From Thermofilaceae archaeon (GTDB taxonomy: Archaea; Thermoproteota; Thermoprotei; Thermofilales; Thermofilaceae), in contig JANXEW010000004.1 of assembly GCA_025057995.1 (NCBI GenBank), positions 24,801 to 88,800 of the forward strand: a stretch of 64,000 bases of DNA, in the 5' to 3' direction. Numbering within the stretch: the first letter of the stretch is position 1; each line of letters starts with the position of its first letter. The notes below the pieces were generated by a model. That model did not search any database. It saw only the letters and a list, made by a program, of their open reading frames with translations, and had not been told where the DNA came from. The position numbers were made by a program, and so were the translations under genes. This document shows, piece after piece, positions 1-64,000 of this stretch.

Positions 1-2097
1 GTATTTTCTCTAGGAGCTCTTGTTTTAGCTGCTGTCACGATCACGAACATCAGCGAGTGGCGCGTTCGAGCGTCGGCGAGCCCTCTACTCAAGCTGGGTA
101 ACTATTCGGTAAACCCTATCTCTCACTCTTCATTTAGCATCTACGACGGCTTGAACGTGACCGCGTATACTCTAAGGTTTGTGCCAGGGTGGGTGGAAGA
201 GTACGCAGTCGGTAGACTGGAGAAGAGAATTCCAGAGCTTTCAACCTACTTGTACCGGGAAGCTCAGTCTGGAGCTGCGAGCTATTGGATCTACCTCGGT
301 AACGTGTTACAGGTTTCTAGCACGCAAGTTTACGGTCCTCTAGTATCTCTGCCAGCCTCCCTAGTCTGGAGGAGTACGGCCACGGGCAGCTACTGGTTGC
401 TTACGACAGCGCGTTTCACTGTTGGAGGCTCGAGAGTTCAACAGTTAATCAACTTCTCCGCTAGACCTTTAAGCCTTTTGTACAACGCTAGCTATGGTTG
501 TGCTACATACGCTCGTAGAGACGGTTTTGAAGACGCTTGTACTCTCGTAAGCTACTCTTTTGACACGAGCATACCTAACAGCCGAATCTACACGTATGGT
601 ATACAGTCTGAAGTAAGTTTCGACATGTGGCACGGTAACCCGGCGCCTAGTTTGTATACCCTGTCTCATAGCGGTTACGCGGCTCTTTTCGTTAACTACT
701 CTACGCATCCTTTTAGCGTTGCATCAAGCTTTTCTTTCCAGTACTTCTTCAGGTCTTCTCTCCAAGATACGGATTACCTGCAAATGCATTTCTTTATAGA
801 CTCGAACATGGATGGGGGCCCGGACGTCGAGGTAATCTACTATGGGAGCGGGGGAGGCACGGCCCCTCTGCCCTTGGCACCAGTCGTCTACGGTAGGAGC
901 TTGCCTGTTACCCTGTACGTAGCACCCGGTTTCGTGAATAGAGCGAACATCTGGTATACGATCACTATCGCGCGGATATATAGCTCCGGTTACGTCGTAG
1001 GTCTTGCTTACGCAACCACATGCGAGAAGGGTATGACGAAGATATGGTGGGATAACGTATCCTTCTACAGCTGCACCCTACCGAGCTACTTGAGCGCTTA
1101 CAGGAGAGGGAGGGATTTTACGGTAGTTTACGTGGATCGCATCACGAGTCCTTCTACTCCGCCCAGCTTAGCAACTCAAGTAGACGCTTTCGGCTCTACC
1201 GGTAACCCCTTAGCCGACTACGGCGTCGCCGCTGCGATATATAACGTAGCTGAGAAATGGGGTACTGTATACGCCGCCGGCTTTTCCTTCAACGTAAGTG
1301 GGTTGTACGTGAGGGACGCGACTGACGTTAGGAACAACGTCGCCTACGTATCTGTCGGCGTGGACTCGGACGGTAACGGGCTTGTGGATACGGAGTACTT
1401 CTTCTACCTGTACGATATCGCTACAGGCTATTCAGGCGCTATCGTTTCAGTGCTCTTAAACCCCGGCGCTGTGGTCTGCACGGTGGGCTCAGGAGGCTCC
1501 TGCACTCCTACAAGCCCAGTCTACAAGGTCTACAACCTCGGCACGATGACTTCAGGCAGCAGCTACAGGTGGAGCGGCACAGTACCTTATACCCAATCCG
1601 GCACTGTCATCAAAGTCGCATTCGCAGTAACTGATGCTAGCTACTGGAGCGCTGGCACGAGTGACGACTTCTGGGTGTGGTGGGATGACTTTGCGGTGGC
1701 TTACGCTGCTTGTACGCCCTTGCCACCCGGCTGGATTAGGGGTGACGGCACAATTTACCGTCCACTAGTACTCGGGGGGATCGTCTACGCTGGAAGCTTC
1801 ACAGGCGATGGCGGGTTCTACCTCTTCAGCTCAGGTTTAAGCCCGCTGTTAGGGGCGCGGAGGAGCGGCAACGTGTACTACGCTAGGTGCGGGGGGAGTG
1901 AAACCATGCTAGGTAGCTTCACGGCAGCCTACTACGTCGACTTAAGAGCGTTGAGCGGGTTGTGGGAGGTGATACTCCGTGACTATAGCGGCAACATCCT
2001 CGCGAGACACGGTTGTGCGCCAGCCGGAGCTTTAAGCTACGTTGGCTTTACGGGCGTGCAAGGCTTTGAACTAAGGGTTTTCGGCGACCCGCCGTGA
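1..2097 (+). CDS. large secreted/cell-envelope protein of unknown function (5' partial, frame open to the window edge)
   Basis: The track ORF is 151..2097, but the same frame has no stop back to nt 1. The in-frame upstream residues VFSLGALVLAAVTITN look like a signal or anchor helix. The protein is Tyr/Ser/Gly/Thr-rich with many N-x-S/T sequons and scattered Cys. No catalytic motif recognised. Confidence 0.6.
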   Translation, partial: VFSLGALVLAAVTITNISEWRVRASASPLLKLGNYSVNPISHSSFSIYDGLNVTAYTLRFVPGWVEEYAVGRLEKRIPELSTYLYREAQSGAASYWIYLGNVLQVSSTQVYGPLVSLPASLVWRSTATGSYWLLTTARFTVGGSRVQQLINFSARPLSLLYNASYGCATYARRDGFEDACTLVSYSFDTSIPNSRIYTYGIQSEVSFDMWHGNPAPSLYTLSHSGYAALFVNYSTHPFSVASSFSFQYFFRSSLQDTDYLQMHFFIDSNMDGGPDVEVIYYGSGGGTAPLPLAPVVYGRSLPVTLYVAPGFVNRANIWYTITIARIYSSGYVVGLAYATTCEKGMTKIWWDNVSFYSCTLPSYLSAYRRGRDFTVVYVDRITSPSTPPSLATQVDAFGSTGNPLADYGVAAAIYNVAEKWGTVYAAGFSFNVSGLYVRDATDVRNNVAYVSVGVDSDGNGLVDTEYFFYLYDIATGYSGAIVSVLLNPGAVVCTVGSGGSCTPTSPVYKVYNLGTMTSGSSYRWSGTVPYTQSGTVIKVAFAVTDASYWSAGTSDDFWVWWDDFAVAYAACTPLPPGWIRGDGTIYRPLVLGGIVYAGSFTGDGGFYLFSSGLSPLLGARRSGNVYYARCGGSETMLGSFTAAYYVDLRALSGLWEVILRDYSGNILARHGCAPAGALSYVGFTGVQGFELRVFGDPP

Positions 2098-2250
2098 AAA
2101 ATCTTTAGCGTTTCTCATCCGTGTAAGTTTCGTCCAGCCGATCGTCTTTTAGCGCTCCTCGACTCCCCTGCATAGGGCCTAGTCTACTCTCCCGATGCAG
2201 TGGAGCCTCGACCGTGACCGTTTTTAACGGGCTTCACGCGAGACTTCCTG

Positions 2251-3672
2251 ATGAAGCTGCCGCGAGTAGCTGTAGCCGCTATGCTCGCGTTATTCTCCGT
2301 AGCGCTACTGACTGCGTACTGGCACTTGAGGAGGGAACGGGCTAGGCAGCTTAACGTCAACACCTCTGCTGGAGTTAGGAGGTTGAGCGTCACTTTAAGC
2401 TTCAGTGGACGAGTAAGGGTAGCGGTTAAACCGTTAGACCTTCCGCAGACTCACGTTCCCTCAACTGTTGAGAAGGAAAAGACCGTTGAGGTAGAGTGTG
2501 ATGGTCTCTGCTCTGTAGAAGTCGAAGTGGTCGGCGGCAGGGGTTACACCGTACTCGTAAGTTGGGAAGGTGGGGAGAAGTCCTTCACGGTGCCTTACGT
2601 GAGGGAGTTTGACGACCTAGCTTCGAAACTCGTTGAGGAAGGTGTAGTGGTTAGCGCCGCATACATGCCTTGGAGTATGGGGGAAGTCTTGGGCGCTAGC
2701 TGGCGTAGAGATGTGCCGCTTCTAGGCTTGTACGACGCGTTAGACGATTATATTCAGTGGAAGCACGTCGACTGGGCGCGGGGGCACGGTATACACTTGT
2801 TTTGGGTGGACTGGACTATGTACGCGAGTTCAAAGGCTGGCGACAGGATATTCAAGGTCACGCAAAAGCTGTTGGAGAAGGAGATGGTTGTAGGAGTTAT
2901 GCTTGGTCCTCAGGTAGACATGCATTGGGGACCCGGCTACCCTTCTATAGACTTAAGCGACGATTGGAACGCTGGTATTTTTCTGAACTTGGTTCAGAGA
3001 GCTTTAACGCTGATGAAGGATCCAAACTACTACAGGGTTGGTGAACGTCCTGCTATCCTTATCTGGAACGAGGCTGCCTTCTACAACAGGGAATCCGTCT
3101 ACAAGAGGATGCGGGAGATGGTTGTGAGAGAACTAGGCGTGGAGCCTTACGTGATCACTGACGTTCTCCCAAGAGTTGGGAAGGGTGGGGTTTTAACACC
3201 GGGGACTCCAGAAGGTAGATGGTATGTTGACAATGTTCTTCTAAGGCGTGGAGACGGTGGGGACAAGTACATCGACGCGTATACCTCCTGGATTGGTTTC
3301 TACACGGTTCAGGGTTCAGGAGCTTTGACCAGCGGGGAGATGGAGCTATTTCCTGAAACGTATAAGCGGCATCTCGATTCGTGGAGGCTGTTTGCTCGCG
3401 CGAGGGGAAAGTGCGTTGTTCCCACTGTAAGCCCCGGCTTCGATAGAACTCACGACCCTGTTTTCGGTCAACCCGAACCCATCCCTCGAGACGTGGGGCG
3501 ATTTAAGGCTATGTTAGAAGCGTCTCTCGCTAACGTCGGGGAATGCGGTGAAGTGAGGGTGGATACGTGGAACGACTTCTATGAAGGTACGTACGTTGAA
3601 CCATCGTTAAATGAAGGTCTACTCTATTTAGAAGCGATTAGAGACGTTGCACGACGTCTTAACGGGAGCTGA
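2251..3672 (+). CDS. membrane-anchored glycoside hydrolase, GH99-like (endo-alpha-mannosidase-like) TIM barrel
   Basis: N-terminal TM helix (VAVAAMLALFSVALLTAYW). The C-terminal segment VSPGFDRTHD...VDTWNDFYEGTYVEPS resembles the xFNEWHEGTxIEP signature of GH99-type enzymes. The family call is from motif memory only. Confidence 0.45.
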   Translation: MKLPRVAVAAMLALFSVALLTAYWHLRRERARQLNVNTSAGVRRLSVTLSFSGRVRVAVKPLDLPQTHVPSTVEKEKTVEVECDGLCSVEVEVVGGRGYTVLVSWEGGEKSFTVPYVREFDDLASKLVEEGVVVSAAYMPWSMGEVLGASWRRDVPLLGLYDALDDYIQWKHVDWARGHGIHLFWVDWTMYASSKAGDRIFKVTQKLLEKEMVVGVMLGPQVDMHWGPGYPSIDLSDDWNAGIFLNLVQRALTLMKDPNYYRVGERPAILIWNEAAFYNRESVYKRMREMVVRELGVEPYVITDVLPRVGKGGVLTPGTPEGRWYVDNVLLRRGDGGDKYIDAYTSWIGFYTVQGSGALTSGEMELFPETYKRHLDSWRLFARARGKCVVPTVSPGFDRTHDPVFGQPEPIPRDVGRFKAMLEASLANVGECGEVRVDTWNDFYEGTYVEPSLNEGLLYLEAIRDVARRLNGS

Positions 3673-3742
3673 AGGGGTCTTTCAAAGTTGTGAACACGGG
3701 AAAGCTTTAGTACCGTTAAAGCGTTATAATTCATGAGGCTCC

Positions 3743-4702
3743 ATGGGTAGGTTAACCTTACCTTTGTTACCTCTAGTACTGCTGTTAGCGGCTTCAGTAC
3801 TAGCTCAGACTCCGACACCTCTAGTCTTGAACGTTAACAGGGATCTTAAGATAATAGTCTCGTACCCACTTGAAGTTAAGTACAGTAGCTGGGTTAGAGT
3901 AGTCTTTGACGTAACTTCGATCACCAACGTCACCGTAGACAAGTTTGCAGTCAGGTTGGTCCTAGTGCACGATAGAGGTTCTGTAACGCTCTACGAAGCT
4001 TTAATTATTCAATCCAAGGCTATGGCTCAAGGCAGTCAAGTGCAACGGGTAATCGAGTTTCAAGCATCTATACCCGCTCCTAGGCCTCCAGCAGACCCGT
4101 TCCTTGAACTCCACTTGATCGTCAACTACTCTGTCGGCGGTGTAGTTAAGTTCCTAGAGTATAAGGCTCCGATAACCATCGTTCCTCCGGCAACCTATAG
4201 CGAGTTGCAGGCAGCCTTGAGTGAGGCGAGGCAGAAAGCTGAGCTTGCAGACCAACTGGCGAAGCAAGTGAAAACCCTCGAGATCAAGTTGGCTAACGAG
4301 AGTGGAAAGTGCGCTGTGATAAGCGAACAGTTGAAGGGTTTGAGCAGCGAATGGAATCTCCTTAAGGAGAAGGTTGGCGCTCTACAAGCTGAGAACATCG
4401 CTCTAAAGAACCGTATCTCGGAGCTAGAGGAGGAGAACTCTGCACTTAGGATCGAGATATCCTCTCTGAGAGAGGAGAAAGGTGGTCTTTCATCTAGGTT
4501 AACGAGCGTCCAAGACAGTTATGCCGCTCTAGAAGCTGAGTTAAACTCTCTAAAGCAGAAGTACGAGAGCGTTTTAGCTGAAGCGTCAACTCTTAAGGTA
4601 GCTCTCGCTGTAGCAGCCTCGACAGTCGTCGCTCTCATAGTATTACTAGTTCTTCAAAAGAAGGCGGCTCCGAGACCTCTACCCCCACCGCCGCCGCCCT
4701 AA
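3743..4702 (+). CDS. SlaB-like architecture protein: signal peptide, beta-rich ectodomain, long coiled coil, C-terminal TM anchor, polyproline tail
   Basis: Signal peptide MGRLTLPLLPLVLLLAASVLAQ. Heptad-rich stretch of about 130 aa (e.g. LKNRISELEEENSALRIEISSLREEK). TM helix LAVAASTVVALIVLLVL, followed by KKAAPRPLPPPPPP and the stop. Confidence 0.7.
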   Translation: MGRLTLPLLPLVLLLAASVLAQTPTPLVLNVNRDLKIIVSYPLEVKYSSWVRVVFDVTSITNVTVDKFAVRLVLVHDRGSVTLYEALIIQSKAMAQGSQVQRVIEFQASIPAPRPPADPFLELHLIVNYSVGGVVKFLEYKAPITIVPPATYSELQAALSEARQKAELADQLAKQVKTLEIKLANESGKCAVISEQLKGLSSEWNLLKEKVGALQAENIALKNRISELEEENSALRIEISSLREEKGGLSSRLTSVQDSYAALEAELNSLKQKYESVLAEASTLKVALAVAASTVVALIVLLVLQKKAAPRPLPPPPPP

Positions 4703-5500
4703 CTCTATAGAAGGCTTGACCTTAGGGGAAACAAGGGTCCAAAATTGTTTGAACACTTGACGCCCGACGCCGCGTCTAAGAACCCCGCGACCGGAGAAGA
4801 CGTATAGACATTCGCCCAATAAGTCAACTGTACCTTGCCTAGTCTCGTAAGCAACTGACTAGACATGGTCATAGTGGGTGTAGAAACAGAGGGGGAAGCT
4901 CATCTCAAACTTCGACATAAGCCTATAACCGTCGCGGAAAACGGGACGGCAACGTAACTGGTAGCTAAAGTCGTCTCAGCTGACTCAAGGTTCATAGTAA
5001 GGGGTTACAACCCTCGACCACTTTGAGGCTTTCGCGATCGTACGAGGCGTTGTCCACGGGGTAAGTCGTCTTAAAGGAGCGTAAGTCATAGCCCCCAAGA
5101 TTTAAGGCATCTACGTTGACGTGGAATGTAGGTAACTTATCCCATCGCCGTCGACGCAGCTTCGAATTAACTGCGTCAAGGGAATTGAGGTTCAAGAGGG
5201 GAAACCGCGCTGCTGGACTCCGGCTTGAGCAGGAGCGAAGCTAAAACTTCAACATGCGGCTCCGACCGTTCTTTACAGGTGGTAGAGGTTCGCAAGTCAA
5301 CGTGGTAGGTAGCGCGATTGTTCTCGCGGCTTTCAACTCGGGAGCTTAACTAATTGGACGTCGAGTGATTAACGTTACTAGCGATTACATTCTGAAGATT
5401 TCCAAGTTTTCCTCTTTAAGCTTCTAGAGGTTCCTTATACTTCTAGAAAAGTCTGAAAACCCCACTCGCTAGAGCCTTGGGGCTGGAGAGTTCCCACCGC

Positions 5501-6412
5501 TTAAGTTTCGACGTAAACCACTTCTCCCTTAGTAATCTCCGAGTCGAGGAGATAGAAGTACTTGAAGTTCCGCCAGTTTAAGGCCGCCGCTCCAACATCG
5601 TCCTTGGAGGCTACGACTATGCCGAGACTATAGGCTTCGCCGTCGAACGCAGCTATCTCAGCTGCGGAATCGATCACCAACTCGGCAGCCTCTCGTGGCT
5701 TGTAACCTTTTGAGAGGAGGAAAACAGCTTTGAAAGCTGCGGCTACCCTCATCGCAACCTCGCCGACTCCAGTGCTGACAGCCGCACCGTATCGGCTGTC
5801 AGCATAGAAACCTGCGCCGACTACGGCTGAGTCGGAGACACGGCCCGGAAACTTGAAAGCTATGCCGCTTGTAGAAGTTCCTGCAGCGACACTTCCGCGT
5901 ATGTCAACAGCTATCGCCCCTGCGGTATCATGCCAAGTCATTGAAGCAGTTTTGAAAAGTTTAGAATAATACTGAAGCAGTTCCGCCGAACCCTCCCTTA
6001 ACCTTTTTTCCAAGTTCCTTCTAGCTTCAAGAGCCTCGGGGGGCGCTTTAGAGTCCTCGACCACCTCAAGCCCGGAGGCTTCAGCCAGCTTTGTAGCCGA
6101 ATCGCCTGCTATGAGGACGTGAGGGAGGTTCTCTAAACACCTTCTAGCCAAGATTATAGGGTTCCTAACCCTTTTTACGGCGGCTACTCCACAAGCTCTC
6201 AACGTATCGCCGTCCATTATGCCCGCATCTAGTTCGACCTCATTCAACCAGTTGGGGAATCCGTTCAAGCCTACGCTCCTCTCACTAGGATCTCTCTCTA
6301 CCTCAGCAATACCCGCTTCGACAGCATCTAACGCGCTACGCCCCTGCCTCAAGAGCTGGTACATCTTTTCAACCACTCGAAGCCCGAAACCGTGGTAGGC
6401 TGCCGCTAACAT
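5501..6412 (-). CDS. Ntn-hydrolase of the asparaginase-2 family (isoaspartyl peptidase / glycosylasparaginase-like)
   Basis: Autoprocessing/nucleophile motif WHDTAGAIAVD (compare HDTIG in glycosylasparaginases). Downstream GAGFYAD and GVGEVAMR blocks are typical of the family. Confidence 0.75.
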   Translation of the reverse strand: MLAAAYHGFGLRVVEKMYQLLRQGRSALDAVEAGIAEVERDPSERSVGLNGFPNWLNEVELDAGIMDGDTLRACGVAAVKRVRNPIILARRCLENLPHVLIAGDSATKLAEASGLEVVEDSKAPPEALEARRNLEKRLREGSAELLQYYSKLFKTASMTWHDTAGAIAVDIRGSVAAGTSTSGIAFKFPGRVSDSAVVGAGFYADSRYGAAVSTGVGEVAMRVAAAFKAVFLLSKGYKPREAAELVIDSAAEIAAFDGEAYSLGIVVASKDDVGAAALNWRNFKYFYLLDSEITKGEVVYVET

Positions 6413-6467
6413 ACGACTTTACTACCAGCTTCAAGGGATTTTACGCTTACTCTTTTAACAAAAAGTG

Positions 6468-6500
6468 AGATAACATAAAATTTATATAAGTAAGTTATCT
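6468..6500. promoter_or_regulatory. 7-bp inverted repeat AGATAAC-N19-GTTATCT bracketing a TATA box (TTTATATAA, 6481..6489) upstream of the PadR gene
   Basis: AGATAAC at 6468..6474 and its reverse complement GTTATCT at 6494..6500. The TATA-like box is centred about 31 nt before the ATG at 6516. The region is shared with the divergent gene starting at 6412. Confidence 0.4.
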
Positions 6501-6515
6501 AAGTTTGTTGAGAAT

Positions 6516-6923
6516 ATGTACGGCCACGGGTGTGAAGGTGGACACCATGAGGAACACCATTATCCGCCACTACCTCCACCTTGGTTCCAACCTGGGGCTT
6601 GGCCGCCATCTCCCCACGCGTTCTACATTAGAGGTCTGCTCCACTTAGCTGTCCTTAAAATCCTTAAAGAGGAGCCTCTTCACGGAAGCGAGATCCAACG
6701 AGTATTGAGGGAGAAGTTCGGCTTCGAGGTTACGGGACCGGCTATATACGGGACGTTGAGGAAGCTAGAGGTCCATGGGTTCGTCATCGCGACTTGGGAT
6801 ACTACCGGAAGCGGTCCAGCTAGGAGAGTCTATAGAATTACGGAAGAAGGAGTTGAATATTTGAAGAGGGCAACTGAAAAGCTAATGAAATTGAGGGAAC
6901 TCGTAGAAAAACTTGTCTCATAG
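6516..6923 (+). CDS. PadR-family transcriptional regulator with a His/Pro-rich N-terminal extension
   Basis: Winged-helix core PLHGSEIQRVLREKFGFEVTGPAIYGTLRKLEVHGFVIATWD...RRVYRITEEG. N-terminus MYGHGCEGGHHEEHHYPPLPPPW. Confidence 0.8.
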   Translation: MYGHGCEGGHHEEHHYPPLPPPWFQPGAWPPSPHAFYIRGLLHLAVLKILKEEPLHGSEIQRVLREKFGFEVTGPAIYGTLRKLEVHGFVIATWDTTGSGPARRVYRITEEGVEYLKRATEKLMKLRELVEKLVS

Positions 6924-6970
6924 TTTGTAGGACAGATAACCTTTTCTTTACAGTTTATCGATGCTTTAAC

Positions 6971-7690
6971 ATGGGCGAAGTTAGGCTCTCCAACTTTAGT
7001 TGGGTGAGGGCTAGGGATTACTTCTCAACGAACGACATCGTACTCCTACCGGTCGGTTCAACGGAGCAGCATGGTCCACAGAACCCTTTGGGTACTGACC
7101 ATTTGATAGCTTACGAGCTAGCTTTGGAAGCTGGAAGGAGAACCGGGGTCGCTGTTTTACCCCCTGTCCCATACGGCGTCAGCGTACACCACTCAGCATT
7201 CCCAGGGACTGTCTGGGTTCGTGAAGAAGTGTTTAAGGAGTACGTTCGCGACATCGTTCTCTCGCTGAAAAAACACGGTGTGAAAAAGGTTGTCGTGGTG
7301 AACGGGCACGGGGGGAACCTCAACGCCCTACTGTCCCTCTCAAGGGAGCTCAGGGGAGAGGGAGTTCTCACCGTAGTGTTCCAGTGGTGGACTCTTCCGA
7401 AGCTCAGCGACCTCTTCACTAGGGAGGAGTTGGGTCACGCTGCAGCAGCTGAAACCTCCCTCAACCTCTTCCTCAATGGGAAAAGTGTTGACATGAGTTC
7501 CGTTGTAGACGAGAAGCCGAGAAAGCTCCCTACGGATGGGTTAGCGTACTTCCCTGAGTACACCGACGACCGTACTAAAACTGGAGTTTTCGGCGTAGCG
7601 ACTACAGCTTGCAAGGGTAGGGGTGAGAGAGTCTTTGAGATAGCTTCGAGAGCACTTGTTGAAACCATAGAGGCATTGAGAAGGAGTTGA
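6971..7690 (+). CDS. creatininase-family amidohydrolase
   Basis: LLPVGSTEQHGPQNPLGTDHLIA and VVVNGHGGN motifs of the creatininase fold. Confidence 0.75.
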   Translation: MGEVRLSNFSWVRARDYFSTNDIVLLPVGSTEQHGPQNPLGTDHLIAYELALEAGRRTGVAVLPPVPYGVSVHHSAFPGTVWVREEVFKEYVRDIVLSLKKHGVKKVVVVNGHGGNLNALLSLSRELRGEGVLTVVFQWWTLPKLSDLFTREELGHAAAAETSLNLFLNGKSVDMSSVVDEKPRKLPTDGLAYFPEYTDDRTKTGVFGVATTACKGRGERVFEIASRALVETIEALRRS

Positions 7691-7710
7691 CGGGCACAAC
7701 CTTCCGTCTC

Positions 7711-10608
7711 TCAGTCGAATGTTATCCTGAAAGCGTGCCCGTTTAACGCTAGCTCAATGATCCTGCCTACGGCATCCTCTTTCTTCACTCGCAGTACAGC
7801 TGACCTCACCTCCTGCGGAGGTACCTCTATCGGGTACTCGTCTACCAGCGTACCGTCTAGAAATAACGCAATTCGAGCTAAGTCGGCGACGTCACCATCG
7901 TTCCTAACCCGCGCTTTCAGGTTGACGTACCCTCCGGCTTGTTCAACCTCTACACCGAGCATGTTGAAACAAGCCTTAAACCACCTTCCCACTTCGAAGT
8001 CCCCCTGGAGCCTAATGTCTTCAGCAGAACTACCGACCATGACGGTGAACTTACCCGGCTCTACGACCCTCCTCAACTCTCTATCGTACATGGCCAAGTC
8101 ATCCGGAGTCAAGGTAAAGACTACTTCAGTCTCATCCCCAGGCTTCAAAGCTACGCGTTTAAAACGCTTAAGCTCCTTGATCGGCCTAGCTACACTCGAC
8201 ACTTGATCCCTTAAGTAGAGCTGAACAACCTCTTCCCCTTCGACACCTCCTGTATTTTTTACCGTGAAGCTGACTTTAATCCTCTTTCCTTCCTCTTCTG
8301 TTTCAACTTTCAGGTTGCTGTATTCGAACTTTGTGTAGCTTAACCCGTGTCCGAATGGGAATAGTGGTGCTCCAGTCATGTTTACGTAGTCGTACACTCT
8401 ACCGGAAGGCTTGTAGTTGTAGTAGAGTGGTAGTTGACCCTCATGGTGAGGCCAAGTGAAAGGCAGCCTACCAGCAGGATTATAATCGCCGAAAAGCACG
8501 TCAACAACAGCCAAACCACCCAACTCACCAGGATACCAAGCTTGAACTAAACAAGGAACCTTGTAAACCCAATCACCTACTACAGGTACTCCCGTCATGA
8601 GGACTACGATAAGCTTCTGGTTCGCGGCTAGAAGCCTCTCGATCAACTTCTCCTGCGATGCTGGGAGCCTGAGGGAAGCCCTATCCTTCTCCTCGCCTTC
8701 TATCACTTCAGCGAAGAAGATCACTGCGTCAGCCTCACTAGCTAATTCCACAGCTTTCCTCATCTCTTCAGATTCTACAAGATCCCAACCAAGCCTCACA
8801 GCTGCGTAACCGCGCGTCCTCGAGTACTCTACGACTAGGTCGTGTTCTTCCCTCACCAAGTCGATCTCCACGACCTTCTGTAGGCTTCTTCCCGTCGCAT
8901 CCACCTCAGCTAATACTTGAGAATCCAAGATCAACCTCGCTCTACCCCCCGCAACGCTGAGGCAGAGCTTATACCTACCCTGCTTAGGGGGAAGTAGACG
9001 CCCTGAGAACCGAACAGAATAGTTGTCAGACATCACTGAAGCGTGCGGTTTCCTATAACCGAGCTCATACCTGAAACCACCCCAGTATAGTCCAACGTAG
9101 TCAACCACAGGCTTCCCCTCGAAGTTCGGGTTGTCAAATACTTCGATGCGGACACCGTCGCCCTCCACGCCTCTGGGAGGAGCTATGTAGTTTAACCGAA
9201 CGCCGGGAAGCCAGTTGTGTAAGCCGCTCGAGCATTCAAGCCCTATGGGCACCGCTTCAACGTAATCAAGTTTCACGCCACAATCCTTTACTTTATCAGC
9301 TATAGCCTCTAACGGGGTAACCGTGGAGCGAGGAGTTCCGCTGTAGCCTCCGAGCTTTAAGTGTTTTGCAGCACCTCCAACCACTAGGAGCCTCCGCAAC
9401 TTTCTCCTATCTAGCGGTAGCACGCTATCGTTCTTGAGGAGGACTATAGCTTTCCTCGCCGCCTCTAGGGCGAGCTTTTTGTGTTCTTCGCAGCCCACTA
9501 TTTTCTCCGCTTCATCTGGATCGATGAAGGGGTTATCGAAGAGGCCTATCGTGAACTTAACGAATAGAACGCGCCGGACAGCCTCGTCAATGACTTCAGC
9601 AGCTATCAACCCTTCCTTAACAGCTTTCTCAAGTGCTTCACCGTAAACGTCGACCCTCGGGAGCTCAACCTCGAGACCGGCTTCGAGAGCGAGCTTTGCA
9701 GCCATCTCCTTTAGATCGGTAGCATAGTGATGAGTAATGATACCACTCACTGAACCGTAGTCGGAGACGACGAAGCCTCGGAAACCCCACTTTCGCCTGA
9801 GCACATCCGTGAGAAGCCAACGGTTACTAGAGCAAGGTACTCCGTCAAGGGAGTTGTACGCAGCCATTATGGAGAGAGCCCCAGCTTTTACGCACGCGCG
9901 GAAGGGAGGGAAGAAGATCTCCCTTAGGATCCTCTCGGAGAGGTCTACAGAGAAACTATCGCGACCTCCTTCAGCTTCAAAGTTTACGACGAAGTGCTTG
10001 GGTGTGGCGATAACCCCTTCTTCGCGAAGTGCCTTGCAGAAAGCTTCACCCATGATCGAAGCTAGGTAGGGATCCTCGCCGTACGTTTCCTCAGTCCTTC
10101 CAGCCCTGACGTCTCTGGCTAGGTTGACCACAGGGGAGAGACACTGGTGTATACCCCTAGCCCTCGTCTCCCTAGCTATCGCTTTCGCTACCCTATACAC
10201 TAGATCAGGATCCCAAGTCGCTGCTAAAGCTATAGCTTGAGGAAATTGAGTTGAAAACATGGCCATACAACCGTGGAGGCATTCGTCGTGGATGATCACA
10301 GGGATGCCTAGCCTCGTCCCTTCTATCATCTTCCTTTGAATTTCGTTAGCTAGTTTAGCTCCATCCTTCGGGGGCATGGCTCTAAGGATGATAGATAGGT
10401 TCCCAACTTCACCGAATTCAAAGCTGGAGCGCAGCTGTGCGAGTTTCTCCTCCAATGTCATCAAGCTAAGTAGATCCTCCACTCTCTCCTCAACAGGCTT
10501 CGAAGGATCCTCGTAGGGATCCATGACGCCGTTCTTATTGAAATCGATCCAGCCGTCCTTGTAGATGCCGACGGACTCTGCGCCTTCAGGAATGAAAAAC
10601 CGCCGCAC
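7711..10608 (-). CDS. GH3 beta-glucosidase/beta-xylosidase with an inserted PA14 domain and a C-terminal beta-sandwich extension
   Basis: GH3 blocks: LGIPVIIHDECLHG, KHFVVN, and the nucleophile region GFRGFVVSDYGS. PA14-like insert: RIEVFDNPNFEGKPV...YSVRFSGRLLPPKQGRYKL. Fn3-like block: FPFGHGLSYTKFEYS. GTG start at 10608. Confidence 0.9.
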   Translation of the reverse strand: MRRFFIPEGAESVGIYKDGWIDFNKNGVMDPYEDPSKPVEERVEDLLSLMTLEEKLAQLRSSFEFGEVGNLSIILRAMPPKDGAKLANEIQRKMIEGTRLGIPVIIHDECLHGCMAMFSTQFPQAIALAATWDPDLVYRVAKAIARETRARGIHQCLSPVVNLARDVRAGRTEETYGEDPYLASIMGEAFCKALREEGVIATPKHFVVNFEAEGGRDSFSVDLSERILREIFFPPFRACVKAGALSIMAAYNSLDGVPCSSNRWLLTDVLRRKWGFRGFVVSDYGSVSGIITHHYATDLKEMAAKLALEAGLEVELPRVDVYGEALEKAVKEGLIAAEVIDEAVRRVLFVKFTIGLFDNPFIDPDEAEKIVGCEEHKKLALEAARKAIVLLKNDSVLPLDRRKLRRLLVVGGAAKHLKLGGYSGTPRSTVTPLEAIADKVKDCGVKLDYVEAVPIGLECSSGLHNWLPGVRLNYIAPPRGVEGDGVRIEVFDNPNFEGKPVVDYVGLYWGGFRYELGYRKPHASVMSDNYSVRFSGRLLPPKQGRYKLCLSVAGGRARLILDSQVLAEVDATGRSLQKVVEIDLVREEHDLVVEYSRTRGYAAVRLGWDLVESEEMRKAVELASEADAVIFFAEVIEGEEKDRASLRLPASQEKLIERLLAANQKLIVVLMTGVPVVGDWVYKVPCLVQAWYPGELGGLAVVDVLFGDYNPAGRLPFTWPHHEGQLPLYYNYKPSGRVYDYVNMTGAPLFPFGHGLSYTKFEYSNLKVETEEEGKRIKVSFTVKNTGGVEGEEVVQLYLRDQVSSVARPIKELKRFKRVALKPGDETEVVFTLTPDDLAMYDRELRRVVEPGKFTVMVGSSAEDIRLQGDFEVGRWFKACFNMLGVEVEQAGGYVNLKARVRNDGDVADLARIALFLDGTLVDEYPIEVPPQEVRSAVLRVKKEDAVGRIIELALNGHAFRITFD

Positions 10609-10782
10609 GTTAAAAGCGGGGGCGCGGCGTAAAAATCTTTAGCGGTTACCTTAACTAAAGTCGTCTCCGATAGTTTCATCTTCTAGAGAAACGCGTAAGT
10701 TTATCCCCGGCATCATAAACCCGGTAGCGCGGTAGAACTTAGGTTAAATAGGCTTAAGCTTTTTACAACAGTGGTTTAGCGT

Positions 10783-11235
10783 ATGACAGGCCCGGGGGAG
10801 GGTAAGATTCCCCTTGAAGCTAAGGTTCGACTCGGCTCAAAGTATATCGTCTGCGACGTCTACCTTCACGTTAAAGGATACTCGATGGCACGTGTTACAC
10901 ATGTAGACCTTGAAAGCGACGAGTTGAACACTGTGATACCTCCGAGGGCGTCAACGTACGCCAAGTTGTACTCAACTGACACGTCGATACGACTGCTCTT
11001 TAAGGAACCGTTGATACAGGAAGGACCTAGCGTAGTCCGCGAGTTAGTAATCTACTGCCCTGAGCTGGCTAAGACGTTGGGCTCGGTGCGAGACACGGTC
11101 TACGTGGGCGGTAAGGAGGGAGGGATCTTCCTGGGCTTCAGACGCGAGCAGATCAGTAAGCTGGAGAGACTTGCTGTACAGCTCGGTGTACCCCCGGTTA
11201 AGAGTAACCGTATTTTACCAGAGGAGAACCGTTGA
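10783..11235 (+). CDS. hypothetical protein, probably co-transcribed with the downstream sugar kinase
   Basis: 150-aa ORF with a 3-nt gap to the kinase gene. No motif recognised. Confidence 0.45.
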   Translation: MTGPGEGKIPLEAKVRLGSKYIVCDVYLHVKGYSMARVTHVDLESDELNTVIPPRASTYAKLYSTDTSIRLLFKEPLIQEGPSVVRELVIYCPELAKTLGSVRDTVYVGGKEGGIFLGFRREQISKLERLAVQLGVPPVKSNRILPEENR

Positions 11236-11238
11236 TCT

Positions 11239-12732
11239 GTGAGCGTAGCGTTGGTATTCGACTGTGGTTCCACCAACATCAGGGTCGCAGCCGTCGATGA
11301 ATCAGGAGAAATCCTGGCTCAAGCGAGCGCGCCAAACGGTCCAATCCCCCAGCCCGGGTCTGAGGGATGGTTAGTCTGGGACGTAGATGGGATTTGGTTG
11401 ACTCTCTGTAGGCTTTCGCGAGAGGTTCTAAAACAGGTTGGTTCAGAGAACGTCGCTGCGGTCTCCGTTACGACTTGGGGAGCGGACGGGGCCCTCATAA
11501 AACGCGATGGGAGCCTCGCCTACCCAGCGATCTCATGGCAGTGCCAGCGAACTCGCGAGGTCGTCCACGAGGTTCTAGAACTCATCGATCCTAGGAAGAT
11601 ATTCAGGATCACCGGCTACCAAGTCATCCACTTTAATACGCTGTTTAAATGGTTCTGGATTAAGAGAAATGTTCCCGAGGCTTTTAAACAGGCGTATACG
11701 TGGCTTATGATGCCCGGAGTGGTCGCCGTAAGGTTATGTGGAGTGCACCACGTGGACCCTACGAGCGCTTCAACGACCATGGCCATGAACATGGGGAAGA
11801 GAGATTGGAGCGAGGAGATGCTCGCGCTTGCAGGTTTAGATCCAGGGTTTTTCCCCGAGTGGATTGAACCCGGCGAGGTCGTCGGCTACGTATCGGAGAA
11901 GGCGTCCCGCGAGACAGGTATCAACGCTGGCACTCCCGTAGTCTCAGCAGGCCACGACACGCAGTTCGCGATTCTAGCCGCACACGCTCAAGAGGGGGAA
12001 GCTGTCCTATCTAGTGGAACCTGGGAGATACTGGCTTTGCGCCTCAACCGTTTCGACCCCAACGATGATGCTCTAGAGTTGGGTGTACTAATAGAAGCCG
12101 ACGTGGAGAAAGGTAAGTGGAACCCGCAACTACTAATGATTGCTTCAGCTGTCCTAGAGTGGCTTAAAAGACTAGTATACCCTGAGTTAACGCCGGGCGA
12201 TTACGGGAAGATGGTCGAAGAGGCGGAATCGATTGAACCAGGATCGGGAGGCTTACTCTTCGTCCCCAGCTTCGTCCCCGACTCAGGTCCCCTGGCTAAG
12301 TATGGAGTGAAGGGGGTTATAGAAGGTTTACAACTTGGGACGAGTAGAGGCCACTTGTACAGGTCTGCGCTAGAAGGGCTTTCAATGCAGCTCCGCTTAG
12401 CTCTTGAGTCGCTAGAGAGGGCTTACAAGTTCAAAGCTAGGGGTGTTAGAGTGGTAGGCGGCGGCTCGAGAAATGACCTGTGGAACAGGATTAGGGCGGG
12501 CGTATTAGGGCTTTCAGTCTCCGCCCCGAGGTGGAGTGAAGCTACCGTCATTGGAGCTGCGATTGCCGCATTTAAGGGAGCAGGGGTCTACAGGAGTTTT
12601 GAGGAAGGGTTAAGAAACGTGAGTTACGATTTGAGAATATTCGAGCCGAAGTTCACTAATAGGTATGATGTAATGTACAGGTACTTCATAGCTACTGTAG
12701 AATCTCTCTCGCAGGCTATGCGGAGAGTTTAA
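11239..12732 (+). CDS. FGGY-family carbohydrate kinase (fuculokinase/rhamnulokinase/xylulokinase-like)
   Basis: N-terminal actin-fold motif LVFDCGSTNIRVAAVD, plus GHDTQFA and the FGGY C-terminal signature VVGGGSRNDLWNRIRA. Confidence 0.85.
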   Translation: MSVALVFDCGSTNIRVAAVDESGEILAQASAPNGPIPQPGSEGWLVWDVDGIWLTLCRLSREVLKQVGSENVAAVSVTTWGADGALIKRDGSLAYPAISWQCQRTREVVHEVLELIDPRKIFRITGYQVIHFNTLFKWFWIKRNVPEAFKQAYTWLMMPGVVAVRLCGVHHVDPTSASTTMAMNMGKRDWSEEMLALAGLDPGFFPEWIEPGEVVGYVSEKASRETGINAGTPVVSAGHDTQFAILAAHAQEGEAVLSSGTWEILALRLNRFDPNDDALELGVLIEADVEKGKWNPQLLMIASAVLEWLKRLVYPELTPGDYGKMVEEAESIEPGSGGLLFVPSFVPDSGPLAKYGVKGVIEGLQLGTSRGHLYRSALEGLSMQLRLALESLERAYKFKARGVRVVGGGSRNDLWNRIRAGVLGLSVSAPRWSEATVIGAAIAAFKGAGVYRSFEEGLRNVSYDLRIFEPKFTNRYDVMYRYFIATVESLSQAMRRV

Positions 12733-13269
12733 CAGAAAATAATTAGGATTTGATCGAGTGAAGCGTTTAGATTTAAGCCGTATCCCGTTGAACGGTTTAT
12801 CCGCAGGAGAGGGTAGAACAGATACCGTGAATTAACCCCGTCAATGGTTGCGTGTACATCTTCCGTCATCGCCCCTAAATCTCAAGAGCTCGACGTCTAT
12901 ATATTTGGCGTAGAAGTACGTGACGATACTGTATCGGTTTGAGTAATGTATTGTGCTTAAACCCCTACAGGTATTCATGGTCATCGGAACAGACGATGAC
13001 TAAGAGCATTCGTAGAACAGCTGGTTTTGACTAGGAGGGCTACTGCCGACACTAACGTAGATCGTGGAGATAAAGCAGAACATTGAAAAGAAGAAAAGAT
13101 CATCTTGAGGTCACGCTTCCACATCAGTGGGACAATCGTGAAAAGCTGCGTCTGCAGGCGCTTTTTAGATCCCACCGTTAACGTATTGGAGAAAGCCGCT
13201 CACCTAGACTCTTGCAGCTCTATAATCGCCTAAGCGGTTCTAAAACTGTAGCGTGATTTTAATGAAGCC

Positions 13270-14106
13270 CTAGCGCTCCATCGCCATCGCTGCCAACGCC
13301 CAAAGTTCCACGAGCTTGTAAGCTTCGACAATGTCTCGGGCTGTATACTCTACGGTAAGCGGTGCTGTTCTCCGAGTCTTTGGCACAAGGCTAGCTACTT
13401 CAGCGTAGGAAGTCGAGTTGAAGATTGCGCGCAGCTCAAGAGGTTCCCTAGCGGTGAGCGGTTTAGCTTCACCGGCTTTTAATCTTCTAACAGCTTCTGT
13501 TACGCTCTCCTTAAGCAGTAGTTTAACCCGTTCTAGACTTGGACTTCTAGCTGAGAAGCGACTCAAGCTGGTCTTGAGCGGTACTCTAACCGCCCACGGC
13601 GCATGCTTAGCTACGTCGTCTTCAAGCAGCTTAACGTCGCCCGCCACTAAGATTACGGGTTTACCGTAAAAGCCAGCAACGTACGCGTTAAGGAGGAACT
13701 CGCTAACTTCTACCTCGTTGATATGGATGGAGCGGTAAACTCTACCACTATACGTGTGATCGAAAGCAGAACCTTCTGTGCCGAACTTCGCGTGGTAACC
13801 TACGAAGAGCACCGCTTCAGCCTCTTCTACGCATGCCACCATGCTCGTAGGTCTTGGGAAGCCTCTGATGACTTCAACGTACTCCGGCAGCTTCTCAACG
13901 TCTAGATTCACCATTTCGCCATGACTGTCCGCCACTAGTACTTCAGAGAAACCTTGCTTGTGAAGCTCCTCAGCAAGCGTCGACACAATCGTGGTTGATA
14001 TCCTCCTAGTCTCATCGAAGAAGGGTCTGCCCGGAGAGAGATGGTCTCTAGAAACGATGAAAGGCATGCCTTCTACGTCCACTGAAATATAGGCCTTCAT
14101 CAACAT
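13270..14106 (-). CDS. peptidase M55 family (DppA-type D-aminopeptidase)
   Basis: MKAYISVDVEGMP N-terminus, with ADSHGEM and VGYHAKFGT blocks typical of M55. Confidence 0.7.
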   Translation of the reverse strand: MLMKAYISVDVEGMPFIVSRDHLSPGRPFFDETRRISTTIVSTLAEELHKQGFSEVLVADSHGEMVNLDVEKLPEYVEVIRGFPRPTSMVACVEEAEAVLFVGYHAKFGTEGSAFDHTYSGRVYRSIHINEVEVSEFLLNAYVAGFYGKPVILVAGDVKLLEDDVAKHAPWAVRVPLKTSLSRFSARSPSLERVKLLLKESVTEAVRRLKAGEAKPLTAREPLELRAIFNSTSYAEVASLVPKTRRTAPLTVEYTARDIVEAYKLVELWALAAMAMER

Positions 14107-14244
14107 ACCATCTTACGGGTGGCCAAATAAGCTTACGCTATTCAGGTTTATCGTAACACATCGTGAATCGAAAGGTGGTTGTAGAGAGTCAGCTAACATC
14201 GCTCAGCCGACAAGCCATAAATACCTGAAAGACTAGAAGCCTTC

Positions 14245-14745
14245 ATGGAGCAGAACATCCTGATCGCCTACTACTCTTGGTCAGGGAACACACGCAGCCT
14301 CGCTGAAGTGATACACCGGTTCGTCAAAGGTGTCCTCTTCGAGATCGAGCCCCAGACACCTTACCCTAGCTCATACGACGAAACCGTGAAGCAGGCCAGA
14401 GAAGAGATCCGGAAGGGGTTTAAACCAGCGTTGAAGTCTAAACTGGAAACGGTTGAACCCTACAAGATTATCTTCATCGGTAGCCCCAACTGGTGGGGGA
14501 CTGTAGCACCGCCTGTGGCTAGTTTCCTAAGCATGTATGATCTCTCAGGTAAAGTGATAGCGCCCTTCTTCACTCACGGGGGAGGAGGTCTACAGCGTAT
14601 GCTGACAGCAGTCAAACAACTCTGTCCTAAATCAATCGTGCTCGAGCCACTCGTCGTCTACGAAGAGGGTGTGCACACAGCTGAAACGAGCGTGTCCGCT
14701 TGGTTGAAGAGGATTAACATTGAAAGGTACTTTGGCAACCCGTAG
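14245..14745 (+). CDS. flavodoxin-like protein
   Basis: ILIAYYSWSGNTRSLAE FMN-binding-loop-like start. Length of 166 aa is typical of short flavodoxin-fold proteins. Confidence 0.65.
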   Translation: MEQNILIAYYSWSGNTRSLAEVIHRFVKGVLFEIEPQTPYPSSYDETVKQAREEIRKGFKPALKSKLETVEPYKIIFIGSPNWWGTVAPPVASFLSMYDLSGKVIAPFFTHGGGGLQRMLTAVKQLCPKSIVLEPLVVYEEGVHTAETSVSAWLKRINIERYFGNP

Positions 14746-14754
14746 GTCAGATTA

Positions 14755-15657
14755 GTGCCTCGACTCAGGGCTTGGGAAGGGTACAGTCTCGAGATAACGT
14801 TAGCCCCATCTTTCATAAGGGCCCTTTTCGAGAAAAGAGGCTCATCCTACGTGAAGATCGCTGGAAGAAGCAGAGAAGCCGTCATATATCAAGAGGATGA
14901 GTGGGTAGTCTGCGAAGGTTGTAGTGGAGAAGAGCTATCTTTCTGGAGTGGGCTATGGCTAGACCGGGGGCTTGTTGAAGAAAGAGCTCCGCTCCTAGCG
15001 AAAGCTCAGAAGGGCTTAGGGCTCTCCGTTGACCCTTTCGACCGACATTTGATCTTCACGGCTGTGTTCCTGAGCAGAGCGACGAATTGGGAGGGAAACG
15101 TGTTGAAGTGGTGTAGAAGCATTTTCTCGAGAGCTGAGACGTTGGATGACTTGTTTGAATTCGACTTTTCCAGATTGGAGAGAAGCTTCCAACTCACCCA
15201 ACTCAAGAGAGCATTAATGAGTTATGCGGAAGTTGCCGACTTTAGGGATGTTTGGGAGGCAAGGAGAAGGCTTCTAAATATAAAGAACGTGGGACCGAAG
15301 CTCGCTGACGCTTACTTAATCTTCTCCGGTTTAGACTCAAACGCCGCTCCCATCGACAGGCATGCACTACGCATGGCTTCTAGACTCGGAATAACTGGGA
15401 AACCCCCGAGAAAGAGTTTCTGCCTTAGATACCCTTGCCCTAGCTGTCCGCTATCCGAGCAATGTCTTAGATCGCGTTTAGCAAAGCTCTACCATCCGGT
15501 TGCCGGATGGGTTCAGACAGCGTTCTACCTTCACGATAAAACCTTCTGCTCGACTAGAGCTTGCTCTAGCTGTCCGCTCTCCAGCTCCTGTAAAACAATA
15601 TCAACTACCTCCGTCTCTACTGACACGCGATGGAGAGGAGAGGCTACGACCCCTTGA
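14755..15657 (+). CDS. HhH-GPD superfamily DNA glycosylase/lyase with two C-terminal Cys4 motifs
   Basis: Helix-hairpin-helix IKNVGPKLADAYLIF followed by PIDRH (Lys plus Asp, consistent with a bifunctional glycosylase). Two copies of a C-x4-C-x2-C-x5-C motif: CLRYPCPSCPLSEQC and CSTRACSSCPLSSSC. Confidence 0.65.
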   Translation: MPRLRAWEGYSLEITLAPSFIRALFEKRGSSYVKIAGRSREAVIYQEDEWVVCEGCSGEELSFWSGLWLDRGLVEERAPLLAKAQKGLGLSVDPFDRHLIFTAVFLSRATNWEGNVLKWCRSIFSRAETLDDLFEFDFSRLERSFQLTQLKRALMSYAEVADFRDVWEARRRLLNIKNVGPKLADAYLIFSGLDSNAAPIDRHALRMASRLGITGKPPRKSFCLRYPCPSCPLSEQCLRSRLAKLYHPVAGWVQTAFYLHDKTFCSTRACSSCPLSSSCKTISTTSVSTDTRWRGEATTP

Positions 15658-16394
15658 AGACTTCAGAAGTGCTTAGAAACATCGTTTGTATAGAGAATCG
15701 ACGAAGGTACTACAGGTTTCGAGGAGGACGCTGGTACGGCGGGATAGCTACCGCGGACTGCGTAGGCTGTAACTTGCGCTGTGTCTTCTGCTGGGGTTGG
15801 CAGGTTCGCGATAAACCCCGTAGCGTAGGACGGTTCTACACTCCTCAAGAAGTTTCTAGGAACCTTCTTCAAATAGCTGAGCGCAAAGGTTACACACAGG
15901 TTAGGATCAGCGGCAACGAGCCTACGCTTTCATGGGGGCATCTGCTGGAGGTGATCGGTCAAATTGAAGCTGCTAACTTAAGCTTTATTCTAGAGACGAA
16001 TGGTATATTGATAGGCAGCGATAAAAGCTACGCGAGGGATTTATCCAAGTTTTCTAACCTCCACGTTAGAGTTTCGATAAAAGGAACTAGCCCTCAGGAG
16101 TTCCACGTGCTCACCGGCGCCGTGCCTGAAGCTTTCTACTTTCAACTTAAGGCTCTCGAAAACCTTCTCGACTACAATGTGACAGCCCATCCGGCTGTAA
16201 TGGTCTCTTTCACTGAACCTGGAAACGTTGAACGTTTGAAATCCATGCTCGCCGACATTGATAAAACTCTAGTCGCCGAGTTTGAAGAAGAGTACGTTTT
16301 CCTGTACCCTCACGTAGTTAAACAATTGACGAAAGCAGGGATTCGGCCTAGGAAAGCTTACGCGCCTGATAACATACCGGAGGAACTAGTGTAG
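15630..16394 (+). CDS. radical SAM protein
   Basis: CVGCNLRCVFCWG matches the CxxxCxxC radical SAM cluster motif. The GNEPTL glycine-rich SAM motif is present. The 5' end overlaps the upstream gene by 28 nt. Confidence 0.8.
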   Translation: MERRGYDPLKTSEVLRNIVCIENRRRYYRFRGGRWYGGIATADCVGCNLRCVFCWGWQVRDKPRSVGRFYTPQEVSRNLLQIAERKGYTQVRISGNEPTLSWGHLLEVIGQIEAANLSFILETNGILIGSDKSYARDLSKFSNLHVRVSIKGTSPQEFHVLTGAVPEAFYFQLKALENLLDYNVTAHPAVMVSFTEPGNVERLKSMLADIDKTLVAEFEEEYVFLYPHVVKQLTKAGIRPRKAYAPDNIPEELV

Positions 16395-16493
16395 AATAAC
16401 GAGAAGAGAGTTATTACGCGCTTGAAACGTTTTCTTTCCGACACTTTAGTTAATCGTCAAACGACAATGTTTATTTAGCCAAAAAATGAAAGC

Positions 16494-17789
16494 GTGTGCA
16501 TTATGGGAAACCTTCCCACGTACGAAGCATTGGAGAAGAAAGCACGAGAAAGCAAGTTCCTCAACGAGCCTCACGTGAAGAAGTTGATGGAACTGGCGCA
16601 AGATAAAAGCCTTTTCGAGAAATCGCCTGAGCATCTCTCAAAAATAAGGAGGGATTTGCTGAGGAGCTCACTGGATTTCTTCGCTAGAAACTACGAGTTC
16701 TACGAGAAGCTTCTGGAGACTCATGACATTGACCCGAAAGCGGCTGATTTCGAAGATCTTGCCAAGCTGGCTGTTCCATCTGACATGTTGAGAGGTGAAG
16801 GTTACGCTAGGTTCCTTATACCCAACAGGGATGGAGACGGTTTTACATTCCGATCAAGCGGCACAAGCGGTAAGGAGCCGGTAAAGATCTACAGAAGCCC
16901 GCTCGAGCTAGTTATGATGACCGTAGCTAACGCCAACCTCTTCGAGTACGTTTACGGAAGGGGTCTCGAGCCGGGCAAGGGTCTAGCCCTCTTCCTAGCA
17001 GCTGAGGAGCTGAAGAACCACTTGAACTTCGTAGCTTTCGTCGACCTAGCTCTACAGTACAAGAAGATAAAGCTGCTTTATGGAATGGATCTCGTCCAAG
17101 ACACTAGCGGAACCCCGATGTGGAAAAGACTGGTCCCCAACAGGGAGAGAATACTTCAGTTTATCAAGAGTAAGGATGAACCTAAGCTCTTCTTCTCAGC
17201 TCCAGCTGGCGTACACCTCTTATCGAAACAATTTAGTAGCTTAAACTTCTTCAAGAAAATGGTCTACAAGCTCGTCGCCGGGGCTCCGCCAATAAACTTA
17301 GGGAGGGGGGGTGTAATAGTGACCGGAGGCGGCGCTAAAGGCTTCGAAGTCCCCGAGTATGGTGTGATAGTTGAAGAGGCGAGGAAAGTCTTCAGGGCGG
17401 AGGACGCGTCAACGGGAGAAGAGGTTCCAGTTCCCTTTATGGATGTGTTAGGCATGACTGAAACTTTGACGGCGTTGCTAGACAAGTACGGTGTAATGCA
17501 TAAGATACCTCACCCGCTACAGGAGGTTTTCCTACTAGACCCTAAGACTTACAAGCCCATGAATGAGTTCAATAAGGACGGGCTCATAGCTATATTCGAC
17601 CCACTTGCCTTATCCTGGCTGGAGGTGTTCATCCCCGGCGACGTCGTAAGACAAATCCCGTCTGAGAAGTATTACGGTAGGGAGTTTATCTACGTGAGGA
17701 GGCTTACAGCGGAGGAAGGGTGGGATCTTCAAAGAGCGTGCGGAGGTACGCTTGAGGAACTGATGTATAAGGGTGCCCCCATGCGATGA
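16494..17789 (+). CDS. LuxE-like acyl-protein synthetase / adenylate-forming enzyme
   Basis: FRSSGTSGKEPVKIYRS (AMP-forming P-loop-like SSGTSG motif). The size and C-terminal layout resemble the LuxE/PaaK-type ANL subfamily. The true start may be the ATG at 16503 (MGNLPTYE), about 25 nt downstream of the TATA-like GTTTATTTAG. Confidence 0.65.
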   Translation: MCIMGNLPTYEALEKKARESKFLNEPHVKKLMELAQDKSLFEKSPEHLSKIRRDLLRSSLDFFARNYEFYEKLLETHDIDPKAADFEDLAKLAVPSDMLRGEGYARFLIPNRDGDGFTFRSSGTSGKEPVKIYRSPLELVMMTVANANLFEYVYGRGLEPGKGLALFLAAEELKNHLNFVAFVDLALQYKKIKLLYGMDLVQDTSGTPMWKRLVPNRERILQFIKSKDEPKLFFSAPAGVHLLSKQFSSLNFFKKMVYKLVAGAPPINLGRGGVIVTGGGAKGFEVPEYGVIVEEARKVFRAEDASTGEEVPVPFMDVLGMTETLTALLDKYGVMHKIPHPLQEVFLLDPKTYKPMNEFNKDGLIAIFDPLALSWLEVFIPGDVVRQIPSEKYYGREFIYVRRLTAEEGWDLQRACGGTLEELMYKGAPMR

Positions 17790-19219
17790 ACAGTGAAATA
17801 ATTCCTTTGTACCCTCGCGTCGAGAAGGAGAACTTGGATTCGGTCAGGCTCAAGGATATAAGATTGCTCGAGCCTAGGGAAGAGTGGTTATCCTCTCTTT
17901 TACAAAATGCAGTCGAATTGCAGCATGAGCTGTCAAATCTACCGCTTTCCGAGAGGTTGAAAGCAGTTCAACTGATAGGAGATACTTGGAGAAAGAAGCT
18001 TGAGGAAGGCAAACTGTACTGGGTTAAGGAGGATCTAGTAAAAGCCACAGGCTACAGTCCATCTCTCGTAGAAATGGAGATGAAGCTTGTGACAGAAGTT
18101 TTTAATCCGGGGAACGTGCGCAAGGTACTCGACTCGGGTCTCGTAGGCGGCTCAAGGAGTTTAGAGGAACCCGTAGAAGTAGCGCTTGGAGAGTTTGTTC
18201 GTAACCTTCCAGTCGGTCCCGTGCTAGTAATAGGCTCAGGCAACTCAGTCATCCCACCGCTTATCCCGACCGTGCTCTCCCTCACGATCGGCAACTTCAC
18301 GATCCTCAGACCTTCTCTAGCAAATTTTGAAGCTGTTAAAGAGGTTTACAGCGCGCTTGAAGAACTGCCGGAAGATAACCCCTTAAGACGCGCTCTACTC
18401 GTTAGCTACTTTACTCACGAGAGTAGAAATCTCATGTACCTGCTTGAGAGAGCACCCGTAGGCTTAGTTAACTACTGGGGTGGGGAACCGGGAAGAACAG
18501 CGGTATCTCGGGCCGTTGCAGCAAACCGGTATAGACCGAGGTTCATAGTAAATGGACCTATGACGGGATTCGCCTTAATCGATTCTGCCAACGCTACTAT
18601 GGAGGTCGCAGAAAAGCTTGCCTTGGAGATGGTGCTTTACGATCAACAGCTCTGCAGTAGCCCTACCCAGGCGGCGTTCCTTGGATCTCGAGAGGATGCG
18701 CTCCAGTTTGCTGAAATGGTTTGTAGTGCACTCGACAAGGTTGGTGGAGAGCACCCTTTAAGCCTTGAAAGCATCCCCTACCCCCTCTTCGTCCTACGCA
18801 AGAGCTTGGAGCTGGTTGGAGCTAAAGTGTACGCCAGCAGCGACCCGCGCAACCCGTGGACACTAGTATTAGCCGGTAAGAGGTCGGTACTCGATAAAGT
18901 ACCGCAGAACACACTCATCCCCTTTTACGCTCGAAAAAGGTTCCTTGAACTAGTTGTAGTCCAGACGTTGAACGAAGCCATGGAGCTGATAAGGAATCTA
19001 CCCGAAAACCCCGCTTACACTGGAGTGGACAAGGTTCAGACGTTGTCTATAGCAGTTAGCGGAGACGTGCTTAAACAGGTTACCAACTCATTACACCTGT
19101 TAAGAGTATATCGCGTCGTGCCTCTGGGCGAAAGTTTTCTGAGAACTCCTGTGGAACCCTACGACGGCTTCTTCATCCCCTCGGCGTTCTCGTACGCTGC
19201 GTACGTGAGGGTGAGGTAG
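17786..19219 (+). CDS. LuxC-like acyl-CoA/acyl-protein reductase (aldehyde-forming, ALDH fold)
   Basis: VIGSGNSVIPPL...GNFTILRPS is an ALDH-like nucleotide-binding region. YDQQLCSSPTQ is a candidate acyl-cysteine motif as in the LuxC family. Its ATG overlaps the upstream TGA (ATGA at 17786..17789). Confidence 0.65.
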   Translation: MNSEIIPLYPRVEKENLDSVRLKDIRLLEPREEWLSSLLQNAVELQHELSNLPLSERLKAVQLIGDTWRKKLEEGKLYWVKEDLVKATGYSPSLVEMEMKLVTEVFNPGNVRKVLDSGLVGGSRSLEEPVEVALGEFVRNLPVGPVLVIGSGNSVIPPLIPTVLSLTIGNFTILRPSLANFEAVKEVYSALEELPEDNPLRRALLVSYFTHESRNLMYLLERAPVGLVNYWGGEPGRTAVSRAVAANRYRPRFIVNGPMTGFALIDSANATMEVAEKLALEMVLYDQQLCSSPTQAAFLGSREDALQFAEMVCSALDKVGGEHPLSLESIPYPLFVLRKSLELVGAKVYASSDPRNPWTLVLAGKRSVLDKVPQNTLIPFYARKRFLELVVVQTLNEAMELIRNLPENPAYTGVDKVQTLSIAVSGDVLKQVTNSLHLLRVYRVVPLGESFLRTPVEPYDGFFIPSAFSYAAYVRVR

Positions 19220-19221
19220 AG

Positions 19222-20217
19222 TTGAAAATCCTGGTCACTGGAGCCTCCGGTTTCCTCGGCGGACACCTCGTCGAAGAGTTAGTCAACCGCGGTTACCGAG
19301 TACGAGCCTTCGTGCGGAGGACAAGTGACACGAAACTCCTGAAGGAGCTTGGCGTCGAACTTTTTACTGGTGATGTTACTGATCCTAAGACACTAGATCC
19401 CGCTACAAGGGGGGTTGACGCCGTTGTACACCTTGCGGCATACTATACTTTCTTCGGGAAAAAAGAGCTCTACGAGCTCGTTAACGTGAAGGGTACGGAG
19501 TGGACTGCTCGCGCCGCACTCGAAAACGGCGTAAAGCGCTTCATATACTGTAGTAGTACGGAGGCGATCGGTCCCGTAAGGAACCCTCCCGGAGATGAAA
19601 ACACAAGCCCTAACCCACAGTTTGAGTACGGGAAGTCTAAGGCCAAGGCTGAGAACGTAGTCAAGAGCCTCGCCCAGGAGGGGCTAGAGTACACGATCAT
19701 AAGACCATCCGGCATATACGGACCCAGAAATATCGACGATATATCTTACTGGTTCATAACTAGCTACGCTAAAGGCGGGTTAGCAAGTAGAATCGCGCTA
19801 GGTTCCGGAGAGAACCTGGTTCAGTTCGCTCACGTCAAAGACGTAGTTCAAGGATTCATCCTCGCTCTAGAAAGAGAGGCGGCGGTAAATCAAGTTTACA
19901 TCATAAGCGAGGACAGGTGGTACACGTTCAATCAAGTCTACCAGATCTTGTACGAGTTGTGCGGCAAAGGTCCACCACACGTCAAGTTGCATCCCGCGCT
20001 CGCTAAATTCCTCCTAATCCCTCTGGAGATCTACGATGTCTTAAAAGGCGAAGGTAACCTCATGCACCGTACCGCGCTTGTCGACTCGGTTACGAGGGAC
20101 AGAGCCTATAGCATCGAGAAAGCCAAGAGGGAGCTAGGCTATAGTCCAAGTTACGACTTGCGTAGTGGGTTGCGGGAGACATTACGGTGGTATGAGGAAA
20201 ATGGCTTCCTAAGCTGA
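19222..20217 (+). CDS. NAD(P)-dependent epimerase/dehydratase-family SDR
   Basis: KILVTGASGFLGGHLV (GxxGxxG) and the YGKSK catalytic YxxxK motif. TTG start 2 nt after the LuxC-like stop. Confidence 0.85.
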   Translation: MKILVTGASGFLGGHLVEELVNRGYRVRAFVRRTSDTKLLKELGVELFTGDVTDPKTLDPATRGVDAVVHLAAYYTFFGKKELYELVNVKGTEWTARAALENGVKRFIYCSSTEAIGPVRNPPGDENTSPNPQFEYGKSKAKAENVVKSLAQEGLEYTIIRPSGIYGPRNIDDISYWFITSYAKGGLASRIALGSGENLVQFAHVKDVVQGFILALEREAAVNQVYIISEDRWYTFNQVYQILYELCGKGPPHVKLHPALAKFLLIPLEIYDVLKGEGNLMHRTALVDSVTRDRAYSIEKAKRELGYSPSYDLRSGLRETLRWYEENGFLS

Positions 20218-20318
20218 GAACGGGCTTCTACTAAGCACTTACCCCCACGCTGTTCAGGAGAGTCAACTCTTAACCAGCTACAACACGTGAATGTTACCTT
20301 CTTTCGTTTTTCCTACGA

Positions 20319-21071
20319 TTATAGGTGTTCTCTAATCCACGATAGGACCACAGCCTCCACCTCTCTTCGAACATTGTAGTCGTTAAAAACGTGGCCACCC
20401 TTCACTTCGAGGAACTTCTTCTTCACATTCAATGCCTCGAAGGAGGCCTTTGCTCTATCCAGAGGTACAGCTTCGTCGTCAACTGCATGAATTTGTAGAG
20501 TGGGCGCTTTAATCAAACTGGCTAGCTCTGGTGAAGAAACTAAGTCCTCTAGACCCTCTACCCTGATCCTTAGGGCACCGAAGTAAACATACTCGCCACG
20601 CTGAAAACGCTCCCAGCGACGTTCAAAGGGAGCGAAAGGACTAGTTGAGAGCAAAACCAAAGCTGCTATGTCACTGCGACCTGCAGCCACTCTAGTCGCT
20701 ACAAAGCCTCCCATGCTGAGGCCTACAATAGCAAAACGTGAGGCATCAACCTTATCGAGAGTTTTTAGGAATTGAATAGCGTTTTCAGCATCCTCTACAG
20801 CCATCCGGACACGGAATTCCTCGAACGGGAGAGGTGAGTCTCCGTGGCAGCGGAAGTCGAAGCGTAAGACGGCGTAGCCTGCCGAGCATAAGACACGTGC
20901 CATATCCGTGTAGAGCCTACCCGCCTCGCTCTTGTTACCCGTGAAACCGTGTAGAAGGAGAACCGGTTTAGGCTTAGGTGCTTTATCGGGAAGGTGGAGG
21001 ACTCCAGCTAGCCTTAAATCAGAGCTTGGAACCCAAACGAGTTCCTCCAAGTGGCCTACAGAATGGTTCAC
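20319..21071 (-). CDS. alpha/beta-hydrolase (serine hydrolase), paralog of 51912..52673
   Basis: LLLHGFTGNKSEAG, nucleophile elbow GLSMGG, C-terminal D...GGH triad residues. Confidence 0.8.
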   Translation of the reverse strand: MNHSVGHLEELVWVPSSDLRLAGVLHLPDKAPKPKPVLLLHGFTGNKSEAGRLYTDMARVLCSAGYAVLRFDFRCHGDSPLPFEEFRVRMAVEDAENAIQFLKTLDKVDASRFAIVGLSMGGFVATRVAAGRSDIAALVLLSTSPFAPFERRWERFQRGEYVYFGALRIRVEGLEDLVSSPELASLIKAPTLQIHAVDDEAVPLDRAKASFEALNVKKKFLEVKGGHVFNDYNVRREVEAVVLSWIREHL

Positions 21072-21128
21072 ATCTACTCTCTACTCAAGATAGTAAAAAT
21101 GGTTAACGTTAACTTAATTGAAAAAGTT

Positions 21129-22790
21129 TCAAGGACTTTGTAAACGCTTTTCGCCTACCTTCCTTTCAAGTTCGAGAAGAGCCGCAGCACTGTAGAAGCG
21201 AGTGTAGACTCTAGCTAGGTTGGCCGGTTTTCGCTCCCTAAGCCACAAGTCGGCGTAAATGCTCGCTAAACCTATGAAGTCGGCGACCGTAGCCTTTCCC
21301 TCAACCTTCCTTAGCCCGACATCCAAGCAACGCTTGATGAATTCCAGGTCACGAGGGAGGAGTACCCCCTCTGCTAATTTCAACGCTTGTCTCCATTCGT
21401 CGAAGATAGTCAAATTTTTAACTTCCTCCGTTGGTGAGAATAACACTTTCTTAATGTTGTTAGCGATCGAGCTTTTTCCGAACATCTTCCTCACTTCAAG
21501 AACATCGCACGACTCTCCGCTCAACGCGAGCCATTTCTCCTCCCAAGAGCCTTTACCTTCAGCGTACTCCATTGAAGCTAGGATAAGAGGGTAAAGGAAC
21601 GAGTACAAACACTCTTCGCCGTCATCGCCCCAAGCTGTAACCATAAAGCCTTTCACACCCTCCTCTCTAGCTGCCTGGAGGAAGTTTTTCACGTTAGTTA
21701 GAGCTATGTCGAAATCAGGGTAGTACTTGTTCCAGTTCCATAAGCCTGGACAAGCCAGCTGTTCATACCCCCTTTCTTTAAAGAGTCTAACCTTCTCTTT
21801 AAAGTATTCAAGGGTATTAGGCGTATAATCCCAGTTCGCGATCAAAGCTTCGCGCCAAACTGGGTTCTCCAATATCTTTCTCCAGAGCTCGCGCTCTTCT
21901 TCTCGCAAGTACATTCCAGCCACCATGTCTCCCCAGATCATCGGTATCTTGCCGCTGTCTCTAACCATCCGAATAAGCTTCGAGTGGTGTTCAGCGTAGA
22001 GGTTCGGACCCTCAAACTTTAGCGTTTTGTCCAAGCTTCTACCCCTACCGAGAGCCCAAGTTTCATCTCCGCCAACGTGTAAGTACTTTGACTCAGTCTT
22101 CAAAATAGCTTCCTCAAGCAGCTCCTCTGCAAACTTCCTCGCCTCAAGGTCACTAACGTTCAAGCAACCTTCTTCAGGTCTATGCCACTCGCTGAACCGC
22201 CAGTACTTGGGAAGCGTGAGTATCCATTCCATGTGACCGCACAACTCAAGAGACGGGAAGACTTCAATCCCTAGCCTCTTACCATACTCGACCACTTCTC
22301 TCCACTCCTCATTCGTATATCTACCCCTCTTCACACCTATGTCAGGATACCTGTCCCAGGGAAAGAGGTCTTCAACGTATATAGCTAGATAATTGTACTT
22401 GAGTAGGAAAAGCCAACGGAGCAATTTCTTCACCTCCTCAACTGTAGCGACTCCGCCGCGTGCGACATCTAGGTGAAAGCCACGAAACTCGAAGCGCAAC
22501 TCCTCTTCAACTCTGACCGCCGGTAGTTTACAACAGCCTCCCTGTATAGCTAGTTGGAGTAGAGTTGCCGTGTATACTCCCGGAACTCCCCACACCTCAA
22601 CGTAGCCATCGCGTACTTCAAGCCCCGATCCCCTTCTATCCACTCTCCTTATCTCCCAGCTACCCTTAGGGATGCAGAACTCTGAAGCGATAAAATCGTC
22701 AAGGTTCACGAAACCGTCAAAGTCAAACCAACGTTCCTTAAACTCGAGTTTAACTGGCTCGGGAACTACAACTGGCTTAACTTGGCTCAT
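21129..22790 (-). CDS. GH20-like beta-N-acetylhexosaminidase
   Basis: FRGFHLDVARG and HVGGDETW match the GH20 catalytic-domain motifs. I place the start at the ATG at 22790 (MSQVKPVV). The track's longest ORF runs to 22895 and would overlap the ThuA gene by 70 nt. Confidence 0.75.
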   Translation of the reverse strand: MSQVKPVVVPEPVKLEFKERWFDFDGFVNLDDFIASEFCIPKGSWEIRRVDRRGSGLEVRDGYVEVWGVPGVYTATLLQLAIQGGCCKLPAVRVEEELRFEFRGFHLDVARGGVATVEEVKKLLRWLFLLKYNYLAIYVEDLFPWDRYPDIGVKRGRYTNEEWREVVEYGKRLGIEVFPSLELCGHMEWILTLPKYWRFSEWHRPEEGCLNVSDLEARKFAEELLEEAILKTESKYLHVGGDETWALGRGRSLDKTLKFEGPNLYAEHHSKLIRMVRDSGKIPMIWGDMVAGMYLREEERELWRKILENPVWREALIANWDYTPNTLEYFKEKVRLFKERGYEQLACPGLWNWNKYYPDFDIALTNVKNFLQAAREEGVKGFMVTAWGDDGEECLYSFLYPLILASMEYAEGKGSWEEKWLALSGESCDVLEVRKMFGKSSIANNIKKVLFSPTEEVKNLTIFDEWRQALKLAEGVLLPRDLEFIKRCLDVGLRKVEGKATVADFIGLASIYADLWLRERKPANLARVYTRFYSAAALLELERKVGEKRLQSP

Positions 22791-22825
22791 CGCAAGTAAA
22801 AGAGAAAACCATCTAAAAACTGTTG

Positions 22826-23491
22826 CTATAGACCCATAGCCCAAACTAGTCCGCCGAGCAAATGCCGTTGAAACCAATCCTGTCTCCAAAGCCAAGTGAA
22901 ATGCCCAAAGGCTGTGTAAAACACCCTGCCTCTACCGTAGTTGTGGCACCAAGCGAGCGCGTAATCGTTATCTGGACGCGTCCCCTTGCTTAAGTCTACA
23001 GAAGAGTTGTCGAGGCTGATGAGTACGTGAGTCTTCTCCCTACTCCAATCTCTGAACGTGTAAACTTCTTCGAGAACTTCAAAAGTCGGAGACAAGTGTC
23101 TAGTCGATGGGTGTGTAAGGTCCTCGACTCTAACTTTCACCACTTGCGTCCACGGATGAGCTATGAAGTATCCACCAAGCATTTCCCCGTACTCCCTGAA
23201 ATTGTACAAAGTATCTGCAGCATTATGGACTCCTATAAAGGCTCCGCCTTCGCGAACAAAGTCTACAATCGCACGCTTTTGTTCATCGCTTAAAGGCAAC
23301 TCACCGGTTGTAATGAAGACGAGTGCAGAATACGAGCTTAATCTCTCCGGGTCTAGGTCTGACGGCTCCTCAGTTGCGAAAACCTCGAACAGCTTACTCC
23401 TCTCACCCAGCTTTACTAGCACCTCCACGGCAGTAGGAATGTAGCTGTGCCTAAAGCCCGCCGAATGTGTAAAAGCGATGACCTTTCTCAC
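22826..23491 (-). CDS. ThuA-like (trehalose-utilisation, class-I glutamine-amidotransferase-like fold) protein
   Basis: FTHSAGFRHSYIP, FITTGELPLSDEQKRAIVDFVREGGAFIGVHNAADT, and GRGRVFYTAFGH blocks are typical of ThuA. Confidence 0.75.
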   Translation of the reverse strand: MRKVIAFTHSAGFRHSYIPTAVEVLVKLGERSKLFEVFATEEPSDLDPERLSSYSALVFITTGELPLSDEQKRAIVDFVREGGAFIGVHNAADTLYNFREYGEMLGGYFIAHPWTQVVKVRVEDLTHPSTRHLSPTFEVLEEVYTFRDWSREKTHVLISLDNSSVDLSKGTRPDNDYALAWCHNYGRGRVFYTAFGHFTWLWRQDWFQRHLLGGLVWAMGL

Positions 23492-23676
23492 AAGCCCTTA
23501 TTTAGTCGCTAGTAAAAATACTTGACCATCGAGGATAGAATGTCGTGACAAGAATATCGAAACATGCGTTCTAATTAGTTTCTGGAGAACGCCATCTGCT
23601 TAAACGATACACTTCCTAAGCGAGCTTTAAGAACTCAACGCGTAGCCGTTCGCTTTAAGGATTTTAGATACTTGTA

Positions 23677-24240
23677 TTACTCCAACTGTTTCTTGAGTTC
23701 GTAGGGTTTCCAGCCTAGCTTTACTCGAAACTCATTTATTAACTGTACCGATTTCTCCTTCTCTTGTTTCGGCATCTTAGAGGATTTGAGTACGCCCATG
23801 AACAATGCGTAAAGGCGGGCGTTAACCGTAGCTTTAGATACACCAAACGTCAGATCTTCCCCAAGCTCTTTTAGTATGCTTTCCACTTCCTCAGCACTGC
23901 TTAAGCCCGTAGGACCCACATCCTTAACCTCCCTACCCAAGTAAACGCGGCCTTTCTCCACTACGACGACCTTCCCATCCTCGAACGTTATCCTACCCTT
24001 AACGACTCTATCGTAGAAAGTCCACGACTCGTAAGCGTGTGGTGCGAGCTCCTTCAGCCGAACTAGAACGTACCTCCTGATCTCGTCCGTGGTCATACCG
24101 TCGTAAACCTTCTGCTCAACCTCTTTCGCGATCTCGTGAGCTATCTCCGGGGGAGCACCAGCACTGACACACGCTTCGTACACTTTCCGGGGATCAAAGT
24201 CCTCGAGAGAACCCGAGCTCTTTCTAACCCTTTTTACCAT
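23677..24240 (-). CDS. ATP-cone domain protein with an uncharacterised C-terminal domain
   Basis: N-terminal VRKSSGSLEDFDPRKVYEACVSAGAPPEIAHEIAKEVEQKVYDGMTTDEIRRYV fits the ATP-cone pattern. The rest is unassigned. Confidence 0.6.
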   Translation of the reverse strand: MVKRVRKSSGSLEDFDPRKVYEACVSAGAPPEIAHEIAKEVEQKVYDGMTTDEIRRYVLVRLKELAPHAYESWTFYDRVVKGRITFEDGKVVVVEKGRVYLGREVKDVGPTGLSSAEEVESILKELGEDLTFGVSKATVNARLYALFMGVLKSSKMPKQEKEKSVQLINEFRVKLGWKPYELKKQLE

Positions 24241-24280
24241 GGATTCTCTTAGCGTCGAGGAAGTAGAAATGATTAGCGCT

Positions 24281-25066
24281 CTAGGCCGCGATCAGCTCGT
24301 AGACCCTGTCCTCTAGCTTCTGGAACTCCGCCGAGCGGCGGTCCCTTGGCCTCGGGATTCTAACTTCAATTACCCCGGCAATTTTAGCCGGTCTTGGAGT
24401 AAGGATGACAAGCTTATCCGCCATGAGGATTGCCTCATCTACGCTGTGCGTAACCATGATTATCGATCGGACTGTCGTCACACCTAGAGTCCAGAGGTCT
24501 AGGATCTCTGATCTCAGTGACTCAGCGGTAAGAGGGTCGAGATTGGAGAACGGTTCATCCATAAGCAGGATCATCGGTTCGACTGCGAGAGCTCTAGCTA
24601 AGTTTACCCTCTGCTTCATACCTCCGCTCATCTCCCTCGGGTAGAAGTCCTCAAAGGCTTGAAGACCCGTTAGAGAGAGGTACTTGCGTGCTCTCTCCCT
24701 CGCTTCCCCCCACCCCATACCCTGAGCTTTCAAGGGTAGCGCGACGTTATCCAGAATTGTCATCCAGGGTAGCAGAGTGGGGAACTGGAAGACAAAGCCT
24801 ACTTTAGCGTTCTCCGGAATGTCAACTCTCCCGCTATCAGGTTTCTCTAGCCCGGCTATGATCCTCAGTAGCGTCGTCTTACCGCATCCTGAGGGGCCTA
24901 GCATCGCTATGAATTCCTCACCTATTTCGAGAGAGATCCCGTTTAGAACCTGGATGGAACGTCCGTCTTGCTTGTACGATTTCGTGACGTTAACAAGCGA
25001 AAGCACAGGAGACACTACTCCCCACCCCCGTACCTTCTTTCGATAAACTCGAAAAACCTTTTCCAC
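24281..25066 (-). CDS. ABC transporter ATP-binding protein (nitrate/sulfonate/taurine-type)
   Basis: Walker A GPSGCGKTT, Q-loop, signature SGGMKQR, Walker B ILLMDEP. The likely true start is the GTG at 25015, which overlaps the permease stop as TAGTG. Confidence 0.9.
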   Translation of the reverse strand: MEKVFRVYRKKVRGWGVVSPVLSLVNVTKSYKQDGRSIQVLNGISLEIGEEFIAMLGPSGCGKTTLLRIIAGLEKPDSGRVDIPENAKVGFVFQFPTLLPWMTILDNVALPLKAQGMGWGEARERARKYLSLTGLQAFEDFYPREMSGGMKQRVNLARALAVEPMILLMDEPFSNLDPLTAESLRSEILDLWTLGVTTVRSIIMVTHSVDEAILMADKLVILTPRPAKIAGVIEVRIPRPRDRRSAEFQKLEDRVYELIAA

Positions 25067-26529
25067 AAGGCCTTATTGAAGACCGTTATAACCAGGGAGA
25101 GTAGCAACGCTGACATCGCTACACCGAGAGCATCGCCTTTAGCCGCTTTCCTGTTCAACACGGCTCCGACACCCCCGATGTCGATAACCCTCTCCCCGAA
25201 GCTCACGTACTCGGCAGCCACTGTTGAGTTCCACGCGCCGCCCCACGCGCTTAAAGCTCCTGAAGCGAGAGAAGGGAGAAGAGACGGGATGAAAACGCTT
25301 CTAAGGTACCATAGCCCTCTTATCCTGTACACTCTAGACATCTCCTCGAGATCCTTCCTCAAGCCGGCCAGACCGTAGACTATGAGGTTAAAGTAGAGGT
25401 ACCATAGCGACCCTTGCAGCATTACTACCGTTGCCACCATGTAGGGTCCTAAAGGACTTCCTAGAGCTATAGAAGCAAGAAGAGGCCACCACACGACCGC
25501 TGGGATGGAAGCAAGCACTTCACCAACTAGAAGTACTACTAACATTATACCTTTACGAGCGTAGGAAGCATACGTAGCTGCGAGAGAGAGAAAGACTGAA
25601 AATGCAACTATTGTTGAAACCCTGGCTAGGCTGAGGGGGAGTTCATAGGCGACCTCTAAAAGGCTACCGTAAACCGATTCAATGTCGAAAGAGGGGAGTT
25701 GCTTGAGCCCGCCGACGAGGAAATAAGCTATTGACGTTAAAACCGCGATTACTATAGCTTTCCCCGCAAAGCTTGGTAAGCGAATCCTTGCTTCAGCTTT
25801 AATCATCAAATTACCTAAGGTACTCCAAAGCGACCCTACGGAACTTTCTATAGTACTATAAACTGGGCGAAGCGATATTAGCTCCCTCTCTAGAATAGTT
25901 TCCCCCGCCGGGTTCCACACCAGGATATACGTGGCAAGGATCACGGTGAGAAGCGAAGCGACGCCCAAGTAGAAGCCATAGGAGTCGCCGCGTTCAAAAG
26001 CTTCCATAATGAAGGTCCCCAATCCTAAAAGCCTATGTTCAGCAGCTCCCATCGTTATGATCTCCGACGAAGTTAGAAAGAACCAGCCACCCGCCCAGGA
26101 TATCAAACTGTTGGCCACAAGAGAGTTTCGGGAAGCTGGAACGCAAAGGTAGAAGAAAACTGTTGCACGACCCATCCTGTAAACCTTCGACATGTCAAAA
26201 AGCATCGGGTCCAAGCTCTTAACCGAAGAGTAGACGCCGAAGATCAGGTTCCACAACTGGCTTGTGATTATAAGGAATACAGCCGCCGCTTCAACCCCAA
26301 TTCCCGCAGGCAGAACGGTTACGAAGAAAGCAAGAGCCGCCGGGAAGAAGCCGAGGATTGGGATGGACTGAAGTATGTCTAGGATTGGGAGAAGAAATCT
26401 CTCTACGGACCTGCTGCGTGCCATCGCAACGCCAAAAACCAGGGCGAGGAGCACTGAGAGAACGTACGCTGCAAGCATCCTTAACACGCTTGCAGCTGCG
26501 CACAACAGCAGGTAAAGCATTTCGCTCAC
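25015..26529 (-). CDS. ABC transporter permease, duplicated (two fused permease domains)
   Basis: 504-aa polytopic protein with roughly twice the usual number of TM helices. Sits directly upstream of the ATPase and is translationally coupled to it. Confidence 0.8.
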   Translation of the reverse strand: MSEMLYLLLCAAASVLRMLAAYVLSVLLALVFGVAMARSRSVERFLLPILDILQSIPILGFFPAALAFFVTVLPAGIGVEAAAVFLIITSQLWNLIFGVYSSVKSLDPMLFDMSKVYRMGRATVFFYLCVPASRNSLVANSLISWAGGWFFLTSSEIITMGAAEHRLLGLGTFIMEAFERGDSYGFYLGVASLLTVILATYILVWNPAGETILERELISLRPVYSTIESSVGSLWSTLGNLMIKAEARIRLPSFAGKAIVIAVLTSIAYFLVGGLKQLPSFDIESVYGSLLEVAYELPLSLARVSTIVAFSVFLSLAATYASYARKGIMLVVLLVGEVLASIPAVVWWPLLASIALGSPLGPYMVATVVMLQGSLWYLYFNLIVYGLAGLRKDLEEMSRVYRIRGLWYLRSVFIPSLLPSLASGALSAWGGAWNSTVAAEYVSFGERVIDIGGVGAVLNRKAAKGDALGVAMSALLLSLVITVFNKALWKRFFEFIERRYGGGE

Positions 26530-26589
26530 CGATCTACGCAGGCGATTGCTCCGGTACCTTTAAAAATATCTCTTTACAATATTCTACAG

Positions 26590-27129
26590 GTGAAAAAGGG
26601 GGTGGATCAAAACGATAGCAGTAGTAGCCGGAGGATGTTGCTACCCCCAGATGTAACCCCCGATCATGTGTTAGGTCTCCTTGAGCTACTGCGAAGCCTA
26701 GGCAGCGGGATCGACTCCATGTACGTAGGCGATGCCTTAAGCGAAGACATCAGGATGCTACCCCATGCGATAGACGTAGCCGAGGCTTTAGGCCTAGTCA
26801 GACAGAAAGGAGGTAACTTAGAACTGACTGAACGGGGGAGAAGGATCGCTGTTGGTAACCCGAAAACTGTGAAAAAGCTACTCCAGGAAGTCGTTTTGAA
26901 GCTCGAACCAATAGCTGAGATAGTTGAGCTGTTGAAAGAGAAGGGTGAAATCCCTGTTGAGGAGTTCAATACCATCGTAGAGAAGCATTACTCAACGAAT
27001 TTCGAGGAAGCGAGACACAACATACTCGTCTGGGGGGCTTACCTCGGGCTATTCAAACTTGACGAAGACGATGAGAAAGTGATCCTGTTAAGCCCTTCTG
27101 AAAAAAGAGAGGGTAGACCCCGAGCTTAA
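26590..27129 (+). CDS. stand-alone 'AAA-associated' winged-helix domain protein (normally fused to the C-terminus of this ABC ATPase type)
   Basis: HVLGLLELLRSLGSGIDSMYVGDALSEDIRMLPHAIDVAEALGLVRQKGGNLELTERGRR matches my recollection of the C-terminal AAA-associated domain of NitT/TauT-type ATPases. Divergent from the ABC operon. Confidence 0.45.
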   Translation: MKKGVDQNDSSSSRRMLLPPDVTPDHVLGLLELLRSLGSGIDSMYVGDALSEDIRMLPHAIDVAEALGLVRQKGGNLELTERGRRIAVGNPKTVKKLLQEVVLKLEPIAEIVELLKEKGEIPVEEFNTIVEKHYSTNFEEARHNILVWGAYLGLFKLDEDDEKVILLSPSEKREGRPRA

Positions 27130-27136
27130 GCCGTCA

Positions 27137-28376
27137 TCATAGAAGCTTCACACCTGGTTTTAATAACTGTTCCAGCACGTTAGAGGCGTTTATTACCGTC
27201 TCTACGCTCACTTCGATCCGCTCTCTGATCCACGTGACAAGTTCCTTTGCATTAACTAAGTACACAGGGTTAGATGACAAGGCTGAGCGCACACTTTCGC
27301 GGATCTGCCAAAACCCTACAGGAGCGTAGTATCGGGGCGTAACCTCCCTTATCGCCACCACTGTAGCGCACCTCCCAATCCTGCTTAAATACTCCAATAC
27401 AGGCAGTCTTATCGCGTAATAGCCACCGCCAGCCTCAGGGTAGCGTGCCTTCCCCTCCCACAGCTCATAGTTCACAGTTAGATAGGGTTCAGCTGCATTA
27501 ACCCAGACGCTACCGGGTAACCATATTTCGATAACCTCGAAAGCCCAAGAACCTGGCGCTAGAATTAGGATATACCGGTTACCTATATACTCAACATAGT
27601 GAACCTGTAGCTGCTGTATCTCAGATGCATGCTTCACTTTACGCAGTTGGCGGTCACCGAGAAGTTTATCAACAGCTGTGATAGCCCACCGGGTCGGAAC
27701 AATTTTCCTACTATTACGTTTACCCAACATACCTAGGCTCAGAAGCCGCGTAATGTAGTAGTTGTCTAAACCCAGGCTGTAAAGCTCCCAGATCGCGTCT
27801 CCAGCCTTGATATCTAGGTCTTCTACGACCTGGTCGACGCGCTTAGGGATAACTGGGTTCGTATATAGATTAAGGGACTCTAACCTTCCGCTAAGCCCTA
27901 CGGGCGCGACAAGCCCGTCGAAGGTCAACTGAAGACTCGGCGGTTTCTCAAACCTGAACTCAGCGTCCACCGGCTTTATCGAGAGAGCTGCTCCCTTCGT
28001 CGCCTCAAGTAACTTGCCACCCTCTCTCCTAGCCTCCTTGACATTTACAGAGAAACGGGAGTACACCGTGGAGGCCCTTAAGGAGATTATCTCCTCTAGG
28101 CTCAGCCTTCCCCACCAGCTTCTGTAATCTTCGTAACGGGAGGCAGACTCCCCCGGCCTCAGGCGCCGCGATAGGACCTAAACCGACTGTAGGGTAGCCG
28201 TGCTCGCCGACGAGTACTGAAGGGGGAGTCGCAGTTTGAATCTCCCTTTTCCCAAGCCTTGACGAAACTTTCGCAGAATCCATGAAACGCTTCAAGATTG
28301 GACACACCGGTCTACCACATAGCTTCCCCACTCCTTTACACTTTGCACAACGCATTCTATCGCTCCGTAGGGGCAA
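27137..28376 (-). pseudogene. nreA: NreA-family DNA-repair protein split by a frameshift (two overlapping ORFs)
   Basis: The N-terminal ORF carries the Nre zinc motif MRCAKCKGVGKLCGRPVCPILKRF. The C-terminal ORF's frame is open upstream of its annotated start and reads ...RPGESASRYEDYRSWWGRLSLEEIISLRASTVYSRF. The two frames cross at a C5 run (28150..28154 on the + strand). The likely true start is the ATG at 28355. Confidence 0.7.
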
Positions 28377-28431
28377 GACGATCGATTCAGTTAGGGGGTA
28401 AAGTATTTGAACTATTGCTCAAAGGTTAGAC

Positions 28432-28821
28432 GTGGATACAGTAGGATACCACTACGTGGTAGAAGCATCAGGCTGCGACCCTGAGCTCTTAGCGGACGTA
28501 AACAAGCTTAAGGAGCTGTTGATCAAAGCCGCTAAAACCGCTGGCATGGATATTAAAGGCAGCTACTTCTTCAAGTTTACACCAACTGGTGTTAGCGGAA
28601 CCCTGATCGTAGCTATGTCGCATGTTTCTATACATACGTGGCCGGAGCACGGTTACGCTGCAGTTGACGTATACGTGTGTGGAACCGCTTCAGACCCCGA
28701 GAAAGCCGTCAACGAGATACTCGCTAGCCTAGAGGCAAAACACGCTCACATAACGGAGATACAGAGAGGAATAAAGGACAACGATGAATTTACACACGTA
28801 ATAGTAACCTGGGAGATCTAA
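28432..28821 (+). CDS. pyruvoyl-dependent AdoMetDC-fold decarboxylase (SpeH-type; S-adenosylmethionine or arginine decarboxylase)
   Basis: GVSGTLIVAMSHVSIHTWPEHGYAAVDVYVCG matches the class-1b AdoMetDC self-cleavage region (xSH.SIHTWPE). Confidence 0.8.
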   Translation: MDTVGYHYVVEASGCDPELLADVNKLKELLIKAAKTAGMDIKGSYFFKFTPTGVSGTLIVAMSHVSIHTWPEHGYAAVDVYVCGTASDPEKAVNEILASLEAKHAHITEIQRGIKDNDEFTHVIVTWEI

Positions 28822-28865
28822 ACACCCTATATCTTTTACAACATAAAAATTACTTAGATTAATTC

Positions 28866-28922
28866 ACTTTTATAACCAAACCCATATTATTATAAAGACA
28901 AGAAATACTTTTATAACCAAAC
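28866..28922. repeat. two perfect 16-bp direct repeats ACTTTTATAACCAAAC, 41 bp apart, in an AT-rich intergenic region
   Basis: Copies at 28866..28881 and 28907..28922. Each contains a TATA-like TTTATAA. They lie 40-95 nt upstream of the probable ATG at 28962. Confidence 0.8.
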
Positions 28923-28943
28923 TCTAATGTGAAATATTAGCGA

Positions 28944-29327
28944 TTGATCACGGGATTTAATATGGATAGGGGCGAGATATACGCCTGCGTTGAGAAAGTT
29001 CTCGAAGGGCAAGGCTTCGAGGTGTACAGAGATTCTATCGAGAGAGGGGTTAGCGGTCTTTCACACGGTTTCCATTTTGTAGCTAAGAAAGGGGTTTGCT
29101 CTCTTATAATAGAGCTTGTAGATACCCCTACCGATCTCTTACTTTCTTTAGCGAAAATTTACGACGTGAGAGGGTTTACCAGTATCCTCCTGGTCAAAGA
29201 GGAGGTACTTGCCACTCTCACGCCTTCGATACAAACGTTTGGTGTAAACAACATTATCTCCTTTAAGACGCTTGAGGAACTAGAGGTTAAGTTGAAGCGC
29301 GCGTTAGGAGCCCAGAATCTGACTTAG
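28944..29327 (+). CDS. hypothetical protein
   Basis: 127-aa ORF. The probable true start is the ATG at 28962 (MDRGEIYAC). No motif recognised. Confidence 0.45.
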   Translation: MITGFNMDRGEIYACVEKVLEGQGFEVYRDSIERGVSGLSHGFHFVAKKGVCSLIIELVDTPTDLLLSLAKIYDVRGFTSILLVKEEVLATLTPSIQTFGVNNIISFKTLEELEVKLKRALGAQNLT

Positions 29328-29879
29328 TAGCATGGCGATACCCACGATGGTAAACAAGGCTCCGCTAGTCTTCCTCATCACAACCCTAGGTATAACCTTG
29401 CAAAGAAATGATCCCAGAGAAGTCGCTATACCCATTAACACTACTGCAGCCAAGACTAGCCCGGCGACTACTTCCAACAAAGCGCCCGTTGAAGCTGCTA
29501 TCGCTAAGGTTGCTAGGTTGGTTTTATCTCCAAGCTCAGCTAGAAACATGAGTGTGAAACCTCGCGCGAATCCACACTCGCCTGAACTCTCTTCAGATCT
29601 CTTGAGTAACGTGACCAAGCCTGCTACTAGGAACAACGCGCCAGCTACTGCTCCTATCAAGCGTTGAGGTATCAGCATCCTGAGAGCTTGACCCAAGGGT
29701 ATCGTCAAAAGGTTCGCGGTGATGAAGCCTAAAGTTGAGGAAGCGAAGGAAGTGAGGGATCTGCCTTGTGAAGCTAAGGCTACAGCAGCGAGTTGAGTCT
29801 TGTCTCCCAGCTCAGCTAGGAGCAGCGTAAGGGCCGTAATAGCGACTACTTCGAGACCCGGCACACGCCAGTTTCTCAC
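29304..29879 (-). CDS. UPF0016/GDT1 (TMEM165) family cation transporter
   Basis: Two copies of the E-x-G-D-K-T motif (ELGDKTQLAAVAL and ELGDKTNLATLAI) in a six-TM protein. Confidence 0.85.
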   Translation of the reverse strand: MRNWRVPGLEVVAITALTLLLAELGDKTQLAAVALASQGRSLTSFASSTLGFITANLLTIPLGQALRMLIPQRLIGAVAGALFLVAGLVTLLKRSEESSGECGFARGFTLMFLAELGDKTNLATLAIAASTGALLEVVAGLVLAAVVLMGIATSLGSFLCKVIPRVVMRKTSGALFTIVGIAMLLSQILGS

Positions 29880-29916
29880 GCTTCGCTTAAATACCTCATG
29901 TTAGAAAGTAGGCTTC

Positions 29917-30687
29917 GTGACGAAACCCAAGATCGCAGTTCAACTCTACTCGGTCAGGCAGGATTGTGCAAGGGATCTGCCCGGGACTTTGAAGGCCTTG
30001 GCTGAAATGGGTTACGAGGGAGTTGAGTTCGCTGGATACTACGGCAAGAGCGCGCATGAACTTCGCGGACTCCTCGAGAAGCTGGGGTTGGAAGCTGCTG
30101 GATCACATATAGGCGTCGACGCCTTAACTGAGAGCAACTTTTCTGAAACCGTGAGATTCAGTAAAGAGCTCGGTCTGAAGTACCTTATAGTCCCTTGGAT
30201 ACCTGAAAACATGCGTAACAGCCGGGAGGCTTGGCTTGAGACGGCCAGTTTCTTCAACTCGATAGCCGAGAAGCTTAAAGGAAAAGGGATTTTCACCGGT
30301 TACCATAACCATACGGAGGAGTTTAAACGCTTTGACGGAGAAACTGGATGGGAGTTATTCGCGAAAGCTACCGCGCCTGAGGTCGTGCTTCAGCTTGATG
30401 TAGGCAATGCTATGCATGGAGGAGTTTCGATGGAACAGGCTCTCAACTTCATTAGAAGCTTCCCCGGTCGATCGAAGACTGTTCATCTAAAGGAGTTCTC
30501 GCGGAGAGATCCTCAAGCGATCTTAGGCGAAGGAGAGGTGGAGTGGGTTGAACTCCTATCCACTTGTATGAAAGTGGGTGGCACGGAGTGGTTTATCGTG
30601 GAACAGGAATCCTACAAGTACCCGCCTTTAAAGTGTGTTGAACTCTGCCTCAAAAACCTTTTAAACATTCTAGAGACCGTGGCTTAA
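29917..30687 (+). CDS. xylose-isomerase-like TIM-barrel protein (sugar phosphate isomerase/epimerase family)
   Basis: IAVQLYSVR start, [19 protein letters not shown], and a WFIVEQE metal-ligand pattern. Confidence 0.8.
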
Positions 30688-30701
30688 ACGAGCTTAAGGT
30701 T

Positions 30702-30989
30702 ATGTCGAAAGAGGTTTTAGTTAGAGCCCACATTTTTGTCGAAGGGATGGTCCAAGGCGTGGGTTTTCGCTACTCGATGCAGAGGATAGCTAGAAGGCTT
30801 GGAGTTAAAGGTTGGGTAAAGAACCTTCGTGATGGACGCGTAGAAGCCGTGCTCGAGGGCCCCAGGGAAAGAGTTGAAGAACTCATTGAATGGGCTAAGC
30901 GCGGTCCCTCATGGGCTGTCGTGGATAGAGTTGAAGTGATTTGGGAAGAGTATACTGGAGAGTTCAGCGATTTCGAAATAAGGTTCTAA
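30702..30989 (+). CDS. acyP: acylphosphatase
   Basis: [41 protein letters not shown] matches the acylphosphatase signatures. Confidence 0.9.
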
Positions 30990-31015
30990 CTAACTAAGGT
31001 CATCTAACCGGTGAT

Positions 31016-33088
31016 TTAAGACCCTCCGCCTTGACTAACGTCTGAGGAGGAACGTTGCCTACTAGCTCGAGCAGTCCTCCTAGCGTATAGGATGAAGAGC
31101 AGGGCTACAATAGCGCTTAGCGCTAACAACAGAAACAGGAATGTGGGGAACTGTCTCGAAATTACAACAGTAGCTGTCGCGTTGCTGGGCTTGTAGCCAG
31201 GTTTACCCTCGTAAATCGCCGTCACTACCCACAGCCCTTCTCGCAGCTCGAGTTCTCCCTCGAAAACTCCCCCCTCTCCTACTTCTATAGAACGTTGGAC
31301 AGCCACTTCCCCTGAGGTGGCTTTAAGGCGGATTATGCTGTTCTCAACCGGCGGACGGAGCACTCCCTCGACTATTGCAACATTGTCCTTAACGCTTACT
31401 TTAATGACAACTTCAGTTTCATACTCGACGAACACTTCAGCGGAAGCTGCTGTGCTTTCACATACCTCATTCCCCACCCAGTATGCTCTCACGAGGTAGG
31501 CTCCAGGCTCGTCTACTGGTAGAGATGTGTTGAACAACCCGTTCACCACTCCTATCGTCGACGTGTGAGAACCTGATGGTCTCGAGACCAGGAGAGTTAT
31601 GGACGTGTTTACCGGGTGCTCTAGTCCCCCCTTGACGTGTATTATGTTGCCAACCCGCTCTACGGTAAAGTTGAGCGTGCATGCCAGCTTCTCCACGTAT
31701 ATCGTGAACTCTCGGCTGCTTGGAGCGTACTGTGGAGAACCCTGGAATGTGACGTTGAACGACCATGCGCCAGCCTCATCAGGCGTCAGCTCCACCATCC
31801 AGCTCCCGTCCAAGTTGGTTTTTGCCTCTACGCTCACAAGCCTACCGCTCGGTTTCCTGACATGTAGGGTTACCGTGGCGTTTCCGACGCCAGGCTTTAG
31901 GACGCCTTCAATCTTAAGCTTCTGTAGAGCCTTCACCTTGCCAGGGTAGTAGACTTCGATACTCGTGTCCTTCACCCAAGGCAGAGGAAGAGGCTTGAGG
32001 AAGCTCTTCACCCGCGAAAGGCTGTCACCCTCCTTAACCACAGCGTACTCCCAGTAGTAGAAGAAGGGGGTGGACGCCGTCTCGCTGGCCCAGTTCCGGA
32101 ACTCGGCGATATAATCTTCATGGCAGATATTACTCACCCTCACTGTTACGATGGTCTGCCAAACCCAGCTCTCGGAAGTAGCCGAGGTCCTGATTGCGTC
32201 AAGCGGGTCGCCCGTGGACGCGTGAAAAGTTAAATCAACCGGTAGCCATCCCCAAGGCGGAATGTACACCTCCGCCCACGCGTGGCCGTAATCTACCCCG
32301 TAAAAGGCCGAGTAGTAGTGCGCCTCTGGAGCCCATATAACCCTCTCCTCCCCATAGTTGAAATCTGCAACTAGAGAGGTTTTCAAGTAGGCTGGAACTC
32401 CGAGGTAACGGAGCATGAGGATAAGTAGGTTAGCTTGATCATCGCAGTCGCCCTTCCCCCTACCTTCCACTAACTTCGCGGGGGGTAGAGTCTCGTGTGG
32501 ATAGCGGGGACCTTTACCCACCTCGTACTCAACTTTCCTCCAGATCAAATCGACCAGCTTAGCTACGATAGCTAGCACGCGGTCTTCATCCCCCACGGTC
32601 CTTGATGCCGCCTCAGCCAAGTGCTTCATCAAGGGGTGATCGTAACGCCAAGGTCCTGAGGGTAGTGTCAAGTCCACTAGCCCTGAGGGTACATCTGTCA
32701 ACCGCCCGGAGGCTTCGTAACTGAGCTTAGGTGCTTTAAACCTCACAACCTGTACGTAGGTAACCACTTCAACCTCAGCCGTCGACCTGGGAGGCAGTTG
32801 GACCGGGCAAGAAATTTCTAAGCTCTGGCTTAGGCAGTCTCCTCGGACCAGCTGGCTCCCGCATTCAACAGGTCTATCCTTGACTCGGACGGTGAAGTTG
32901 AGAAGCCGGGAGTGTTGGTATGTGTCGTTGAGGGGGAGGCTGATGAACAAGGGAGGAAGAGGGGCCGGGCTAGAGGAGTTGTTAGCTACCGTGAGCTTAA
33001 CCCAGATATACGCCCCAACATCATACGGCATCGCGCTAGTCAAAGCACATGCTAAGGCGGCTATAGCGAGAGAGTAAATGGGTTTCAC
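31016..33088 (-). CDS. secreted transglutaminase-like cysteine protease-fold protein with Ig-like repeats and a C-terminal TM anchor
   Basis: Signal peptide. Core GKGDCDDQANLLILMLRYLGVPAY...GHAWAEVYIPPWGWLPVDLT (Cys-His-Asp). C-terminal TM helix FPTFLFLLLALSAIVALLFILY plus a basic tail. Confidence 0.8.
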   Translation of the reverse strand: MKPIYSLAIAALACALTSAMPYDVGAYIWVKLTVANNSSSPAPLPPLFISLPLNDTYQHSRLLNFTVRVKDRPVECGSQLVRGDCLSQSLEISCPVQLPPRSTAEVEVVTYVQVVRFKAPKLSYEASGRLTDVPSGLVDLTLPSGPWRYDHPLMKHLAEAASRTVGDEDRVLAIVAKLVDLIWRKVEYEVGKGPRYPHETLPPAKLVEGRGKGDCDDQANLLILMLRYLGVPAYLKTSLVADFNYGEERVIWAPEAHYYSAFYGVDYGHAWAEVYIPPWGWLPVDLTFHASTGDPLDAIRTSATSESWVWQTIVTVRVSNICHEDYIAEFRNWASETASTPFFYYWEYAVVKEGDSLSRVKSFLKPLPLPWVKDTSIEVYYPGKVKALQKLKIEGVLKPGVGNATVTLHVRKPSGRLVSVEAKTNLDGSWMVELTPDEAGAWSFNVTFQGSPQYAPSSREFTIYVEKLACTLNFTVERVGNIIHVKGGLEHPVNTSITLLVSRPSGSHTSTIGVVNGLFNTSLPVDEPGAYLVRAYWVGNEVCESTAASAEVFVEYETEVVIKVSVKDNVAIVEGVLRPPVENSIIRLKATSGEVAVQRSIEVGEGGVFEGELELREGLWVVTAIYEGKPGYKPSNATATVVISRQFPTFLFLLLALSAIVALLFILYARRTARASRQRSSSDVSQGGGS

Positions 33089-33943
33089 GAGCCTCTCTCA
33101 ACCTGAACTTTCTTCTCTTTAAACGCTTCGCTTCCGTGTCAAGAGTCGAACAAGGAGGGCACTAGTCTCGACCAAACCCTACAACTCGAGGATTACAGGG
33201 GCGAACCTCACGCACACACTCGTAAGTCTTCCACTCTAAAGTTCTAAATGGTAGTTGAAATTTCCACCTGGCTTGGAAGCGTAGAGGTTCGTCAGCTTCT
33301 CTACGAAGCTCTCGAAGAGCTTGGGATCGGTTTAAGTTAATGGAACGTGCCACAGTGCATACGATCTAAACTCTCTGATAGGCTGTGCGGCTTTCACTGC
33401 TTCCCTTACACTGATCGTTTAGCGACCACCCGTTGTGAGAAACACTAAACGAGCTGGTAGAGTGCCGCGATAAAAGACATGTTTCTGAAAAGCCGTGTGT
33501 CACTATCACGGTATACTTGAGCTTCAATACCATGTATCGCTACGCCAACTGGTGTCCTGTAACGGCAGCTATGCAGAGATGGTTCTAGACGACCCTGAAA
33601 ATTTCACGGTCAGAGGGCCACTATAGTGCTCCAGCCTAAAGAGCAACCCAACCTTCCTCACTCGCTCAACAATTTCAAGAGTTCTAGTTACGATTGCACT
33701 CTTCACTGACGCTATCTCTATCGAGTTCTCAGACAGTCGCTGTGACCATGTCTGATAATTACGTCGCCGACCCCGGTTAGCCGTCAGGTTTGACAAGGCT
33801 CTGTGGTTGTCAAGCCATGAGCTCAGTAGAACTCTACGAGCTTTCCGTCGTAGCCCTTAGGGTTACATTAAAGGCTAAGTAGCTTAATGAGCTCTAACGA
33901 GGCGTCGACTTGACGCGGCTCCATTAGCAAACGATGTGTTTCC

Positions 33944-34906
33944 TCAGTATGGGTCATCGTAGTCGACTAAGTTAAACGGCTTCTCCCCCCTGAGGTAGCG
34001 TGAAACGTTTTCCGCTGCGAACTCGAGACATTTCCTCCTAGCTTCACGCGTCCAGCCAGCCTTGTGGGGAGTAGCTATAACGTTAGGAAGCTTATGTATC
34101 CCGAGCCTTGAGGGGGCGCTAGGGTCAGGCGGATACGACCACCAAACGTCTAGAGCTGCCCCTGCGATCCAACCTTGAGACAATGCCTTGTACAGTGACT
34201 CTTCATCCACAACCACCCCCCTTCCAACGTTGACGAGGAACGCTGTTGGTTTCATCGCCTTCAAAAGCCGCTCCTCGACCAGGCTCCGCGTCTCTCGCGT
34301 TAAAGGTAGCGTAACCACTAGGAAGTCCGCTTCCCCTACTAATGTCTCTAGTTTATCCAACTCTACAACCTGCTCGGCGTACTCATCAGGTTGGGCATGC
34401 TTTCTAACTCCAATAACGCGCATGCCCAGGCACTTACACATTCGAGCTAGTTCGCGACCTATGTTACCGTAGCCTAATATTACTACAAGCTTGCCCTCAA
34501 GATCATAAAGGTAGTTTTCAGGAGTCCATGGAACCCAGCCGCCGCTCTTCACGATGAAGTCCATTGAGACGACTCGTTTCGCGAGGGATAACATTAGGGC
34601 GAGCGCATGTTCGGCGACAACTCTCGCGTTACACCCTTTCCCTGATGCAAGGATAATCCCTTTGCTCCGGAGAAGCTCAAGGTTATAACCGTCTACACCA
34701 GCCCAGGGAGCTTGAACAAACTTTAGGTTGACAGCTTTCGCTATCGCATCGTCTGGCGGTAGCCCTACAGCGACCTCAGCGTCTCTCAACTCCTCTTCTA
34801 TGGTATCCCTACCCGCTGCCACTACCCTAGCCAAACCTTCGAGTTTTTCCTTGAATACCTTAAGCTCCCAGTCTGTAGCAGACCAGGCTACAACAACTTT
34901 CCGCAC
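33944..34906 (-). CDS. D-isomer-specific 2-hydroxyacid dehydrogenase (glyoxylate/hydroxypyruvate reductase-like)
   Basis: Rossmann motif VVILGYGNIGRELARM, plus LVNVGRG and ATPHKAGWT catalytic blocks. Confidence 0.85.
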   Translation of the reverse strand: MRKVVVAWSATDWELKVFKEKLEGLARVVAAGRDTIEEELRDAEVAVGLPPDDAIAKAVNLKFVQAPWAGVDGYNLELLRSKGIILASGKGCNARVVAEHALALMLSLAKRVVSMDFIVKSGGWVPWTPENYLYDLEGKLVVILGYGNIGRELARMCKCLGMRVIGVRKHAQPDEYAEQVVELDKLETLVGEADFLVVTLPLTRETRSLVEERLLKAMKPTAFLVNVGRGVVVDEESLYKALSQGWIAGAALDVWWSYPPDPSAPSRLGIHKLPNVIATPHKAGWTREARRKCLEFAAENVSRYLRGEKPFNLVDYDDPY

Positions 34907-34930
34907 GAGAAAGGCTATCCTGTAACTGTT

Positions 34931-35416
34931 TTAGTTTTTAGCGCGCCTATACCTCTCCTTGTAAAAGTTTAACGCCTCGGGGTGCCTTCTCAGAAACTCC
35001 CCCACCGCCTCCCTGCTAAGGGAGTCGGCCTTAGCGTTCAACTGTCTAGGAACCCACTCCAGAGTAACCTTGGGGAAAAGCTTGAGGAGTTCGGTAACCT
35101 TCTGATACAGGGGGGTTATGCGCTTACTCTTAACGGTGTATTCTCCCTTCAACTGCTTTAACACCAGTTGACTATCGCCTCTTACTACCAACTCATCTCC
35201 ACTTAACCCGTTTTCCACGAGCCACTCGAGAGCCTTAATGAGAGCGGTATACTCGGCCACGTTGTTAGTTACGTCATCGCCGAAGAAGCCTGCGCCTAAC
35301 ACGCCTCCTCTAGCTGAAAGCAGTTTTCCATCTCTGTAGATCACGAAGCCGTAGGCTGCGATCCCACCTGGGTTCACCGGCTCACATAGACCGTCAAAGT
35401 ATACTATAGTAACCAT
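34931..35416 (-). CDS. rnhA: type-1 RNase H (RNase HI-like)
   Basis: FDGLCEPVNPGG, NNVAEYTALIKALEW, and VRGDSQLVLKQ carry the DEDD residues. Confidence 0.8.
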   Translation of the reverse strand: MVTIVYFDGLCEPVNPGGIAAYGFVIYRDGKLLSARGGVLGAGFFGDDVTNNVAEYTALIKALEWLVENGLSGDELVVRGDSQLVLKQLKGEYTVKSKRITPLYQKVTELLKLFPKVTLEWVPRQLNAKADSLSREAVGEFLRRHPEALNFYKERYRRAKN

Positions 35417-35754
35417 TTCCTCCCCCGCGAACGCTCCCTAAGCAGCTCGACGAGAGCTAAGAGAAGGCGGAGACTTTCTCTCTCACTCTCTAGCGTGGAC
35501 CTCAACTCTTCAAGTTCGTTAGCCAGACATATCACTTCAACACTAATCTCCTTCAAGTCTACTTGAGCGATCTTATAGAAATGCGGGTCAACTATGCGTA
35601 CATTCTCTAATAGGTTATATAGAGGTAGAAGTTTACCGTATACTCTTTCCAGTTTACTAAGTATTACAAGCGAACGCTGCTCCCTCTTTTCGAGATCTTT
35701 TAAAGCCAGCTTGAGTTTCTTTTCAAGCTTTTTAAGCTTCGACTGACTGGTCAC
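35404..35754 (-). CDS. small coiled-coil protein of unknown function
   Basis: 116 aa, heptad-rich (KLKKLEKKLKLALKDLEKRE...). Overlaps the RNase HI start by 13 nt. Confidence 0.5.
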   Translation of the reverse strand: MTSQSKLKKLEKKLKLALKDLEKREQRSLVILSKLERVYGKLLPLYNLLENVRIVDPHFYKIAQVDLKEISVEVICLANELEELRSTLESERESLRLLLALVELLRERSRGRKWLL

Positions 35755-36078
35755 TTCTTCGCTACGTCACACTCCCTTTCAAAAGTTTTGTCTCACTCCA
35801 CTCTTACCTTTTAACACTTCAGATATTCTCAATTGATGGTTTGATATAGATATAAAGAACTTGAATGTCGACATATCGTACCTTTCTTCATCTCATAACG
35901 TCATATGTTATGTGTCGAAGGAATTAAACGGTATCCGATGACAGTTTAACGATTTTAACCGGGTTTCGGAGTCACGAGTTCAACGGACGTTTTTCTGAAC
36001 GGTTTCATACGCTATCATCATAGATACTTGAACCTAAACACGACCGAGTTAAATCGAGCGCGTTTTAGCTTGCGCTGG

Positions 36079-36993
36079 CTACTCTAAGATTACCGCGTTG
36101 TCTATCTCGCCGTCTCCGTCTTCGTCGAGTCCTTCAACGACGTGAGCGTACGCTCCGCGATCGTGGGAGTTGGGTTCAGCTAGTTTCACGCCCTGCTTGT
36201 AGAGAGCCGAGAAAGCTGCTTTCGTGCCCGAGAGATGCACGCCAGCTATTAAAAGGAGTAAACCTTCGCCAAAGGGGTTTTCAACGAGTTCAATTACACC
36301 GCAGTTGTCGTCGCTGTACGTCTTCCCGCTACAGAGTGAAAACAGCGAGAACCCTTTTTCATGATCGAAGCGTATTGGGAGAAAGTCGTTCGCCCGTGCC
36401 GCAATCATGTTAGCTGCTGGACCCCCTATCACTATCAGGTTAGAGGAGGTGAGGTCGAGCCGCGGGTCTGTATCAAGAGTTACGGCTAGGCGGGCAGTTG
36501 AACCGTAGGCGACGCCTATGGAGTAAGCAAGGCTAACTCCCAGGTAATGGTCACGACCCCTGCCCCTAAATGGTCCGTGAGGTTCGGGACTCCCGAGGAC
36601 CATGACGACCGGTTTACCGTTTTGAAAAAGATGTTCGAGGAGAGGTGAAAGGGTTATAGTTTGACCCTCTTCTCTACGCTTGAACAGGACGACCGCGCCG
36701 TCTGCGATGGCCTTGTACCTAATAGCGATCGCTCCACGTCTACGAGAAGTTTCAGACTCTTGGATGAGCCCCACCTCCTTAAGTTTAGCAACATGGTAGT
36801 AGAGAAGTTGTTCATCTATCCCCAGTTCCCTCGCTAGATCCATTGAGTAGCGGGGCTCAGCCGAGATCAGGCTCATAATCTTTAACCGGATGGGGTGGGT
36901 TAGGGCTTTTAAAGACTCTGTGTCACAAAGTTCAATTACGTATCCTACCAATCTGCCGTTAGATGGGTTGGACACTGCTAGCCAGCCAGCCAT
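36079..36993 (-). CDS. ArsR-type winged-helix regulator fused to an uncharacterised domain of about 200 aa
   Basis: LKALTHPIRLKIMSLISAEPRYSMDLARELGIDEQLLYYHVAKLKEVGLI. Confidence 0.7.
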   Translation of the reverse strand: MAGWLAVSNPSNGRLVGYVIELCDTESLKALTHPIRLKIMSLISAEPRYSMDLARELGIDEQLLYYHVAKLKEVGLIQESETSRRRGAIAIRYKAIADGAVVLFKRREEGQTITLSPLLEHLFQNGKPVVMVLGSPEPHGPFRGRGRDHYLGVSLAYSIGVAYGSTARLAVTLDTDPRLDLTSSNLIVIGGPAANMIAARANDFLPIRFDHEKGFSLFSLCSGKTYSDDNCGVIELVENPFGEGLLLLIAGVHLSGTKAAFSALYKQGVKLAEPNSHDRGAYAHVVEGLDEDGDGEIDNAVILE

Positions 36994-37080
36994 TGCTCTA
37001 AAGGATCTTTTAACGGTATAATTAACTTTATTTTAAAACCCTATGTGTAGTGTTTAAGAGCGAAACGATTGATCAGTTTT

Positions 37081-37094
37081 CTTTCCCAGGAAAG
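37081..37094. promoter_or_regulatory. palindrome CTTTCC-CA-GGAAAG next to an A/T-rich box in a divergent promoter region
   Basis: 6-2-6 palindrome at 37081..37094, immediately followed by AATAAAATAAAA, 30-43 nt upstream of the ATG at 37124. Confidence 0.3.
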
Positions 37095-37123
37095 AATAAA
37101 ATAAAACGTGCTGTAGCCTTGCT

Positions 37124-38425
37124 ATGCAAGTCGCAATCTTTGAAGATGAACTCGTCAACAATTTCCTACCTCTCACGTACACGAAGGCTGTTTTCGACTT
37201 GAGAGTAGGGCGTTTTACTCTAGTCGAGCGCATCAGCTCGCTCTTGGGTAAGGTGGACTTAGCTTTAGTTAGATCTCACCTTGCTGAGTATTATCGACTT
37301 GAGCGGGATCTAAAGACGCGAGTCGACGATATAGAGGACGACCTCTTGCTTGTTAACGCGAGGTACGCGCTTGATGAGGAGACGTTACTAAAACTGGGTG
37401 AGCTTAACGCAGAAAAGAAGGGGGTTGTGCTCGTGCAGGGGGGATACGTCATCGGCGCCGCCATACCTTACTCTATCGCGAAGGAGGCTATCGGCACGCA
37501 CCTTGACATCTTGGACTTCCTGAATAAGGTCAGAGGTTGCTTGCCTATCCTTGAAGTGGGAGATGCCCGAGCGCTGCTCCACCTTTGGGATCTCATCGAG
37601 TTTAACAGCGATGTTCTAGCAAAAGATCTTGGCAGAACGGGACGTCTACTAGGTGAAGTCGACGAGACTGTAAAAATCTTCGGCAGAGATAAGGTGACGG
37701 TGGAAGAGAAGGCTGTCATCGAACCCTACGTTGTACTCGACGCTAGGGGTGGACCTATTCTGGTGGAAGAGGGGGCTCACGTAAAAACTTTCGCTTACGT
37801 AGAGGGGCCAGCATACATTGCGAAAGGGACAGTCATCATGCCTGGAGCTAGAGTGAGATCTGGATGTTCGATCGGTCCGGTGTGCAGGGTGGGCGGAGAG
37901 GTAGAAGAGTCGATCATCCACGGCTACAGTAACAAGTACCACGACGGCTTCCTCGGCCACGCTTACGTGGGCGAATGGGTCAACTTGGGCGCACTTACGA
38001 CGAACAGCGATTTGAAGAACACGTACGGAACCGTGCGCATGAGCATGAGCGGAGGGATAGTTGACACGAAGTTAACTAAGATAGGCTCGTTTATAGCCGA
38101 TTTTGCTAAAACTAGTATTGGAACCCTCATCTACACTGGTAAGCGGGTTGGAGTAGCATCGCATCTCCACGGTCTTGTGCACGAGGATGTGCCGAGCTTC
38201 ACGATCTACGCTAAGTCGCTCGGTTGCGAACCTGTCGAATTGACTCTAGAGTCTGCTATTAAAACGGCTACGAGAATGATGGAGAGGAGAGGGGTCTCGC
38301 TGAGCAACAACGTTAAGCACCTGCTTGAGCGAGTCTTCTACCTAACTAGACCGGAAAGGGAAAGGCAGGGGGTTAGGGGTCAGCAGTTCAAACTGGCTGT
38401 GAAAAATATACATGAGTTCACATGA
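37124..38425 (+). CDS. nucleotidyltransferase-like protein with a left-handed beta-helix (hexapeptide-repeat) C-terminal half
   Basis: N-terminus QVAIFEDELVNNFLPLTYTKAVFDLRVG. Later hexapeptide-like repeats (IGPVCRVGGEVEESIIHGYSN..., VGEWVNLGALTTNSD). Confidence 0.6.
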   Translation: MQVAIFEDELVNNFLPLTYTKAVFDLRVGRFTLVERISSLLGKVDLALVRSHLAEYYRLERDLKTRVDDIEDDLLLVNARYALDEETLLKLGELNAEKKGVVLVQGGYVIGAAIPYSIAKEAIGTHLDILDFLNKVRGCLPILEVGDARALLHLWDLIEFNSDVLAKDLGRTGRLLGEVDETVKIFGRDKVTVEEKAVIEPYVVLDARGGPILVEEGAHVKTFAYVEGPAYIAKGTVIMPGARVRSGCSIGPVCRVGGEVEESIIHGYSNKYHDGFLGHAYVGEWVNLGALTTNSDLKNTYGTVRMSMSGGIVDTKLTKIGSFIADFAKTSIGTLIYTGKRVGVASHLHGLVHEDVPSFTIYAKSLGCEPVELTLESAIKTATRMMERRGVSLSNNVKHLLERVFYLTRPERERQGVRGQQFKLAVKNIHEFT

Positions 38426-38944
38426 GAATTATGTAAAAACCGTTTTCCATACTCCAGCCTGTTCTCAAGCTTAACTCGCACTCCTTTTTCCATCGATGTT
38501 CGTGCTCTTTTAGGCGTTTATAAGGAGGACAGTGCCCCCCTTCTGCCGATTAACAATCTTAAAAGTCACACACTAGAGCTTGCGTTTCCACTGCCTTCAG
38601 CTACCTTAACCCTTGAGAGCGAGAGCTTGGGTAGGAAGTACTGTCTCTCGGCAGCTTACGTCCTTGAGCTAGTTTTAAAGGCTGATAAGAGGATGCGCAT
38701 GAAGCTACCATCTTATCGTGGGACTGCTAGCCGCTTTCAACTGTTCTAAAGTTGAACGCTATAATCCGGTGCATATATTGCGAGAAAGGACACTTAGTTA
38801 CGGCAGCGATGATTCGAAATCGTTTGGTCTATTCTTCACGCTCAATTGATGGATTGGCCATGTGGGAAGAAATGGTCTCTCTAGCCTCTGGTGTTTTAAA
38901 CACTTGGCTAAGATATATTAACCATTTGTCTTAAACCCTACCCC

Positions 38945-39808
38945 ATGAGCACTATAGTACCTCTATTGCTTGTTACGCCTTTGATAGCCGCCCTTCATAT
39001 CTTTAGCGACAGCGGATACGCTGAGGAATCTAAACTTCAGCTCTACCTGCACGCTTTCTACGCGAAGATCGAGCCGGGGTTTGTCTGGTTGATCGATAAG
39101 TTGCTGAAGTCGAGGATACTAGGCGGGACAAGACCCGGTAGATTCATTCTCAAGCTGATAGGGAAGGCTCTATGGTTCCTACCTCACGGGGTGGTGATCG
39201 ACCATGAGGCTGCTTTAAGGCTTATAGATGAGATCCCAGAGGATTCGCATATAGCTGTGGGACCCTGTATTTGTAAGATGGGTATTGGGGCTAAGGCGGA
39301 ACCATATTATACAGATATGGTAATCATGTATGGAGCCTCAGCATACAAGACAGCTCACCCCGATGAGTTCAAGTTTTTAACCAAGGAAGAAGCTAAGAAG
39401 CTTTTAAAAGATTTTCGAGAGAATAATTTAGTTCATGAAGTTTTCGCATGTTTCCGATCGAAGAATTGGGCTTTTGTGATATGTAACTGCGATGCCCGCT
39501 ACTGCATTCCCACGAGAAGCTACATCTTAACTAAGGAGGGGGTCTATCCTGGCCCCCTAGTAGCTCAGGTTGATTTTGAGGGATGCTCTGGATTAAAAGA
39601 CTGTGGAACTTGCTTGAATATTTGTCCCTTCAAAGCCGTGTCCTCCAACGACGGCAAATCAAACGTTGATGTTAACAAGTGTATGGGCTGCGGCTTATGT
39701 ACCTACCGATGTCCCCGAGCCGCTCGAAGACTAGTGCCACGCGAGAACTACGACCCCCGCTTCCTTCCCATTGAACACACGCACCCGTGGTTAGTGAAAA
39801 AGAGCTAA
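38945..39808 (+). CDS. 4Fe-4S dicluster-domain protein
   Basis: CGTCLNICP and CMGCGLCTYRCP ferredoxin-type motifs, plus additional Cys (CICK, CNCDARYC). Confidence 0.7.
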   Translation: MSTIVPLLLVTPLIAALHIFSDSGYAEESKLQLYLHAFYAKIEPGFVWLIDKLLKSRILGGTRPGRFILKLIGKALWFLPHGVVIDHEAALRLIDEIPEDSHIAVGPCICKMGIGAKAEPYYTDMVIMYGASAYKTAHPDEFKFLTKEEAKKLLKDFRENNLVHEVFACFRSKNWAFVICNCDARYCIPTRSYILTKEGVYPGPLVAQVDFEGCSGLKDCGTCLNICPFKAVSSNDGKSNVDVNKCMGCGLCTYRCPRAARRLVPRENYDPRFLPIEHTHPWLVKKS

Positions 39809-39812
39809 ACTC

Positions 39813-40934
39813 CTACTCCCCAAACAACCTTCTCTTTATCCTCTCCATGTTAATTTTCCTCTCGCGAATCTTCTCCTTCGTCTTACTAAAGCGTTTATAG
39901 GCGGCGTCTAAGGCTTGAGTGACTGCTTGAACGGGTTCCCAAGATTCCGCTCTGGCTGAGTGAACGCCAACATCCAACTTTATTGAAACAAAAGCATCAT
40001 ATCTAACGTTAGCAGCTTTCTTCCTCCCTTTCAAAACGACGCTCATTTCTAGGAGCCTAGCTCTTTCGGCGACGCTTCTCGCCGTCTCTAAGCTCTTCAC
40101 GTATATGAGCCTCTGAGCTATGAAGTCCAGACCCTCTAAGCCTTCTACTCGCAAAGGCAACGTGGCCTCCTCAACGGCTGGAAGCAAGCGTCGAAGTAGA
40201 AGGTAGGGCGAAATTACACCGATAACCTCGCCTTTCTCATCTGTCACGATACAACCCTCCGCTATATCTTGCACTGTCGGGACTGTTCCACTCTCAACAA
40301 CTCTCTCAGCTTCAACCAGTAAACCTTTAACCGGTTGATCCAGGTAGTACTCAACGCTCCCAGCTACCTCGCCGCTGCGCCTCCTTTCTACGGGAGTCAC
40401 ATACACGTACCTTACTAGGTCGTAGATCTTCACAACACCTACCAGCTTACCGCTAGAAGCAACCGGTAGGAGCCTGAGCCCTACATCAGCCATGAGCTTC
40501 CTAGCTTTCTCAATAGGGTCATCGGGGGTCAGGGGCTTTAAGGGATAAGTGAGCAAGCCGGCTGGAACTTGAGGTTTCAAACCCATGGATAGGATTAACC
40601 TCCTGGCCGAGATGACTCCCGCTGGTCTCCCTCCTTCTCCCGCTGGCAAACCCGGGAAACCCGTTCGAACAAAAGCTCTAGCCACTTTTATGGGATCCGA
40701 AAAGTCTTCAAGGATCGGTACCTTTTCAAGAAAGCTCTTAACCTTGGTCTGAGAGTGAGCCCTCCGCTTAAGTAGTGAGAAGATGGATACCGCGCCTGCA
40801 TACACGTTGTCAGAGTCTACGACGGGAAGGGATGGGGTCTCGTGCCTCCACATAACTTCGGCCGCCATAGAAACGGGATCGTCCAGCCTCAAAGGCTGGA
40901 GCCGAATGACGACATCCTGAAAGAGGGCGGCCAC
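39813..40934 (-). CDS. four-CBS-domain protein with a C-terminal HPF/RaiA (S30AE)-like domain
   Basis: Residues 1-255 show four CBS-like repeats (e.g. LPVVDSDNVYAGAVSIFSLL, LLPVASSGKLVGVVKIYDLV). Residues about 259-360 align by eye with E. coli HPF: LRVEG..LDF/..LEMSVVLK../YDAFVSIKL/VHSARAE/..VQAVTQALDAAYKRFSKTKEK. Confidence 0.6.
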   Translation of the reverse strand: MAALFQDVVIRLQPLRLDDPVSMAAEVMWRHETPSLPVVDSDNVYAGAVSIFSLLKRRAHSQTKVKSFLEKVPILEDFSDPIKVARAFVRTGFPGLPAGEGGRPAGVISARRLILSMGLKPQVPAGLLTYPLKPLTPDDPIEKARKLMADVGLRLLPVASSGKLVGVVKIYDLVRYVYVTPVERRRSGEVAGSVEYYLDQPVKGLLVEAERVVESGTVPTVQDIAEGCIVTDEKGEVIGVISPYLLLRRLLPAVEEATLPLRVEGLEGLDFIAQRLIYVKSLETARSVAERARLLEMSVVLKGRKKAANVRYDAFVSIKLDVGVHSARAESWEPVQAVTQALDAAYKRFSKTKEKIRERKINMERIKRRLFGE

Positions 40935-40985
40935 GGTAAAAAAAGCCTTAAGCTAGTATAAAAGAAATTCGCATTGAACGGCCCC

Positions 40986-42335
40986 TCACCTGTAATGTTT
41001 AGGCATATCAACGTGAAAGGGGAGTCGGAGGATTTTCTCAACCAGCTGCTCCGCCTGCTCGCTCGATCTAGTCCAAGGATCCGTTAACACAAGTTCAACT
41101 AGCTGCTCCTTGTTCCCACCTTCATACGCTTCTAACTCCATTTCGACAGGCGCCACCCTATCTCTTAACGCGAAAGCTAGTACCGGCTTCGGTAGGCATT
41201 CAACCTCTAGCCCTCTGACGCCTCTACCATCAACGATCGCAGGAACCTCTACCTCAAAATCTGCCGGGATACCTGGAACGAGGTAACCTCTGTTAACCAC
41301 ATTAACTTGCAGCTTACGAGGAAAGTTGCAAGCGATCGACTCTATCAACGGCACAGTGTCCTCGCCAGACTTCTCCAGTGGGAAATTCTCGGTAACCTTT
41401 GCGGACGGGTCCTCGGCAACCTTTAAAACCTCTGACACCCTCGTGTTCAGCCAAGCGAAGTAGCTTGCCCACCAAGACTCCGGATCTTCATGCCATTTCC
41501 TTTCTCTCTCCTCGTCTACATGATACCACCAAGGCCATGAGCCGCCCCCGGGGGTACAAGTATCACCGATGGGGAAAACTTTAAACCTCCTATAGAGGTC
41601 CACGGCCTTGGGACCGAGAGCATCGCTGGGATAACACTTCTTCCAGTGTTCTACGGCTTTATTATTCACCCAATCGTTGACCTTCGGATACGCGTCTTCT
41701 CCATCCACACGTATTTCTGTCAACCAAATAAAGTGGTTTAGGCCGGGGGCGGTGAACTCAACCTTAGCCGGGTCGAGACCTATAGCGTCCGCAAGATAGT
41801 AGACGCCAGTGTAGCCGTGACAGAGTCCCACGATGTTCGCCTCGGGGTACTTGCGACCGAGGAGCGTAATACCTGCTAGGACGGGGTTCGCGAGCTGGAT
41901 ATACCATGCGTCAGGGCAAAGGTCAAGCACATCTTCGATTACCTCCTCGAACAGCTTGAATTGATAAAAGTTGATCCAGAACGCCTCATCATGCATTACG
42001 TGGAGACTCCCGCCGAACCTATAACCAAGATCCCTCGCCACCGCCCAACCGTCTCTAAGCCTGCTGTGCCCTGCAGCTAAGGCTGTGTTGACGACGAAGT
42101 CAGCGTCTCTCAATGCCTTCCTCCTATCTACAGCCTTCTCCAGCTTGTACTTGGCGCCCACCTCCTCACAGAGGCGCTTCATCAGAGCATACACTGCATT
42201 CAACCTCTCCACATTCACGTCTACGAGGCTGATGCAGGAACCGTAGAGGCTTGGCGTGAGCACTAGATCCCTAACTAAATTAAGAGAGAAAACCGCGCTG
42301 CCAGCACCGATCACGCAGACCTTGATGTCAGCCAC
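40986..42335 (-). CDS. GH4 family NAD+/Mn2+-dependent glycosidase (alpha-glucosidase/alpha-galacturonidase-like)
   Basis: KVCVIGAGSAVFSLNLVRD Rossmann start, and NPVLAGITLL...GLCHG with the conserved Cys-His. Confidence 0.8.
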   Translation of the reverse strand: MADIKVCVIGAGSAVFSLNLVRDLVLTPSLYGSCISLVDVNVERLNAVYALMKRLCEEVGAKYKLEKAVDRRKALRDADFVVNTALAAGHSRLRDGWAVARDLGYRFGGSLHVMHDEAFWINFYQFKLFEEVIEDVLDLCPDAWYIQLANPVLAGITLLGRKYPEANIVGLCHGYTGVYYLADAIGLDPAKVEFTAPGLNHFIWLTEIRVDGEDAYPKVNDWVNNKAVEHWKKCYPSDALGPKAVDLYRRFKVFPIGDTCTPGGGSWPWWYHVDEERERKWHEDPESWWASYFAWLNTRVSEVLKVAEDPSAKVTENFPLEKSGEDTVPLIESIACNFPRKLQVNVVNRGYLVPGIPADFEVEVPAIVDGRGVRGLEVECLPKPVLAFALRDRVAPVEMELEAYEGGNKEQLVELVLTDPWTRSSEQAEQLVEKILRLPFHVDMPKHYR

Positions 42336-42411
42336 GCTTTAACTTCCATCCGATTGTTAAACTCTTTCCCGTACAAACATCTTTAAATCGTAGAAGTGGT
42401 GAGGGTGCGCC

Positions 42412-43449
42412 GTGCTGACAGCATACTTGCTATCCTATGCTGCATCGTTCCTTCAAGCCCTCTTCCTACCTATGCTTTCACTCTACGCTAGCACCCTCGG
42501 TCTGAGCGAAGCGGAAGCTGGAGTCATCGCCGGTGTTGGCACCTTCCTCTACGTCCCCGTCTCGCTCTCCTCTGAGATTATAGCGCGCAGATACGGTTAC
42601 AGGTCTCCCATGGCTGCAGCACTTTTCACCATAGCTGCAGGCTACGCCTTCCTATCGGTTTCTAAAACCTCCCTCCAGCTCCTAGTAGCAGCTAGCCTAG
42701 TCTCGTTCGGTTACGGCATCTTCTGGCCCTCCGTCGAGAAGGCAGTCTCGGCTAGCGGAGGTTCTGCCAACACGTTCTCCATCTCCTGGAGCGCAGGAAG
42801 CCTTACAGGGGCTATAGTAATCTCACCTCTTCTCCAGCTGGGCTTTGAAGCGATCTACATCACCTGCTCATTGACCGCTCTATCACTAACCCCCCTACCT
42901 CTCAAGCTAGCCAAACGCAGTCTGCAGAATGAGGGGGCAGTAAAAGCTGGCCGCCTTTGGCACTCGTGGATACTTAGCGTAGGTTACTCCACTTCAGCCG
43001 GTGGAGTCCTCACATACTATCCTCTCTTGGCTGAGCGTCTAGGCTTACCCGGTTACAGCGTATCACTTGTAGTCTTCATCATGATGGCTGCTAGAACAGC
43101 AACGTTTTACATTCTCAAAGAGACGAAGCCGCCGGCGGTGCTGAGCATCCCCCTACTTCTCGCGATAGCTGCTACCCCCTTCAACACGAGCGTAACCGTC
43201 CACGCGATCCTGGCGGCTGCAGCCGGTGCTGGTCAAGGTATCATTTACACGCTAGCGCTCGAGGAAATTTTCAATGCTAAGGGTGCGTACACGTCGCTCT
43301 TTGAAGCTTTCATCGGTCTCGGCTACTCTGTTGGACCCTTGTTCGGCTCGGGCGCAAAGATGGTAGGCTTTGAACCTCTCCCGGCTTCTGCCGCCGCAGC
43401 TTCACTACTTTCTATACCAGGTCTTAGGAAAAAAGAAGTGAGGTTGTGA
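42412..43449 (+). CDS. MFS-like polytopic membrane transporter
   Basis: 345 aa with about 10-11 hydrophobic helices. GTG start. Confidence 0.6.
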   Translation: MLTAYLLSYAASFLQALFLPMLSLYASTLGLSEAEAGVIAGVGTFLYVPVSLSSEIIARRYGYRSPMAAALFTIAAGYAFLSVSKTSLQLLVAASLVSFGYGIFWPSVEKAVSASGGSANTFSISWSAGSLTGAIVISPLLQLGFEAIYITCSLTALSLTPLPLKLAKRSLQNEGAVKAGRLWHSWILSVGYSTSAGGVLTYYPLLAERLGLPGYSVSLVVFIMMAARTATFYILKETKPPAVLSIPLLLAIAATPFNTSVTVHAILAAAAGAGQGIIYTLALEEIFNAKGAYTSLFEAFIGLGYSVGPLFGSGAKMVGFEPLPASAAAASLLSIPGLRKKEVRL

Positions 43450-43899
43450 CTAACTCCTCTTGACCTCCACTCTTGAAGTGATTCTAGTACCCTTAGTGAG
43501 CGTATCGTAAACTGGACAGTGCTCCTCCGCGAACTTCAGTAGCTCAGTTACCCTCTCCACCGGCTCATCGCTTACTACGGTCGCGTTTACGATGACCTCT
43601 TGAAGACCTGGTCTCACGTCTGCAGCGCCGGTGAAGCCGGAGATATCCAGCTTTCCTGTGACCTCTACTTGCATAGACTTGATCCGCACCTTTCTCTCCG
43701 CCGCGTGGTACACCGTGGTTATTATGAAGCAACCAGCGAGCGAAGCCAGAAGGTATTCAATCGGGTTCGGTCCAGCCCCCGACCCACCCATTTCCTCTGG
43801 CTCATCAATTACGATAGTAAACTTCCCAGCTTTTGATTCTATCCTAAACCTCTCTACTTGGTTAGCTACTACTTTAAACCGAATAGTTTTTCCGTTCAC
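43450..43899 (-). CDS. OsmC-family peroxiredoxin-like protein
   Basis: GPNPIEYLLASLAGC and EEHCPV carry the two conserved Cys of OsmC/Ohr. Confidence 0.8.
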   Translation of the reverse strand: MNGKTIRFKVVANQVERFRIESKAGKFTIVIDEPEEMGGSGAGPNPIEYLLASLAGCFIITTVYHAAERKVRIKSMQVEVTGKLDISGFTGAADVRPGLQEVIVNATVVSDEPVERVTELLKFAEEHCPVYDTLTKGTRITSRVEVKRS

Positions 43900-43962
43900 A
43901 AGATACTTCTTATGACACTGGTATAAAAGCTTTGCTTTTAGCTCACGGTTAACTAGAACGGC

Positions 43963-44787
43963 TCAGCTGGTGGAAAGGAAGCTGCGAAGATTTTGAATAC
44001 CCGTCTTAGCAACACCAACCGGGTCCTCCACGGGAGAGAGGACTTCAACAGATAACCAACTGTCATAACCAACTTTCCTGAGAGCTCTTATTATATCGTT
44101 ATAATCTGCTGACCCCATACCCGGCGCTAAACCGTTCGTGTCATTTGCGTGGAAGTGAACGAGATATTGACCAGCTTCTTCAATGATCTCAGAGTACTCT
44201 CTAGCTTCATCGCTCATGCTGAAGACGTCGAGGTTTATTCGCAGGTACGGGGAACCCACTCTCTCTAGCACTTGTAGAGCCTCGCTCACGGTGTTGACCA
44301 CGTCCGTAAGGCTACGCGCTAGAGGTTCTATGGCGATGACAACGCCGCAGTCTTCAGCATACCTGCAAGCGCGCTTCAGGCTATCGATTAAAAAGGTCCA
44401 CGCGCTCTCGCGTCTCTGACCTGGCAGCGTGCTACGTTGCTTCGGCGAACCAAGTACCATAACCTTTCCCTCAAGGTCGGCGCAGAGACGAGCTAGTTCG
44501 CCCAAGTACTCGACAGTCCTGTCCCTCACGCTAAAGTCCGGGTGGACGAGACTTAAACCGGGCGGCGAGACGAGTAGCCAGTGAAGACCGCATATTTCAA
44601 GACCGTGGCTTCTAGCTATCTCTAGAATCCTCGATCGTTCGTGCTTGCAAATTACTCTAACGTCTGGAGCGAACGTATAGGGGGCTACCTCCACCCCCTC
44701 GAAACCCAGCTCTACTATCTTTTCCACCGATTCATGCCACGGTAGGGGAAGGAGTTCATTGCAGAGAGAGATCTTCAACGCTACCAC
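43963..44787 (-). CDS. xylose-isomerase-like TIM-barrel protein (sugar phosphate isomerase/epimerase family)
   Basis: GFEGVEVAP, IAIEPL, HFHANDTN, and SVEV blocks. Confidence 0.75.
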   Translation of the reverse strand: MVALKISLCNELLPLPWHESVEKIVELGFEGVEVAPYTFAPDVRVICKHERSRILEIARSHGLEICGLHWLLVSPPGLSLVHPDFSVRDRTVEYLGELARLCADLEGKVMVLGSPKQRSTLPGQRRESAWTFLIDSLKRACRYAEDCGVVIAIEPLARSLTDVVNTVSEALQVLERVGSPYLRINLDVFSMSDEAREYSEIIEEAGQYLVHFHANDTNGLAPGMGSADYNDIIRALRKVGYDSWLSVEVLSPVEDPVGVAKTGIQNLRSFLSTS

Positions 44788-45293
44788 TTGTCGAAGTGTA
44801 CGATCTGCTCAAGCGGCTTTCTATCGGTTACGGGCCCCTTCTCCTCCGCCGCGTATCCGAGCGGAGTCATGGCTACAACGCGTATGTGCTCAGGTATGCT
44901 CAGCACCTCTTTAACGACTTTCTCATCAAACGCGCCAATCCAGCAGGTCCCCAAACCCTCGTTCGCTGCAGCCAGGATAATGTGCTCCATCGCTATAGCC
45001 GCGTCAACCTTCCAGTACTCCTCTCCGTCACGCCTTCTCCACGCTGCACTGGGATCCGCGCAGACGACTATCACAACTGGAGCTTTTACAAACCATTCCC
45101 TGTCGTAAGCCTTCCGAAGTTGTTCCTTGACTTTCGCGTCCTTCACGACGATGAAGTGCCAAGGCTGCTTATTTGCTGCCGAGGGAGCCAGCCTCCCCGC
45201 TTCAAGGATCCTCATCAACTTCTCTTCCTCAACCGGATCAAGTTTGTAGGCGCGCACGCTCCTCCTCCTTCTGACAAGCTCGTAGAACTCCAC
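44781..45293 (-). CDS. nitroreductase-family flavoprotein
   Basis: RRRSVRAY and APSAANKQPWHFIVV motifs. Its 3' end overlaps the next gene's start by 7 nt. Confidence 0.85.
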   Translation of the reverse strand: MEFYELVRRRRSVRAYKLDPVEEEKLMRILEAGRLAPSAANKQPWHFIVVKDAKVKEQLRKAYDREWFVKAPVVIVVCADPSAAWRRRDGEEYWKVDAAIAMEHIILAAANEGLGTCWIGAFDEKVVKEVLSIPEHIRVVAMTPLGYAAEEKGPVTDRKPLEQIVHFDKW

Positions 45294-45460
45294 AAACTCG
45301 AAAACCTTGTGAGTTTAAAATAGTTAACTTTATGGGATTGTATCGATTGCTAGAAGCTATCCCCGGTTAAAGGGGATACGTATAACTCTTTTAAAGGGAC
45401 CTCAACCCAGTCGCAAATATAGCGAAAGCTTTTTCGTCGACATATCACGTATTCCAGCGC

Positions 45461-47365
45461 TTGAAAAACACTAGCCTTTTTAGATGCCAAACGCAAATAA
45501 CCAACGTGTCTAAACTATTGATTTGGCCTGCTAGACCTCTTGAAAGGATTTACAAAGACACTCCACCATCTCGCGTCGGGGAGCCCCTCCGTTTATCCTG
45601 CTTGCGCAACGAGTACGAGGGGTGCATGTTCGGTTTACGTGCAGAAGTGAACGTCGAGAAAGTTAGGCTTCAAGTATCGGATCTAAAATCCGAAGTTGGA
45701 ACTATAAGCTCTCACAACGTGCAAGCACACTTCGTTGGCTCGATACCCCTGGCCTTCAATTCTCCCGCGCCGCTAGAGGAGTTGGAAAGGAAAGCGCCTT
45801 GTGAAGTACCGGATCCCATCCTTGAAGCAGAGGAAATGGATCTCCAAGCCGGCGTAACGCAGCCCTGCTACCTGCGCGTCTATGTGCCGTCGGAAGCGGA
45901 GCCCGGAGAGTACGAGGGTTTCGTCAAGGCGGAAGCCCCTGGTGTGGAGGCTAGGTTGAAAGTGGAGGTGCGAGTACACCCTCTCACTCTACCCCGCAGA
46001 AGAAGCCTCTATGTGACGAACTGGTTTAGCGTTGAGGACATCGCGAGAGTCCACGGCGTCGAGCTCTATTCAGATGATTTTTGGGTTGTCTTCGGGAGGT
46101 GGGTTAAGTTCATGGCGGAGTACGGGCAGAACGTGTTCTGGGTTCCCCTCGATACAGTTAGGGTTTACGCAAGCGAGGAGGGTTACAGGTTCGACTTCTC
46201 AATCTTCGACGATTACGTGGAAACCCTCCTAAAGAACGGCGCCGAGCTGATTGAGATCACCCACGTCGCTGGTTTCAAGCGGTGGGGAGGGAGGGAAATC
46301 GAGTTGAGGAGCTTCAAAGTCATCCAGGGGGAGGGGTCCTTTAAGTCGGAGCCGGGTGAACGCGTGCTACCCCACATGTTGAAGGCTCTTGAAACACACC
46401 TCCGCGAGAAGGGGTGGTTGGAGAGGACGGTGATCCATGTTGCTGACGAGCCGACGGAAGATGGGATTGAGGAATGGAGGAGAGTTTCAAGAATAGTGAA
46501 GGAACATGCGCCACAGTTACGCCGGATCGATGCGGTAGAGACGACGGGCTTTGACGACGACTTAGAGATTTGGGTCCCGACTCTTCACCACTACGACCAG
46601 TGGCTTGAAGAGTACGAGGAGGCTAGGAGGAGAGGGAGAGAACTCTGGTTCTACACTTGCCTCAACCCGCAAGGCAGGTACCCTAACAGGTTCATAGACT
46701 TCCCGTTAATCAAGACTCGTATTCTGCATTGGATTAACATGGCTTACGGTCTCAGAGGGTTTTTGCATTGGGGCTACAATTGGTGGTACGGGAACCCCTT
46801 CAAGGATCTTAACCCTAACCTACCTCCCGGTGACACTCACATCGTCTATCCCGGCAGGGAAGGACCTCTCCCAAGCTTGCGGCTAGAGGCAATGCGGGAT
46901 GGGTTGGAGGACTACGAACTCTTCAAGCTTTTAGAGGAAGAGATTCTGTTCGTCAAGAGGGAGCTGGGTGGGAAAGCACTTAAGCTACCGTTCGAGAGGC
47001 GAGCCTTAGAGCTTTGCCGTAAAGCAATGCCGTCAATTACAGGCTACATCAGGGATCCTCGTAAGCTCATAGAGCTGCGCGAAGAGGTGATCAACGAGAT
47101 CCAAGAGGTGAGGAAACAGCCGCTCGCTCTCCTCATTACAGAACCTCCCGAGTGGAAGCCTTTGACTTGGGGCCCGCTCATGGTCCTCGTGAGGGGAGTC
47201 TGTGAAGAGGGTACAGAAGTGGAGGTGAATGGTAAGCCGGTGCCGGTGGAAGACGGGTACTTTGCTACTTATGCGTTCCCAGGCTCTAAGGGTGAGATCA
47301 CTGTAAAGTTGAAGAAGAATGGGTTTGAGAAAGTAATCCTAAGGAGGTTCCAGATCGTTGAGTAG
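45461..47365 (+). CDS. DUF4091-type putative glycoside hydrolase (GH123-like)
   Basis: Central TIM-like region with HVADEP, WFYTCLNPQGRYPNRFIDFPLIKTRILHW, and GFLHWGYNWW blocks, as I recall for DUF4091 proteins. TTG start, so the exact N-terminus is uncertain. Confidence 0.55.
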   Translation: MKNTSLFRCQTQITNVSKLLIWPARPLERIYKDTPPSRVGEPLRLSCLRNEYEGCMFGLRAEVNVEKVRLQVSDLKSEVGTISSHNVQAHFVGSIPLAFNSPAPLEELERKAPCEVPDPILEAEEMDLQAGVTQPCYLRVYVPSEAEPGEYEGFVKAEAPGVEARLKVEVRVHPLTLPRRRSLYVTNWFSVEDIARVHGVELYSDDFWVVFGRWVKFMAEYGQNVFWVPLDTVRVYASEEGYRFDFSIFDDYVETLLKNGAELIEITHVAGFKRWGGREIELRSFKVIQGEGSFKSEPGERVLPHMLKALETHLREKGWLERTVIHVADEPTEDGIEEWRRVSRIVKEHAPQLRRIDAVETTGFDDDLEIWVPTLHHYDQWLEEYEEARRRGRELWFYTCLNPQGRYPNRFIDFPLIKTRILHWINMAYGLRGFLHWGYNWWYGNPFKDLNPNLPPGDTHIVYPGREGPLPSLRLEAMRDGLEDYELFKLLEEEILFVKRELGGKALKLPFERRALELCRKAMPSITGYIRDPRKLIELREEVINEIQEVRKQPLALLITEPPEWKPLTWGPLMVLVRGVCEEGTEVEVNGKPVPVEDGYFATYAFPGSKGEITVKLKKNGFEKVILRRFQIVE

Positions 47366-47395
47366 CGGTTAAAAAGCTGAAGATATTAACTTACC

Positions 47396-47617
47396 TTGGG
47401 GTTCCTGGTGGATTCGCGAGAAGTTGAGAAAGATGCGCTGATTGAAGCTTTGCTAAACGTGCTGAGAAGGAACCCGAAATTCTCTAAGATAGAGGAAAGG
47501 AATGTGAAGCGAATCCTTAGGAAGTTGGAAGTCGAAGACCTGACTTACCTTGCAAACGTTTTTGACGTTTTCCTAGAGTGGTTGGATACTGCTTTTAAAG
47601 CGACACGAGAGGGTTAG
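47396..47617 (+). CDS. small hypothetical protein
   Basis: 73-aa ORF with a non-ATG start and no motif. Included only because no competing feature exists. Confidence 0.3.
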   Translation: MGFLVDSREVEKDALIEALLNVLRRNPKFSKIEERNVKRILRKLEVEDLTYLANVFDVFLEWLDTAFKATREG

Positions 47618-47670
47618 CTCCGGAGAACAGGGTAGGTGGATCTTAAAGAAGTGTTGGTTTATAGTCCTAC

Positions 47671-48810
47671 CTATTTGAGCGCTTCCCCCGGGGGCCTGTA
47701 AGCGTAAAGCAGAGGTATTGAGAAGAAAGAGATCGCAGCAGCCGTCAGGTACATGGTTGAGAAACCTTGCTTTGAAAGTAGGACACCAAGGAGGTATCCG
47801 CCTATCATACCGCCGAGGTTTGACGCAATCGGGTACAAGCTCGCTGCCACGCCTTTAGCATCTATCAATGTTTCCGTAAGGTAAGCTGTGGCGACAACGT
47901 ATAGCCCGCCGAATGTAAGACCGTGTAACAGTTGAACGGCTATTACCAGGGCAGGTTCCCTTAACAATCCTGTAAGCGCGAAACGGAGGGGGTAGGCTGC
48001 TAAACAAAGGGTCATAACCTTCCTTCGTCCGAAGCGGTCCGATAAGGAGCCGAGAAACACCATCGCCGGGATTTCAGCGAAAGGAGTTACGGAGAAGGCT
48101 ACGGACGCCAGCAAATCCGGGGCTTTAAGCTCCTTTACAATGTATAGGGGGAGGAAAGTATAGTAAGCCGGGTTCGCCACCGAAGCTGTTAAAAGCGCCA
48201 TCATCACCGCGAGAACGCCTCCTCTTCTTAGGGCGGAAAGTTGAAGCGAGCCAGGGGATTTGATGTTTCTAGTCATTTTGGGGAGGCCGGGACCGTATAG
48301 GAGGGCTGAAGACACGAAGACTATTGCCGAGAACAGAAAGGTGTAAATTGTGCTTAAGTACTGTTTGAGGAGACCACCCGCTAGCGTACCGACGACCCAA
48401 CCTGCAGCTCCTGACGTTCTCATAGCTCCGAAACTCGCACCCCGCCTTCCGCCGATGAAATCCATGGCAACAGCAGCGCTAAGAGACATCGAAGTGAAAG
48501 CAAGTGCAACGTATACTGGGTGGATGTAGAGAAAGCTCAAGAAGCTCGAAGCTGGGATGTAAGCTAACACGACTGCTGCTAATACTAGGCATAACGTGGC
48601 TTGGAGATCACTTCTTCTAGCCATGAAATCTGACAGGATGCTCAAAAGGAAAGTCGCGAACAGCGACACAACAGACGATATAGAGGCTAGGAGGCCGACT
48701 TCAACGTCGCTAAGACCTCTTGAAGCCATGTAGACCGGAAGCTGCGGGTTTACTGCACCAACAGCTGCGTACAGTAGAAACATGGCCATCCAGAGCCTCT
48801 GTAGCCGCAT
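47671..48810 (-). CDS. MFS transporter
   Basis: 12 predicted TM helices. MFS motif-A-like GSLSDRFGRRKVM. Confidence 0.8.
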   Translation of the reverse strand: MRLQRLWMAMFLLYAAVGAVNPQLPVYMASRGLSDVEVGLLASISSVVSLFATFLLSILSDFMARRSDLQATLCLVLAAVVLAYIPASSFLSFLYIHPVYVALAFTSMSLSAAVAMDFIGGRRGASFGAMRTSGAAGWVVGTLAGGLLKQYLSTIYTFLFSAIVFVSSALLYGPGLPKMTRNIKSPGSLQLSALRRGGVLAVMMALLTASVANPAYYTFLPLYIVKELKAPDLLASVAFSVTPFAEIPAMVFLGSLSDRFGRRKVMTLCLAAYPLRFALTGLLREPALVIAVQLLHGLTFGGLYVVATAYLTETLIDAKGVAASLYPIASNLGGMIGGYLLGVLLSKQGFSTMYLTAAAISFFSIPLLYAYRPPGEALK

Positions 48811-48869
48811 GCCGACTCCTCAAACACACTTATCGATAACCTTTTCCACTCTGCGTTCTGACTGAGCGC

Positions 48870-49598
48870 GTGCCTTTAAGCAACTCGAGAAAGGAGATGG
48901 CAGAAGCGGTAGCGTTGGATCTCGCTTCATCGTTTATCAGGAAAAAAGCGTTAGGGATCGTCTTCCTCGGCGCCCTGGCTAGGGGTTATTTCGACGATTA
49001 TTCAGACATCGACATAGTCGTATACAAGAGGAAGGGGGTGATGCTCTGTTGGCCACGCGAAAAAGAGTTCAAGTATAGGGGTTTTATCATAGACCTTGAA
49101 GTGAGGAACTATGAGAGAGACTTATACAGAGTTTGGACCCTTGAAGAAAGATGGGTTTTCTCCCACGCTAAAATACACTTTGACCCTGAAGGGTTGATTA
49201 AGGACCTCCTCAATCTCAAGGTCCCCTTAAGCCAGAACGAGAGAAGTAATATTCTAAGAGATGAAACTTGCAAGGCAAGCTGGAGTATAGGCGACATAGA
49301 CGCCTGGCTATACAGGGGAGACATCCCGAGCGCTCACTATGCCGTAACTACAGCCTTCAAACACCTTCTTCGAGCCCTGGCTGCACTAAACAACGTACCC
49401 CCGCCACCTGACAAGTGGCTTATCAACGTGGCTTTCAGCCTACCATTGCGTCCGCCACAACTCTCTGAAATCGTCCGAGAAGTCCTGCTTTGCAAGGAAA
49501 TGAGTGCCGAAGACTTACACCGCAGGAAAGCCGCTGTAGAAGATCTCATGGAGTGGCTGATATCTCACCGCCAGAGCTTGTGCCTTGAGCAACTCTGA
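48870..49598 (+). CDS. nucleotidyltransferase-fold protein (KNTase/MNT-like) with a helical C-terminal domain
   Basis: GALARGYFDDYSDIDIVVY matches the G-x-x-A/S-R-G...D-x-D pol-beta-type NTase motif. Confidence 0.7.
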   Translation: MPLSNSRKEMAEAVALDLASSFIRKKALGIVFLGALARGYFDDYSDIDIVVYKRKGVMLCWPREKEFKYRGFIIDLEVRNYERDLYRVWTLEERWVFSHAKIHFDPEGLIKDLLNLKVPLSQNERSNILRDETCKASWSIGDIDAWLYRGDIPSAHYAVTTAFKHLLRALAALNNVPPPPDKWLINVAFSLPLRPPQLSEIVREVLLCKEMSAEDLHRRKAAVEDLMEWLISHRQSLCLEQL

Positions 49599-49657
49599 AA
49601 GAGACTTCGTTAAGAATCGAGTATCTCGGGCCCCTAATCAGCTATCCTTTTTAGTAG

Positions 49658-50482
49658 ATGAGTTCACCGCGCAACCCTATGAGGAGTTTAATTTTGCTCT
49701 TGACAGGGCTGCTGCTTGTTCACTTGGTATTGTGTGAACCTTTCCCAGTATCGCTTATGGTTGATGCCAGCGTAAAGAGTCCGGCCGGCCCCCTCACCTA
49801 CCGTGTCACTGTGACGGCGTCGAGACAGGTGGATGTCAGAGTCAGGGCTAGCGTCATCCCGCCGAGTGGCGACCAGAGCACCTGGAAGACGTTGTGGGAG
49901 GGGCGACTTGAGAGGGGGGAAACGAAAATCCTTGAGGCTAGTGAAGAGACGCCCCCGAGACTTGGCAGCTACGTCGTATGGGTTGCTGTCGATTTCGTAA
50001 GCGCTCAAGATTATATGGTCGTCAACGGGAGAATGTACTACGCAACGTACGATGTGGTACACGTTCTAACAGTCTACGAGCCGAGCGTGGAACGTTGGAG
50101 GACACTGTACCTACAAGCCTTAAACGAAAGTGAAAGATACAAGCTCCTCTACGCTAACGCCTCCAATGAGATTAACGTTTTACTCCAGAAGTGTAAAGCG
50201 CTAGAGGAGGAGGCAGCGAGACTAAAGGTTAATCTCTCAAGCTTGAAGACATCTTATGACCAACTTTACGCTGAGTGCTCTACGGTTAAAGAGGAGAGGA
50301 ACACGTTGAGACAGTTGCTCGAGAGGAGGGAGACCGATGCTAGAAGACTAACCGTCTTGTTGATCATGCTCGCGTCTCTTTCTCTCATCCTGGGCGGCGC
50401 GCTCGTAGCGTTAACGCTAAGTTGTAGGAAAGCCGCAACGAGGGAGAGGATTCCCCCGCCACCTCCGCCTCCTCCAGGCTAG
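49658..50482 (+). CDS. second SlaB-like architecture protein: signal peptide, beta-rich ectodomain, coiled coil, TM anchor, polyproline tail
   Basis: Signal/anchor LILLLTGLLLVHLVLC. Coiled coil LQKCKALEEEAARLKVNLSSLKTSYDQLYAE. TM helix LTVLLIMLASLSLILGGALVALTL, then RKAATRERIPPPPPPPPG and the stop. Confidence 0.7.
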   Translation: MSSPRNPMRSLILLLTGLLLVHLVLCEPFPVSLMVDASVKSPAGPLTYRVTVTASRQVDVRVRASVIPPSGDQSTWKTLWEGRLERGETKILEASEETPPRLGSYVVWVAVDFVSAQDYMVVNGRMYYATYDVVHVLTVYEPSVERWRTLYLQALNESERYKLLYANASNEINVLLQKCKALEEEAARLKVNLSSLKTSYDQLYAECSTVKEERNTLRQLLERRETDARRLTVLLIMLASLSLILGGALVALTLSCRKAATRERIPPPPPPPPG

Positions 50483-50549
50483 ACTCCATAAACCCTTAGG
50501 TTTTTTCTCTAGCTTATATCGCGAGAGAGAGGTTAAGGGTCGTGCGGAT

Positions 50550-50640
50550 TTCGAACCACCGCTCGAGACCAGGTGCGTTCCTCACACTGGTTACCTCGGG
50601 GTTATGAGCCCCGCGGGATACCTGGCTTCCCCACCCCGCT
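50550..50640 (-). other. tRNA-iMet 5' segment (positions 1-59) including the intron
   Basis: Starts with AGCGGGG at 50640 and ends with GGTGGTTCGAA at 50550. Confidence 0.8.
50562..50592 (-). other. 31-nt non-canonical tRNA intron in the variable loop (between positions 47 and 48)
   Basis: BHB geometry: CGAG/CTCG 4-bp helix, 3-nt bulges GTA and AGC, intron helix ACCA/TGGT continuing into GTGTG/CGCAC. Removal leaves the 5-nt variable loop AGGTC. Confidence 0.75.
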
Positions 50641-50645
50641 TTGAA

Positions 50646-50662
50646 TGGTAGCGGGGGGTGGA
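50646..50662 (-). other. tRNA-iMet 3' segment (positions 60-76: T, CCACC, CCCCGCT, ACCA)
   Basis: TCCACCCCCCGCTACCA lies 5' of the tRNA's own position 1 in the transcript. Confidence 0.8.
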
Positions 50663-50747
50663 TGCTCGTCCGCACGACCCCGGAGAGGTGCATCCACACC
50701 CCCGGTTTAAGCTTTTCGTTCTATACTACAGCTTAGCTTAAGATTAC

Positions 50748-50772
50748 CGCACCAAGTGAACTAGTTGGTGCG
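50748..50772 (-). terminator. 8-bp-stem hairpin between the aldo/keto reductase stop and the tRNA locus
   Basis: CGCACCAA-N9-TTGGTGCG. The role as a terminator or insulator is a guess. Confidence 0.2.
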
Positions 50773-50806
50773 AAAGCCGGTTTCTTTTAACTCGAACGGG
50801 TCTCTG

Positions 50807-51829
50807 TTATAACGTGGGGGGCGGTATATGAAGTATCGGCTTCGGTTTATACGGCTCCTCCAGGTACTTCGCTTCGTCGTTTGAGAGCTTTATGTTGAGA
50901 GCCTCTACAGCTTCTTCCAAGTGCTCGACCTTACTTGTGCCGATTATCGCTACGTCAATGCCCTTATAGAATAACCAAGCTAACGCGATTTGAGAAGGTT
51001 TAACTCCTTTCCGCTCAGCTATCTCGATGACTCTCCGAACTATCTCAGCGTTCTCAGGAGGCTCCACGTAAGCTTTGTAAGCGTAAAACTCTGCAGCGGT
51101 TAGACGCCCAGGTCCATCCGGTGGCACGACTATTTTCCCATCCTTGTAAAACCTTCCGCTTAGGACGCCTGCCGCTAGAGGGCTGTAAACCATGTAAGCG
51201 ATACCATGCGCCTTACAGAAGGGTATCATCTCCCTCTCCTCCTCCCTGTAGAGAAGATTATAAGGGGTCTGCGTACTTACAAACTTCTCGTAACCCTTAA
51301 ACTCGGCGATGTAGTAAGCCTTAGCGAACTGCCACGCGTACATGCTTGACGCCCCTATGTACCTCACGTTACCTTTGTGTACGAGATCTGTAAGCGTCTT
51401 AAGCGTCTCCTCGATAGGTGTCTCGTAATCCCATCTGTGTATTTGGTATAAATCAATGTAGTCAGTCCTAAGTCTTTTCAACGACTCGTTTACCTGTCTC
51501 ATTATATGCTTCCTTGATAAACCTCTATCGTTGGGACCCTGACCCGTGGGGAAGTAGACCTTTGTGGCAACCACGGCATCATCCCTTCTCCCCTGCAGGA
51601 ATTCGCCGAGAATCTCTTCAGACTTGCCCCTAGAGTATACGTTAGCTGTATCGAAGAAGTTTATGCCCAAGTCCCAAGCTCTCTCCATCACTTTGAAGGC
51701 TTCCTCTCTGCCAACCACCCATCCACCGGTTCCAAAGACCTGTAGAGAAGGGTCTCCAAAAGACATGCACCCTATACATATCCTCGAGACCTTGAGACCA
51801 GACAAACCTAGGCGGACGTAGTTCATCAC
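50807..51829 (-). CDS. aldo/keto reductase
   Basis: LGLSGLKVSRICIGCMSFG, FFDTANVY, LYQIHRWD, and IGASS blocks. Confidence 0.9.
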   Translation of the reverse strand: MMNYVRLGLSGLKVSRICIGCMSFGDPSLQVFGTGGWVVGREEAFKVMERAWDLGINFFDTANVYSRGKSEEILGEFLQGRRDDAVVATKVYFPTGQGPNDRGLSRKHIMRQVNESLKRLRTDYIDLYQIHRWDYETPIEETLKTLTDLVHKGNVRYIGASSMYAWQFAKAYYIAEFKGYEKFVSTQTPYNLLYREEEREMIPFCKAHGIAYMVYSPLAAGVLSGRFYKDGKIVVPPDGPGRLTAAEFYAYKAYVEPPENAEIVRRVIEIAERKGVKPSQIALAWLFYKGIDVAIIGTSKVEHLEEAVEALNIKLSNDEAKYLEEPYKPKPILHIPPPTL

Positions 51830-51911
51830 GTATATACTGTGAGTTGACTTATATATGAGTTACCCTAACCCTTCGCAAAACTTTTTACAGCGATTTTAAC
51901 TATATTCGGAT

Positions 51912-52673
51912 ATGAGCTGCCTTGAAGAATTAGTTCAAGTCCCGAGTGCAGGTTACATGTTAGCAGGGGTTCTGCACTTGCCCGCTGAAGCAACCAAGTC
52001 GAAGCCCGTCCTCCTATTGCACGGCTTCACTGGGAACAAGAGTGAAGCAGGCAGACTCTTTACCGACTTAGCACGCGCCCTTTGCTCCGCAGGCTATGCA
52101 GTGTTACGCTTTGACTTCCGCTGCCACGGAGACTCGCCGCTTCCGTTTGAGGAGTTCAGCGTTTGGAAAGCCGTTGAAGACGCGGAAAATTCTATCAGTT
52201 ACCTGAAATCCATCGATAAGGTGGATGCGTCACGCTTCGCTGTAGTGGGTTTAAGTATGGGAGGAGGGGTCGCTGTCAAAGTGGCCGCAGGTCGCGACGA
52301 CGTATCAGCGCTTGTCTTGTTGTCTCCGGGACTCGTCTGGCTCGAGTTATGGCCGTTGAGAGGCTATGTGACCCGGATTACGCTGGAAGGGGGTTACGCG
52401 TACGAAGGCTGGTATAGAATGAGGCTTGATAACTTAAGGGACAGTCTCAAGTTCTCGGTGATGGAGTTAGCCGACCAAGTGAAAGCTCCTACTCTTATCG
52501 TTCACGCTACCGACGATAACCTCGTGCCGATAGATCACGCGAAGCGGTTTTACGAGAAACTTAAAGTGGAGAAAAAGTTTCTAGAGGTGACGGGCGGGCA
52601 CGTGTTCATGGACTACTGGCTTAGAAGGAGGATAGAGAGCGAAATAACCGCCTGGATCAAAGCTCACCTCTAA
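51912..52673 (+). CDS. alpha/beta-hydrolase (serine hydrolase), paralog of 20319..21071
   Basis: LLLHGFTGNKSEAGRLFTDLARALCSAGYAVLRFDFRCHGDSPLPFEEF is nearly identical to the paralog. Nucleophile elbow GLSMGG. Confidence 0.8.
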   Translation: MSCLEELVQVPSAGYMLAGVLHLPAEATKSKPVLLLHGFTGNKSEAGRLFTDLARALCSAGYAVLRFDFRCHGDSPLPFEEFSVWKAVEDAENSISYLKSIDKVDASRFAVVGLSMGGGVAVKVAAGRDDVSALVLLSPGLVWLELWPLRGYVTRITLEGGYAYEGWYRMRLDNLRDSLKFSVMELADQVKAPTLIVHATDDNLVPIDHAKRFYEKLKVEKKFLEVTGGHVFMDYWLRRRIESEITAWIKAHL

Positions 52674-53335
52674 ACTCTTCCTCTAGCGTTCAGTGAAGAT
52701 AATCTAGTGTAGGATTCCATGAGCTCCACTAACTCTTGTAGGTTTAATTCCCTCGCCAAGTCGAGAGGTGTTCTACCTCCCGAGTCTTTAGCGTTCGGGT
52801 CGGCGCCGTACTGGAGAAGGAGGCTGACTACGTCTCTGCTACCGCTAAAGACAGCTACGTGAAGAGGCGTTACATCATCCTCTCCGGTAGCGTTAACTTC
52901 AGCGCCGTTTTCGAGCAACAGGTTGACGATTGACGCTTGACCTCTCGCAGATGCCAAATGTAGTGGGGTAAACCCTCGTGAATCTCTCACGTTCGTGTCT
53001 GCCCCCTCGTTCAGCAATCTTTCAACTTCTGCTACGTCCCCCTTCCTTATGGCGTCGTATAGTTTAACCCCTAGTCCACTGTTTTTCTGAACTCTCTGCG
53101 CTAAAGCGTGTGCTTTCACCCCTGGTTGTCGACAGAGGGGCTTTTCAGGGTCTTGAACCCTGGTTCCTAGGAGTGCGCAATTATTTGTCGGGGCGAGGTA
53201 GAAGACGCACTTCGAACACGCTCTTCTCATGTTTACGGAGCATGTGGCATTCGGGTCTTCCACTTTAACTCCTAGGAGTAAGCAGAACCTCTCGTTGCTA
53301 AGGAAGTAGACGCAGCTACTGCATACTTTTCTCAT
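52670..53335 (-). CDS. ankyrin-repeat protein with two tandem N-terminal Cys4 modules
   Basis: Ankyrin repeats GFTPLHLASARGQASIVNLLLENGAEVNA, DVTPLHVAVFSGSRDVVSLLLQYGADPNA, and GRTPLDLA. N-terminal CSSCVYFLSNERFCLLLGVKVEDPNATC and CSKCVFYLAPTNNCALLGTRVQDPEKPLC. Confidence 0.8.
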   Translation of the reverse strand: MRKVCSSCVYFLSNERFCLLLGVKVEDPNATCSVNMRRACSKCVFYLAPTNNCALLGTRVQDPEKPLCRQPGVKAHALAQRVQKNSGLGVKLYDAIRKGDVAEVERLLNEGADTNVRDSRGFTPLHLASARGQASIVNLLLENGAEVNATGEDDVTPLHVAVFSGSRDVVSLLLQYGADPNAKDSGGRTPLDLARELNLQELVELMESYTRLSSLNARGRV

Positions 53336-53426
53336 GTCAACGTGTTGAAATAGAGTTCACCTTGAAATACTTTTGCAGGGTGCTATAAGCGTAACTATTT
53401 TAGTTAGCCTTTAGGGATCCACTACT

Positions 53427-54578
53427 GTGAAGAAGCTTAAGTACGCTGTCATCGGAGCGGGGATCATAGGATGCCAGCATGCTGGAGTAGCCGCTAAACT
53501 CGAGGAGTATGAACTGGTCGCGGTGGCCGACATAGTTGAGGAGAAAGCCAAATCGTTGGCCGAAGAGTTCAACATCCGAGCATATACAAACTACATTGAA
53601 ATGCTCGAGAAGGAGGAGTTGGACGTCGTCTCAATCTGTACACCTCACCCGACGCATGCCGAAGTGGCGATCGAAGCGATGAAGCGCGGGGTTAACGTCT
53701 TGACTGAAAAGCCGATGGCGGCAACTGTCAACCAATGCCAGGCGATGATTAAGGAGTCGAGGAAGAGGGGGGTGAAGCTTGGAGTCGTCTTCCAGTACCG
53801 TTTCGAACCACGCTATCGCAAAGCTAGGGCACTAATTTCAGCTGGGGAGCTGGGCGACGTGTACAGAGGTCTGCTTCGATATGTTACATATAGGGATATG
53901 GCCTACTTCGCTAGCGCCGCTTGGCGCGGAAAGTGGCATACAGAGGGGGGTGGCGTGCTTATTAACCAGGCTGTACACTTTGTTGACTTGTTCCTTTGGA
54001 TGGTTGGGAAAAGGGCAACTGAAGTGTTCGCTTTTGCTGGCACGCTTGGTCACGAAATTGAAGTCGAGGACCTAGTAAGCTCCGCCGTACTCTTCGAAGG
54101 AGGCTGCCAGGGGGTCATCCAGTGTTCAACCTTGGACTACCCCGATATGATAAACATCGAGGTTCGCGGTGACAGAGGAATGTTGCTAGTGGAGACGAGC
54201 CCCAAGAACGTAGAGGGGGGCTTGAGAAACGAGACGCGCGTCTACCTCTATAGAAACTCGCCGCCTATTAGGAGAGTTATCTTTTCCTCGCTCAAACCCG
54301 GATACCGTAGGTTAGGCTGTGAGATTGAAGAGATCACAGAAGAGCCTTCCTCTACGAGGTCGTCGCATGAAGCTGTGCTCAGGGACTTCGCAAAAGCGGT
54401 GCTTGAGGACCGTGAGCCCGAGGTGCCAGGTGAAGAAGGAATGAAATCCGTTGAACTTGTGAACGCCATCATACTGTCTGCCGCAGAGCATACGACTGTA
54501 AAGTTGCCTCTCGAGCCAGCGCGATACGACGCGCTTCTCAGCAAACTCACGAACTTGCGTTCACCACCGTGGGATTAG
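53427..54578 (+). CDS. Gfo/Idh/MocA-family NAD(P)-dependent oxidoreductase
   Basis: LKYAVIGAGIIGCQH Rossmann start, plus CTPHPTHAEVAIEAMKRGVNVLTEKP. Confidence 0.85.
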   Translation: MKKLKYAVIGAGIIGCQHAGVAAKLEEYELVAVADIVEEKAKSLAEEFNIRAYTNYIEMLEKEELDVVSICTPHPTHAEVAIEAMKRGVNVLTEKPMAATVNQCQAMIKESRKRGVKLGVVFQYRFEPRYRKARALISAGELGDVYRGLLRYVTYRDMAYFASAAWRGKWHTEGGGVLINQAVHFVDLFLWMVGKRATEVFAFAGTLGHEIEVEDLVSSAVLFEGGCQGVIQCSTLDYPDMINIEVRGDRGMLLVETSPKNVEGGLRNETRVYLYRNSPPIRRVIFSSLKPGYRRLGCEIEEITEEPSSTRSSHEAVLRDFAKAVLEDREPEVPGEEGMKSVELVNAIILSAAEHTTVKLPLEPARYDALLSKLTNLRSPPWD

Positions 54579-54623
54579 AAAAGGGGGAGATATAGAAATA
54601 AGCCTCTAGAATGAATCCCTCAC

Positions 54624-55634
54624 GTGAGCGGGATAAGGTTTGGTCGAATCCTAGAGAGAGATGTTCAGGAATCCTTCTATTGTTGGGTAAGGGAGGCGAT
54701 AGGAGAAGGGGCAGAACGTTTCCGGCTTGAGGACCCTAGCAAGTTCTGGCGCTTTTCCTGGGATGAGAAAATCTACACGGAGTTTACGGAAGCTACTTAT
54801 AAGAGGCCGCCAGGTCTGGTAACGCTATCACTGCGTTCGCGTGAGGTCTTTCAGAACGGTGTCTTTCAGCTGCACGCTAAGCTACCTGATTGGGGTCCCC
54901 AGGGTCCGATGCTGTGGTTCGGGTTCGAAGCTGAAGACCTTTTTGGAGGCGGTGTAGCCCACTTCATGCTACAAGGTGGGCAGCTTAGGGCCTTTGCAGG
55001 CGCTTGGCCGCACCCGACCAGCCTCCGCCTCGCAGGTCTTCCGGAGGACTATAGTTCCAAGCGTCATACGTATACTGTAAGAGTCCATGACAGGTTGTGC
55101 CTGTGGTTTATCGACAACAGGTTGAGCGCCGCGATGGCTCTCACCGATAGTGAGAAGAACTTCGTCTTATACGAGGGAATGCCATACTCGTTGGGCGTAA
55201 CCGTGCTGAAACCAAGCGCTATGGCCATCCTTATAGACATCGACGGCGGGACAACTGAGAGGGAATGGGTTTGGAACGACCTTCACCCATGGGGGCTTAG
55301 AGTCCTTGAGGGTAGCGCAAAGCCATACCTAGCTCTCAAACTGTACCGTTACGGCAGAGACGAGACTCTTGAGGGCAAGGTTGAAGGGGTAACCGTCTCC
55401 CACCCTGTACCAGCAGCAGGCTCCAGAGTCACTTTCAGCGTGGTGTCCACAGTGAACCTTGCGCGCGTCGAGGCTTGCACGCTCGACGGTCGTTGGGTAG
55501 TCTTGGATGAGCTTGAGCTGAAAGCTGGAAAGCTTCTGCGATGGTCGGAGGTCGTGAGCGAGCCGTTCGTCAGATTAACGCTAGAGCCCGTCGGACAGGG
55601 CGAAGTTTCACTAGCTGAAGCGTACATTTGTTAG
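54624..55634 (+). CDS. hypothetical protein (beta-rich, possibly lectin/jelly-roll-like)
   Basis: 336-aa ORF with a GTG start and no recognised motif. Coding-like composition and no competing ORF. Confidence 0.5.
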   Translation: MSGIRFGRILERDVQESFYCWVREAIGEGAERFRLEDPSKFWRFSWDEKIYTEFTEATYKRPPGLVTLSLRSREVFQNGVFQLHAKLPDWGPQGPMLWFGFEAEDLFGGGVAHFMLQGGQLRAFAGAWPHPTSLRLAGLPEDYSSKRHTYTVRVHDRLCLWFIDNRLSAAMALTDSEKNFVLYEGMPYSLGVTVLKPSAMAILIDIDGGTTEREWVWNDLHPWGLRVLEGSAKPYLALKLYRYGRDETLEGKVEGVTVSHPVPAAGSRVTFSVVSTVNLARVEACTLDGRWVVLDELELKAGKLLRWSEVVSEPFVRLTLEPVGQGEVSLAEAYIC

Positions 55635-56191
55635 AGACCTATACACTCTGCGACTTGATTCGTCGCCTCGAGGGCGGTAGCTAGGAAGTCTTCTAGCTTC
55701 AAACCTAGCAGCTCGCATTCTTTCAAACGATCTCTGTCCACACCCCTAGCGAAATCTTTCTGTCTAAACTTGCGCAACAGACTCTCGAGCTTTACTTCAG
55801 CTAGTTTCTTGCTCGGCATCACGAGAGCGGTAGCTATGATTAACCCGCTCGCGTGGTCCGCTGCTCTTAATGCATGCGTTAAACGCTCGGCTGCTGGATT
55901 TATCGCTTTAAAACCGTTGTGCTCATTGTGTCCTGCAATCGCCTCTAGAGCATGTAGAGGCAGTTTCCCTTCTAAGATTTCGAGAGCCTTCAAGCCGTGT
56001 CGGCTAGGATCTTGCCCAACTTCGTCGTAGTCGATGTCGTGCAGAAGTCCTACCAGTCCCCACGTCTCCTCTTCTTCGCCCAAAACCCGCGCAACTGCCC
56101 TCATTATTGCTTCGACCGCTAGACAATGTTTCACCATCCTGTCGTTCTTCAAGTGCTTCTTCAGAAGCTCGAAAGCCTCCCCTCTGTCCAC
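55631..56191 (-). CDS. HD-domain metal-dependent phosphohydrolase
   Basis: HCLAVEAIMR...GLLHDIDY (H...HD motif). Confidence 0.8.
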   Translation of the reverse strand: MDRGEAFELLKKHLKNDRMVKHCLAVEAIMRAVARVLGEEEETWGLVGLLHDIDYDEVGQDPSRHGLKALEILEGKLPLHALEAIAGHNEHNGFKAINPAAERLTHALRAADHASGLIIATALVMPSKKLAEVKLESLLRKFRQKDFARGVDRDRLKECELLGLKLEDFLATALEATNQVAECIGL

Positions 56192-56257
56192 ATTCTAGCC
56201 CACTCTGCTCGAAGGTAAAAGCTTGATGTTTAATACCTCCATTTTGGAAGGGTTCTC

Positions 56258-57214
56258 ATGAAGCTTCCACAGCATGGATGGTTGAAGGTTCAGCTTCACT
56301 CTCATTCGACGCGCTCGGACGGCAGGCTGGAACCTCAGAAGGTTGTAGACTTTTACGCTAACGCAGGCTTCAGCGTAGTGTCTATCACCGACCACAACAA
56401 GATCACTCAGGTTTTACATCCCCACGTTTTGACTCCTCCAGGTCTTGAAGTAGCTGTCCGTGAAAATGGGGATGAATTCCATATAGTGGTCATAGGAGCT
56501 GAAGAGCTGCCGCCTATGGCTGTGCGGAGCAGCGTGTCCCATGTCTTCGAGTGGTGCCGAGACAACGATCTTTACGCGTTCCTGGCGCATCCATACTGGA
56601 GCATGCTCAACGCAGGCGACCTCTTGAATCTGAAGAGTTGCTACGGTGTCGAAGTCTACAACCACGGCTGTGAGGTGGAGATCAGTAGAGGATACTCTGG
56701 TCATCACTGGGACTATGTTCTCTCGAAGGGGCTTATGCTCCAGGGGTTGGCTGTCGACGACTCTCACACGTACACTGTCGACAGCCTCGGCGGGTGGTTG
56801 GAGGTGGACGCGGAAAGCCTCGACCCTGAAGCTGTCATCAAGGCTCTCAAGAGCGGGCACTTTTACGCTTCAAGTGGCGTAAAGGTCGAGTCGTTCGAGT
56901 GGGAGAACGGTTTTGTCCGCATTAAGACTTGTGGAGCGAACGTGGTAAAGCTCCTCTCGGGAAACACGAAGGGCGCATACTTGAGCTTCAACCTACTACG
57001 TAAGCTCGCTAACACAGAGGGATTGCCGCTCGATGTTGAGCTTTGGGAGGAAGGCTTCAGGATAAAATCAAGGGAAGTAACTGTTGAAGGGAAATTGAGA
57101 GCGAACCTCTTCGTAGAGGTGGTTATGCGCGGCCAAATCCCCGCACGAGGTTACGCGCGGTTAGAACTAATTGAAGGGCTTTGCTCCGCTTGGCTTAACC
57201 CTGTAAAGGTGTAA
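56258..57214 (+). CDS. PHP-domain metal-dependent phosphoesterase
   Basis: VQLHSHSTRSDG, SITDHN, and AHPYW blocks. Confidence 0.75.
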   Translation: MKLPQHGWLKVQLHSHSTRSDGRLEPQKVVDFYANAGFSVVSITDHNKITQVLHPHVLTPPGLEVAVRENGDEFHIVVIGAEELPPMAVRSSVSHVFEWCRDNDLYAFLAHPYWSMLNAGDLLNLKSCYGVEVYNHGCEVEISRGYSGHHWDYVLSKGLMLQGLAVDDSHTYTVDSLGGWLEVDAESLDPEAVIKALKSGHFYASSGVKVESFEWENGFVRIKTCGANVVKLLSGNTKGAYLSFNLLRKLANTEGLPLDVELWEEGFRIKSREVTVEGKLRANLFVEVVMRGQIPARGYARLELIEGLCSAWLNPVKV

Positions 57215-57218
57215 ACTG

Positions 57219-57929
57219 GTGTCGGCGGGTTTGGCTATAAGCGTTGACGTTTGGGATACTCTCCTCAGGCTGGACAGGTATTATGCGTGCTTGGCGGAAT
57301 CCATCTCACAGGTCACTGGGTTTAGCTCGAGGGACGTGCTCAATGCTCTTCAGAGTGCGCGAGCTAAAGTGAAACATCTCAGAGTTGCGGGCTCGATAGA
57401 TGTTAAACGAATTGTAGACCAGTGCTTGAGCCTACTAGCTGTAGAGTTGGCAACGACTCCTGAGGCGTTGAAGAGAGGGATAGCAAAGTCTACCTTAGAC
57501 ATAAGGCGGGAGGGACTCGTTTACGAGGATGCGGTGGAGGCTCTAAAACAGTTGCACAACGAGGGTATACCCGTGGTGGCTGTCAGCAACGTGATGTGGT
57601 GGCCTGGCTTTGTTACTCGTATTGTGGTCGAAAAAGCCGGGATCGGGTATCTGTTGGCCGCGCAACTGTACGCTGACGAGGTTGAAGCGCTTAAGCCTGA
57701 CCCGCTAGTCTTTCAGAAAGCTTCTGAAGCCTTAAAGATGGCTGGCTCTACTGTAGAGCTTAAGATTCACGTTGGTGACGACTTCCGTGAAGACTTCCTT
57801 GGAGCGATGTCAGCCGGCCTCAAGGGCGTGTTAGTGGATCGACGGGGGGAGTGGGAAGAGGGAGTTTATTTCAAGGGGAAAGGTTGCGTGATAAAGGACA
57901 TGCGTAAAATTCTCGATTTACTCACCTGA
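57219..57929 (+). CDS. HAD-superfamily hydrolase
   Basis: Motif I SVDVWDTLL, motif II VSN, motif IV VGDDFREDFLGA. Confidence 0.75.
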   Translation: MSAGLAISVDVWDTLLRLDRYYACLAESISQVTGFSSRDVLNALQSARAKVKHLRVAGSIDVKRIVDQCLSLLAVELATTPEALKRGIAKSTLDIRREGLVYEDAVEALKQLHNEGIPVVAVSNVMWWPGFVTRIVVEKAGIGYLLAAQLYADEVEALKPDPLVFQKASEALKMAGSTVELKIHVGDDFREDFLGAMSAGLKGVLVDRRGEWEEGVYFKGKGCVIKDMRKILDLLT

Positions 57930-57980
57930 ACCCGTTGATACTCAGAGGTTTTTACGCTCTAGTAGGGTAACACGTCCTTC

Positions 57981-58766
57981 TTACCCTGCAGAGAGCAGTG
58001 TGTCTAGTAAAAGCATACCGATGAAGCCTGCAAAGAAGCCTATGGTTGAAGGTTCATCGTGTTCATGGCCATAGATTTCAGGCACTACCTCGTGTACGAC
58101 GACATAGATCATTGCTCCAGCCGCTAGCGCGCTTGTGAAGGGTAGAGCTGCTTCCACGTGCTCCACTATAAGAGGGGGGATTAGGGCTGAGAGTGCCTCA
58201 GCGACGCCGCTCATGATGCCGACAGAGAACGCTAAGAGGCTTCCCTTGCCGGGAACAAGGGGTAGCGCGACCGCTAGACCTTCAGGCACATCCTGCATAC
58301 CAATCGCTAGAGCTATGACTAACCCGTCTGCGAGATTCCTTGTAGCAGCTGCTCCAACAGCCATCCCCTCAGGTATATTATGTACAACCATGGCTAACGC
58401 CACTAGTAGCTCCTTCTTAATCTGTTTGTGCGGCCCTTCCATACCCTTGACCCAGTGGAAGTGGGGTAGAGCAGCGTCAAAGCCCTTGATGAGAGCGGCA
58501 CCAAGGAGGAAGCCTAGCGTAGCTGACAAGGGTCCTCCGGATTCGACAGCTGGAATTAGGAGACTTGTGAAGGAGGCGACGAGCATCACGCCAGCTGCAA
58601 ACCCCATGCTAGTGTCCCTAGCCCTCTCGCTCATCTTAGAGCCTAGTAGAACCGGTATAGACCCGATTGCCGTCATAACCGCTGGTATCGAGCTGACGGC
58701 CAAGACCCTAAGAAGCAACGGAGCTTCTTCAAAGGTCTTAACTATGACCTCTGTCACCCAACCCAT
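57981..58766 (-). CDS. zupT: ZIP-family divalent metal transporter (ZupT-like)
   Basis: HNIPEGMAVG and QDVPEGLAVA signature helices. Confidence 0.85.
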   Translation of the reverse strand: MGWVTEVIVKTFEEAPLLLRVLAVSSIPAVMTAIGSIPVLLGSKMSERARDTSMGFAAGVMLVASFTSLLIPAVESGGPLSATLGFLLGAALIKGFDAALPHFHWVKGMEGPHKQIKKELLVALAMVVHNIPEGMAVGAAATRNLADGLVIALAIGMQDVPEGLAVALPLVPGKGSLLAFSVGIMSGVAEALSALIPPLIVEHVEAALPFTSALAAGAMIYVVVHEVVPEIYGHEHDEPSTIGFFAGFIGMLLLDTLLSAG

Positions 58767-58805
58767 GGCATCTCTCTCAGCTAATTCGGAAAAGTTTAAC
58801 GCTTG

Positions 58806-59378
58806 TTAAGCGAGTAAAGAGAACACCACCAGAGTAGTCGAAAAAGCTAGGAGAGCGCCGGCAATCAACTGCCTAAGATCGTGGGCTTTAAGTTCAAGAC
58901 GCGCCCACGCCACTGGGATTAAGAGAATGTAGAGGGGTGAAGTCTCTAGGCCTCTAACCAGCACTAGAGCTGTAGTGGGACCGGCTATGCCAGCCGCGTG
59001 AACGCTGATCTTCCACCGGGCGAAAACAGTTACAGCTGCCAGCCCCGCACTACTTAACATATAGGAGAGGGAGAGTACGGCATAGATCCAGTAGCCGCGC
59101 CAGAGCGAGTAAAGGATGCCTGAGGCATAGGATAGAATACTGATGAGATAGTACTTCCAACGCTTTTCTCGATTAGAGACGAAAATGTCAACCTTCTGCT
59201 TACCTGAGTCAATTATTATTGGCAAGAGAGGTAGCGCCGTTTGCGTAAGAATAAGTACGAACAACGCTTCGAACCCACCTAAGTTAGCTTTATGCCATAT
59301 TAGCAGGGCTATAAACCCACCATATAGTTGAGGCGCTGTTAACAGAGATATAGCTTGAGCCACTTTCCGCTTAAGCAC
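58806..59378 (-). CDS. polytopic membrane protein of unknown function
   Basis: 191 aa with about 6 hydrophobic helices. No firm motif. Confidence 0.5.
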   Translation of the reverse strand: MLKRKVAQAISLLTAPQLYGGFIALLIWHKANLGGFEALFVLILTQTALPLLPIIIDSGKQKVDIFVSNREKRWKYYLISILSYASGILYSLWRGYWIYAVLSLSYMLSSAGLAAVTVFARWKISVHAAGIAGPTTALVLVRGLETSPLYILLIPVAWARLELKAHDLRQLIAGALLAFSTTLVVFSLLA

Positions 59379-59434
59379 AAGCGGGTAGAGGCGGAGAGGC
59401 TAAGAGGATTTCGCAACCTGCTACCTTTAAGGGT

Positions 59435-60679
59435 TTAACGCTTCAACTTACTAGCTTTTACAGTTAAAAGGATCACGCCGATGTCTATAATGAGAGGAGC
59501 TAGGAGTGTAAAATCTTTGTAGCCTGACTCCCATAATACTCCACCCACGACAGGGGCTACAGCTGCGATCAGTCCGGCTAACAGGTTAGAGGTTGCTAGC
59601 CAAGACCCCCTCAGATCAGGTTCTGGAGCTTCCCAGAATGCGGTGATGAAGGGTATGAAGCTAACGCTTCCAGCGCCATACATGAAGCCGAAAGCTCCAG
59701 TAATTCCAGCGAAGACTAGAGCTCTAGGGTCATCTATGAAAGCCATAACAATCGTGCCAACGTAAAGCAGCGTGCGCGTCGTAATGAATACCTTTAACCA
59801 ACCAAACTTATCGGCTAGTGCGCCAGCTACAGTTGAGAACAGGACAAGCACGGCAAGACCAACTGTGTTCATCAGACCTATAGTGTAGGGGTCTGCGTGT
59901 CGAACTTCAACAAGCCATAGGGGAAGGTAGGAGAACGAGACGCTCATGGAGAATCGTAAAAAAGTCACGGCGAGTATCCAGATCATGTAATCCCCTCTCG
60001 AGAGAACGACCTTAAATCCTCTAAGTATAGAAGAGACGCTCGAGTTCGATCCACTCGAACCTCTTCTACCAGTGTCCTCAAGCGCGAGAGCTACAAGAGC
60101 TGCACTTAAAAGGGCTGCGAAAAGCTGGACATAGAAAATCGGGCGTATGCCCTCCACTGTTAAACCGCCGAAGGTTACGACTAACATTGTTGCCACGGGC
60201 GGTGAAAAAGAGCTAAATATGCTCCAGACTGAGCGTGACATCCCCATCGCCTTAGCCCTTGAGCCGCTGGAAGTGGTTTCAACAATTATTATATCGGATA
60301 TTGGAAAAACGAGAGTGGGTACGACCGATAGAAGGACAGTGGCTGGCAGTAGAAGAAGCCAGTTTACAGCCAGAGCATATATAAGAGCGGAAGCGGCGAA
60401 CAAGAGCAAACCGCAAAGCAAAGCTTTCTTTGTTCCGTACTTATCCATGAACCAACCTGCCGGTATAGCTGCTAAAGCTCCGATCAAGCTCCCTAGGCTG
60501 GAGAGAAGACCGAGTACCAACGGAGTGGCGCCAAGCAAAGCTGTGTAAAGCTGGCTATACGTAGCCGGTAGAGCGAAAGCCCAATTGAAAATACCAGTTG
60601 CGGCGATGAGAACTTTAAACCGTTTATCGAGCTTTGTTAGGAAGGGTTTTATAGCTGCGCGGACGTAGCGGAGAAGCAC
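59435..60679 (-). CDS. MFS transporter
   Basis: 414 aa with about 12 TM helices. MFS-like loop WFMDKYGTKKAL. Confidence 0.75.
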   Translation of the reverse strand: MLLRYVRAAIKPFLTKLDKRFKVLIAATGIFNWAFALPATYSQLYTALLGATPLVLGLLSSLGSLIGALAAIPAGWFMDKYGTKKALLCGLLLFAASALIYALAVNWLLLLPATVLLSVVPTLVFPISDIIIVETTSSGSRAKAMGMSRSVWSIFSSFSPPVATMLVVTFGGLTVEGIRPIFYVQLFAALLSAALVALALEDTGRRGSSGSNSSVSSILRGFKVVLSRGDYMIWILAVTFLRFSMSVSFSYLPLWLVEVRHADPYTIGLMNTVGLAVLVLFSTVAGALADKFGWLKVFITTRTLLYVGTIVMAFIDDPRALVFAGITGAFGFMYGAGSVSFIPFITAFWEAPEPDLRGSWLATSNLLAGLIAAVAPVVGGVLWESGYKDFTLLAPLIIDIGVILLTVKASKLKR

Positions 60680-60771
60680 GAACCTGCTTTACAAGCGTTC
60701 TAATAACGTTAACCTATTAACAACGCCGTTGGTTTGGAAAGGCATTTTTATCCATTCATTTAAGTGGATGC

Positions 60772-61635
60772 GTGAAAGAGTTTTGGGAGTTCATGGGCTT
60801 AAGCGGTAAGAGAGTAGCTGTCGTTCATCATGATGACCTTGGCATGTTTCACGCCCAGAACGACGCCTATCGAGCGCTTCCCTTTGCTACAGGATCGATT
60901 CTGGCGCCTGCGCCATGGGTACCCGACTTAATTGTAAACAAGAAGCCTGACGCGGATTTGGGAGTACACCTCACGTTGAACAGTGAGTGGTCACACTGCA
61001 GGATTAGACCACTTACTTGTGGTAGAAGCCTTAGGGATGAACAAGGCTACTTGTTCAAGTCTCTAGATGAGGCTTGGAGGAGTGTTAGAGTTGAAGAGGC
61101 CGAAGCTGAGTTTAGAGCTCAGATTGAGCAAGTTGCCAGGCTTGGCGTCGACGTGACTCATGTTGACACGCACATGGGCTCTATCGCACGCCCAGATCTC
61201 GCTGAAGTATACCTGAAGTTAGCCTGCGAGTATCGTTTGCCAGCTCTAATACTGGAAGACGTTGAAAATCTCGCCGTGCCAGCTGAATACAAGCGGAGTC
61301 TTAAGGCACTGGCGAACAAGGTCAGGATGCCGCGGTTGAGGCTTGCTGGAGTGCCTTACGTTAACTGGGATTTGGAAGCAAGGTGGCGCGCTTTCAGAGA
61401 CTTCCTGCTCGAAGCAGAACCTGGCGTGTATCACGTTGTTCATCACTCGTGTTTTTTCACTGACGAGACAAGAGATCTCCCCGACATTGGGATCAGAGAA
61501 GGGGATTACAAAATTCTCACAGATAGGGAGATAAGGAGAATCCTGGAAGAAAAATGGATCCTCATCACGTACAGAGAGATCCGAGACGCTTTCAGAAACT
61601 TCATGGGTAGTGAACCATGGATTGCTGAGAGCTAG
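60772..61635 (+). CDS. ChbG/YdjC-family carbohydrate deacetylase
   Basis: VVHHDDLGMFHAQNDA (the DDxG motif) and THVDTHMG (H-x-D-x-H). Confidence 0.75.
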   Translation: MKEFWEFMGLSGKRVAVVHHDDLGMFHAQNDAYRALPFATGSILAPAPWVPDLIVNKKPDADLGVHLTLNSEWSHCRIRPLTCGRSLRDEQGYLFKSLDEAWRSVRVEEAEAEFRAQIEQVARLGVDVTHVDTHMGSIARPDLAEVYLKLACEYRLPALILEDVENLAVPAEYKRSLKALANKVRMPRLRLAGVPYVNWDLEARWRAFRDFLLEAEPGVYHVVHHSCFFTDETRDLPDIGIREGDYKILTDREIRRILEEKWILITYREIRDAFRNFMGSEPWIAES

Positions 61636-64000
61636 TTAGGGTTTTGAAATCTCATACCATATCGTCCTGTACTCTGGTCCTATCTCGAACACCGTCCACT
61701 CGCCTTCCACGCGTGTCGCAACTTTCTTCATTCTCTTGCCAGTATTGTCGAGCGCCCAAACTTCACAACCTCCTTGAGCTTTGATTCGCACGCGGGCTTT
61801 CACACCTTCTACGACTGTAGGAGAGGACCCCCAACTGCCCGCTGAAGTGACAGCTCCGTTAAACCGTTCGAACTCTAAGGTGTAACCTTCTTTAGTCTCC
61901 TGAACCTTTGAAACCACCATCCCTGTATCGTACCTTCTTACCACCATGTTCCTGTTGGCTGTGTAGCCGAGTGCTATGAAGAGCATCCTATTTGAAGAGT
62001 CTAATGGTCTGTCGTCTACTGAGGTTAACCCTAACACACTGAAACCGTTTAAGAGCGAGTTCCCTGGCTCTACTACAACGCTACCAAAGTCGAAAGTCCT
62101 ATTGGCTCCAAAGCCCACTATGGCTACAGTTTTTGAAGAATTTATCATAATCACGCACCTACCTTTAATACTACAATCCCATATAACGTGGCCGTTATCA
62201 GACCTGTAAACGGGCCCCTTTTCCTCCACCTCAGCTTTCTTAACTGTTTCCTCACCGAGTTGAAGAGCAAACCTGTGTATAAGAGGTGTCACAGGATTCC
62301 ATCCGAGGTGATTGGCACCGGGCAGGTTCCACGCGCTAAGCTTACCGCGGACGAGTAAGTCGAGCTCAACTTCGCGATTTATCGTTAAAGTGACGAGCTT
62401 AGAAGCGGGTTGAACGTCACCCCTCAGGTATATCGCGTGGGCTAGTAGGAGTGAAGCCATCTTAGCAGGGTGTTGGTCTACGTCAAAATACCCCCTAATC
62501 CTTCTCGCGTCCCTCGGGGATCCACCGTAGTCGAAAGCGTAGATACCGTCCCAATCCTGTAGCGCAGCGTAAGCTGATAAAATAAGATACGTCTCAGCGT
62601 CATAAACGTTGGGGGCGGGGTGGTTGTACTCCGTCACCGTGAAAGGCTTCCCTAAAACTCTTCTAGAGGCGAGCCACGTTATCGTATTTTCTCTAGGTTG
62701 GTTGACCATGGGTTCATTTACCACATACCAGTTTTGAGGGTCCCAGGGCGTGCCGGGGAATATCGGGTGCTGCCAGTAGGCATGAGTGTCAACTGCGTCG
62801 AGCTCGGACATTATAACGGGAGTGCTACAGCCGGCTATGGTCCCTATGATTAACGCCTTAACTCCCAAGCTCCTCAAGTAATCGTACATTTCTACGAAGT
62901 AACTTCTCTCAGTCTCCCAGAGAAACTCCGACCAGTCCTTCCTAGCCTCTAAGGGTCTACCGAAAAAGTCTTTGGGAGATAAGATCCTTACGGTACCAGC
63001 TTCAAGGCTTTCATCTTCATTTAAACCCGCGCCCTGAAAGCGTCTCATTGTAAAGTTAGCGAAATAATATATGGTCTCTAAAGCTCCTAGATTTGAAATA
63101 TCAAGCCTAGCGTTTTCATCAGATGCTGTGACTCCCAATACAACCTCGTATGTGTTCCATTCAGGTGTTAGCTTGATCGATACAACTTGTGAGATAGCGT
63201 GCCAGGGGTCGTGGGCTTGACGCAAGCAGACGGTAACCCAGGCCTCAGAGTCCGCTTTCGCCATGAAACGTACAAGGTAGGTTTCCTCCTCCGCGACTTT
63301 TAACTGCGGGTAGTTGAACTGGACGTGCCAGCCGGCACCCCCTTTCCTTATGACCCGTATCCTTAAAACCTTCATACCATTCACTTCAATTATGTCATGG
63401 CTCGACTGAGCCGTGCTATGCCTCTCTACGACCCAGCCAGTTAAACCACGCTCGAACCTCGGGTTGGCTAAAACTTCCTCCCCCAGCCGGGTCTCTCCCC
63501 CCCAAGCTTGGACAAGTTTCTCTGTGCTACCGTACTTCGTCTTGAGCCAGCGGTTCCACTTCTCAGCTAGACGTTGTCTAAATGTCTCAGGTAGCCTATC
63601 TATTACCCCGTCGAGCCAGGAGTGTATCAAACCTTGCTCGTTAACGATTTCAACGAAAGCCACCGCAGGCTCCTCCGCGTAACTTGTATTCGTATATGGG
63701 TTCCTATGAGTTAAGAGTTGTCTCGCGTACTCTTTGTGGAGCTCTTTTACCTCGTCGTCGAAAAAGCCAAGCACCTGCTGGTCCTTCCAGTCTACTCTCT
63801 CGATCTCGACGGGCAAGTTGTCAGCAGAGGTAAGCCTTCTCGAAACAAGAAGGTTGAGGTTCACGTAGATCCCGTTCTCCTTGAGTTTTGCTATTAGGTA
63901 ATCTAACCTGTCTAGCGCGGCTGGGTTGAGGCGTCTTGTGCCTGGCTGTTGGAAGATGTTGAAGCTCTCCCAAGCCGCGTCCATGTGGTGGAAACGGACG
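61636..64000 (-). CDS. clan GH-A (GH5-like) glycoside hydrolase with an inserted CBM4/9-like module and C-terminal beta-sandwich domains (probably 5' partial)
   Basis: VAFVEIVNEQG is a candidate acid/base NE motif and FTVTEYNHP a candidate nucleophile. The insert ANPRFERGLTGWVVE...GWHVQFNYPQLKV resembles CBM4/9. The frame stays open from the ATG at 63984 to the window end. Confidence 0.6.
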   Translation of the reverse strand, partial: VRFHHMDAAWESFNIFQQPGTRRLNPAALDRLDYLIAKLKENGIYVNLNLLVSRRLTSADNLPVEIERVDWKDQQVLGFFDDEVKELHKEYARQLLTHRNPYTNTSYAEEPAVAFVEIVNEQGLIHSWLDGVIDRLPETFRQRLAEKWNRWLKTKYGSTEKLVQAWGGETRLGEEVLANPRFERGLTGWVVERHSTAQSSHDIIEVNGMKVLRIRVIRKGGAGWHVQFNYPQLKVAEEETYLVRFMAKADSEAWVTVCLRQAHDPWHAISQVVSIKLTPEWNTYEVVLGVTASDENARLDISNLGALETIYYFANFTMRRFQGAGLNEDESLEAGTVRILSPKDFFGRPLEARKDWSEFLWETERSYFVEMYDYLRSLGVKALIIGTIAGCSTPVIMSELDAVDTHAYWQHPIFPGTPWDPQNWYVVNEPMVNQPRENTITWLASRRVLGKPFTVTEYNHPAPNVYDAETYLILSAYAALQDWDGIYAFDYGGSPRDARRIRGYFDVDQHPAKMASLLLAHAIYLRGDVQPASKLVTLTINREVELDLLVRGKLSAWNLPGANHLGWNPVTPLIHRFALQLGEETVKKAEVEEKGPVYRSDNGHVIWDCSIKGRCVIMINSSKTVAIVGFGANRTFDFGSVVVEPGNSLLNGFSVLGLTSVDDRPLDSSNRMLFIALGYTANRNMVVRRYDTGMVVSKVQETKEGYTLEFERFNGAVTSAGSWGSSPTVVEGVKARVRIKAQGGCEVWALDNTGKRMKKVATRVEGEWTVFEIGPEYRTIWYEISKP

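Follow-up and report, generated by a model that had tools for sequence, protein, structure and literature searches.

A conserved three-gene cassette of Thermofilaceae and other anaerobic archaea predicted to encode a LuxE/LuxC-type carboxylic acid reductase and an extended SDR

To our knowledge, the chemistry of LuxC and LuxE has been characterised only as a supply of aldehyde for bacterial luciferase. Carboxylic acid reductases (CARs) and alpha-aminoadipate reductase (adenylation-PCP-R) follow the same logic as the archaeal gene trio described here: an acid is converted by way of an acyl-AMP and a protein-bound thioester into an aldehyde, with ATP and NADPH consumed. In the CARs, a phosphopantetheine arm carries the acyl group and an SDR-type R domain reduces it, all within a single polypeptide, whereas the trio is proposed to use the side chain of a Cys on a protein tail as its carrier, and its reductase is of the ALDH fold. 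The closest described system is the LuxC-LuxE complex of Photobacterium phosphoreum (PDB 7XC6; PF05893 and PF04443), in which, as in the trio, an adenylating subunit and an ALDH-fold thioester reductase are encoded by adjacent genes. The GGGxK-loop Lys, the Arg-Arg pair, the tail acyl-Cys and the LuxC acyl-Cys can all be aligned between the two. The trio differs in that its fixed third partner is an extended SDR instead of luxAB/luxD, its hosts are anaerobic archaea, and its first gene product is about 55 aa longer than LuxE. PaaK-type phenylacetate-CoA ligases and BT_0428 (PDB 2Y27, 2Y4O, 4R1M) have a compact ANL fold of the adenylate-forming type in common with gene 1; the SSGTTGK P-loop motif and the helical region at the N-terminus also align, but the identity to gene 1 is only 12-16%.

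The window, the whole stretch of 64,000 nucleotides that was analysed, contains the trio and its immediate surroundings as follows.

15630-16394, plus strand (that of the trio): radical SAM gene (Pfam PF04055), ending 99 nt upstream
16470..16477, plus strand: TATA-box-like TTTATTTA, read directly from the sequence
16503..17789, plus strand: gene 1, predicted LuxE-like acyl-adenylate-forming / acyl-protein synthetase, 428 aa
17786..19219, plus strand: gene 2, predicted LuxC-family acyl-thioester reductase, 477 aa
19222..20217, plus strand: gene 3, extended SDR, 331 aa, TTG start; proposed aldehyde reductase
20307..20311, plus strand: T5 run, possible archaeal terminator ~90 nt past the gene 3 stop, from sequence reading only
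20319-21071, minus strand: alpha/beta hydrolase gene, convergent, next after the trio

The three ORFs were read at these coordinates, and the tight packing described in an earlier note on this DNA is present on the plus strand as claimed, with an ATGA overlap at 17786-17789 between genes 1 and 2 and 2 nt between the gene 2 stop (TAG, 19217-19219) and the TTG start of gene 3 at 19222. That note began gene 1 at GTG 16494 (431 aa); ATG 16503 (428 aa) is most likely the start, because the closest homologues are 428 aa long and begin at the aligned Met, and because the distance to TTTATTTA suits a leaderless transcript. This TATA-like sequence, a candidate promoter element, lies ~26 nt 5' of the transcript start expected near ATG 16503. 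Residue numbers for gene 1 follow the 431-aa version. SD-like sequences are found 14 nt upstream of the gene 2 start (GGTG) and 8-12 nt upstream of the gene 3 start (GGTGAGGT). We think it probable, with moderate confidence, that the trio forms a single operon for a two-component carboxylic acid reductase of the LuxE/LuxC type and, after it, an aldehyde reductase. The packing is not due to chance, because the gene order is kept in most of 78 dereplicated related loci and more than 30 gene 2/gene 3 junctions are 4-nt overlaps.

Gene 2 matches Pfam LuxC (PF05893) with 109.8 bits against a cutoff of 21, over profile positions 3-393 of 401, and the same family is present in all 120 gene 2 homologues listed. 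Against the NCBIfam LuxC equivalog NF052251 the score is 41.4 bits, below the cutoff of 750; by these profile scores, gene 2 is a member of the LuxC family but not an ortholog of the lux-operon LuxC. Its sole significant PDB sequence match is LuxC (7xc6_A, 5e-12), in which YDQQAC pairs with YDQQLC of gene 2. C290, the candidate acyl-Cys that the earlier note had placed in YDQQLCSSPTQ, is invariant in 28 diverse homologues and pairs with the acyl-accepting Cys296 of 7XC6. The AF2 model (pLDDT 92.3) retrieves 7xc6_A first in Foldseek (TM 0.80, rmsd 3.5, identity ~16%), with ordinary ALDHs following at TM 0.62-0.71. We rejected an ordinary ALDH as the identity of gene 2, since Pfam, the PDB sequence match and the fold all point to LuxC, in agreement with the LuxC-like reading already proposed.

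Gene 1 contains the adenylate-forming motif FRSSGTSGKEPVKIY, as previously noted. It has no Pfam match at E <= 0.01, so that the threshold of Pfam LuxE (PF04443) is missed, and it scores 15.8 bits against NCBIfam LuxE, below the cutoff of 550; a precomputed PF04443 match exists for only 4 of the 120 gene 1 homologues listed. The profile searches of Pfam and NCBIfam returned no AMP-binding or PaaK family match either. Other comparisons agree with the LuxE-like reading. The best PDB sequence match of gene 1 is LuxE (7xc6_E), and its profile finds LuxE at 2.4e-4 and PaaK at 0.04-0.26, the PaaK matches covering the N-terminal 90 residues only. Among 1.84 billion representatives, the distant full-length matches of this profile that Pfam could classify were LuxE in 8 of 8 cases and PaaK in none. 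Aligned by hhalign with eight genuine PF04443 proteins, the family reaches a probability of 99.85% (E = 8.2e-31, 362 columns) at an identity of ~20%.

The invariant positions of the gene 1 family are SSGT 121-124, K282 in a TGGGxKG loop, R402/R403, and C416 in QRACGG. Mutagenesis and structure have established K238, R354/R355 and C364, the last on an unresolved flexible C-terminal loop, as the catalytic residues of LuxE (PMC9157457). The hhalign alignment pairs K282 with the Lys of the LuxE GGWK motif, R402/R403 with the LuxE RR pair, and C416 with the invariant Cys of LuxE RGC, showing at the level of aligned residues that gene 1 has invariant counterparts of all three LuxE catalytic features. 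The predicted model shows an ANL/PaaK-like fold (pLDDT 87) and places C416 on a disordered C-terminal tail, with residues 417-431 at pLDDT <50; throughout the family this Cys lies 9-17 residues before the C-terminus.

The same model offers a ground for a CoA-dependent route, in which gene 1 would be a PaaK-type acid-CoA ligase releasing acyl-CoA, with no Cys relay from protein to protein. Gene 2 would then work on its own as an acyl-CoA reductase, and gene 3 would reduce an aldehyde or a ketone. The top Foldseek matches of the gene 1 model are BT_0428 and PaaK1/2 (TM ~0.6), making CoA ligases the nearest solved folds, and the missed LuxE models in Pfam and NCBIfam fit this route as well, as do database names: JGI calls many gene 1 family members 'phenylacetate-CoA ligase', NCBI calls the gene 2 family 'acyl-CoA reductase', and Pfam itself titles the LuxC family 'Acyl-CoA reductase (LuxC)'. 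However, PaaK has its catalytic Lys in a C-terminal subdomain, whereas that of gene 1 lies in the GGGxK loop specific to LuxE; the sequence continues for only 28 residues beyond the RR pair, and therefore gene 1 has no ANL C-terminal subdomain with a PaaK-type Lys. The likeness to PaaK is one of fold only. The tail Cys that pairs with the acyl-Cys of LuxE, the LuxE-only set of classified distant matches, and a natural fusion of a gene-1-like domain with LuxC (P0250, 884 aa) likewise speak against free acyl-CoA, and we consider this route unlikely. More distant relatives of gene 1, including one from Pseudonocardia, also have a LuxC-like gene next downstream.

Gene 3 is an extended SDR, as the earlier note had recognised from its GxxGxxG and YxxxK motifs, here GASGFLGG and YGKSK. 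It matches PF01370 with 151.5 bits and PF01073 with 122.4 bits, and its Ser/Thr-Tyr-Lys site (S111/T113-Y136-K140) is complete and invariant in 63 sequences; R32 is invariant too. Its best scores fall among extended SDRs of the HpnA/OleD/3-beta-HSD type and PDB 3WJ7. The best named NCBIfam families are lipid-type SDRs, namely HpnA (1e-52), OleD (8e-39) and SdmB (2e-38); the scores lie so far under the equivalog cutoffs (179 versus 368, 134 versus 580 and 133 versus 600, respectively) that gene 3 is a member of none of the three. The match to 3wj7_A has an E-value of 4.9e-42, and this structure is, we presume, Gox2253, the NADPH-dependent medium-chain aldehyde reductase of Gluconobacter. Judging by fold class and position alone, we propose that gene 3 is an aldehyde reductase; it could also act on a different functional group, either ahead of the reduction of the substrate or following it.

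The ALDH fold of gene 2 and the matches of gene 3 to the Epimerase and GDP_Man_Dehyd Pfam models would also be compatible with roles of another kind, gene 2 oxidising an aldehyde to an acid, or gene 3 being a nucleotide-sugar epimerase or dehydratase that is merely co-located. We regard this as highly improbable. In our reading of the LuxC alignment, an invariant Asn-Gly-Pro (N256) occupies the position of the ALDH general-base Glu in gene 2, and LuxC too is without the residues needed for hydrolysis; moreover, an ATP-consuming adenylating partner would make no sense for an oxidation. Chance placement of gene 3 is disfavoured because 65 loci from different phyla keep it after gene 2, most of them with a 4-nt overlap.

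These counts come from 78 dereplicated archaeal loci in about ten phyla or orders, where gene 2 is the next gene after gene 1 in 72 cases, with gene 3 following in 65, bearing out the synteny that had been anticipated. The exceptions include three loci in which gene 1 has no adjacent gene 2 or gene 3 (L009, L010, L029) and two in which gene 3 is absent nearby (L044, L054). A distant locus (L087) has a convergent gene for an Ahr-like Zn aldehyde reductase directly after the pair, in the place of the SDR. The cassette is found in Thermofilaceae, Methanomethylicia, Bathyarchaeia, Odinarchaeia, Brockarchaeota and Methanomassiliicoccales, a range of anaerobic archaea that includes methyl-reducing methanogens and one Asgard class. 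The earlier note had named Thermoproteales as the group for comparison; the DNA belongs to Thermofilaceae, and the locus titles give Thermofilales. Public names for these proteins are inconsistent, ranging over 'hypothetical', 'phenylacetate-CoA ligase', 'long-chain fatty acid--CoA ligase', 'acyl-CoA reductase' and 'aldehyde dehydrogenase'.

Among the neighbours annotated at the 78 loci, which are a part of all neighbours, the recurrent clusters are ABC-2 transporter, TPP enzyme, UbiA, radical SAM, KARI, GAPDH, GrpB and ComB; none recurs across clades beyond the trio, and the neighbourhoods give no consistent clue to the substrate. LuxAB and luxD are not among these recurrent neighbours and, with no recurrent partner besides the trio itself, they fall outside the module. 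The radical SAM gene reported upstream on the same strand is indeed there, but its linkage to the trio did not hold up: no homologue was found near gene 1 in any of 84 related loci, and it is therefore a neighbour outside the module. In Methanomassiliicoccales, a gene for a weakly MenA-like UbiA prenyltransferase follows the trio on the same strand in 18 loci.

Under the LuxE/LuxC-type reading, gene 1 would adenylate a carboxylic acid with ATP by means of K282 and R402/R403 and pass the acyl group to its own Cys416 on the flexible C-terminal tail, which would then swing into gene 2 and hand the acyl group to Cys290. Gene 2 would reduce the thioester with NAD(P)H to the free aldehyde, which gene 3, probably NADPH-dependent, would most likely convert to the primary alcohol, giving a predicted net reaction of R-COOH + ATP + 2 NAD(P)H -> R-CH2OH + AMP + PPi. 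The pathway is based on homology, the conservation of catalytic residues, gene pairing, the natural fusion and synteny; from these we infer in which direction and order its steps run, what gene 3 does and which kind of acid is used. As the putative substrate, our best guess would be a hydrophobic acid of the aliphatic kind, fatty or isoprenoid; a fatty acid, which the earlier note had in view when it called the module a fatty-acid-reductase type, may be the one used. Overall, the LuxE/LuxC/SDR interpretation of that note is supported, and none of the outcomes that it named as refutations occurred.

A literature search yielded nothing on the substrate of the cassette. Archaeal membranes consist of isoprenoid ethers, without fatty acids, and we know of no need for fatty aldehydes or fatty alcohols in archaea, which counts against the pathway. 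The absence of fatty acids from these membranes favours a different reading, in which genes 1 and 2 carry out the proposed chemistry on a polar metabolite or cofactor precursor (e.g. an amino, hydroxy, dicarboxylic or aromatic acid) and gene 3 acts as a dehydrogenase, decarboxylase or epimerase on another group. The product would be a small molecule peculiar to anaerobic archaea. Gene 1 shows unusual conservation, with a median identity outside Thermofilaceae across phyla of 57% against 43% for gene 2, as would suit a fixed, universal small substrate; its identity of 51-66% between phyla indicates a constrained and probably important function. The MenA-like UbiA of Methanomassiliicoccales fits as well, MenA-type enzymes being ones that prenylate an aromatic acid, as does the score of gene 3 against decarboxylating sterol-4-carboxylate 3-dehydrogenase. 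However, no biosynthetic neighbour is kept across clades, the top named families of gene 3 use lipid-like substrates, and the characterised LuxC/LuxE systems use fatty acids (PMC9157457). We consider this reading improbable.

Returning to a lipid-like substrate for the LuxE/LuxC-type module, we put forward, tentatively and at low confidence, that the cassette is an archaea-specific route from a lipid-like or aromatic acid to an aldehyde or alcohol building block for an undescribed membrane component or membrane-bound carrier. Ethers of the alkyl or prenyl type are candidates, as is the head or the tail of a quinone-like molecule, and in Methanomassiliicoccales the route could be extended to a four-gene unit with the MenA-like prenyltransferase. 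A homologue from Thermofilum pendens is on record by its UniRef name, and a cultured archaeon could therefore serve as the source for cloning the genes.

What we see is a divergent version of LuxC/LuxE, apparently intact in mechanism, that has been fixed as a three-gene cassette in many lineages of anaerobic archaea. If the archaea-specific route is true, the reduction of fatty or isoprenoid acids would belong to the conserved lipid or cofactor metabolism of the archaeal groups listed above and would so far have been overlooked. Finding the substrate would close a gap in the metabolism of archaea, and would also give a thermostable carboxylic acid reductase, free of a carrier protein, for biocatalysis.

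Three tightly packed reading frames on the same strand, which the earlier note had read as an operon, are indeed present in the window, and they are listed here together with the signals that we read in the flanking and intergenic sequence.

16470-16477, + strand: TATA-like TTTATTTA, at the distance from ATG 16503 expected for a leaderless transcript
16494-17789, + strand: gene 1 ORF, LuxE-like
14 nt 5' of the gene 2 ATG, + strand: SD-like purine tract GGTG
17786-19219, + strand: gene 2 ORF, LuxC family
8-12 nt 5' of the gene 3 TTG, + strand: SD-like purine tract GGTGAGGT
19222-20217, + strand: gene 3 ORF, extended SDR
20307: T5 run, after gene 3 and shortly before a convergent gene

The junctions are as first described, with the stop of gene 1 and the start of gene 2 sharing an ATGA at 17786-17789 and gene 3 starting 2 nt past the gene 2 stop (TAG, 2 nt, TTG; 19217-19224), and all motifs quoted in the earlier note were found in the ORFs. 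Because the closest homologues of gene 1 are 428 aa long and begin at an aligned Met, translation more likely starts at ATG 16503 than at 16494. The TATA-like, SD-like and T5 signals would fit a single polycistronic unit.

Gene 2 belongs to Pfam LuxC, where it scores 109.8 bits and the cutoff is 21. Its sole significant sequence match in the PDB is 7xc6_A, the LuxC chain of the Photobacterium fatty acid reductase complex (5e-12), with the YDQQLC of gene 2 aligned on YDQQAC, and Cys290 and the surrounding YDQQLCSSPT are invariant among 28 diverse homologues. The AF2 model (pLDDT 92.3) likewise has 7xc6_A as its best Foldseek match, at a TM of 0.80 compared with 0.62-0.71 for ordinary aldehyde dehydrogenases. 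Since gene 2 falls below the NCBIfam LuxC equivalog (41 bits vs 750), it is a LuxC family member and no ortholog of the LuxC gene in the lux operon.

Gene 1 has no Pfam match, and its NCBIfam matches are faint (LuxE 0.005, DVU_1553 AMP-ligase 0.0097). The AF2 model (pLDDT 87) is a compact ANL adenylate-forming fold, and the solved structures nearest to it in Foldseek are BT_0428 and PaaK1/2, with a TM of ~0.6 and 12-16% identity. The LuxE chain of the Photobacterium complex, 7xc6_E, is not among the top 50 matches of the model, so that the relationship to LuxE rests on sequence profiles; the cryo-EM chain may be incomplete, or may have ranked lower. A family profile built from 28 sequences has 7xc6_E as its best PDB match (2.4e-4), with PaaK at 0.04-0.26, and a search against 1.84 billion representatives gave no more than 75 proteins at E <= 1e-3, indicating that the family is very isolated. 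Every distant full-length match that can be classified by Pfam is PF04443 LuxE (8/8; PaaK 0, AMP-binding 0), and profile-profile comparison of the family with eight PF04443 LuxE proteins gives a probability of 99.85% (E = 8e-31, 362 columns). The sequence profiles point to LuxE over PaaK, and at this level we rejected gene 1 as a member of the PaaK or F390-synthetase families, its likeness to PaaK being one of fold only. Gene 1 belongs to a family of its own, isolated and sister to LuxE, and the current LuxE models do not detect it.

In the known complex, LuxE is without the ANL C-terminal subdomain; K238, in the 234-GGGWKTKQ loop, takes the place of the PaaK subdomain Lys, activity requires R354/R355, and C364, in a flexible motif at the C-terminus that was not resolved, is the acyl carrier that brings the acyl group to a LuxC Cys >30 Å away (Tian et al. 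2022, PMC9157457). The profile-profile alignment places the following invariant residues of gene 1 (431-aa numbering) on LuxE counterparts.

K282, in TGGGxKG: aligns with the Lys of the LuxE GGWK loop
R402/R403: align with the LuxE Arg-Arg pair
C416, in QRACGG: aligns with the invariant LuxE C-terminal Cys

As aligned, the invariant residues of gene 1 coincide with the catalytic positions of LuxE. Gene 1 also resembles LuxE in the short stretch past its Arg-Arg pair (only 28 residues remain), in its tail (pLDDT below 50 for residues 417-431 of the AF2 model) and in a Cys near the C-terminus, which lies 9-17 residues from the end across the gene 1 family. A CoA-dependent ligase/reductase route is a rival to LuxE-type chemistry, and is to be weighed with the PaaK-like fold on the one side and the conserved tail Cys on the other.

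The pairing of the genes extends far beyond the window. We scanned a single genome for each GTDB species with patterns specific to the core gene 1 family, the distant bacterial relatives being outside their reach, and obtained 80 loci, all of them archaeal (80/80): Thermofilales, Zestosphaera and other Desulfurococcaceae/Sulfolobales MAGs, Methanomethylicia/Methanosuratincola, Nitrososphaerota including Conexivisphaerales, Brockarchaeota, Bathyarchaeota, Odinarchaeia, Archaeoglobales, Methanofastidiosia and many Methanomassiliicoccales. After dereplication, gene 2 was found directly 3' of gene 1 in 72 of the 78 loci and gene 3 in 65 of the 78, and the junction between gene 2 and gene 3 is a 4-nt overlap in >30 loci. 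Most of the remaining loci are interrupted by contig ends; the true exceptions have gene 1 alone at the site (L009, L010, L029), gene 3 absent nearby (L044, L054) or one gene inserted ahead of gene 3 (L014, L018). Each of the more distant gene 1 relatives is followed by a LuxC-like gene, including that of the actinobacterium Pseudonocardia sediminis, where a protein with the C-terminal end REGCGG is followed by an uncalled ORF with QQMCSSPT, and in P0250 (884 aa) a gene-1-like domain and a LuxC domain are naturally fused in one protein. The Pseudonocardia ORF (L086, 9041-10700) is long, encodes a LuxC-like protein and, although uncalled in the public record, looks like a missed gene. Oxidative or coincidental roles are an unlikely rival reading.

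Median identity outside Thermofilaceae is 57% for gene 1 and 43% for gene 2 across phyla. That of gene 1 is almost level with taxonomic distance (61% in Archaeoglobales/Methanosuratincola, 53-58% in Methanomassiliicoccales/Odinarchaeia), a flatness that reflects either unusually strong constraint or transfer of the cassette between archaeal phyla.

Gene 3 is an extended SDR (Pfam Epimerase 151 bits, 3Beta_HSD 122 bits) in which S111/T113, Y136, K140 and R32 are invariant among 63 sequences, and its best PDB match is 3wj7_A (4.9e-42). The best named relatives have lipid-like substrates (HpnA 1e-52, OleD 8e-39, SdmB 2e-38), and gene 3 scores far under the equivalog cutoffs of all three. In L087, a locus with a distant gene1/LuxC pair, a convergent Zn-ADH, matching the NADPH-dependent aldehyde reductase Ahr best, lies directly past the pair, a placement that fits an aldehyde-to-alcohol step after it. 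In the same region (L087, 6017-10699), the pair is preceded by a sulfatase and a Stf0-like (trehalose 2-sulfotransferase-like) sulfotransferase, and the arrangement suggests a route from acid to alcohol to sulfate ester in that organism.

Homology, conserved catalytic residues, gene pairing, the fusion and synteny are observed for the trio, which we think is best explained as a LuxE/LuxC-type acid reductase followed by an aldehyde reductase; we infer which way the reaction runs, what gene 3 does and what the substrate is. Acid and ATP would give acyl-AMP on gene 1, the acyl group would pass to Cys416 on its tail and then to Cys290 of gene 2, the thioester would be reduced to the aldehyde with NAD(P)H, and gene 3 would convert the aldehyde to the alcohol. 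The archaeal cassette looks like LuxCE in its predicted mechanism, but it differs from lux systems in its fixed SDR partner, in having no lux partners and in its archaeal distribution.

No neighbour beyond the trio is conserved across clades in the 78 dereplicated loci. The radical SAM gene at 15630-16394, which the earlier note had placed 100 bp upstream of the trio, has no homologue near gene 1 in 84 loci by BLASTP, being absent even from the two other Thermofilaceae loci, and was rejected as a member of the module. It lies on the + strand, encodes 254 aa (PF04055) and shares 28 nt with the 3' end of the ORF before it (14755-15657, +; 300 aa), which has a Cys-rich C-terminus and matches the Ogg/HhH glycosylases only weakly (TIGR00588 7e-7); a flavodoxin (14245-14745) precedes the two. 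Other radical SAM genes, convergent beside the Methanomassiliicoccales cassette and directly 5' of the P0250 fusion, are unrelated to that of the window, of different subfamilies and clade-specific. An ABC-2 transporter, found in 23 loci of several clades with neither its position nor its strand fixed, was rejected as a conserved partner, its recurrence being probably chance because ABC ATPases are common. The convergent alpha/beta hydrolase at 20319-21071 was likewise rejected as a LuxD-like acid supplier; its one match, a weak one, lies in the Thermofilaceae locus L006 (33% over 150 aa), and the other loci have none. Further on, at 21129-23491 (-), a GH20-family glycosidase (588 aa, TTG start) overlaps a ThuA-like 'trehalose utilisation' protein (221 aa) by ~70 nt, and so long an overlap suggests that the GH20 start was called too far upstream.

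Some neighbours belong to single clades. Methanomassiliicoccales alone have recurrent branched-chain amino acid genes, a radical SAM gene and a MenA-like UbiA prenyltransferase near the trio. The prenyltransferase, of weak MenA-like affinity (71 bits), lies 3' of the trio on the same strand at L003 11772-13696 and in 18 Methanomassiliicoccales loci (e.g. L028 13782-14738), with a convergent PTO1314-like radical SAM gene next; this clade-specific neighbour hints at a prenylated product in that group. In L085 (2668-10655), the P0250 fusion closes a same-strand run of a NodU-like carbamoyltransferase, a 399-aa protein of no assigned family, a RaSEA-like radical SAM protein (240 bits, cutoff 212) and a radical SAM/SPASM protein, the stop of the last overlapping the start of the fusion. 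The run may belong to another, larger pathway centred on this reductase chemistry.

The neighbourhoods give no consistent signal of the substrate across loci. The known substrates of LuxCE and the affinities of gene 3 lead us to favour, weakly, an aliphatic acid of hydrophobic character (fatty or isoprenoid); the rival is a polar or aromatic small molecule, of which gene 3 would modify another group. A full-text literature search found no description of an archaeal LuxC/LuxE system, and database names for the members of the cassette are inconsistent. The cassette raises the question of which acid these archaea reduce, and why.

Follow-up and report, generated by a model that had tools for sequence, protein, structure and literature searches.

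Organization of the locus

The window (the whole 64-kb stretch of DNA that was analysed) carries on its minus strand, from 50680 to 50537, the two parts of a tRNA gene in reversed order: the 3' part, comprising the last 17 nt of the tRNA, precedes the part that encodes its first 60 nt. The 3' part, TCCACC-CCCCGCT-ACCA, is located 5' of AGCGGGG... on the same strand, with A1 at 50640, and only TTCAA lies in the gap between the two. A preliminary description of this DNA had read the region segment by segment, and all of these segments are present, base for base (Table 1). The first and the last 12 nt, described there as pairing perfectly, are exact reverse complements. The helix of CGAG with TTCG consists of three Watson-Crick pairs and one G-U pair, the bulges CAT and AAA are in place, TTCAA follows directly after ACCA, and the insert for which only a length had been given is exactly 31 nt long. 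The 61-aa ORF mentioned in the same description runs from 50514 to 50699 on the minus strand, like the RNA, with which it overlaps; one gene-calling pipeline annotated a spurious 59-aa ORF over the tRNA gene. The TATA-like sequence of the putative promoter is located 71 nt 5' of A1 and about 26 nt 5' of the closing helix.

Table 1 Features of the locus, in 5' to 3' order along the minus strand (window coordinates; tRNA positions in standard numbering)
Feature	Position	Strand	Remarks
Putative archaeal promoter	50706..50717	-	BRE-like GAAAAG and TATA-like CTTAAA (50711-50706); consensus-level match only
Leader, 5' strand of the closing (outer) helix, 12 bp, GGGTCGTGCGGA	50669..50680	-	Perfectly complementary to 50537-50548; 12/12 pairs covary
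5' strand of the central BHB helix, CGAG, 4 bp	50665..50668	-	Partner TTCG (T54-G57) at 50552-50555
5' bulge CAT, predicted cut CA/T (T60 opens the 3' part)	50662..50664	-	BHB scan and cleavage rule of PMC12397907
tRNA 3' part, positions 60-76: T60, CCACC (T stem), CCCCGCT (acceptor), discriminator A, encoded CCA	50646..50662	-	
Spacer TTCAA, between CCA and A1	50641..50645	-	
tRNA 5' part, exon 1, A1-T47: acceptor 5' strand, D arm, anticodon arm (CAT), variable loop AGGT	50593..50640	-	
31-nt non-canonical intron at 47/48, relaxed BHB	50562..50592	-	BHB scans; removal restores AGGTC of the orthologs
tRNA 5' part, exon 2: C48, GGTGG (T stem 5' strand), T-loop TTCGAA (54-59)	50550..50561	-	
3' bulge AAA, predicted cut AA/A (A58 and A59 stay on the tRNA)	50549..50551	-	Junction folding and BHB scan
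Trailer, 3' strand of the closing helix, TCCGCACGACCC	50537..50548	-	Covariation

The rearranged product

Joining ...GGTGGTTCGAA to TCCACC... and leaving out the 31 nt yields a 77-nt sequence that is called tRNA-Met(cat) by ARAGORN. On this rearranged product, the program returned exactly the stems of the 77-nt cloverleaf that had been proposed beforehand. The product is identical at 77 of 77 positions to the spliced form of a colinear gene from a relative (L028) and at 76 of 77 to three intron-less colinear genes (L020, L022, and L025), which have A57 where the product has G57. The quality of the product under a covariance model was judged via these closely similar colinear genes: the Rfam tRNA model gave 59.5 bits for L028 with its intron still in place and 65.0 bits for the intron-less genes, at a gathering score of 29 bits. 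By this close proxy, the score that the preliminary description had proposed as a check on the gene lies above the tRNA threshold.

A pair A1:U72 and three G:C pairs at the base of the anticodon stem (29-31:39-41) are hallmarks of archaeal initiator tRNAs. Both are read from the product and its ARAGORN cloverleaf (G29-31:C39-41 for the latter), as is the anticodon CAU, in agreement with the identity assigned earlier. Going by these sequence features and the ARAGORN call, the predicted product is an archaeal initiator tRNA-Met(CAU).

In its encoded order, the gene escapes tRNA finders, as had been anticipated for colinear scanners. No tRNA was found in the 64-kb window by ARAGORN, nor by Rfam at the gathering score. 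A permissive local Rfam scan gave a partial tRNA match of 22.7 bits, below the 29-bit cut-off, in which the hairpin of the intron was mistaken for the T arm; the same scan of the whole window revealed no other tRNA-like matches and only weak noise (mir-103 and Ocean-VII). The same holds for a contig carrying a related locus (L002), on which Rfam detects three ordinary tRNAs and misses the permuted one. Since neither ARAGORN nor Rfam at the gathering score detects the gene, metagenome-assembled genomes (MAGs) of this clade may seem to be without a tRNA-iMet.

The bulge-helix-bulge motif that closes the gene

Bulge-helix-bulge (BHB) motifs were sought with an exhaustive scanner of our own, which considers all pairs of cut sites at which every 3-nt bulge has a 4-nt central helix immediately on its 5' side, and places the cut after the second nucleotide of the bulge. 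As a positive control, its top match gave the exact mature sequence in colinear relatives with canonical introns. Only two motifs were obtained with the precursor from the window, namely that at the 59/60 junction and a relaxed one whose excised piece is precisely the 31 nt. The junction motif, with a central helix of 4, an inner helix of 5, and an outer helix of 12 bp, has a score of 21, which was reached by none of 500 shuffled sequences. A minimal junction construct folds unprompted into the outer helix, a 3-nt bulge, the 4-bp helix, a second 3-nt bulge, and the T stem, and ligation at the junction restores a 7-nt T-loop, TTCGAAT. The scan, the folding of the construct, and the covariation presented below all agree with the earlier proposal of a canonical BHB that closes the ends of the gene with its junction at 59/60. 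Cutting after the second bulge nucleotide, also part of that proposal, matches the mechanism derived from crystal structures of endonuclease-RNA complexes, in which the nucleophile acting on the phosphate of the third bulged nucleotide is the 2'-OH of the second, so that cleavage occurs between nucleotides 2 and 3 (PMC12397907).

The 144-nt precursor has a minimum free energy (MFE) of -77.3 kcal/mol (z = -5.47), and none of 200 shuffled sequences was as low. The MFE structure contains the terminal helix and the acceptor stem closed by the spacer; it differs from the structure with the cloverleaf and the BHB, which has -69.7 kcal/mol. Because the cloverleaf is not returned, nothing about the tRNA arms was concluded from the MFE of the single sequence. 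The 64-kb window contains one perfect inverted repeat of 12 bp with this spacing, and shuffled sequences contain about 0.75 on average, so that the repeat alone is within chance; significance comes from the combined geometry and the covariation.

A second intron at 47/48

The 31-nt block was left unexplained in the preliminary description. As read from the sequence, it is a second, relaxed BHB intron located at 47/48. The predicted motif has a central helix of CGAG with CTCG, bulges GTA and AGC, an inner helix of 5 bp, and an outer helix of 2 bp, and it is for the shortness of the latter that the motif is classed as relaxed. Its score of 11 is unexceptional relative to shuffled sequences when taken alone. 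The central helix competes with two pairs of the anticodon stem, and its formation costs approximately 1.5 kcal/mol (-68.2 vs -69.7 kcal/mol). Excision yields a variable loop AGGTC, as it is present in the intron-less orthologs. A long variable arm was considered for the 31 nt and rejected: initiator tRNAs are of class I, and excision restores the 5-nt loop of the ortholog.

The gene in the window has no intron at 37/38. Among the other permuted loci discussed below, L014 carries a 21-nt intron at 45/46 and L016 a 19-nt intron at 37/38. Intron content thus varies among orthologous permuted genes. BHB scans of L029 and L031, which have about 53 extra nt, and of the intron of L010 gave no clean motifs.

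Relatives and covariation

A search with the 5' part of the tRNA in species-representative genomes and JGI metagenomes returned 27 loci. Besides the locus in the window, 13 further distinct permuted loci were recognized on MAG and metagenome contigs from many samples (L002, of which L027 is an identical copy, L008, L009, L011, L012, L014, L019, L016, L021, L024, L026, L029, and L031), which brings the number of distinct permuted loci to 14. One of the 13 is labelled Thermofilum sp. The same 17 nt are located 5' of the 5' part in all 13, the spacer varies from 2 to 28 nt among these relatives, and every product joined at the junction is a tRNA-Met(cat) according to ARAGORN.

A chimeric join made during assembly or binning could mimic a permutation, and the sequence from the window does belong to a metagenome-assembled genome. 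An identical locus is, however, present in the NCBI MAG GCA_026414005.1 (contig JAOAJV010000002.1) as well as in the Logan assemblies of two separate runs, and the recurrence of the layout in 13 other distinct loci from so many samples also speaks against such a join. We regard an artefact as extremely improbable.

The closing helices form approximately seven families whose sequences are essentially unrelated, 2-7 of the 12 positions being identical between families. Pairing in the outer helix is nevertheless maintained: cognate strands pair at 10.9 of 12 positions, versus 5.7 of 12 for non-cognate combinations. In a fixed-register alignment of the junction, 95.2% of the cells pair, versus 33-44% after a shift of the partner by 1-3 columns, and all 12 outer pairs have changed on both sides; on none of these measures was the alignment matched by any of 500 shuffles. 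Among the permuted loci, CGAG/TTCG is confined to the one in the window, the others having TGAR/TTCA. Judging from these motifs, the difference is a compensated change (C:G for U:A) that involves position 57 of the T-loop. When RNAalifold was applied to eight full-length precursors and no structure was given, the closing helix was recovered with compensatory changes in 11 of its 12 pairs, together with the T stem formed across both ends, the acceptor stem closed by the spacer, the D stem, and the anticodon stem.

Promoter signals and genomic context

Of the 14 permuted loci, 12 have a TATA-like box (a consensus match) in their flank, 47-52 nt 5' of the 3' part. The exceptions are L008, with its box at -35, and L011, without a box within its short flank. 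Most colinear relatives have a TATA-like box 28-39 nt 5' of A1.

L019 and the window have GH123, MFS, orf242, and orf274 in common (41-69% amino acid identity), and L016 shares with the window an aldo/keto reductase (86%) and an ankyrin-like protein (52%). These common neighbours place the permuted gene in an orthologous slot in diverged lineages. The orientation of the tRNA cassette relative to the neighbours is, in both L016 and L019, opposite to that in the window.

The context also bears on whether the locus might be a non-functional relic, i.e., a tRNA gene disrupted when a mobile element integrated or the region was rearranged, with a duplicated, att-site-like 3' fragment left beside a truncated 5' portion. 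The 3' ends of tRNA genes are common targets of integration, and partial tRNA fragments have been reported in crenarchaea (PMC3218864). A relic would nonetheless be hard to reconcile with a tRNA body that does not vary among loci with neighbouring proteins of just 41-86% identity, with a closing helix kept by compensatory change across the sequence families, with a BHB that restores a T-loop of exactly 7 nt, and with a promoter-like box located 5' of the 3' part. A relic is therefore very improbable.

Proposed maturation

The locus is very probably a functional circularly permuted gene for an archaeal initiator tRNA-Met(CAU), orthologous to that of Thermofilum pendens. The circular permutation put forward in the preliminary description is borne out by the anatomy, the geometry of the BHB, the quality of the product, and the compensatory changes in the 13 further loci.

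Its maturation can be pictured as follows, with transcription, the order of the steps, the circular intermediate, and the enzymes modelled on experiments in algae and on general archaeal tRNA processing. A single transcript would start from the BRE/TATA-like box at approximately 50706-50717 on the minus strand and would comprise the leader, the 3' part, the spacer, the 5' part, and the trailer. Leader and trailer would pair over 12 bp; this helix, the CGAG/UUCG helix, the T stem, and the two bulges (CAU and AAA) would make up an hBHBh' motif. The tRNA splicing endonuclease would cut CA/U and AA/A, and a tRNA ligase would join A59 to U60. The predicted 59/60 junction reads GGUGGUUCGAA/UCCACC, with the T-loop UUCGAAU. 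Ligation would give rise to a circular intermediate of 113 nt, from which the 31-nt intron at 47/48 would then be removed through the second, relaxed BHB. RNase P could open the circle 5' of A1 and, after trimming of UUCAA from the encoded CCA end, the 77-nt initiator tRNA would be obtained. Removal of the spacer would have to follow circularisation. An archaeal endonuclease is able to cut an artificial permuted substrate in vitro, and a review of 2014 considered the circular intermediate unproven for archaeal permuted tRNAs (PMC3978253).

A functional permuted gene could also do without a circle. The spacer would then be cut first, by RNase P and 3' trimming, and the BHB would be cut and ligated in trans, the two RNAs being kept together by the acceptor stem, the T stem, and the closing helix, as in split tRNAs. 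Helices of 7 bp (acceptor), 5 bp (T), and 12 bp (closing) could hold the two pieces, a split tRNA-iMet that needs joining in trans exists in the related L017 and in N. equitans (PMC3218864), and the archaeal pathway is untested according to the review cited above (PMC3978253). In algae, however, experiments have revealed a circular intermediate, with processing of the BHB as the first step (PMC3978253). In addition, RNase P and tRNase Z recognise the domain formed by the acceptor and the T arm, which would be malformed until the T-loop is joined. A route without a circle is thus unlikely, albeit less so than the artefact or the relic discussed above, and maturation through a circle is preferred here.

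An initiator tRNA is essential. If the gene is the only copy in the genome, all protein synthesis depends on cutting and re-circularising its transcript.

Evolution and significance

Other arrangements of the gene for this tRNA occur among relatives: L001 is colinear and has a BHB intron exactly at 59/60, and L017 is split at 37/38. Models in which permuted genes originate by tandem duplication or through a circular RNA predict a colinear gene with a 59/60 intron as the precursor state. L001 matches this predicted precursor and so bears on the question of how permuted genes originate.

The permuted tRNA-iMet may be an inherited state of the whole Thermofilum-related clade, kept at a syntenic locus rather than acquired laterally in recent times. 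This reading is tentative and, in our judgement, slightly less probable than not. It would imply that the parts outside the mature tRNA, i.e., the closing helix, the spacer, the positions of introns, and even the orientation, turn over much faster than the neighbouring protein genes, and that the permuted genes form, together with L001 and L017, a natural series on the origin of permutation. Such a series would, if the reading is true, make it possible to test the derivation of permuted genes from genes with introns. The synteny with diverged loci argues against the recent lateral acquisition that was suggested for T. pendens in 2011.

Several results go beyond the window itself. The archaeal record of permuted tRNA genes, which had comprised a single species, now includes at least 14 distinct loci, and covariation support, of which the literature consulted makes no mention, is obtained for an archaeal junction BHB. 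The synteny and the 59/60 intron of L001 are likewise new. The known mechanism is unchanged by the gene in the window and its relatives.

Comparison with known systems

A permuted tRNA-iMet(CAU) gene was described in Thermofilum pendens Hrk5 by Chan, Cozen and Lowe (2011, Genome Biol 12:R38; PMC3218864). As described there on computational evidence, its parts meet at a 59/60 junction with a BHB, the CCA is encoded, the spacer measures 7 nt, and the gene has one upstream promoter and a canonical intron (PMC3218864). The preliminary description was right to name T. pendens as a precedent, which has the same tRNA and the same junction, and had allowed that the gene may be an ortholog of a described oddity rather than a first case; the defining features were in the 2011 paper already. 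Reviews of 2014 name T. pendens as the sole archaeon with permuted tRNA genes (including PMC3978253), and a full-text literature search, with subscription journals outside its scope, yielded no later report of archaeal permuted tRNA genes beyond T. pendens.

Permuted tRNA genes of algae (2007; reviewed in PMC3978253) have the same layout: the junction is at 59/60, and leader and trailer together make up the BHB. They differ in being eukaryotic nuclear genes without an encoded CCA and with unrelated tRNA sequences, and in that their processing was shown experimentally, while the gene in the window is known from its sequence.

The colinear tRNA-iMet gene of L001, with its BHB intron of 22 nt, belongs to the same mature tRNA family and shares the T-loop strand TTCA and the bulges AAA and AGT. 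The same endonuclease and ligase would probably process both genes. In L001, the exons are in normal order and it is the intron that is excised rather than the tRNA, neither a circular tRNA intermediate nor removal of a spacer being needed.

Split tRNA genes, such as L017 and the tRNA-iMet gene of N. equitans (split at 37/38), are also reassembled via a BHB of GC-rich complementary flanks. Their parts are separate transcription units that are joined in trans, whereas the two parts in the window are 5 nt apart and, in the flank that was scanned, a promoter-like consensus match lies 5' of the 3' part.

The closest counterpart remains the gene of T. pendens. It has the same tRNA identity, a 3' part of 17 nt that precedes the 5' part on the same strand, the 59/60 BHB in the T-loop, a genome-encoded CCA, a promoter or promoter-like box approximately 70 nt 5' of A1 (published at -72 for T. 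pendens, versus a TATA-like box at -71 in the window), an extra intron, and a low or absent score with tRNA finders. Compared by the published description, the gene in the window differs in belonging to a separate genome, in its spacer of 5 rather than 7 nt, and in its intron, which is 31 nt long and located at 47/48, no canonical intron being present at 37/38. The gene matches the T. pendens kind in every defining respect and is most likely its ortholog.

Colinear and apparently split relatives of the permuted gene

The colinear initiator tRNA-Met (tRNA-iMet) gene of locus L001 carries a 22-nt intron exactly at position 59/60, within a bulge-helix-bulge (BHB) that reads TTCA AA|A GGGGG-cggaa-CCCCC TGGG AG|T. 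When this BHB is compared with the one at the junction of the permuted genes, the T-loop strand and the bulges are the same; the T stem of the L001 gene is CCCGG/CCGGG. L001 could plausibly represent a surviving precursor state of the permutation. Coordinates of this and the other features are listed in the table.

In locus L017, the same tRNA-iMet seems to be split at 37/38. GGCGGTCGCGGCGGC follows the 5' part. The 3' part is encoded on that strand too, approximately 1.8 kb further downstream, and is preceded by a TATA-like box of its own and by GCCGCCGCGACCGCC, which is perfectly complementary to GGCGGTCGCGGCGGC. The upstream flank of L003 is almost identical to that of L017, yet the L003 gene runs on colinearly. 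The arrangement in L017 would be either that of a recently split gene or that of a gene carrying an insertion or intron of 1.8 kb.

Features at the tRNA-iMet loci
Feature	Locus	Position	Strand	Remarks
tRNA-iMet, colinear	L001	4139-4237	+	JALWZH010000032.1, Thermoproteales MAG
tRNA-iMet, two parts	L017	~2186-2245 and ~3990-4055 (reverse-complement coordinates)	-	Ga0180301_10000001, 372-kb contig
Inverted repeat	Window	50685-50702 / 50653-50670		18 nt, 83% complementary
ORF	Window	50514-50699	-	61 aa, spurious
Corresponding ORF	L006	2118-2297		
Corresponding ORF	L007	314-493		
tRNA gene	L002	2605-2704	+	~100 nt, intron-containing
iMet variant	L030	692-765	-	
RNase P RNA	L030	2183-2491	-	
16S rRNA 5' end	L030	2863-3285	+	

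Orientation and flanks

The region 49658-51829 of the window was compared with the permuted loci L016 and L019. With the conserved genes on either side, orf274 and the aldo/keto reductase gene, as reference, the tRNA cassette of the window, including its promoter, is inverted with respect to both loci. The closing helix, the spacer and the intron position also differ between the window and these two loci. The aldo/keto reductases of the window and L016 are nevertheless 86% identical.

On the minus strand of the window, GGGGTGTGGATGCACCTC forms the stretch from the TATA-like box to the closing helix. Its predicted pairing partner, with which it makes up the inverted repeat, is the region of the 3' part that comprises the central helix, bulge, T stem and acceptor. 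This repeat was not evident in the other loci.

A pyrimidine-rich motif, CTTCTA or TTCTA, recurs shortly past the trailer or CCA, often followed by T runs, in L002, L008, L009, L011, L012, L014, L020, L022 and L026 and at the 3' half of L017, and could act as a terminator. The downstream flank of the window has CCTCTCTCTC in its place. The 6-nt spacer of the permuted L014 and L019 genes, CCCACA, is identical to the first 6 nt past CCA in the colinear genes L020 and L025. The match hints weakly at descent of the spacer from an ancestral 3' trailer and could be due to chance.

Neighbouring genes and gene calls

In the window, an ORF of 61 aa, considered spurious, covers the tRNA locus. A gene of 59 aa is present there in the Logan gene calls; in the NCBI record, no protein gene is called in the gap holding this locus. 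In the GGCCGTACCGCC family, the permuted iMet gene is followed, after some 100 nt, by an intron-containing tRNA gene of approximately 100 nt on the opposite strand. Flanks resembling those of L002, with its downstream intron-containing tRNA gene, were found in L009, L024, L026 and L027. The iMet variant of L030 is colinear, with a G-U pair in the anticodon stem and the variable loop AGATC. An archaeal RNase P RNA, scored at 156.5 bits, lies within approximately 2 kb of it, as does the 5' end of a 16S rRNA gene; these neighbours could serve to place the L030 lineage taxonomically.
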